Assembly (NCBI GenBank): GCA_964247055.1
Contig: OZ176051.1
Coordinates: 5,704,001 to 5,768,000 of the forward strand
Reading direction: 5' to 3'
Length of the DNA: 64,000 nucleotides
DNA from: Paragordius varius
Lineage: Eukaryota > Animalia > Nematomorpha
The notes below the pieces were generated by a model. It was not told the DNA's origin and did no database searches. It saw only the letters and a list, made by a program, of their open reading frames with translations. Both the position numbers and the translations under genes were made by a program. How positions within the stretch are numbered: the first letter of the stretch is position 1; each line of letters starts with the position of its first letter. Shown here piece after piece: positions 1 to 64,000 of this stretch.

Positions 1-407
1 AGCACTGAAAGCGTCTAAATATATGATTATATATAAACTCTTACCTTTGATTTAATATTAGTAAAATTTACACCCAATTCTATTACATTTTAGAATAAAT
101 TATAACCTTCTAATAATGGAATCGAATCGTCATCATCCGTTGAGGTATTGGTATTTGTTGATGATGGGTTAAAAATTTGTCCTTGATAATCATAATGTGA
201 ATTATTATTTTGGGCATTTGGTGATGTGTAATCAAAAGATTGAAATTGCCTATTTATATGTAAAAAATATTAAAATCCAATTATAATAAATTACAAATAA
301 ATATATTAATACATATCATAATTAGCTGGATTATAAATTGTCGTTGGAAACGGAACAGAATTCGTTGATTGATTCATAGGATACCAAAAATCCTTATTTT
401 CTGTCAT
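1..407 (-). CDS. YIPF5: Yip1-domain Golgi protein (YIPF5/7-like), 5' part; gene runs off the left edge
   Basis: Exons 407-313, 249-107, 79-45 and 14-1, with GT-AG introns of 63, 27 and 30 nt, splice in frame to MTENKDFWYP...DDDDSIPLLEELGVNFTNIKSKTLSVL. This matches the Yip1 motif [23 protein letters not shown]. Confidence 0.88.
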
Positions 408-492
408 ATTATTTAAAAAACACGCGGATTCGATCACGCTTTAACCTTTTGCTTTTCGGTTTCTTTCTCTAATTTATTTTTATACGTTGCAC

Positions 493-3400
493 ATGGACAG
501 CGCATTAAGCTTAGATTTTCTTAAGTTTGTTATACCTATTTCCATTGTTATTGGAGTAGGAAGTGTAATATTTTTGTTTGGCTTTAAAAAAGCTGAAATT
601 CCTCCATCTTTTGATGATATTAGCGAAGATAAAAAGGGTAAAAAGAAGAAAATAAAATTCGAGAAGGTAAATTTTTTTAATTATCCCTTTTTAGAAAAAC
701 AAAGCTAAAACAGCGGATAATGCTAAAAAACCTGTTGCTACCAAGAAAAAGGTTGAAACGGAATCTTCAGTATGATTTTCTTTTATTTTTAGGATAAAAC
801 GGTAAAAAAAGAGGTAACCAAGCCAAAAGATAAAAAATCGAAGGATCAAGAAAAAGTTAGCAATACAGTAACAGGTTTATAAATTTTAATTAACAATTTA
901 GACGGTAGTTGGACAACAATTCCAACCAAGAAAGAGAAAAAACCAGTAGCCGTGGTCGGAAAACAAAATTCTTCCAACAAAATTTCACCCAGAGTATTTA
1001 TAATTTTTTTAAGTGTTTTAATATTTTAAATATAAAAAATACATTTTTGATTTTTAGGATATGTCTGTAGCCAGTAGTATAACATCTAGCGTTCCAATCG
1101 TTTCCAAGCCTCAACAAATTGTAAATCCGACCCTTATTAACCCTACAACAATCCATCACCATAATATGAAGTATGTCTCTTGCACTATAATGTTTTGCAT
1201 ACATTAATTAATAAAATATTATAAAATATCCAATAATGGAAAGGTTTATTTAGCTCAGGAATACCTATTGTAACACTTCTATATTAGGGGGGAGGGGCGT
1301 GGAAAAATTTAGGGATGTAAAAAATAATCTTTATATGCAAGTTAATAACATATGGCACAAACTTAAGGGGTGCAATAAAAAGATTTGCTAGTAATTATTA
1401 AGCCTTTTTTCTTATAACAAACCTACATATCTCGTAATGTAATCTTTTGTCGCAAAAAATTATTTGTAAAAATTAAAACATGATTATTAATTGAAAATGC
1501 CAAAATGGGTATAAATTTAAATAATAATATAGCGGTGAAATAAATGAATTTTGGATTTAACATTACTTGTCTGCCCATTTTTTTGCTTTTGTTTTTTATC
1601 TATTTAAAAAAATTTACAAAGCCACATAATTTAATTCTCGTTTTTTTGGTTCTAATTATATACTATTTGATGAAGGCATGGTCATAAAGTAGTTAGGCAT
1701 CCTTCTTATGCTCTTTCAAATCCTAAATTGCACAATTTTTTGAATTATTGTTAACCGGGGTAGACACAAGTTTAAAAAGTCCTGATTATTTAAAATGAGT
1801 AAAGAGAATATTTTTTCCGTTTTAAGCATGAACACAAGCAATGCGAATCCTGCTACAAGACGCTTAGGTTATGACGATGATGATACAATGAGCCCAACTG
1901 CTCTCATGATGATGGAACTTGAAAGACATCAAAGAAAAGCCGCCGCCGCCGCTGCTGCTAATAACGATTCTTTCAACCATGAAATGGCCAATAATGGTGG
2001 TGGTGGGGGCAGTAAGGAACAACGCGCTCTACGCCAAAAACTAATGGATATGATGGCTGAGGAAAGAGCTGCCATGGAACATAGAAATGTATACATATTA
2101 TCTGACTTTATGTCTTTGCCTAAAATTTAGCTTGCTTTTGTATTATTGGTTTGGCACAGTTAGTGGGATTCCATGGATTAATTTACTATATATGTCTCTA
2201 TCATTTGTTGCGTTTCGAGTTATGTTTTGGAATTTAAAAGCTTGTTCTATGATTTGAGTCCAAGTTGTTTTGATTTATCAAATATAACTTTTATTATTGC
2301 TAAAATATTAGTATGATACTTTTTACAGAGAGAGCTATTTAAAAATAAATGGCTGATGAATTAGTTCGGATACACCGAAATTTACACTCATTTATATACA
2401 TTGTCTATTTATAATACGGCGATCCATGTTGGCATGATAAACATTATATCAATAAATATTGGCTTTCAGATATATTTAGCGGTTTTTCAATTCGGAGTTT
2501 TGATTTTTATAGTTACTAAGAAAAATATGTTAAATATAATATCACTGATCATTTTTGTATGTAAAATATGATAAATTACAAAATTAAAAAATAAGAAATC
2601 ACAAATGGATTGATTAATTCGGAAAAGTAGTTTTTTTAAACAATTTGAATATTGTAAGCGTATTTGACGGGCTTTTATTTTTTCCAAACTTTTTGCTATT
2701 TCCTCAACCCGTTTTTTTAATTAAAAGTATTTTTAATTCGCATAACTGTTTTTATAAAGTTTTTAATACTATAATTATTAATCAAATGATGATAGCTCAT
2801 GCCTAATGTGGTTTGTTTAACTTTTGACCTATATCTATCTTATATATGATGTATTGTTTGTTAGAGTGTATTTAAATATTATAATACACATTTTAATCCA
2901 TTTTATAATAACTTGTGTTGGGCGTAGGGCTATCATTATTTATTTTCCCCCTAATTCTTTAATTTATTCAATTAATGACCGAATCTATTTTCATATGATA
3001 ATACATTCCAAATATCACTTAAATTTAATTAAACCACATACATATATTTTCTAACAATTTAAATTTTTAATTATAATTAAATAATTGACATTATATATAA
3101 TTGAATATAATATTTTACACATTTTTAACTTTATATGTAATATATTTAATTGAGTTGCCTATGTAATTTTGGACAGATTAAGTTTAGGTTTTCTAAAACA
3201 ATTTTTTGTAGACAATCTATTTTAATATTGTTTTCCATATTCCTACAATATTTTCATTAATTTTGAGGGTAGGATAAATTTTATCTTTGACCTGTAAAAT
3301 ATTGCAAAAAAATATCGAATTTTTTATTATATATTGCCAGTTATCAAGAAAGAGCCATATTTTCATAATCTTATTTTTCTCTACATAAACTAATACACAG

Positions 3401-6400
3401 AATTTCAAATGTGTTACCAATGTACATCTCTATATCTTATTTTTAATCCAACACGATGAGTTATAATCAATTTTTTTTAAAAAATATATCTTTAATATAC
3501 GTTTTGTCGTATAATTTTAGTAACATTTGTTTTGTTACTTATAGGCCGATGACGATTACGACATGATGCATAATAATAATATGGGACAATATCACTCAAA
3601 TATTAATAAAATGGGTCCGCCGGGTGCTTTAAATTCTCTACAAAATGCGGCCTTTTCCAATAACAGTGGAAGTACGACGAATACGTCAAATAGTATTGCT
3701 GATTGGGAGGTTATACACTCTACTGCCCCCGGTCTAGCAGCAACTGGAATGGCTAAAGGTTTAACAAAGTTTTTTTTATTTTGATTTGGGGTTATTTTTT
3801 GCCTTCTAAATAGGGATTTTCTGGTTTAAGGTTTCGAGTTCGGGTGACCTAAATTTTGGAAGAAAGCTGTTTTGTACAAAATATGGATCGTTAGTTGGTT
3901 TTTAGTCGATTTTCAGCTTTGGTTGTTTTGTTTTTGGAAAAATAATTTTCGTGTCATTTTATTTTTTGATCTGATGTAATTTTTGGTATTTTTAATATTT
4001 CATTTTCTTGATGGGATTATAATAGCCGCAAAAACATAAAAAACTTTGCCTGTTACTTTATTTTGAATAGTTATAAATACATTAGTCTTATATTTAGCTA
4101 ACAAGGAGAACAATCTGATAGGTTATTATGATTCAAAAAATATAGAAATTTTTTTGAACCATTCATAATTTTATTTGGTGTAATACGGTTTTGAAAAACA
4201 AATTTGGTTTTGGCTTTACACAATGTCGCTTCTATTTACTGCTTTAAAACATGAATAATGAAAATGTAGTTTTAGCTTATTACGGCTTATACTAACAACA
4301 TTTTTAATATTGTACTCTTGATTTATATTTTGGGTAATTTATCTGTCAAAATTTTTGGATTTACACGTGGCTTTTTATTTTAAGAGGTAAAGTTAACAAC
4401 AGGATTATTTTTGAAATATTTTTCCTAAACGTTTAAATTCATTATCCTATTTTTTAGCATTTGTTAATTACATTTAATGATTAAAGAATTAATTAAAATT
4501 GTGTTGTATTTTTTGCGTTAAATTTTCTCTATTTGGTTAATATTATCTCAATTTTTGAAATAAAAAGTAAAACTTATTTATATAATATAAATAATTATAG
4601 ATGGTGGTCAAATGTTGGAACGTATTCGACCAGTTTTGAAAATTACTCCTGAGGAGGATTGGCAAGGATTATCACATTTATCTGCTGCTAACAATGTTGT
4701 TCAAGATGAAACATCAATGCATTGGGGAGCCCAAAATCTTGTTTATGATATGGGTAGAAAAAAATATTTTTACTTTAAATTAGTTTACTTGGTTCAGAAG
4801 TGTTAAAAATATAATTTTTTATTTGGTAAATGTATGATTTAAAAATCTAAAAAGTTTTGTATTTCTCATGACAGATAACAATAATAACTCTTTATCTTTG
4901 AAATTATAATTTTCCAACTATTTTTTTGCTTGTCACAAAATTAAACATTCCCTATCCATATTATGACGGGTATACACGATGTTTCAAAAAATCTTTATGA
5001 GAAGGAGTACTAATATTCAAGTAATTAATTAAACAAACTACATAAAAAATTACCTAAATAGGTGAAATCGTTGACGATTTCGAACCTACAATCTTCGATA
5101 CTAAACTCCCTTGATTTAGGGATGTTTGGTTTCCCTGATATACATCTTTGGCATTTAAAATTTTTATTGTCGACTAATTTTCCTTTCAAGTTAGAACATT
5201 TTTTATGAACCCACATTTTACACGATGTGCATAGAATGGAATTTGTTTTAACCTCGTTGTAACAAATGGAGCAAGGGTATTTTAAGGTCCTTTTTTTATC
5301 ACCTGTGATCATTACCTTCGTCTTTTCTATGTTTATTTTTAGTCCATGTTTCGAAACAGTTATTCCATTTAAGGTATGAGCTTTTCAGTTCATGAGCTGT
5401 TTTTGCTGTTATAACCAAGTCGTCAGCATACAGCATGTTCCATGGTGGAACAGCTGCAAAGTCTCTGCTTATGTAATCCATTATTATTATAAACAGTTGT
5501 GGGCTTAGGGTTGAGCCCTGATGGAGTCCTATATTAATATTAAAATAATTTGTGTTTCCGACTGGTGTTTTAACGCAGCTTTGTGCATGTTCATACAGGA
5601 GCATTATTAATTTTATTAAATATTCCTCGATTTTTTGATACCTTAATGCCTCAATTATGAGGTGTCTGGGTATTGTGTCAAACGCTCTTTCCAGATCTAT
5701 AAAGATGTGGAACAGCTTATGACCTTTTGCAAGGTATTTTTCTTGTAGGCGATTTAAAATAAAAATGGGTTCCGATGTGCTTTTACCTTCTTGAAAAGCA
5801 AATTGATTTTTATTTATTGTTATATTTTTGATCTATTTTTGATAACTGTTTCAAAGATTTTCATTCCGTGCTCTAAAAGTTTTAATGGGCGGTAGTTGGA
5901 GCAATCAAGGGCATCTCCTTTATTTTTATAAACGGGGTAAATGTAGCTTTTGTCCCAATCGGTTGGTATTGTGTTGCTTTTGTATACCAAATTAAACAGC
6001 TCTACCAAAAATTTAACAGTTATTGGTGTGGCCTTCATTAAATCTGCAGAGATCTCAGAGGGCCCAGTGGCTTTGTTAGATTTCATGTTTTTCATTACTA
6101 TTGCTATTTCGTCTGGAGTGAATTCCTGAATGGGGCCTTGTATGGCAGGATTTTCATGTGTAGTAACCTTAGATTCAGGGGGGTTAAATTTAGTTTCCAT
6201 AAATTTTTCCCATCTGTTTATTATGTCGTTGGGATTGATAAGAATATTATGTTCATCATCTTTAACGCAACGAATATTTTTGATATCCTTTTGGTTTTGA
6301 TTGTAGTTTTTGATTTTTCTAAAAATCAAGGGAGTTTAGTATCGAAGATTGTAGGTTCGAAATCGTCAACGATTTCGAACCTATTTAGGTAATATCAGTA

Positions 6401-9400
6401 ATAATAATGGGGACCCTCAAACAACCATATCACATAGAATCAAACTCGGCTGGGCAAAATTTAACCAACTCAAATATGTATTGACACATAAAGATATAAC
6501 CGTAAAAAATAAAATCAAAATGTATAAAGTGGGTGTCCGCCCTACCCTTACCTACGCCAGCGAAACCTGGGCAATCACAAAAACATTAGAATCGAGATTG
6601 AAAAGAACGGAAGATAAAATGCTAAAATATAAGATGATAAATCCTACCATTGAACTAGAACCAATAACAGCTTTTATCAGAACAAATAGACTTCGGTATT
6701 TTGGACACATAGACAGATCCAGTATAGACTCACCTGCAAAGGAAATTCTTGATTTACAGATTCCTGCCCCCAACCGTAAAGGGAGGCCTAAAACAACTTG
6801 GACTCAAATCATAGAACAAGACTTTAATTTCCTGAACATACCTCGAAACGCAACAAATGATAGAGACATATACCGTAAATTAATCCATGGAATCCCAATA
6901 ACTGGGCCAAACCAATAATACCATACATAAAAAATTAAAATCACATACCCAAAACGTAGTTTAAAGACAAATATTTTCAAAAAAAGGCAGCCATACTTTT
7001 CAAGGCTTAATTTTTGAATTTTAATAATTTTAAATTGACTCAATCATCCATTTATATCTCTATTCCTTATTTTACTACCCAACATAATATGTCATTTTAA
7101 TAAATTAAAGCTTAAAATATATGTTTGTCTTTTAAAAAATATTTGCCTTTTAGTTTTTACATTTTGTCCGTCTGTATAATTTACGTGCAATACCATTTTT
7201 AAGCAACATTTTTTACCCAAGCGAACGCAACATTTTTTAACTTTAAAAAATGTTGCGTTTGCTTGAAAAAATGTTGCGTTTGACTTAAAAATGATAATTT
7301 TTTAATGCGTTAGCACTCAGTGAAGAAGATACCTGGTTTGCCAATTATGGCGCTTACTTTGAGGAGGACGACAATGTTGCCAGCATTATTAGTAGTAATA
7401 CAAAGGGCAAAAAATCGCCCATTGAACGCGCCTACCTCGATGAAATTGAACGGAAACGCGAAAAACAAGCCCGTGATTTAGATCGTGGAACGTACAATGG
7501 AGCCGTCTTTGAATTTGCTGATGATCATTCACATCAAACTCATCATAATGTGGGAACTCCCTCTATGGGTATGGTGGCTGGAAATATCGTGGGTATGCCT
7601 AACACAGCTGGTAAAGGTAAGAGAGTTAGTTTTATGTTTAGTTTTGAAAAGTTGTGATTTCTAATTTTAGTAAATTTATTTTATTTTAAGTTTTAAAAAG
7701 TCCTAATTTCTCATTTTAGTAAATATATTTTACATTAAATTTATCGCAAAGGAAGTATACCATACATTACATATGGCTTTTGATCTAGCCAAATATGTGG
7801 AATTTTTGTCATAAAAATTTTCTTTGAAAATTTATATACCAACCACATTTATATATTAATACAGTAACGATAAACCAACTATTTACTAGACAACAAATTT
7901 TGACTTTATTTACGTGCCATTCGTGTAAAAAATTATATAAATAGTATATTTGAAAAAAATATTGGGCTAATACCTAAGAATTTTATTATTAGGGTTTATC
8001 TAAATTTTTTGTCCCCAATTTAACATAACATTCGAAATTTTCAAAATTAAAAATTTCAGATATAGAGCCATGTGTTATATCATATAAAAGAGCGCAAAAA
8101 ACTAAATCTTTCGAATGGTGGTTAGCCATTTATATCAATCTGATTTAAAAGTTATTTGGCTTTATATTGTTAAAATTTTAACCCTTAAATAAGTTAAATT
8201 TTTCATAGACAAACTAATTTAAAAATCATATGAATTGTTTTAATATAATTATTCGGTTTACATTAGTATAAATTTCAAAAAAATATTTTAAAGCTTTTGG
8301 TTTGCTTTTTTAAAAATTATTATTATCATAATTATTTACCTGATGAAATATGATGGTAATTTTATTAAAAACACAAAAAATTAATGGCTGTTTTTAATGA
8401 CATAAAATGATTAAATATTATATCATTTAGACATTCATTCCCATATACATAAAGTTTGAGCTATTTTATCCATTAGTTTTAAAAATATTTTTAGAAAAAC
8501 GTTCTTGCTTCGGGGGTTTGTCGCTTCCTATGTCCAATATTAACCATCGATGTAAAACATAAAATGCATTTTATAGAGTTTTCATTACTCTGGAATTTGT
8601 TATATATTTCCAAAACTTTTAGTAAAAGAGGGCGCATAATCATATAAAATCAAATTATACTAAATTTTTAGGTGGAATTAAGATTTTGATTTCAGTTTTT
8701 CTGTTAAAATGATAGTAAATATTAGAAAATACAAAAAACTCGAGTGGCAGAAAAATTTCTTGCCTAGTGTTATATAACACTCATAAAACGAGATATTATA
8801 ATTAATAAAATTTTAATTATTATTTAACTAATTTTTATCGTATAAAAAAAGGTTACCACATTTACATCAATTACTCAACTCATCTCATTATTATCATTAC
8901 ATGTTTTTGCCATAGGTGCTAACAAAAAGGGTATGTTTGTCGGTGGTGTTGGTACTGGAAACTACCCCGTGGGCATTGGTAATTTAATCCCGGGATTACA
9001 ATCAGCCAGTGGGACAAAAGTTCCTTACTATCAGAAATCTACGACGGATGATTTGGATTCAACGACGACTACCCCATATAAGCACAGTCCGGCCGGCGGT
9101 GCTAAAAATAATAGTATTAACACTGGAAAAAATGTTGGCCCAGCTACACATGATATGATGGATAATTCTAGTGGTCTTGCCAATGGGATGAATACTGGTA
9201 TAATGAGCGAAAATTATATTTTCTTATACTATGGGCTTTTATTATATCTTTTGCAATGAACCCTTTTTGAACTGGGGTGATTTTATTATTCCGAAAGAAT
9301 GATTTCATAGGATTATTAATAATTAACTAGTTATTTTATGGTACCGAATTTCTTTAGCAAAATAGATTTATAGGATAATAACAGCTTTTTATACATAATT

Positions 9401-9672
9401 CCGATTATGTTATTATATTGTAATGTATTTATGCTTTTTTTGAAAAAGTTCGTAAATTTAATACTCAATTAACTTTATAAATTTTGATATAAAAAATGTC
9501 ATATCCCTCTATAGAAAATGGGAAAGCCAAGAAGAAAAAGAAAAATAAATCAACATCATCGGGTCTTGTTGAAACACCCAAAGTTAATGGCGCTCCCCCG
9601 GCTTCCATGTTAAACCAACACCACAGTTCAACCGTACCTCGGGCAGGTAAAATGGTCAGTGGCGTAGCTTAA
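493..9672 (+). CDS. 11-exon, 635-aa single-pass membrane protein with a Lys-rich cytosolic region; tentatively metadherin/LYRIC-like
   Basis: Exons 493-666, 695-769, 793-874, 902-993, 1058-1170, 1827-2088, 3545-3758, 4601-4753, 7314-7616, 8916-9197 and 9515-9672 all have GT-AG boundaries with compatible phases (1908 nt, open to TAA). It has an N-terminal hydrophobic segment (FVIPISIVIGVGSVIFLFGF), then a Lys-rich tract and GSWTTIPTKKEKK. The family assignment is weak, and the join between exons 5 and 6 is inferred from phase only. Confidence 0.7.
5049..6923. mobile_element. 5'-truncated, 5'-inverted RTE-clade non-LTR retrotransposon (frameshifted) in an intron
   Basis: The minus-strand part (about 6321 to 5049) encodes RT motifs KATGP, YRPLKLL, IDLERAFD, GLHQGSTLSP, YADD and FTYLG. 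The plus-strand part (6323-6918) encodes the RTE C-terminus (RPTLTYASETW, RLRYFGH, KGRPKTTW). The direct repeat tacataaaaaatta lies at 5039-5052 and 6924-6937. Confidence 0.92.
7193..7294. mobile_element. Short MITE-like element, CCATTT-terminus family, subfamily with aacgcaacattttt arrays
   Basis: Reads ta|ccattttt...aaaaatga|ta with internal inverted aacgcaacattttt/aaaaatgttgcgtt units. A similar copy lies at 27925-28084. Confidence 0.6.
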
Positions 9673-10283
9673 ATATTCAACAAAATCACATACATATATA
9701 TGGTCTTACCATCAAACACATACTATATTTATCTTTTTTGCTCCCTTTTACACTTTTTATGACACCCTTATTACTTCCATTTTAATTGACTCTGACTTAT
9801 TGATTATAACATATAATCTTTCATTCTTATATTTACTTTGTAATTCTCCTTGATATTTTTTCCTTTCTAAAAGTCACTCATTTTTCTTGAATCGATCGTA
9901 ACTTTATATGTTATCGTTTTTTATCTATATGCTCAGAAATCGAATTTTATATGTGTCTCTCACGAAACGCATTATGCATGATTGATTTGGGTTCTTATCT
10001 TATCAAATTTAATGTTATTATATTTATGGCATATTATTTATGTATTTGCAATTACAAACCACTTTAATAATATAAACAGTCTTACTCTATAAGAATATTT
10101 ATAATTTTGCGCAATTTGTTTGAAATGCTATACAAAAAAATGGATAGATGGCAAAGTTTTTTTAATGTTAATTTAGTATCCATTTGAAACCTAATAAATT
10201 ATATTTTAAGCAGAAATTAATATTCTTCATATATTTATTAAAAATAGAAAAATATTTTGTAAGAAAAAACTGTAATTTAGATT

Positions 10284-11342
10284 TTATTTCTTTGTGTTTG
10301 AGCAAATGTTTGTGTTATTTTCTATGTGAGTCAAATATAGTTTTTTGTATTCCACATATTTATGATAGTATTCTGCAATTTTATTTACCGGTTTTGGCTC
10401 CAAATCTATAATACCCATTCTTACTTGATAGGATTCTTTTAGTTTGTCGTCTGAATAATCGAATGTGAAGATATTTTTAGAGTCGGCAGTTAGATCTACT
10501 TTTTGCAATGAAATCATAATGGAACAATCTTTAGCGCTTAAAGAAAGCAAAAAACGGAGTAAATAGGTTAAATATTTGTTAATTTTTGGTGTGTAACATT
10601 GCAATCGAACACAATGTGATAATCGTAGGAAAGTCCATTTGGGTAAGGAGGTAATTTTTCGTTTACAATATACGTAACATGCATAAATGTGATATATAGT
10701 GTGCCTATTATTTTTTTGCATCTTTAATATTTGTGTAAGGATGGGTGTTTTAACATTGTCGTAACTAGATAATATTTGGTATAAAAATTCAGTTGTAGAG
10801 GATAAATGTTTAGGGTTAGTAAAGTTATAAGCTTCATTACCATGTTCTATGTGCGTTGCATTAGAAAATATTAATAAATTATTTTGTCCACAGGCTAGTA
10901 GAGATTTAAGAGCTGCTTTAATTTGACCAGGATCATTTGCAAATAATTGACGAGGACAATATTGACTTTTAGATGTGACTTTATTCGTGTAAAATTTATG
11001 ACATTGTTTGTAATGAAAATCACATATATGTGAATCTAAAGTAGATAAGGGCGATTTCGGTTTAATTTCAATACACATGTCATTCTTCATGAAATTGAAT
11101 TGAGAGAGTCCGTAAACCACATTATGTGAAATACTTATTTGTATCGGCGATAAATTATATAATAAGGGAGTACTTATAAAACGTTTACATATTTTATTGT
11201 AGAAATATATTTTTTCCCAAATATATTTGTAACATGGTAAACTATATCGCTTTTTATCTATTCTTATAACAATATTACCGTTGTTTAGAATTATATTTTG
11301 GTTTCCTTGATTGAGGATAGGATGACCATTAGATATGATCAT
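10284..11342 (-). CDS. IPPK: Inositol-pentakisphosphate 2-kinase, apparently single exon (352 aa)
   Basis: Motifs GNQNII (EGNANLV-like), IEIKPK, YCPRQLF, QNNLLIF, SAKDCSIMI and IIDLEPKP. The first true ATG is at 11342; the ORF-track start at 11408 is TTG. Confidence 0.9.
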   Translation of the reverse strand: MIISNGHPILNQGNQNIILNNGNIVIRIDKKRYSLPCYKYIWEKIYFYNKICKRFISTPLLYNLSPIQISISHNVVYGLSQFNFMKNDMCIEIKPKSPLSTLDSHICDFHYKQCHKFYTNKVTSKSQYCPRQLFANDPGQIKAALKSLLACGQNNLLIFSNATHIEHGNEAYNFTNPKHLSSTTEFLYQILSSYDNVKTPILTQILKMQKNNRHTIYHIYACYVYCKRKITSLPKWTFLRLSHCVRLQCYTPKINKYLTYLLRFLLSLSAKDCSIMISLQKVDLTADSKNIFTFDYSDDKLKESYQVRMGIIDLEPKPVNKIAEYYHKYVEYKKLYLTHIENNTNICSNTKK

Positions 11343-11457
11343 ATTGGTTGTGTAATACAGTCCATAAAATGTATTATAATAATAAATTACGGAATTTTTG
11401 TTATACAATTTATATATTGAAGCAGCTGTAAAACCTCTCCTTATATTTTAAAATTAC

Positions 11458-13413
11458 ATGCCGATTCGCAAGAAGAAAAAACTTAACAATTCGTTAGCTT
11501 TTGCTATTAATTTATTAAAAAATGAAACTGTGGATTCAAACCAAAACAATGAATCAGTTATTGTAAATGATACAGTTATAACAAATGGAACATGTCTTAA
11601 TGGGCATGGCGAGGAATGTGAGGAAAAAGATGTAAAGCATAAATTAACACCTAATAAAATTTTAACTACCCAAGTTCAGACAATATCACTAGGTTTGATT
11701 ATTTGTGATTCTAGTAAATAGTGAAACAATTGATGTCGAAAAATATTTTAATCAACGATACGAATTTTTTCGGCGTTTTGATCAAGGAATTCAGTTAGAC
11801 ACAGGTAAAAAAAGACTCTAAAGTACAGAAAGTTGGTATTCTGTTATTCATGAACGAATAAGTTTTCATATTGCTTCAAGAATCCAAAATGACATTCTAT
11901 TAGATGGCTTTTGTGGGGTTGGTGGATTTTCCATCCATGCAGCCAATTTTTTTCTCTTTAGTATTTATAATTCATTTAATTATTTAGCATTGGCCAATGA
12001 TATTGATTACAACAAGTTGGTTATGGCTAAAAATAATGCTGCCATTTACCAAGTTTCTCCCTACATTGACTTTGTATGCTGTGGTTATTTTGATCTAGTC
12101 AAATGTTTTCGAGTTCCCTTCATAGATGTCGCATTTTTAGATGTTCCTTGGGGTGGTCCCCAATACATTGACAAAGACACTATCGATATATGCTCGAAAG
12201 ACTTATCCCCAATCAACATGAAAAAACTTGTCGAATTAACACGAACCGTCACGCCAAATATGGTTTTAGGCCTGCCTCGAAATTCTACGCTTAGATCGGT
12301 TTTTATTTTAATATCCCTTTAGTTATTGATTAATAATTCTTTGTACTAACCTCATTAACGAGATATTTTGACCTAACGCAGTGCAAAATTTTAATCCATC
12401 TTATATAATTTTATAAATGGTCATATGTACGTCAATTTCTAATAATTAATATGATTTTTAACCGTTTTTGGCGCAGATTTTTTTTTGTAGTTAAATAATA
12501 ATTAATATTGTAACGAATTTAATTAACTATGAGTTTGTTAATTACATGGTTCATTAGAAAAATGACATAGGAATTAAAAATAAACATATGTTTTTTATGG
12601 TCAAAATAGTTGTCAACCCTTTTCTCAATACCTGAATATGGATAAGTTTTTTCCATATTTATTTGCATTAAAATAAACACAATATATCTCAAATTTTAGT
12701 TCCATTAAGGTTTGAATGTATTTGATAGTACCAATTAAATTTCCCATCTTATCCCATAATATAATTCTTTCCGACATCTTAGGCCTTAAAATTCCTTAAT
12801 TTAATATTTTTTGATATCAGAAAGGAAACCGTACAAAATACTATAATGATTTTTGAATCGAGCATTTGGTATATCGAAAATTTTCAAAACATATTTAAAA
12901 AAACAGTATTTTTTAATACAAGCATTAATTGTGACTAAAACGAGGGCTTAAATGTTATATATGATGCTTTTGAAATAAACAATTATGTAATGGCATGGTT
13001 TTTGAAATTCCATGCAATATCTTTCCATTTTTTAAGAATATATATATTTTTTTTGTTTTGATAAAAGTTTTTCATCAAAGACCATAAATTATAAATCTGT
13101 AAAAACCATTTGTAATCATATACATATATATATATATAATTATTTAATTTTATCACAATTTGTTTGATAGATTGGTAGAGTGTGCCATCCCCATACCTTT
13201 GAGGTTGAAAAAAATTATAAAGGAAATGCAATTAAACGAATAACGGTTTACATTGGGGACACGTTATGTCGTAATTTAAATGACGATGCGAATGAATACA
13301 GCAGTAAAACGGCACAATCTCTTCATGAAAATCATGATTCATCAAATCCCACCAAATTTGACATAGATTATGAGGATCCCTTTTTCAAAGAATTAGATTT
13401 ATTACATACATAA
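11458..13413 (+). CDS. TGS1: Trimethylguanosine synthase (divergent)
   Basis: Exons 11458-11692, 11715-11804, 11829-11960, 11988-12298 and 13171-13413 give KYFNQRYEFFRRFDQGIQLDTESWYSV, DGFCGVGG, NDID, PWGGPQY, LPRN and FEVEKNYKGNAIKRITVYIGD, collinear with the TGS1 methyltransferase domain. The 27-nt intron at 11961-11987 is in frame and could be retained. Confidence 0.88.
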
Positions 13414-13468
13414 TAGGTAATTTCGTTAGATTAATAATAAAAAATATTAACAAATGTATGTGCATGTA

Positions 13469-14721
13469 TTATTTATCATCTTCACCACTCTGTTCTTCAT
13501 CGATGGTTTCAGTGACCTTTTTTGAGGTTGGGATTCGAACGTTTTCCAAAAACTTCCATTTAGCATTCTTTTCAATAGTTTGTTTTCTACACATAAATGT
13601 TTGGAAACATTAAATAGTTTGTATATATTGTGTAACTTTATCAATAGTTATTAACAATTAAATATATATATGTTTGTAATAAATTCGGTTATTACTAAAA
13701 TGTTTCGAAGAATATACATTTTACTAAATACTACTATTGCCTTTATATAAAGATTTCAATATAACAAGCGCTTAAAATTGATATTTTGTCAAAAGTATAA
13801 TATCACAGGGGTGTGTAAATTTAAGGTTTTGTCATTTGAAGAAATAATAACCGATCTGACTGAAAAAGGCCATTGGTTAATAAAAAAATTTTATGGCTAT
13901 AAAAGCAATAAATCGAAATAATTTTTAAAATTTCTCAATATATTATTTTCCATTTTATATATATCATATGTAAATGTGTTAGAAATTTTCTGGCTCTTTG
14001 CATGCATTAATATTTTGGAAAATAAAGATTTAGCATAAAAATTTCATGAAAGTGCGTTTGGAAGTATTTGATCAATAAATTTCGTTTATTACACCTTTTC
14101 AGGTATAATATTAATTTTGACAACCATAAGCAGTCAGACCGATTAATATATTTTTAATGGTCAAGAATTAATCGCTATTTAGCATTTGTAAAAATTGTAA
14201 AACTTATCTGTTAAATAAATTATCTTTGAATGTCATATATGAAACCTTGTTTTTAAACCAACCTTATTTAACAAAGATAATCTTTCCAAGCCAAAAAAAC
14301 AGTTTGAAAACCGTAAATAATATTAAAATAGTAGTTTTAATCGTAAATATATAGATTTACAACAAAAAACGGCAAAAGTACTTGCTAATTTCTGAATTTA
14401 AATAATTCCATTTATTCAACCGTTTAATAGTTATTTTATGGGTTTTTATCATGTAATATATATATTATTATTATACAATAATATAAACCACTTACAAAAT
14501 ATTGGGTGTCAATGTTTTTTTATTTCCCGAATTATTGGTGCATTCCAACAAAAAATCTTTTAAAAAGAGCTCAAGAGCACTGGCTAAATTTAAATTAAAA
14601 TTTTACATATAACTACTGGTGCCGTTGATGATACTTTTCCAATGTTTTTATCGGATTGCATAATTTTTTTGATTTTTGAAGGTGGAAATCGGGAATCAAA
14701 TTTTTTCTTTTTTGATGGCAT
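13469..14721 (-). CDS. DRAP1: NC2-alpha histone-fold transcription repressor (106 aa); not in the ORF track
   Basis: Exons 14721-14607, 14583-14496 and 13586-13469 (introns 23 and 909 nt) give [50 protein letters not shown]...[14 protein letters not shown]. Human DRAP1 begins [30 protein letters not shown]. Confidence 0.95.
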
Positions 14722-15243
14722 ATGTTATTATGTGGTAAATTATAACATGTGAGTGGTCACCAAAAATAATATTAATTTAGAAGAGAATTTATAGATAAAA
14801 GATGAATACGAATGCGGCACAATAACAAGATCTTACAAGAGAGATTTGATGAAAATTGAATTTATTGTTTAATAAATGCCAGAATTAATAATATAAATTT
14901 AAAGAAGAAAAAATGTTGATATCAGAGATTCTTTATGGGTGCCAACTGGAATTAATGGTATAAAAAATATAAAGCTTAAAATATCAATTATTAAGTTTTC
15001 AGTATGTTTGCAGACCTATGGCATTATGTTTTAAACCATTTTTATTATTTTATATAACATTGGTGAAATCTCGTGTAATATTCTGCTAAGGGAATATTTT
15101 GGGTTTTTTTTGAGTCTTCTTAAATTATAGCTTTTTGAATGATAAGAAGTTTCGGCGAATTTTTACCGAGCTATAGACCTTAGATATAATAATTATAAAT
15201 ATGCATAAAATTTAGCACTTGCATGCAACATATTCATTTCAGT

Positions 15244-15708
15244 CTTTCGATTCAACTTGGGTTAGTTAGATGCCTGAGGTTTGTTAAAAATTAAATACTA
15301 AAAAAATATGTAAGGAATCATGGCAAAAGTTCGCACTTAATGAACCATATAAAAAAAATTATTCAAAAACACTTGATATTGCTTATTCACCAAAGGTAAT
15401 TTAGCCAGCATGACAGTGTGTAAGCTAAATATAAATGAACCAGTTTATATTAATGTCAAATTTGATAAAAAAAATCAAACCTTATTTTAGCCATAGCATC
15501 ACATAAACACGATATTTTATAGAAAGCTGTAAAATAAAAATGGCGTCAAAGAAGTTTGATATGGATCTTTTTTCAAAACTAAATTTATTTATATTTCGGC
15601 TTATTTATATTTTTATTAGGATAGAAGTAATAAAATTGGGAGCTTTTCTTTCAATAGTTCATTAAACTAAAATATGGGGATTTAGATACCCTAATTTGAA
15701 TCAAAGTG
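15244..15708. mobile_element. TIR element family B, copy 1 (no nested insertion)
   Basis: Degenerate TIRs (ctttcgattcaacttggg... and ...ccctaatttgaatcaaagtg). The interior aligns by eye with 20538-21675, for example tgtaaaataaaaatggcgtc and aggatagaag. Confidence 0.65.
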
Positions 15709-17435
15709 TTAATCCAATATTAAATATATGAATGAATTACTTTAATTTGATTCCATAGAGTAAAAAAACTTTAACATAATCAAAAAGACTATAACCCTAT
15801 TTTATTGTTTGCATTTTTGTGATAATTACAAAAACACAAAATTAGATAACATTATATCAAATCAAAATTTTTTGTAAAAAGCTTAAAGATCTTTCTCAAA
15901 TATTAAGCAAGACTATTTTCTTCCTTGTGAGGCTTGTTTTCAAAAAAAACGCAAAAATCTGGAATAAGAGTTCTAATATAGTTAAGGCTTAAAAGAATTT
16001 AAAATATGAATATTTCGCCGAAAAATTTAATTTTTAGTTAAATTTAAGCGTACTTCATACCTTTTAGTATGAAGACGAAATAAAAACGCTTTAATATAAA
16101 ACAGGGGTTTTTAAAACAAATATATTCGCTGCTGCTTAAAGATTTTTGGCTTTTTTATTTATTCTTAATGCAATTTTGGCTGATATACCTTTCTAAATAA
16201 TCGTAAACTTTTGATTGAAATCCAATTTATTTTTTAACATTTTTTTGAGAATTTCGCATACCGAAAAAAAGCGTGTTAGGCTATAATATGAATAAACTTT
16301 TATACCATGATGCTAAACATCACCTCAGTATTGATTTAAACATGCGTTCATTATTTATGTAGTATAAATGGTTTTTATAAAAAACCTTTCAAGGGAGCAT
16401 ACCAACCATTGAATAATTCTGAGGTCATAGAATCGCTCAACATCGTCAAATTATATACAATAATTATGTATAGCTTAGAGTGTTTTTAATACACTATGCT
16501 TCATACCAAATTGACCAAAATTTGCTAAATATTTTTAAGAATATCCATTTTTTAAAAAAACTTTTTTGATGTTAATATTAGCATATATTTAATTTTTTTT
16601 ATCAAGGAATCTTGGCTCTTTTGCTTTTATTTTAGGAAAGATCTATTTTAGGTCCAAAAAATTAATATTTTCGGCACCCACTAAAAAAATTTATAAAAAT
16701 GTTTGGCTTTTTATATAGTTTATAATTATATTTTAGTGATGTTTTCGGGAATTATTAGGCTTTGACCAAAATATTTTTATTTAACGAAATGTAAAAAAAT
16801 TCCATTTTTTAAGGAGTAGTTACCACAAAAGTGGTAATAATTTTCTTACACAACCCTAAACCAAAAGTTCCATGAAAATAATGGTACATTTTTAATATAT
16901 GCATATCACCAGAGCATAGTCTAATTATAAAATTATAATTTAAATAAGAAATTTTTTACAGTATGATAGTTTGTAATAAGAATTAAACACCTTCCTAATC
17001 CAACTGAGACATTTTGGTGTAAAAATTTAAATAAATGGAATGTTTCCAAAATTGCAATTCCTTATTAAATTTATTTTTACATATAAAAATTATATGTTTT
17101 CCATTTTTTCCAAATAATCAAATATATTTGGCAGATTAATAACGCATTTTAAGTATATTATTGTATAATACGCTCAAAAGCCTAAAGAATGCATATTATT
17201 TAATTTGGCCTAATATAATCTGTAAATAAAATAATCAACTCTTCCAAAAAGTTGTTTTTAAGGTATCGTGAATTTTACTCCTTATTAGGTCACAAAACCA
17301 TTTTGAGAAAAAAATTTAAAAGACAACATCCAAATATATGATATTATATACATTTATAATATTTATTACATTTTAATATTATCAAGTTGACCAATAAATA
17401 TAATTTATTAATTCATTTAAAATATATGTTAAGCA

Positions 17436-18812
17436 TTAATTAATAATCATGTTTTCACGCAATTTCGGACATATTAACAAAAAAAATAATGAATCCACAC
17501 AAGCTTTGGATAACTCCAAGAAATTACCAATAGTCACAAACATATTAAATAGGTTTTGCGAGTATTTGGAAGGGAGTATTTGTTCTATCTGTTTTACCGT
17601 ATAAATTATATTAATGATTGAAAGTGGTACAATACATACGATATGAAGCAAGGCCGCAGTCAGCAGCAAAACAGTCAACCAAAATTCTTCATGAACTATG
17701 GCGGGGATTCTGAACACAGATTTTATTATAGATTTTTTACCATGCTCCTTTCCTGTGATTGAATTATTTTGAGGTTCAGCTATATTGTTATTGTTATTCA
17801 TGTTATTGATTTGTGTGTTATCAATCACGTTTACCGTATTGACAATAGGGGAATGTGGTTTCATAGACATTCCTTGCCCAATGGATGCTCGATAAACAAT
17901 GCTTTCAAAAACTAAAGGATCTATTTTGTTTTTACCAAAACTTTGTGCCAAACCTCTAGAAAGAAAGCTCATGCCAGGTGAGATATTTTCTTTATAGTGA
18001 GATTTTATTAATTTGATTAAGCAATACAAGACTTTAGCAGAGAGTATTATGAGAATCAGGGTAGGGATTTGTGATAAAACAATCTCCCTTATGAAAGAGT
18101 AAATTATATATGGTAGGGTAAAATGTTTTGTTCTGGATCTTTTAAAGGTGCAAACACCTTTACCGAATGCTTTTAAAAAGACTGTTTGATTTCCCCAAAG
18201 AATGGGTGACGTATTTGGACTTTTACCATGGCTGGTAAAATTTTCCGGGATCAAAACGCATGTAGGCTTCACATGATACCATTTACGAATAGGGATGCAC
18301 AATACCAATGTTAACAGTGCCGCTAAAAAGGGACTATGTTTATACCAACAAGATTGTCGCCATTTCAAATAATTATTTGTACAATCAAGGATCATGTACC
18401 GATCTATGGCAAGTAGGAGGATTGTCAGGGCCGAAACACGTGACAAAAAGTTTTTGATGACAAAAGCAATGTGCGATGTGAAATAGACCCAACCAAACGT
18501 ACTGTAAAAATGTAAATCCAAAGCTTCCCCATACTTATCTAGTATGGGATACAGTATAAGAAATATGTTAGCCATCGTGTCCCAGACCGTTGAATACTTC
18601 AAAAATCGATAAGCTTTAACGCGAAATCGTTTGCGGAAAAAAATCCATAGTAATAGGAAATTTGATATGAGCCCAATTACACCAATCACGGGCAATATTA
18701 TGCAAAACAGTATAAATTCCATCTTAGCCATACGAATATTGCTCCATTTAATATGCATTATAACTAAAAATTTTGTTAAAATTAGAAAAAGGATAATTAT
18801 GGATAGGGACAT
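17436..18812 (-). CDS. Intronless class A (rhodopsin-like) GPCR, probably a peptide-receptor type (FMRFamide/SPR-like group)
   Basis: 458-aa ORF with seven hydrophobic segments, TM1 GLISN, TM3 AIDRY, TM6 CIVP and a TM7 FFLLICPKLRE end. The ligand class is a guess. Confidence 0.88.
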   Translation of the reverse strand: MSLSIIILFLILTKFLVIMHIKWSNIRMAKMEFILFCIILPVIGVIGLISNFLLLWIFFRKRFRVKAYRFLKYSTVWDTMANIFLILYPILDKYGEALDLHFYSTFGWVYFTSHIAFVIKNFLSRVSALTILLLAIDRYMILDCTNNYLKWRQSCWYKHSPFLAALLTLVLCIPIRKWYHVKPTCVLIPENFTSHGKSPNTSPILWGNQTVFLKAFGKGVCTFKRSRTKHFTLPYIIYSFIREIVLSQIPTLILIILSAKVLYCLIKLIKSHYKENISPGMSFLSRGLAQSFGKNKIDPLVFESIVYRASIGQGMSMKPHSPIVNTVNVIDNTQINNMNNNNNIAEPQNNSITGKEHGKKSIIKSVFRIPAIVHEEFWLTVLLLTAALLHIVCIVPLSIINIIYTVKQIEQILPSKYSQNLFNMFVTIGNFLELSKACVDSLFFLLICPKLRENMIIN

Positions 18813-20537
18813 TAATTTAAAACAAATTTAATAAAAACTCATTAAGAAAAAATTGTTATGGAAACTAGGATTTTTGACTTGTGATAATTCTTCCTAATTT
18901 TATGAAAAAAGGAAATAATGGCAAAAACATTTACAACTGAATAAAATATTTTATATATAGGAAATTAAATTAAGGTTGATGTATGTATAATGGAACAATT
19001 ATCCAAATGATAAAATTTTTTGGCTTTTTACCTTTTTTATTATTATATTCTTGGAATTCATTAAAACAATTTAATGTCAGAGCTAATAATATCATGCGAA
19101 TTCATTAATTATTAATCAACCAAAACTTAATAACTAGGGATATTAAAATATATTTTACAAATGACAGGATAATTTTTTGATTCGTATGGGTATATCCTCT
19201 TACTAATATTGTACAGATTTTTGAATTTACTTTTTTGTTTAATAAATAAATACGTTTCCTTTTCAATTATTATGCATGTACGTTGAATGATGTTAAAATT
19301 AATTATCCGTTTTACGCCTACGCTTCAATACTCTTTCGAAAACTAAAAAAAATTGGGTATAAAATTTTGAATAGCTTTTAGTATATTTATGAGAGGGCTC
19401 GTTATGATACAGGAATATTAAAGACTAGCCTTCGAAAAAAAACCATTAACACAAAGTATGTTATAACGCACGCAAATGCCAACGTAAATACCAATATCTA
19501 TATATTCCAATAAAATGTAAAATCATGTCCTTAAAACGATTTTTAAAAAATGTGTATGCCAATTCAAAATGGTTATATCTATATATCTGCCGATATAAAT
19601 CGCTATTTTAGCTGCTCTGTTTAGAGTCACCGCCGTAAAAACGGGTTTTATTCTAATAAACTCCATTTTCGATTGAAGAAAGTTTTCAGAAAAGATGCAA
19701 GTCCATTTGAATATAATTTAGGGTAGCTAAGAAATTGGTTAAAAAATCGTTCAAACATTATGTCTTTTAGAAGGGTTTTTTTAATACATTTTCTTTTTGT
19801 GTGCAGTGTTCCTGTTAATAATTAGACTTTATTATTAAGTATTTCTTATCATATCTGATAACTTTACGTTGCATATATTTATTAAATTGTCTAACTTTTT
19901 GAGGCATAGTCTCTGCAAGTAAAACCATTTTCATTAACCACACTTTAGGATTATTTTAATTTTCTACATCTTTTTCTCTCTATTCAAAGTTATCAAAAAC
20001 ACAATGCACAAAAAAAAATCTTGTTAATATGTTTGTTATCTATATAAATGCATCACCCTTACCATGGCGATTTTAGCTTGGAATTAGAAGAAGCTGAACA
20101 TTTATAGCCTAGAATTTGAATTAAGGTTAGGTTGATTTCAATTTTGGGTGATATTTTTCAAAAAACAATGCATATTTAACTTATTATTGATGACGAATTT
20201 TTAAAGCAAAATTCTCAGGTGAATTAAATGTTCAACATTAAGATATATATATTTGTATATATATACTCATTACACCATGCTTCAATATAGCATGAAGTAC
20301 GCTTCGAAATTTCGCTAAAAATTAAACAAAGTATGCATTTTTTTAAAATAAGTATTTTATTTTGATCAATAGTGCAAATATTTAAAAATTTTTTCGCATC
20401 TCAGCATTTTCGCGTTTTTTTGAGTTAACTTGTCCATTTTAGAGGGGAAATAGAGACTTTCACTTATCTAAAAATTTAAATTTTACAAAAAAAAATTTCT
20501 TTTTTTAACACTTTGATACAGCACACTCATTTTAGTC

Positions 20538-21675
20538 CTTCGATTCCAATTGGAGTATTTGGATACCCCAGGCCTGTTTAAAATCAAATACTTTAAGAAG
20601 TATGGAAGGAATCGACACCATGGCAAAATTTTGCACTTATATAACATTAATAAATCGAAATATATAAAAAATTTTATTAAAAAATACTTGTTATTACTTA
20701 TTTTAACCTAAAACCGAAAGGTAAAAATTTCGTCAACGTGACATGTTAAAAAATAATACAAAATAAACCGCTTTTTCTATTTCTATCAATGTTAGATGCA
20801 ATTTATATTAAAAATATGCTTTAGTTTACCCTTAAAATTAAATGAAAACGATATTTTGCAAAAATTTTGTAAAATAAAAATGGCGTCGAAGTAGTTGGAC
20901 ATGGAGCTTTTTTTTCAAAACAAAATTTTATTAAGATGTTTTGGCATATACCATTTGCACTTCAAGAGTGTCCTTGAACAATTCAAGTTGGTCCTTGAAC
21001 ATTTCAAGTTGGTCCTTGAACACTTCAAGTTGGTCCTTAAAATTCATAAATTTTGATTTAACCATGATTTTTGCATTCATTTTTTTTATTTTATTATTTA
21101 ACCTATTTTTCTTTATTTATTATATATTTATTCATTTAAAGATAAAAAATTTTATTGAAAAACCACTTTTTTTGTTTCAAACTATTTTTTTCAATTCAAC
21201 AAAATTATTGATTAAATGTTTTTAATGAAAATTTTTAATTATTAACCCAAAAAACTTATATATTTTTTCATTTCGCGTTAAAATCTTATAAATATCTTAA
21301 ATTATTTTAAAAAATTAATAAAGATATACGGTTTCTCAAAGATTAAAAGCTGATATCGATTTAAAATTTAAAAACAATAAAATAGATTAATTATTTACGA
21401 TTAGATTGATAAAAGTTAAAAACAAAACAAAAAAGTTTAAGGACCAACTTGAAGTGTTCAAGGACCAATTTGAACTGTTCAAGGACCAAATTGAATTGTT
21501 CAAGGACCAACTTGAAGTGTTCAAGGACATTCTTGAAGTGCAAATGGTATATTTATATAATTTTTATCAGGATAGAAGCATAAATTTAAATTGGGACGGT
21601 TTCCTTCAGTAGTTTTTTAAAAATATTAATTTTAATTTAGTCTGGGGTATTTAGATACCCCAATTTGAATCGAAG
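20538..21675. mobile_element. TIR element family B, copy 2, interrupted by a nested MITE
   Basis: 34-bp TIRs at 20538-20571 and 21642-21675 (29/34 identical by manual comparison); the right end is followed by tg-TTAA. Confidence 0.75.
20951..21547. mobile_element. 597-bp MITE/foldback element with CCATTT termini and 21-bp subterminal tandem arrays
   Basis: tata|ccatttgcacttcaaga...tcttgaagtgcaaatgg|tata. The unit gtccttgaacaHttcaagttg occurs three times on the left and about four times, inverted, on the right. Confidence 0.88.
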
Positions 21676-23922
21676 TGTTAATATAGTAAATCGTATAGTT
21701 TACTGATTTTGGAATAAAGCATTTAGATTTTGCCAAAAAAAGTTTATTAGCATAGTATGGGCTAATTTTATGATTTTACGATATCGGGAAATTACCACAT
21801 AAGTGTGGCTAACTTTCTTATATCAATGGTAGGACAAAAAACATTCACTAGGCTAATTGCTTAGGACAACAAACATCTACTAGGCTAATTGCTTTAAAAA
21901 TAAGACCAAAAAAGCAAAACTCATTTGAATGTTGATTCCTAGTACTTTCTATCATAATATATGTAATTAATTGGGATATATTACTAACCCCTCATTTTTC
22001 GCGCACTGCAATGAATTTATTAAGGAATGCGCAGCTTTTTTATATTCCTTTAGAACTACCCATTTAATAGTATTTTGTATTTTACTTACAAAAAATTAAA
22101 ATTTATTTTATTTTTTGGAAAACGCAGAAGTTAGGTTATAACTCATTTTGTCTCTGAATGGGCCGATCATAGTCAAACTACTTTATTGTACAGTCCCATT
22201 ATGCCCCATTTTAAAACAAAGTTTTGAATGATAAATTGAACCTTTATTATAAATGTTAGGTTGAGTTTTTTCATGTTGAATACAAACATTAAATTATCAA
22301 TATAGAATATAGGAAATGGATACAAAATTCAAATTGAGCTAAGCAAAACCACATAGAAATTAATAAGACACTTTGAGTATCTAAATATATCGAGATTTAT
22401 TTTATTTAAACCAGTTTATTAATAAGTTTATTGCTAAAAGTTTACCTACCCAAATCATGCTTCGGCATTTTATACTTATTTTAAGGAAACAGCCCATTTA
22501 GGGGCCCGAAATTGGAGACTTTCGGGGCCCACATTATATTTTATAAAATATTGTGCAATTTAAATATGAAAAATAATATATCATAATGATAATTTTTGGA
22601 CTGAAACATCTCCTTAACACCAAAATGTTTTATTTATACCACAAAAGTGGGAATAGTTTTCTTAAATCACTAAGGCCCGAAACCAAAAGCGTCCTGAAAA
22701 TCCTAATATATTCATTTATCGGGATATATAAATCGATTTTTTATATTGTTTTTAAAAAATGACTAACAAAAGTCCAATTAAGTTCTTTATAACCGTAAAT
22801 TGAGCCAGCTATTTTTTTTTATCAAAAATGAAATTCAAGTTTATTTTAGACAATTATAGTTTTGGAGGCCAGCCGATTGCTTTACTTCATAGATTTTAAA
22901 TAATGATGATAACAGTTTGCATATCAACTTGTACTTTAAACTTAACATTTAAACCTAAAATGTATTCCATTCAAAATTAAATTCCTAATTTTAGTACCAT
23001 AAAAGTATTTATATCAAAACTATTTCATTTATAATAAATATTTGTAAACATTATTAATAATTTAGATTTTCCAATGTTCTTTTATAAAATTTACAATACG
23101 ATTAATCATTGTAAAATAATATTTTTTTGTTAGACTAAAAATTGCATGTTGAGTGATATAGAATGCTTTTTATTGTAGACAATTAAACCTTGATATGATG
23201 ATATTACCATTTTTATAAATTTTAATTTTCTTAAAATGACACACCTGTTATAAATTGCCTGCTTTGAAGAAAATAAAAAATAAATTTATAATCAATTAAT
23301 ACCTTATAAATTAAAATTTGCAATTTTAAGGATTAGAGATGGTTGATTGTGTTAAAAATATATCGAGAAATAGAATTATATGACAGTAACACTTGATTAG
23401 TTTTGAAATCGAAGCGTGCCTCTTGATAGTTAAGGGGATTTTATTAGGTCATTCTGTGTTGGTGAAATCACAATATAAGATATTTTTTATGATGTTATTT
23501 ATACCTGTTGCCTTTAATATAAAAAATTTGAAAATCACTTATGAAATTTAATATGGAAAGATCATCAAGCTTAAATATTTAGGACATTTGTTACTTTTCC
23601 TATATCAAAATATCAATCAACCATAGTGGAAGGGGTTTAAAACTAATACATATATAGTAATGGTTATATTAAAATTATATTATAGTTATGATTTACCAAT
23701 CCTAAAAATATTTTGTTTTGAAATATTATTAAATCTTTTAATCTTTTATTAATATATATAATAAATAATAATTACATATATCTTTTGTCGCATATCTATT
23801 TACCTATCTATTCTACCCCATAGAAATCAATAAAATACATATTAATTAATTTGTCATTTATACCTTTTATCATTCTTACTGGTATATTACACTGAATGCC
23901 ATAAAAAATACTATTATACCAT

Positions 23923-23978
23923 TATAAATACAGCCAAAAAACAGAGGAGAACTCTCTGTGTGTGTCTCTTTGTGGGAA
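23923..23978 (+). promoter_or_regulatory. Candidate TATA box (23923-23930) and CSL/Su(H) consensus site TGTGGGAA (23971-23978) upstream of the INSM gene
   Basis: Exact consensus matches about 110-165 bp before the ATG. Short motifs arise easily in AT-rich DNA. Confidence 0.35.
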
Positions 23979-24087
23979 AATCAATTCCATTAATATTGAT
24001 TGAAATTTATTAGTTTTTTTTTCATACATACCTGTATTGTATATATATTGTCAATCATATCATTTCTCATTACTATAAAAAACTTGA

Positions 24088-49843: not shown

Positions 49844-52800
49844 CAATAAGTAATTAATAAAAATAACAGAAACACTCGGCAAATAAATTTAATAAATTCA
49901 AAATTTTAGGAAATCCAAGTGCAATTTATTTTCTTAAACAAAGTTTCCAAACAAATCTTTCCGATTTTGACTATGAACTAGTAAAAAATGTTAAAATAAA
50001 ATAATCTTACAATCTTATGTTTGATACCTAAAAAAAATAATTGTTAATGCCCATATATTTTTCGTAGGTGGCCCGCGAAGCAATTTGTGTTGAACACCCT
50101 TGGGATAAAAAATATTTTATATAATATTTGAAAATTTAACTATAATATCCCTAATTTTAAATCATTGGTATGTATCTTTTTGCTATGGATAAAAAATAGT
50201 GAAAAAACTAATGCAATGAAATAATATAATTATAATAAAAACAGTGGTAGATGTATTCATAATTATATATATAACTTGAATTATTATTGTTGGTGCCATT
50301 TAGTATGGTGGCATACGTTGAAGCTAAAACACTATTTATCAAACTATTACTGGTGGAACGAATATTGTTGGCAATACATGTCTCCAAATTTAGATTGCTA
50401 CTATCATTATTTCTATTTTCTGTGATAATGGCTGGAAAATTAAGAGTTTGAATTATATTATTATTATTAGTGCTGTTGTATTGATTAGAGTGGTGAGAAA
50501 ACCCGATTCCACCCTTACGCCTAGCGCAAAAAGCTGTAAATTGTTTAATGGTTTCTCTGAGGAGTGCTGTACGTTCACGTTCAACCTAACGGGATATGGA
50601 TATAAAAAGGGTGTTAAATGATTTCAATGTCAAGTCTCTAAAATATGCCGTCTTAGGTTAAACATAAATAGCTGATTAAATGGATATAATTACGTAAAAT
50701 TTAAAATTTTGTTTATGATTTTATGTAGTTGGGAGGTTTATATAAACTAAAGTAGCCAAAAAATAATCAAAATTTTGCTCAATATTAAGTGAAAACTTGG
50801 ATCATAAATCGGTTCAATATTACAGAGAATATATAGTGGTATAACTAAAGTAATTAAAAAACTCTCTGTATCAATCATTCTTTATAAAATTCATTTTCAA
50901 ATATAATAACCTCTAAAATTAGATCCTTTAGTTGCATACTCCGCAATTTTTCCATGTCCGCTCGGAATTTCGTTTCTTTAATGGCAAATCCCCCCATTTC
51001 TAGCAAAACAGAACCGGGCTCAGCACCTACATCTTTACCAAACACACGACCAAAAACGTCAAGCGATATGTGCCATCTTCGAAGCGCAAAATCAGGTTGT
51101 TCCACCATTGAGGCATACAAGTGATTAAATTTGCTTTTAGGGTTATTTCCATCATAATAGGATGATGATGATGTGGTATCGTAAGATAACATAGATAAGG
51201 TAAATTCTTGCGTAGTTTGACTTCTATAAAAAATGGTTTATGATATAGTTTATTAGAGGCGCCATTATAATAACCCGTCATAATGAGCTTTTACAAAAAA
51301 CTGCGCCTACAAATTAATAAGCTCAAGTTAGTCATTCTGTACTTTTCTGATTGTCAAATCAAGCGTAAAAATAATTATTTATGTTTTACATATATTGTTA
51401 ACAATGTGTAAAGGTAATCTTTTTATTAGCAAATGTTTTCAATTGGATAGATGCTAAAGATCTATATGTGATGAATATAATAGTAAATTTAGAGATAATA
51501 TTTAACAAAACTAAATAACAACCCACTAATGACATTTTGAATTTAACATCGCCTATTTTACTTACTTCAACATTTTAAACAAATCTGATTTCCGGGCATC
51601 AGGTTTCAATAAGTGCGGATATTCAGCCAAAGGCAAAGCATCTATGAGGGCCGTTGTAAAAGGGTGAGGTACCGGATGATTCAAATGCAGAGTGGATTCA
51701 CTCCGTTGAAAAAATGTACGAATAGGGTTATTGTTCTTGTTCCTTTTTAATTTATTTTTATCTAGCAAATGTTTGTTGTCAGTTGAGCGTTTATGCCCAT
51801 TTTTTTCCATTTTCTTGCTTCTTTTGCTAATCTTTAAATGCGTATCTTCATTAATGTGTTTACGTTTACGCGAGGCGAATGGGGAATTGGGTTTGCGCTA
51901 AATATATTTTGTGGGATTTATTTTTAATTTTTGGATAAAAGTTTTATTTAATAATTTAGATAAAATTAATATTGATTTTGTTTTTATAGGTAAAAAAACT
52001 ATTATTTTCATATTCTTTAAATTTGTCAATTAATATATGTGAATCACATAAAATTTTCACAAAAAAACAGTCAAATTATAAATTCGAAAAATATCCGGAG
52101 ATTTGGATTTATGACGATGAATTTAACCGCTTTCCTAATCATATAAATGAAATTATGTATAAATGAACATTAAGCACACAATTTGATTAAATATGTTTAA
52201 CGAATGAATTTTATGTTTTTAAATTATTTACTGGTAAAATATTTCCGCTATTTATCAGTTTTATAAAAATAATATATGCTTACCTGTCCCTTTTTATATC
52301 GTCGTCGTTTGCAGCCTTTTTATTGAAAAAAATAAGAATATAATATTAATTAAAATATTTTAAATATCAATTATGTGGTTTTACCTTTATTTTTATTATA
52401 ATTTTTTGAACAACTTGGTTCTTCAATGTCATAAAAGTCATTATCATCTTTATGGGAATCTATATATTTTATGTAAAAAAAATTAATTATAAATATCATT
52501 AAACAAACGAGAGATTTATAGAGTAAAATATAAAATCACACAAAATTATAGCCAAAAAAGTATAAAATTAAGCTTAATTTTCATATATTATACCGCTATC
52601 ATCTTCAGAAGTTGATGTATATGACATATTTGCACCATCATTTTCATTTAAATCGGAGGAGTCTAAAATTATATTAAAAATTAGAAAAAGGTTACCATTT
52701 AAAAAACACAAATATTATTATTCAATAATATAAAACAGTAAATTATATAGTGTAAAATACATAGATAGGAATAAAAACGTTACTGCCTATAATTATAGTG

Positions 52801-55782
52801 TTAGAAAATCGTTAAAGAGTCCTTAATAATAATATTTTAACACAATCATTTTTAACATAAACGTAATACTTGTAGTATAAAATGTTTTAAGAAAATCAAA
52901 TAACCTGTGTGAGACACTAAGGTTGATTTTTTATCATGACTACCGTTGCTTGATGATAAATCCGAATAAGAACCAGATTGAATTTGATCATCGTATATTG
53001 AGTAATCTAATATAACATTTGAACGAATCAATTAATTTATAATAGATTGTCAGTTAAGATTTAATTCAATTGGTAACTAAACACCATTTTAAAATAAAAA
53101 TTAAATAATTGAATAATATTTAATTGTCAGTCAAAAAATTTGAGTATTTTAAATTAATTTTATCAAAACAAATTAATTTACCAATGTAATCTTTATCAAC
53201 TTTACGTTTTTTATCAGTAGTGTTGAGATCATCTGACCCATAATCATCGACTAATGAAGTTTTAACATTATTGGATTTATCTATTAATATAAACGGCGCT
53301 TGTATGTAGTTAAAAAAAATTCCATAAAAAATAGTGTTATATTTGGTAGTTTTAAAACATTTTATACCATCATCCGCGCAAACTAATTTTGTTTTTACAT
53401 CATCATTTATTTTTGTTTTTGTTGAGTTTAGGCTGGTAAGACTAGTTATGATACCGTTGTTTTCATTTTTGAACACAACATCTCCTTTGACTTCATGCAA
53501 GGATTTTTCAATCGTTTCATCCTCATCTTGGAAAGGATCACTGCGAATGAAAAAAAATATTTATATAAACATTGTTAAAAATCTGTACGTTAAAATTAAA
53601 ATAGTTATTTATTGTATTGAGTATATCCACTTTCCAATATTTTTTGACTATGTATATTCACCTTAATCCGGAATAAAAACTGGATATTCGTGAATTATAA
53701 ATATCAAGATTTGGAACAAAACTTATTTTATTTAACCCTTAATCGTGATCATATTTATGGAAATCAAAAAAACCGAGGTTTATTACAATGTTCTAATTAT
53801 ATTAATTTTTAATATCTAGACCATTTTAAATTATAAACATGGTTTTATGGCTATTTCCTCTGCTAACAAATGGTGCGTAGAATTAATATATAAATTAGTA
53901 AAAATCGGACTATTTGGCCATAAACAAATTATACCAGAAATTTTACTACAAGAAGCATTTTCAAAAATAAAAAAAATATTTTATTCTAATCCTGCAATCA
54001 TTATATAATAGGAAAAATAAATGGAGTAGAGCTATCTCTAGAAAATTGCATTGAGGGCGATAAAATTAGCCAACATATATATTGTTTGTTCTTAAAATTA
54101 ATGAATATAATTAAATCTATATACATACTTATAAATGGTAAAATCAGAATTATCATTTTTTATTGTATTATTAGCATTTTTCTTTTGTTGTTCATTTGTT
54201 TCATCGTCAGTCGAAAAACGTGCATCAACACTCATCGAATCTTCAACTTTATTACCTTAATAACAAAAAATATACAATAAGAAAAAACATAAAAATTTAG
54301 TATTTTGAATATTTTCTTATATATATATACTGTGTGCAAAAAAGAGAATTAATTTTTTTTAAGAAAAATATTTTTTTTCATGAGATAGCTTATGACCAGT
54401 GAATTCATTTGCCGCAAAAATTTTAATTTATTGACAACCTAGTTTTTGAAATTTATATAATAAAAATATCTCCTAAAATGATATAATTGACCATAATATC
54501 TCTAATTTTATCATTATTTTTTGAATTATCCTTAGTTATCCTTAATTTTCACTTTTTACACGATTTCGATTTTCTCTCGATATATCAAAAACTAGGTCGT
54601 AAACTAATAAAAAATTTTACGGCAAATGAATTCACTGGTCATAAACTATCTCATGAAAAAAAAATTATTTTGTTAAAAATTTTTTTGCAAACAGCATATA
54701 CAAGAATACTTTTTTCAGCGGCACTAGAATCATAGGAGAATCGATAATTCTTGAATGATATTTCTCCTTTTGGGTTATTATGCTTCCTCCCATATAAATC
54801 GCTATTTTCATTATTTGTTTCATCATCATTGTAATAACTTTTGTGCCATTGTCTTAACCATGTGATATAAACGTCAAAAATGTAGGCGATATGCCTATAA
54901 CTATGTACATCAATAGGTGGTAAGCTATCTCGATGTTCATTTGTACGAGCTTTCATGAGTGATAATGCATACGTAAGAAAATCATATCTGGCAAAATCTT
55001 CTAATAAATTATACAATTTTTGTTGAATTAGAATTAACCAAGTTCCCTCTCAAAGATTTTTTGTGGGCAAAATAACTTTCAATTGTTTGAAAATATATTT
55101 TATATTAGTAGTTTGTTTTAACTAAAAAATAAAATATATATTTAAAAAAAAATTAATTACGTCCACGATTAGCGGATGAAAGATGAGTCCTTTGATATTG
55201 CAAGAAATTCATATGGGAATTAGTGGTAGCTAAAAAATTAATTTTAAAAAATAGTATTTTAATTGGCATTAAATTACAGCAACAAGAACATAAAAGAATA
55301 ATTTAAATTCGTATAAATTTAGTAAAAGAAAGAAAATATAGATAGATACCATAATCTTTATTATCGGATTTTGTTCCATTCGCCGTAATGGTGTTTAAGG
55401 CCATACCAAACTGTAATTGAGACTCCAAAGCATCCATGATTGAGAAAAGCCATTGCCAAGTGGGCTGTAGAATATGCTTAACCGTTTTCTATTATTAAAC
55501 AATAAACGCCCAAAATAAGTCGAAAAATATCAATTTTTTATCGAAAAAGAAAACAAATTGTATAAAAATAATTTCTAAAAAAATTAGTGAGATAATTGAA
55601 TATATCGAAAAAGAAAATTAAACTTTAAAGGTAGGGATTTTAAGTGCAATCGTTTGAATAGTTGTGTTAAACTAATTTAATGCTTATTTTAGAAAAATTT
55701 TGTATTTTTTTGTTGTTAAATTTTATTAACTATCCTATATTAAACTTGGTTTTTAAACATTAGCTCCGTAAATTACCATAAT

Positions 55783-55838
<56 letters not shown>

Positions 55839-57892
55839 TTATTCAAACGTAAAGTCTTAGTTCCTTTTATCCAGACACATTTTAAAAAACTTTTAACAAC
55901 ACTATATATGTATTTTATATATACCATTTACAATTCATATTCACCCTCGAACAATTGAAATTCACCCTCAAAAGTCTATGTTTTTAAGATAAAAAAATAC
56001 CTATATTTATATATATTTTTACAAAATAAAAATTTTGTTTTAAATTAAGATAATACTGAAAAAATAATAAACTATACCCATAAAGATATATATCATATTA
56101 ATAATGAGTTATATTAGTTCGAAAACACATAATTCATTTTTAGGGTGAATTTGAATTGTTCAAGGGTGAATTTGAACTGTAAATGGTATATATATAATAC
56201 CTTTATGCGTTTAATATCTTTGGACGTGTAGGTTAAAATACGTGGCAGAGCCGGTGCTTTCTCCTTATAATCTTCAATGATGGGCAACAGGTCACATACT
56301 TGACGAACTATGATAGAAAATGTGCGAGCTAAATTGGCATTAGTTATATGCGGCGTATTATTCCAACATGGTTGTTCATTTTTGGCCTTTGAAGTGGCGG
56401 TGACTGATGGTGGTACATATTGATGGTGTCGGCTTGTGTTGGTGGTAGTTAAGGAAGTTGGTTGTTGAGAAGCAATAATGATATTTGAATCTTCATTTTC
56501 AATTAACAATGATGAAGAGGGAGGATGTGATAATGTAGCGTTATTGGTATTTGTAGTATTGGTATTGGTGATTACTTCTACTGTAAGGGAGAGAGAGATA
56601 ATAAAAATGATAAATATATCAGATACTTTTTTTTAGTAAACTCAATAGTTTTATAACTAAACTTAACACGTTTTCCATCAAATATAATATTATTCCAATC
56701 AAATTCAGCTTATTTCCTTACAAACTTAGTCCTTAATTATAATTAACTGCTTTGTTAAAATAAATAAATAAGGATTTAAAAATTTTAAAGGTATATATAT
56801 ACTTAACATTTTTATCAATTTGTTTCAAATAATGTTTCAGGAATGGTACATCTAATCATAAAAATGTAATGAATCAAACTTTTTTTAAATAATGGTGGGC
56901 TAAGTATTTCGATATAGCCCTTTATAATTAATAAAACTTACCTATAGTTGGTAATTGTTGTGTTGTCGTATTTGTGTTTGATGCGATTTGCATAGCTCTG
57001 CGCGCATTATATGAATCCATGTAAGACATTCCACTATTTGTAACTATTAGAAAATTAAGAAAATACAGTAAATAAAATTATAAAAAAAAGACGAAAGTAT
57101 AAAAAACAAATATTTATTTGAAAAAGAAAACCCATATTTTTTAGTTAGCCCTGTCGATTTAGGTCAAATTACAAATAGAGATTTGAATTGAACACACACT
57201 AAATTTTATATTTTACAATTGTATAGGTTCTCATGGATCAAAGAATATGATATCCATTTAAAAAAGTATTTCTTTTACTTTTAAATTAGCTTAATAATTT
57301 GATTTTTAAAACTTTGTAAAAATAATATATATACTTGATACAAATGGATTAGTTATACGGGAATTACGTCTAAGAGTCCGATTTTGGCTATTACTATTAT
57401 TTATAAATTGGGCATACAAAGATGGTTCCCCCAAATACCATTCCATTGCGCTTGAATTTTCATTTCTAGAAAAATGCAGTAAAACATCATTCCGCACTAA
57501 ATATTTGAAAAACATGATAATTCATAAAACCTATTTTTTTAAAACTCTCATATTTTCAAGTCTTTACTTTTTAAAACTTATATGATTACGGCTGTATATA
57601 TGATTGAAATGTTAAAAAAAGTACAGATTAATCATATTTCATAGCCGTCATTTATATGTTATGGATAAAATCGTTCAAAATTTGCTCAAGGAAGTTTTAT
57701 ACTATACAAAATTAAAAATGTACCTTACAAATTGGAAATTATTTATAATAAAAAAATTATGTACTGAGTGTTAGTGTTTGTTGACGAACGTATATTGGTT
57801 AATCGAGCACTATTTTCATCATTATTCATATTTTCGTGTAGTATTGAGGCATCATGATGTGTATCATAATAATAATCGAAATCTAAAAAGCG

Positions 57893-57924
<32 letters not shown>

Positions 57925-60900
57925 ATATTATTTTATAAATTTATAAAAAAATTTAAACTATTTAAACAAAAATAAAAATGTTTTTTTCAAGAAAAGTTTA
58001 CCATCATATATGGTTGAAACGGGAATGCGTGATTGGTTATAATGTGAACGACGTGGGTCACTAAAAAAATACAATTTATGAAAAAAATGAAATTATACAA
58101 AATTCTTAGGTGGGATTATAATTTTTATTTCAGTAAATATCAGCAAATGCAAGAATGGCAGAAAATTGTTGTCTAGTGTAATCTAGGAATTGAATATTTA
58201 TTCATGTAATATAACACAAAGATACACAACTAAGATAAAAAAAATCTGAAAAAAGTAATTATATGATTTTAAAAGAAAACTTACCTAAAAAAAAACAAAT
58301 TATCCCAAACACTTAGAGTATTGGATACTAAACCCTTTCAAAATACCTTAAAATAATTGCAAATTTTATATAAAAAAATCATAAACTAAAATAAAAATGA
58401 TACATGGTAAATTATATATTAGTAACAGAGGCAAAGATAAAAGATATAACTGGTTCTTAGCACAATCCAGGAAAATTACCTAAAAAAATAAACTAAATAT
58501 CCTATTTTTAGTAACTGATAAAAACCTAAAAATATATCCCCCTAGCATAGCTCTAAAAATCCTGAAAAAAATTAAAACTAAATAATAAAACTTTAATTGT
58601 TCCAATGTGGCATTTGTGTTTCGATTCCTAGTCCGTACAATGGTATATTCATCACTTTGCTGGTTAATATGCTCATTAAGATTAGCTATGACAGGCACAG
58701 TGTTAGTTGAAACACTACTATGGGTTTGAGATTGAATGGTTGAAGGTGGCATTACAATTTCCAAATTATTGTTAACATTATTATTATTATGTCGTACTGT
58801 TGAATTTGCTGACACGATATAATCGGCTTCTTGTTCTATACAATTTTCATCATCTAAAATTATCAAAAATATGTCCAAGAAATATTTTGGATATAAAACA
58901 AAGAGTTCTAATAAACAGAAAAGAAGTAGCCCGAAAGGTTGTCTTTTGATTAATGCATAATGGAAAATTGTAATATAATTAATATTTTTTCGTTTTTATG
59001 CTATGTATGTTTAAAAAGGATATAATTTAAGCAAAACGTGATATTTTTGGATAAATTATTCTATATAATTAATTTAAACCGAAAGCCAAACTGGTTCATT
59101 ATAATATATAAGGGTGGGATCACAAAAATTCCAAAATTTTTGTAAAAAATCACAAATTTTTAGTACTTTCTATAGATTCAAAGGAAGACAGGGAATCTGA
59201 TGATAGCGATTCTATTTCATCTCTTTCGTTGGCCATTATTAAGTCCCCATCAGTTTCATAATCTTTAAAGCATATTGTAAAATAAAAATTTTCACAAATA
59301 TAAAATATTTCTTCATATGATTTTTAAAAATTTAGAATCACAATTTAGCTTTTATTTTACCCATGTTTGTGGATTGCATGATACGGGAAGCTAACCCCTC
59401 CTCCTCATAAGTTCGGCTAATGCGTAATAATTCTGGATTGTGGTGTACCTGTTTAATTGGTTTTTCTAAAAAACAGTTTTAAGTCATAGATATAAGATAT
59501 ATATATATATTAGTACACTTTTTACCTCTTAAATTTCACTTTTTTCATGTTACTTATAGGTTAAAAAATATAAACGAAGTTAAACTTTTTGTGAAATTCC
59601 AGCTAAAAAATGAAAAATTTTAACATTCAATTACCTTTATGGCTTGATTTCGAATGTTTAGGCCGATCGGAAGTATCATCGTATAAACGGTCAAGCGTAT
59701 ATGGATTTAGCAATCGATTCCTAATTGTGTGCGTTTTAACCCTTAATTCCGATTTTTCGGAAGAAAATAGGTTAGATGTAGCAAATATTTCTTCACAACC
59801 CTGGTATAAAATAATTTTTAAAAAATGGTACAAAAAATAAAAAAATTTAAATTTTCATTCGATGCCCACTTTTTAATGTGATTATACGGCATCACAAATA
59901 TATCAGCGTTACATTGAAAATTTTAATAAATAGTACTCAAAACAAATATTTATATAAAAAAAGGGGATAAATAAAAAAACTTGATGATTATAATGATAAC
60001 ACAAAAATAAAAACAAGTTGTAATTAATTTGTAGTTTAGTATAAAACTACAAAAAATTTATTTAGAAACTCAAAATGACTGACTTTTGCAATATCTAAAA
60101 AATTATAAACTATTTTAGAATATCGGCATTAATGGTTACTAAGCAAAACACAAGTTTAATTATACAGATATATTTATAAAGTTTGATTAATCAGTTTTAA
60201 TCTATATAATAAATTAATATGTAACTAAAAACAAGACTGGTTACTTAACATTAATAATGCAAACAAACTTTTTCTATTGGTAATTACACTTAAAAAAACT
60301 TTTAATGTAAACTTCCTTTTTAAATATTTAAAATATACATCTATCCAAATATTTCTTTAAAAAGTTTAGGAAAATATTATATTTTATCATACCTTAACAG
60401 CGTCGGCATTAGTGGTTACTAAGGCGAATGATGCCGTAGGCTTAATTAAACCATAACGAACAGGTGCAATAAGACCATCAGCTGCTATTGCTAATTCATG
60501 GAGTGCCAAGTCAGGGAAGGATTGAAAGACGCGTTTACATTTACTCAAGGGGAGTGAATAGCCAAAACTATTTTAAAGGTATATTTTGATTATAAATAAA
60601 TAGGAAATATTTGGAAATTTGGATAAAAATAAATTACACGTGTAAAATATACTCTTTTAGTCCTAATTATTAGGATATTTTTTGTGTATCATGAATAAAA
60701 TAAATAATTTATCTATTTATCCAATCTTTTCCGAATTATGTCTAAAATAAAATTTCCCTAATACGGTATAAATCAAAAAAATATTCTACTCTATGAATAA
60801 ATATTTCAAACTATTTTAGGCTAAAAAAATAAAATTTACCTTAAATAAAAATATTCTACTCTATGAATAAATATCTATAACCGTATTCATGCAATAATCA

Positions 60901-63235
60901 ATAATCAGTTCCGATGCTTATTTTATATAAAAAATAGATTTTTCCCCTTTAAAAATGAATATACTTGGAAAAAATGCGTCTTTTAGTTTTCCCAGGCTCC
61001 AATTCAACATTTAAAACCATAAATATGCGTATAACGGATCGCACGAATCGTCTTGCAATATTTACAGCAAATTTTTCACTATCAGTAGTATCCATTGCTT
61101 TGGTTATTTCTGTTAGCGGTTGTGATTTAGTTTGAATTCCACAGATCAAAGAATTAATTAAAGTTTCTAGCATCTATATATATATATATATAAATATATA
61201 TATTATATGTTTATAGTATTAACATAACCATTTTCTAAAACACAAAATATAATCGTTTATTTTTCTTTAAGAAATCATATATAAACCACTCTTTGTGCTG
61301 ACTAGGTTGTAAGTAATTTTTATTTACCTTTTTTTTGCTACAACCTTTAATAATTTTTTTATACATTATTTATGCTTATATTAGATGTATCAAATTAAAT
61401 TACTTTTCATGTATGAAAGTTTTATTTTAAAAATAGATGGTAAAAGGATAATATGAATTAAGGTGCAATTTTGCCTAATATGTGTACGCTTGTGGTTTCA
61501 CATAACAAGATATATAATTATAAAAAAAAAGTATTATAAAATATATATATATTTATTAGACTATAACCTCTATATTGCAACGTATAAGTAAAGTGAATAC
61601 AAATCTATCAATTTGAGCAGAGCTTTGCTGCATGTTTAAATAAAACATGGCATCATCATTCTGGTGCCCACTGGGATTCGGGAATTCTATTTTATTCATA
61701 AATTTATAGAATGGTTAAAAAATCATGCTATAATTTAAAGTTTCAATAGACCGGTTAAATATTTAGCGTTTTTAAATAATCAGTCCAAAATTTTTGAAAC
61801 ATAAAATGGAAGAGAAACAAAGTAAACGAAAAATGGTAAAAAAACCCAAAAAATAAAACACATATTCAAATTTGTGAAATTTTTGTCGATTTTTATTGAT
61901 GTATTATAAAAACTATTACTACCAAATTGATTATTATTTTTTGGTGCCAAATGACTAGTTTTAACTAGGCATTTATTGCATTCAGAAGCAAACTAGTATA
62001 ATATTTGTGATAATAAAATGAATTACTGTAAAATTATTTAAAAAATATATACATTTTTTATATTATCCAATAAAGTACTACCGTGTATCAAAATTTTACA
62101 AATTTTTTAACATTTAATTAATTTTTATGAGAATTTGAACTTATTGACAAAATTAAGTAATTAACCGGTCAAAAAACTTAAATTTAAAATAATACTTTGT
62201 TGAATCAAAATGCTAGAAATACAATTCCAATCCTGCAATAAACGTTCAAGGGCTTTTCGACTAAACCGTGGTGGTTCTAAATTATGAGCTGGTACGTAAT
62301 TTGATGATCCATTATTAACACTGTTGTTGCTTTCAAAAGTTGTTTCATCCATTTGTGATTTATCAGTGCCATAGGAAGCACTCATTGTATCATAATAATA
62401 TTGGTCATCATACACTGAAAAATAGGAAATTAATTAAAATGTAAAAATATATCATTTACACTTAATATTCACTCTTAAACAATTCAAATTCAATCTTATA
62501 TAATTCGAATTTAATTTTAAATTAATTATGTGTTTTTATATATTGAAAATGCCGATGTTTTATATTCGTAAAAAAATGAAATCCATTTACGCTTCATATT
62601 CACTCTTAAACAATTCATATCGCTCTTACACATTTTCAACTGACTCTTGAACAATTCGAATTTAACCTTCAATTAATTATGTGTTTTTATATATTGAAAA
62701 ATACCTAAATTTTTTTATATTCGTAAAAAAATGAATTTTGTTTCAAATTAAAATAATACTGAAAAAATAATTAACTATGCCATAAAAAAATATATGTTAT
62801 TAATGATGAGTTATATTAGCCCGAAAACACATAATTTATTTTTAGAGTGAATTTGAATTGTTTAAGGGTGAATTTGAGTTGTAAATGGTATATAATGTAG
62901 CAAAACGATTATTATAACTTATATACTTGTTTATATATTAACATATTTTAAAAACATTTCTGAGACATAATAATAAAAAACATATACAATTAATACCATA
63001 AACCAAAAATAGCTTTTTAAATGTGTACCAACACCAAAGTTGAATATTTAGTGGTATTTTTAAAATGTAAAAACTTATAAAAAGAGCTTATCATATACAT
63101 ATGCGCAAAAAATATAGATTGAATCAAATTTAAAATTTACCTGATTTTTTACCATTAATATCTTTGGGTCCGATTTCGGCATAATCAGGCATATGATTCG
63201 TTTTCGGTATGTAGAGTTGAAGAAACTCATCTATA

Positions 63236-63282
<47 letters not shown>

Positions 63283-63968
63283 TAAACTTTAATTATATGA
63301 AAACCAGATAATACTTGGCATAATTTTAAAACAAAACTAAGGCATCTATAAATTTATTTTCAACTATATGCCAAGTGTGCATGAAAAGTTCCCTAATTAA
63401 GCCTAGTCACCATTTTATGTTCAAAAAATAGCAATAAAATATACAAAAAAGAGATAAACAAAAAATATTTTTCATAGGAAACACACACATCATATAAACA
63501 ACAGCAGAAATTCCAAGTAGATTATAATTAAAATTTAAATTCTAAACACGATTATTAATGTCAATTATTTAAAAAAGTTGGTCAATCTGACGAAAATAGC
63601 ATAATTGATGGTACAAAAGAGCAAAATATATCAAGTAAATATATTAAAAGCAATAAATATCAATTCTATGAATATTTAAATCAACAGTCTACCAATTTTG
63701 TTTCCATCATCAGCTCTGTTCTCAGAGTTTATCATATTTGTGTTACCCATATTGTTGGGATTTGTTTCATTTTTAGCATCTACCCTTTTATCTTTATTTC
63801 CACCAGAAGTATTTTGAGAGCCATTATTATTATTTGTTTTAGATGCCGTACTATTTCGTGAATTCGAAGTAAAATAATAGTAATCATCATATAAAACGGA
63901 TGAAGAATTACGACCAATTAGACCACCATTGCTTATCCCGTACGAATTCAATAAATCATAGGCGTGCC
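45416..63968 (-). CDS. UBR5: HECT E3 ubiquitin ligase UBR5/EDD/hyperplastic discs, multi-exon 3' part; 5' end lies beyond the window
   Basis: The C-terminus [38 protein letters not shown] includes the catalytic Cys. Also present are the MLLE/PABC domain (LGERLYPKV...[11 protein letters not shown]), [66 protein letters not shown] and [19 protein letters not shown]. Not every exon boundary was resolved. Confidence 0.97.
47689..47824. mobile_element. 136-bp TTAA-flanked foldback (hairpin) element in a UBR5 intron
   Basis: 47-bp arms at 47692-47738 and 47775-47821 (44/47 complementary) with a 36-nt spacer; TTAA at 47685-47688 and 47825-47828. Confidence 0.7.
49804..49837. repeat. (AT)17 microsatellite, intronic
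   Basis: Read directly. Similar tracts lie at 55789-55834, 57893-57918 and 63246-63279. Confidence 0.9.
54363..54672. mobile_element. 310-bp TTAA-flanked MITE with TIRs of about 85 bp, in a UBR5 intron
   Basis: ttttcatgagatagcttatgaccagtgaattcatttgccg... is mirrored by ...cggcaaatgaattcactggtcataaactatctcatgaaaa; TTAA at 54359-54362 and 54673-54676. Confidence 0.8.
55924..56186. mobile_element. CCATTT-terminus MITE, ttcaccc-array subfamily (263 bp), 12 bp from a UBR5 splice donor
   Basis: tata|ccatttacaattc...gaactgtaaatgg|tata; the interior is homologous to 26657-26983. Confidence 0.88.
62452..62888. mobile_element. CCATTT-terminus MITE (62583-62888) preceded by a duplicated left arm (62452-62581)
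   Basis: Two tandem left ends share aattaattatgtgtttttatatattgaaaa and ttatattcgtaaaaaaatgaa; there is one right end, tgtaaatgg|tata. Confidence 0.82.
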
Positions 63969-64000
63969 CTAAAATAATTTTTCGTAACATAAATTTTTAT

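Follow-up and report, generated by a model that had tools for sequence, protein, structure and literature searches.

The Locus at Positions 5039–6937

The window analysed here is a stretch of 64,000 nucleotides from the genome of the nematomorph Paragordius varius (assembly GCA_964247055.1, contig OZ176051.1, positions 5,704,001–5,768,000), and at positions 5039–6937 it carries a partial LINE retrotransposon consisting of an antisense arm followed by a sense 3' arm (Table 1). A single pair of target site duplications (TSDs) encloses both arms; neither an inner second TSD pair nor a 3' end on the antisense arm is present at the locus. In element coordinates the two arms adjoin each other, and a stretch of 69 bp is carried by both of them, lying on the inverted arm at its outer, TSD-proximal end.

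Table 1. Features of the inverted insertion (window coordinates)
Feature	Position	Strand	Remarks
Upstream TSD copy, 14 bp, TACATAAAAAATTA	5039–5052		14/14 identical to downstream copy; abuts the element
Microhomology ATTA, 4 nt	5049–5052		Common to TSD end and start of inverted arm; putative internal priming site on the RNA (GGUAAU)
Inverted (antisense) arm	5049–6323	-	Positions 1484–2750 of natural reference copy L033:4307-7590
Duplicated stretch, left (inverted) copy, 69 nt	5049–5117	-	Pairs with right copy in two perfect arms (54 and 15 nt)
PHD-finger coding stretch	5142–5273	-	Between RT palm and FTYLG; PF00628, E 3.6e-6, residues 14–57 of window:5049-5312:-
Inversion junction	6320–6326		In a CTAAA patch shared by the two segments
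Sense 3' arm	6323–6922	+	Reference positions 2682–3279; C-terminal part of ORF; 3' UTR of ~5 nt; no poly(A)
Duplicated stretch, right (sense) copy, 71 nt	6323–6393	+	Longer by private GA insertion
Private GA insertion, 2 nt	6377–6378	+	Absent from ~30 other copies and from the inverted arm of the same copy
Downstream TSD copy, 14 bp, TACATAAAAAATTA	6924–6937		Abuts 3' junction of the element

The inverted arm codes for most of the RT and the PHD finger and ends with the FTYLGN motif; it contains several frameshifts and is 99.2% identical to a collinear copy on C1. The PHD domain is also present in an intact relative. On the plus strand, the sense arm can be read as FRTYLGN... from position 6373 to the stop codon at 6916–6918. 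Its 3' end is the same as that of about 30 other copies, whose flanks diverge right after ...AATAATACC(T), and positions 6924–6937 therefore belong to the flank and not to the element.

The inversion junction was placed by comparison with a copy of 99% identity. Relatives are matched by the antisense arm through position 6323 and by the sense arm from position 6323, so that the overlap at the junction amounts to 0–1 nt. At the point matching the ATTA microhomology, reference copies read ...GGTAAT/ATCAG. The private GA insertion shifts the reading frame and splits the inverted repeat into its two perfect arms, and it completes a palindrome that is otherwise interrupted, the perfect form having arms of 15 nt (6352–6366 and 6369–6383). 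The left flank of the insertion occurs nowhere else in the genome; the right flank belongs to a high-copy repeat, diverged (66–85% identity) and thus too distant for a clean empty-site comparison.

Several of these features had been proposed in a sequence-only reading of the window. The TSD enclosing the structure, the antisense RT segment ending at FTYLG and the ATTA common to the TSD end and the antisense start were all recovered in our analysis. The proposed sense 3' end is also present, extending to its stop codon, but its start lies 69 nt before the point where the FTYLGN codons end, and not at the motif itself, and the inverted duplicate of about 70 bp exists in copies that differ by a 2-nt indel. 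That the insertion was recent, as had been suggested, agrees with the arms being identical at 69/69 positions of their common stretch and with the 98–99% identity to the nearest relative, although the frame is already broken in several places.

The Element and Its Family

The family element is an APE+RT LINE of about 3.37 kb with a 3' UTR of 5 nt and no poly(A), and four copies span 3.28 kb together with 89 nt of common 5' sequence. In the natural full-length copy L033, the APE domain (PF14529/PF03372) immediately precedes the RT, the two being encoded on one strand in consecutive ORF fragments, and homologues of 1000–1090 aa carry APE and RT within one protein. No microsatellite-like repeat follows the short 3' UTR, and the 5' end of the element probably carries an HDV-like ribozyme. 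The RTE label given by the sequence-only reading holds at the level of architecture (APE+RT, size, 3' UTR length and lack of poly(A)), and we refer to the element as RTE-like in this architectural sense. In protein comparisons, where the names of matches are automatic labels, the nearest named relative was a nematode protein carrying RT and PHD, with 45% identity, and soybean proteins of about 1000 aa matched at 31%. When the APE domain by itself was used in a word search, it gave two matches, both unnamed.

The nearest relative of the window copy, 98–99% identical to it, has one uninterrupted ORF of 629 aa running straight through the region of the junction. When the genome was searched with the locus, the matches of the two arms to other copies lay on opposite strands and overlapped by 69 bp, and about 30 copies carry the 69-bp stretch once. 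As the family is otherwise collinear, the inverted repeat of 70 bp does not belong to the element itself; a source element that carried this repeat, named beforehand as one of the findings that would speak against the inversion, was not found among these copies.

Inverted Copies in the Genome

A count of inverted insertions in the family had been suggested. The census was made by local BLAST against the natural reference copy. The family's 3'-terminal motif occurs at 70 loci, and of these approximately 70 detected 3' ends 39 were classified, 28 of the copies being read locally and 12 of the 39 being assigned from the hit table alone. The same inverted architecture was found in 11 of the 39 copies with 3' ends, including the window copy, at differing sites and with differing breakpoints. 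At least one quarter of the copies examined are thus inverted.

Duplications of 27–274 bp occur at the inversion junctions of nine inverted copies (eight of the ten besides the window copy), with deletions of 2 and 137 bp at the remaining two. The duplicated stretches show arm-to-arm identities of 87–100%. In an old copy (C2:11.35M) the arms share 91% identity with each other but 83–87% with the references, which fits their origin from one RNA in one event. In two of the inverted copies, the end of the inverted arm falls among the first 13 nt of the element, as in run-off at the 5' end of the RNA.

Seven inverted copies retain a TSD of at least 9 bp. Five of these show microhomology at the upstream junction, where TSD and inverted arm meet, of 4, 3, 2, 5 and 5 nt, such that it reaches 3–5 nt in four of the seven well-preserved copies; the other two have 2–4 extra nucleotides in its place. 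The four older inverted copies show no clear target duplication. A possible breakpoint hot spot near the palindrome was also considered: three 5' ends fall in a stretch of 14 nt, and two internal priming sites lie no more than about 2 nt apart. This does not exceed what the local breakpoint density would give, and no hot spot is proposed.

Target Site Duplications

The TSDs of the seven inverted copies, and of one full-length copy, are 9–15 bp in length. To estimate chance occurrence, the left flank of one copy was paired with the right flank of another in 756 combinations, and a repeat of at least 9 bp abutting the junction arose in 0.5% of these pairs, the longest being 10 bp. TSDs of at least 9 bp were present in 7/11 inverted copies against 1/14 collinear 5'-truncated copies (Fisher p = 0.007), and in most of the 5'-truncated copies the scan detected none. 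PMC6007223, citing Ichiyanagi and Okada 2008, gives a TSD length range for the RTE clade of about 7–15 bp with a peak at 10–12 bp.

Origin of the Inverted Structure

With this geometry, duplication and microhomology, a collinear source family and recurrence at ten other loci, the structure is, judged from the sequence, very probably the product of a single retrotransposition of an RTE-like LINE that was completed by twin priming. This had been the reading from the window alone, and every sequence-level prediction of it that could be tested was borne out, with ten further independent copies displaying the same architecture.

We infer the order of the nicks and both priming events as follows. 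The element's endonuclease would nick the bottom strand, the 3' end of which would prime reverse transcription at the 3' end of the RNA, and this first cDNA, halting about 600 nt in, would give rise to the sense arm. The top strand would then be cut 14 nt downstream and its freed 3' end, ...ATTA, could anneal to a UAAU in that RNA, immediately beyond the FTYLG codons. A second cDNA primed there would run about 1.27 kb towards the 5' end of the RNA and yield the inverted arm. If the first cDNA ran 69 nt beyond the internal priming site, the 69-nt stretch would consequently have been copied twice, and the two cDNAs would have been joined with little or no microhomology. The predicted pre-insertion site is ...AAACAAAC, followed by a single TACATAAAAAATTA and then AAATCAC.... 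Counting against this scheme are the indel between the duplicated copies, which calls for either a mutation after the insertion or slippage during copying, the near absence of microhomology at the inversion junction, and the four older inverted copies in which no target duplication is clear; the recurrence, moreover, was scored on 39 of about 70 3' ends.

It is highly unlikely that a collinear 5'-truncated insertion had its 5' part inverted later at the DNA level, by breakage and repair or by recombination. Genomes do undergo inversions, and the window locus provides no timing of the inversion relative to the insertion; such an event nevertheless gives no reason for a 69-bp duplication placed precisely where the inverted arm meets the TSD, leaves unexplained a breakpoint that coincides with the boundary between element and TSD and shows 4 nt of microhomology, and would not lead one to expect the link between inversion and long TSDs. 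Moreover, the same geometry would need to recur at ten other loci.

The recurrence bears on the assembly as well, and a mis-joined collinear element is an explanation to which we attach a similarly low probability. Eleven loci with differing breakpoints all obey the geometry of twin priming, and neither a perfect TSD around the whole structure nor an inverted arm lying flush with it is expected from a mis-join. Repeats are where assemblies err, and our examination was of the assembly sequence alone; chimeras from missed adapters, however, produce palindromes of the same region and not the inversion of a neighbouring one.

The near-palindrome inside the duplicated stretch could suggest fold-back (hairpin) self-priming of the first cDNA as the source of the inverted part. 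Template jumping is a further candidate, given that template switching by LINE reverse transcriptases is known (PMC4476161). Fold-back would generate a palindrome about the junction, that is, an inverted copy of the sequence adjacent to it, whereas the inverted arm borders the junction with sequence from about 1.2 kb further upstream in the element, the duplicated stretch sits at the opposite end of the arm, and the inverted arm mirrors the adjacent sense sequence in none of the 11 copies. Template jumping keeps the strand and would yield chimeras, not inversions, and either route is even less probable than the inversion or the mis-join considered above. Least credible of all are two independent insertions placed side by side in opposite orientation, since, even though the family is multi-copy and has another fragment 3 kb away in the window, the antisense arm is without the 3' end that target-primed insertions always keep, and the single TSD pair, the perfect identity of the arms over their common stretch and their contiguous coordinates all speak against them.

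Comparison with Other LINEs

Ostertag and Kazazian reportedly described, in 2001, 5' inversions of mammalian L1 arising by twin priming. The copies studied here resemble those of L1 in that a single TSD pair flanks an inverted 5' arm plus a sense 3' arm, a short stretch is duplicated or deleted at the inversion junction, microhomology occurs at the internal priming site and long TSDs are tied to the inverted copies. The inverted share is also similar to that of L1, which is about a fifth to a quarter of copies. The element itself differs from L1 in its single APE+RT ORF, its length of ~3.37 kb, the 5-nt 3' UTR without a poly(A) tail, the PHD finger inside the RT region and the probable HDV-like ribozyme at the 5' end. 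Moreover, the host is an AT-rich invertebrate and duplications (nine) outnumber deletions (two). For L1 it has been found that inverted copies carry long TSDs and that 5'-truncated copies often carry short ones (PMC2912911, PMC4245944).

In cultured-cell assays, essentially all inversions came from L1 in human cells, zebrafish ZfL2-1 giving none and Nimb-2_DR one (PMC4245944). Both zebrafish elements are, like the present one, APE-type LINEs inserted by target-primed reverse transcription, and Nimb-2_DR, which produced the sole non-L1 inversion of that study, has TSDs of about 12 bp (PMC4245944). In contrast to these, a quarter or more of the examined copies are inverted in the natural non-L1 family described here. 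With the RTE-clade LINEs (RTE-1, BovB and plant RTEs) it shares its compact size (about 3.2–3.4 kb in that clade), the single APE+RT ORF, the very short 3' UTR without poly(A) and a TSD range that compares with the published one (PMC6007223), and it differs from them in the lack of a microsatellite-like 3' tail, the clade usually ending in a short tandem repeat, and in the PHD finger between the RT palm and the FTYLG region.

The literature searched yielded no report of 5' inversions for the RTE clade, and in searchable papers twin priming was reported almost only for mammalian L1, in agreement with the earlier remark that it is rarely described for RTE elements. The mechanism is already known; what is new is its occurrence in an RTE-like clade and a non-mammalian host and its high frequency, for which no describing paper was found in the literature searched.

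Implications

We consider it reasonably probable that twin priming is a frequent and long-running outcome of insertion for an RTE-like LINE in a non-mammalian animal, accounting for about a quarter or more of insertions and showing an L1-like dependence on long TSDs. If so, 5' inversion would depend on how long a 3' overhang the target cut leaves, and not on particulars of L1 or of mammalian cells. Work in cell culture led to the conclusion that 5' inversions depend on LINE species and host, and also to the proposal that a 3' overhang of ~10–20 nt permits the second priming event (PMC4245944). The family described here is a natural one from another clade and host, and its long TSDs (9–15 bp) are tied to inverted and not to truncated copies. 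It bears directly on this overhang proposal and could provide a second system in which to test it. For annotation, head-to-head RTE fragments in the Paragordius varius genome would represent single events to be merged, rather than two insertions.

Structure of the insertion

The insertion consists of an antisense 5' arm followed by a sense 3' arm, both lying within one target site duplication (TSD). The last 69 nt of the antisense stretch are repeated in the opposite orientation on the plus strand from position 6323, and the resulting inverted repeat pairs perfectly over two blocks, of 54 and 15 nt, between which the right copy carries a 2-nt GA insertion. Moreover, the final four bases of the upstream TSD, ATTA, are also the initial four bases of the inverted arm. 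The sequence-only reading, which had described a 14-bp TSD, two opposed arms, an inverted repeat and the ATTA overlap, was correct on all these points of substance. Several frame breaks occur within the antisense arm.

The GA dinucleotide is missing from the inverted arm of the window copy and from all other copies. With it, an otherwise interrupted palindrome becomes perfect (15-nt arms) and the reading frame shifts; the insertion looks like the templated correction of a quasi-palindrome, occurring either during cDNA synthesis or afterwards.

Features of the insertion and its surroundings (window positions)
Feature	Position	Strand	Remarks
Truncated family fragment	2140–2271	-	Reference positions 3147–3278
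Direct repeat TACATAAAAAATTA	5039–5052 and 6924–6937		14 bp; flanks both arms
Inverted arm	5049–6323	-	Encodes reverse transcriptase motifs, PHD finger, ...FTYLGN
PHD finger	5142–5273	-	Between RT palm (after YADD) and FTYLG region
Sense arm	from 6323	+	C-terminal part of ORF; stop codon 6916–6918
Perfect palindrome	6352–6383		Created by GA insertion
GA insertion	6377–6378		Private to right copy of inverted repeat
High-copy repeat	6924–7185		~260 bp; right flank
Inverted repeats	7203–7282		By the ~260-bp repeat

The element and its collinear relatives

At other places in the genome, full-length natural copies of about 3.37 kb (3,284 bp and a further 89 bp of 5' sequence that they share) encode, all in one direction, an AP-type endonuclease (APE; PF14529/PF03372), a reverse transcriptase (RT; PF00078) and a PHD finger. 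Only 5 nt separate the end of the ORF from that of the element, and the 3' ends of family copies carry neither a poly(A) nor a microsatellite tail. The nearest database proteins are APE and RT proteins of 1000–1090 aa, many with the same PHD finger, and the best named match is a filarial nematode protein (45% identity). A compact build combining APE and RT characterises the RTE clade; the element is clearly not L1 and is termed RTE-like on the basis of its build.

The PHD finger, also present in locus L031:1096–2982 (-) at residues 381–424, is shared by many homologues from other organisms, and no description of it in RTE elements was found in the papers searched. At the 5' end of full-length copies (L055:2501–2573, +), a stretch beginning within a few nucleotides of the shared 5' end scores 30.3 bits (E 4e-4) against the HDV-like ribozyme family drz-agam-1, short of the gathering score of 37.

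All comparisons were made against natural copies, with neither consensus nor frame repair. A search of the window copy against its own genome pairs the two arms with opposite strands of other copies, the matches overlapping by 69 bp; in those copies, therefore, both parts are contiguous and the 69 bp are present once. The nearest relative, on contig C1, shows identities of 99.2% and 98.4% to the two arms and carries an unbroken 629-aa ORF straight through ...EIVNDFTYLGNISNN.... About 30 copies aligned across the duplicated stretch each have it once, which removes the possibility, raised in the sequence-only reading, that the inverted repeat already belongs to the family consensus.

Recurrence of inverted copies

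A census by BLAST of 28 individual copies against a natural reference copy (L033:4307–7590), and not a consensus, yielded an inverted 5' arm adjoining a sense 3' arm in 11 copies. Among copies with 3' ends in the own-genome match table the inverted share is 11/39 (28%), a provisional value, with 12 of the 39 classed from the match table alone and about 70 3' ends found genome-wide by motif search.

Inverted copies in the Paragordius varius genome (contig positions)
Copy	Junction (nt)	TSD (bp)	Arm-to-arm identity
Window copy	duplication 69	14	69/69
C2:11.355M	duplication 274	13	91%
C2:3.208M	duplication ~120	9	93%
C2:9.905M	duplication ~125	no clear TSD	88%
C3:9.648M	duplication 108	14	95%
C4:5.624M	duplication 68	no clear TSD	92%
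C4:8.286M	duplication 86	9	86/86
C5:6.185M	deletion 2	15	not applicable
C5:6.247M	duplication 92	11	92%
C6:2.466M	duplication 27	no clear TSD	87%
C6:5.168M	deletion 137	no clear TSD	not applicable

Wherever the junction is a duplication, the stretch present twice occupies the outer end of the inverted arm, next to the TSD, as twin priming requires and fold-back priming does not produce. Two of the inverted arms stop no more than 13 nt from the element start, which is expected for a second cDNA that has run to the RNA end, and the spread of arm identities indicates that such events were repeated over a long time.

The copy at C5:6.247M (L053; C5:6246800–6253000) carries a 938-bp foreign insertion within its sense arm and an internal deletion of 117 bp near the 3' end. 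Four further copies (C3:3141492–3141851, C6:7269364–7269725, C7:4388413–4388767 and C5:2026267–2026620) share a 5' start at query position 1530, and their match runs on for 13 nt into the flank in the window; several have a common diagnostic base in the 3' motif. These copies may have arisen by secondary duplication or represent a short non-autonomous derivative.

Target site duplications and microhomology

TSDs were scanned using corrected boundaries, with mismatched flank pairs as the null (repeats of at least 9 bp in 0.5% of pairs). TSDs of at least 9 bp were found in 7/11 inverted, 1/14 collinear 5'-truncated and 1/3 full-length copies (inverted versus truncated, Fisher p = 0.007), and, with the comparison restricted to copies of at least 92% identity to the references, in 6/6 inverted versus 1/10 truncated copies (p = 0.0009). 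A detectable TSD is absent from most of the 14 truncated copies, young ones included. TSDs of full-length and inverted copies measure 9–15 bp. For the seven inverted copies with TSDs of at least 9 bp, the junction between upstream TSD and inverted arm shows microhomology of 4, 3, 2, 5 and 5 nt in five, and 2–4 extra nucleotides in the remaining two.

Both the TSD pattern and the junction microhomology match those published for L1, where long duplications occur on inverted and full-length copies, short ones being confined to truncated copies, and where inverted copies show the longer stretches of microhomology (PMC2912911). In human cells, the duplications at L1 inversions measure 10–20 bp (PMC4245944). 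With TSDs so scarce in its truncated copies, the RTE-like family shows the L1 pattern in a more pronounced form.

Origin of the inversion

The window copy is best read as a product of twin priming, the interpretation offered in the sequence-only reading and supported by the geometry, the recurrence in 11 copies and the link to the TSDs, from which we infer two priming events. A bottom-strand nick would prime at the 3' end of the RNA, generating the sense arm, while a top-strand nick 14 nt downstream would free a 3' end that could anneal to UAAU directly past the FTYLG codons and prime a second cDNA towards the 5' end of the RNA. The first cDNA would have run 69 nt beyond the internal priming site, which explains the duplication, and the two cDNAs would have been joined at 6323 with an overlap of 0–1 nt.

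Later DNA inversion of a collinear insertion fits poorly, leaving the placed duplication, the boundary microhomology and the recurrence all unexplained. Fold-back priming or template jumping also fit poorly, the geometries that they predict differing from those observed, as does mis-assembly, from which TSD-flanked structures at eleven loci are not expected. Two separate insertions are excluded by the inverted arm lacking a 3' end and by the single TSD pair.

Twin priming itself is already known; the clade, the host and the high frequency appear to be new. In the most relevant paper, inversions are stated to have arisen from human L1 in human cells alone, one Nimb-2_DR insert excepted, and overhang length was put forward as their cause (PMC4245944). 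In the largely non-subscription literature searched, no paper was found that describes 5' inversions for elements of the RTE clade or of invertebrates.

Surroundings of the insertion

The window is 73% A+T, the host being an AT-rich animal. In it, 3 kb upstream of the insertion, the RTE-like family is represented a second time, by a short 5'-truncated fragment. The left flank is unique; the right flank is a copy of the ~260-bp high-copy repeat (750 first-look candidates, 66–85% identity), several copies of which begin at or near the TSD. Insertion seems to have taken place within this MITE-like repeat, about 14 bp from its edge.
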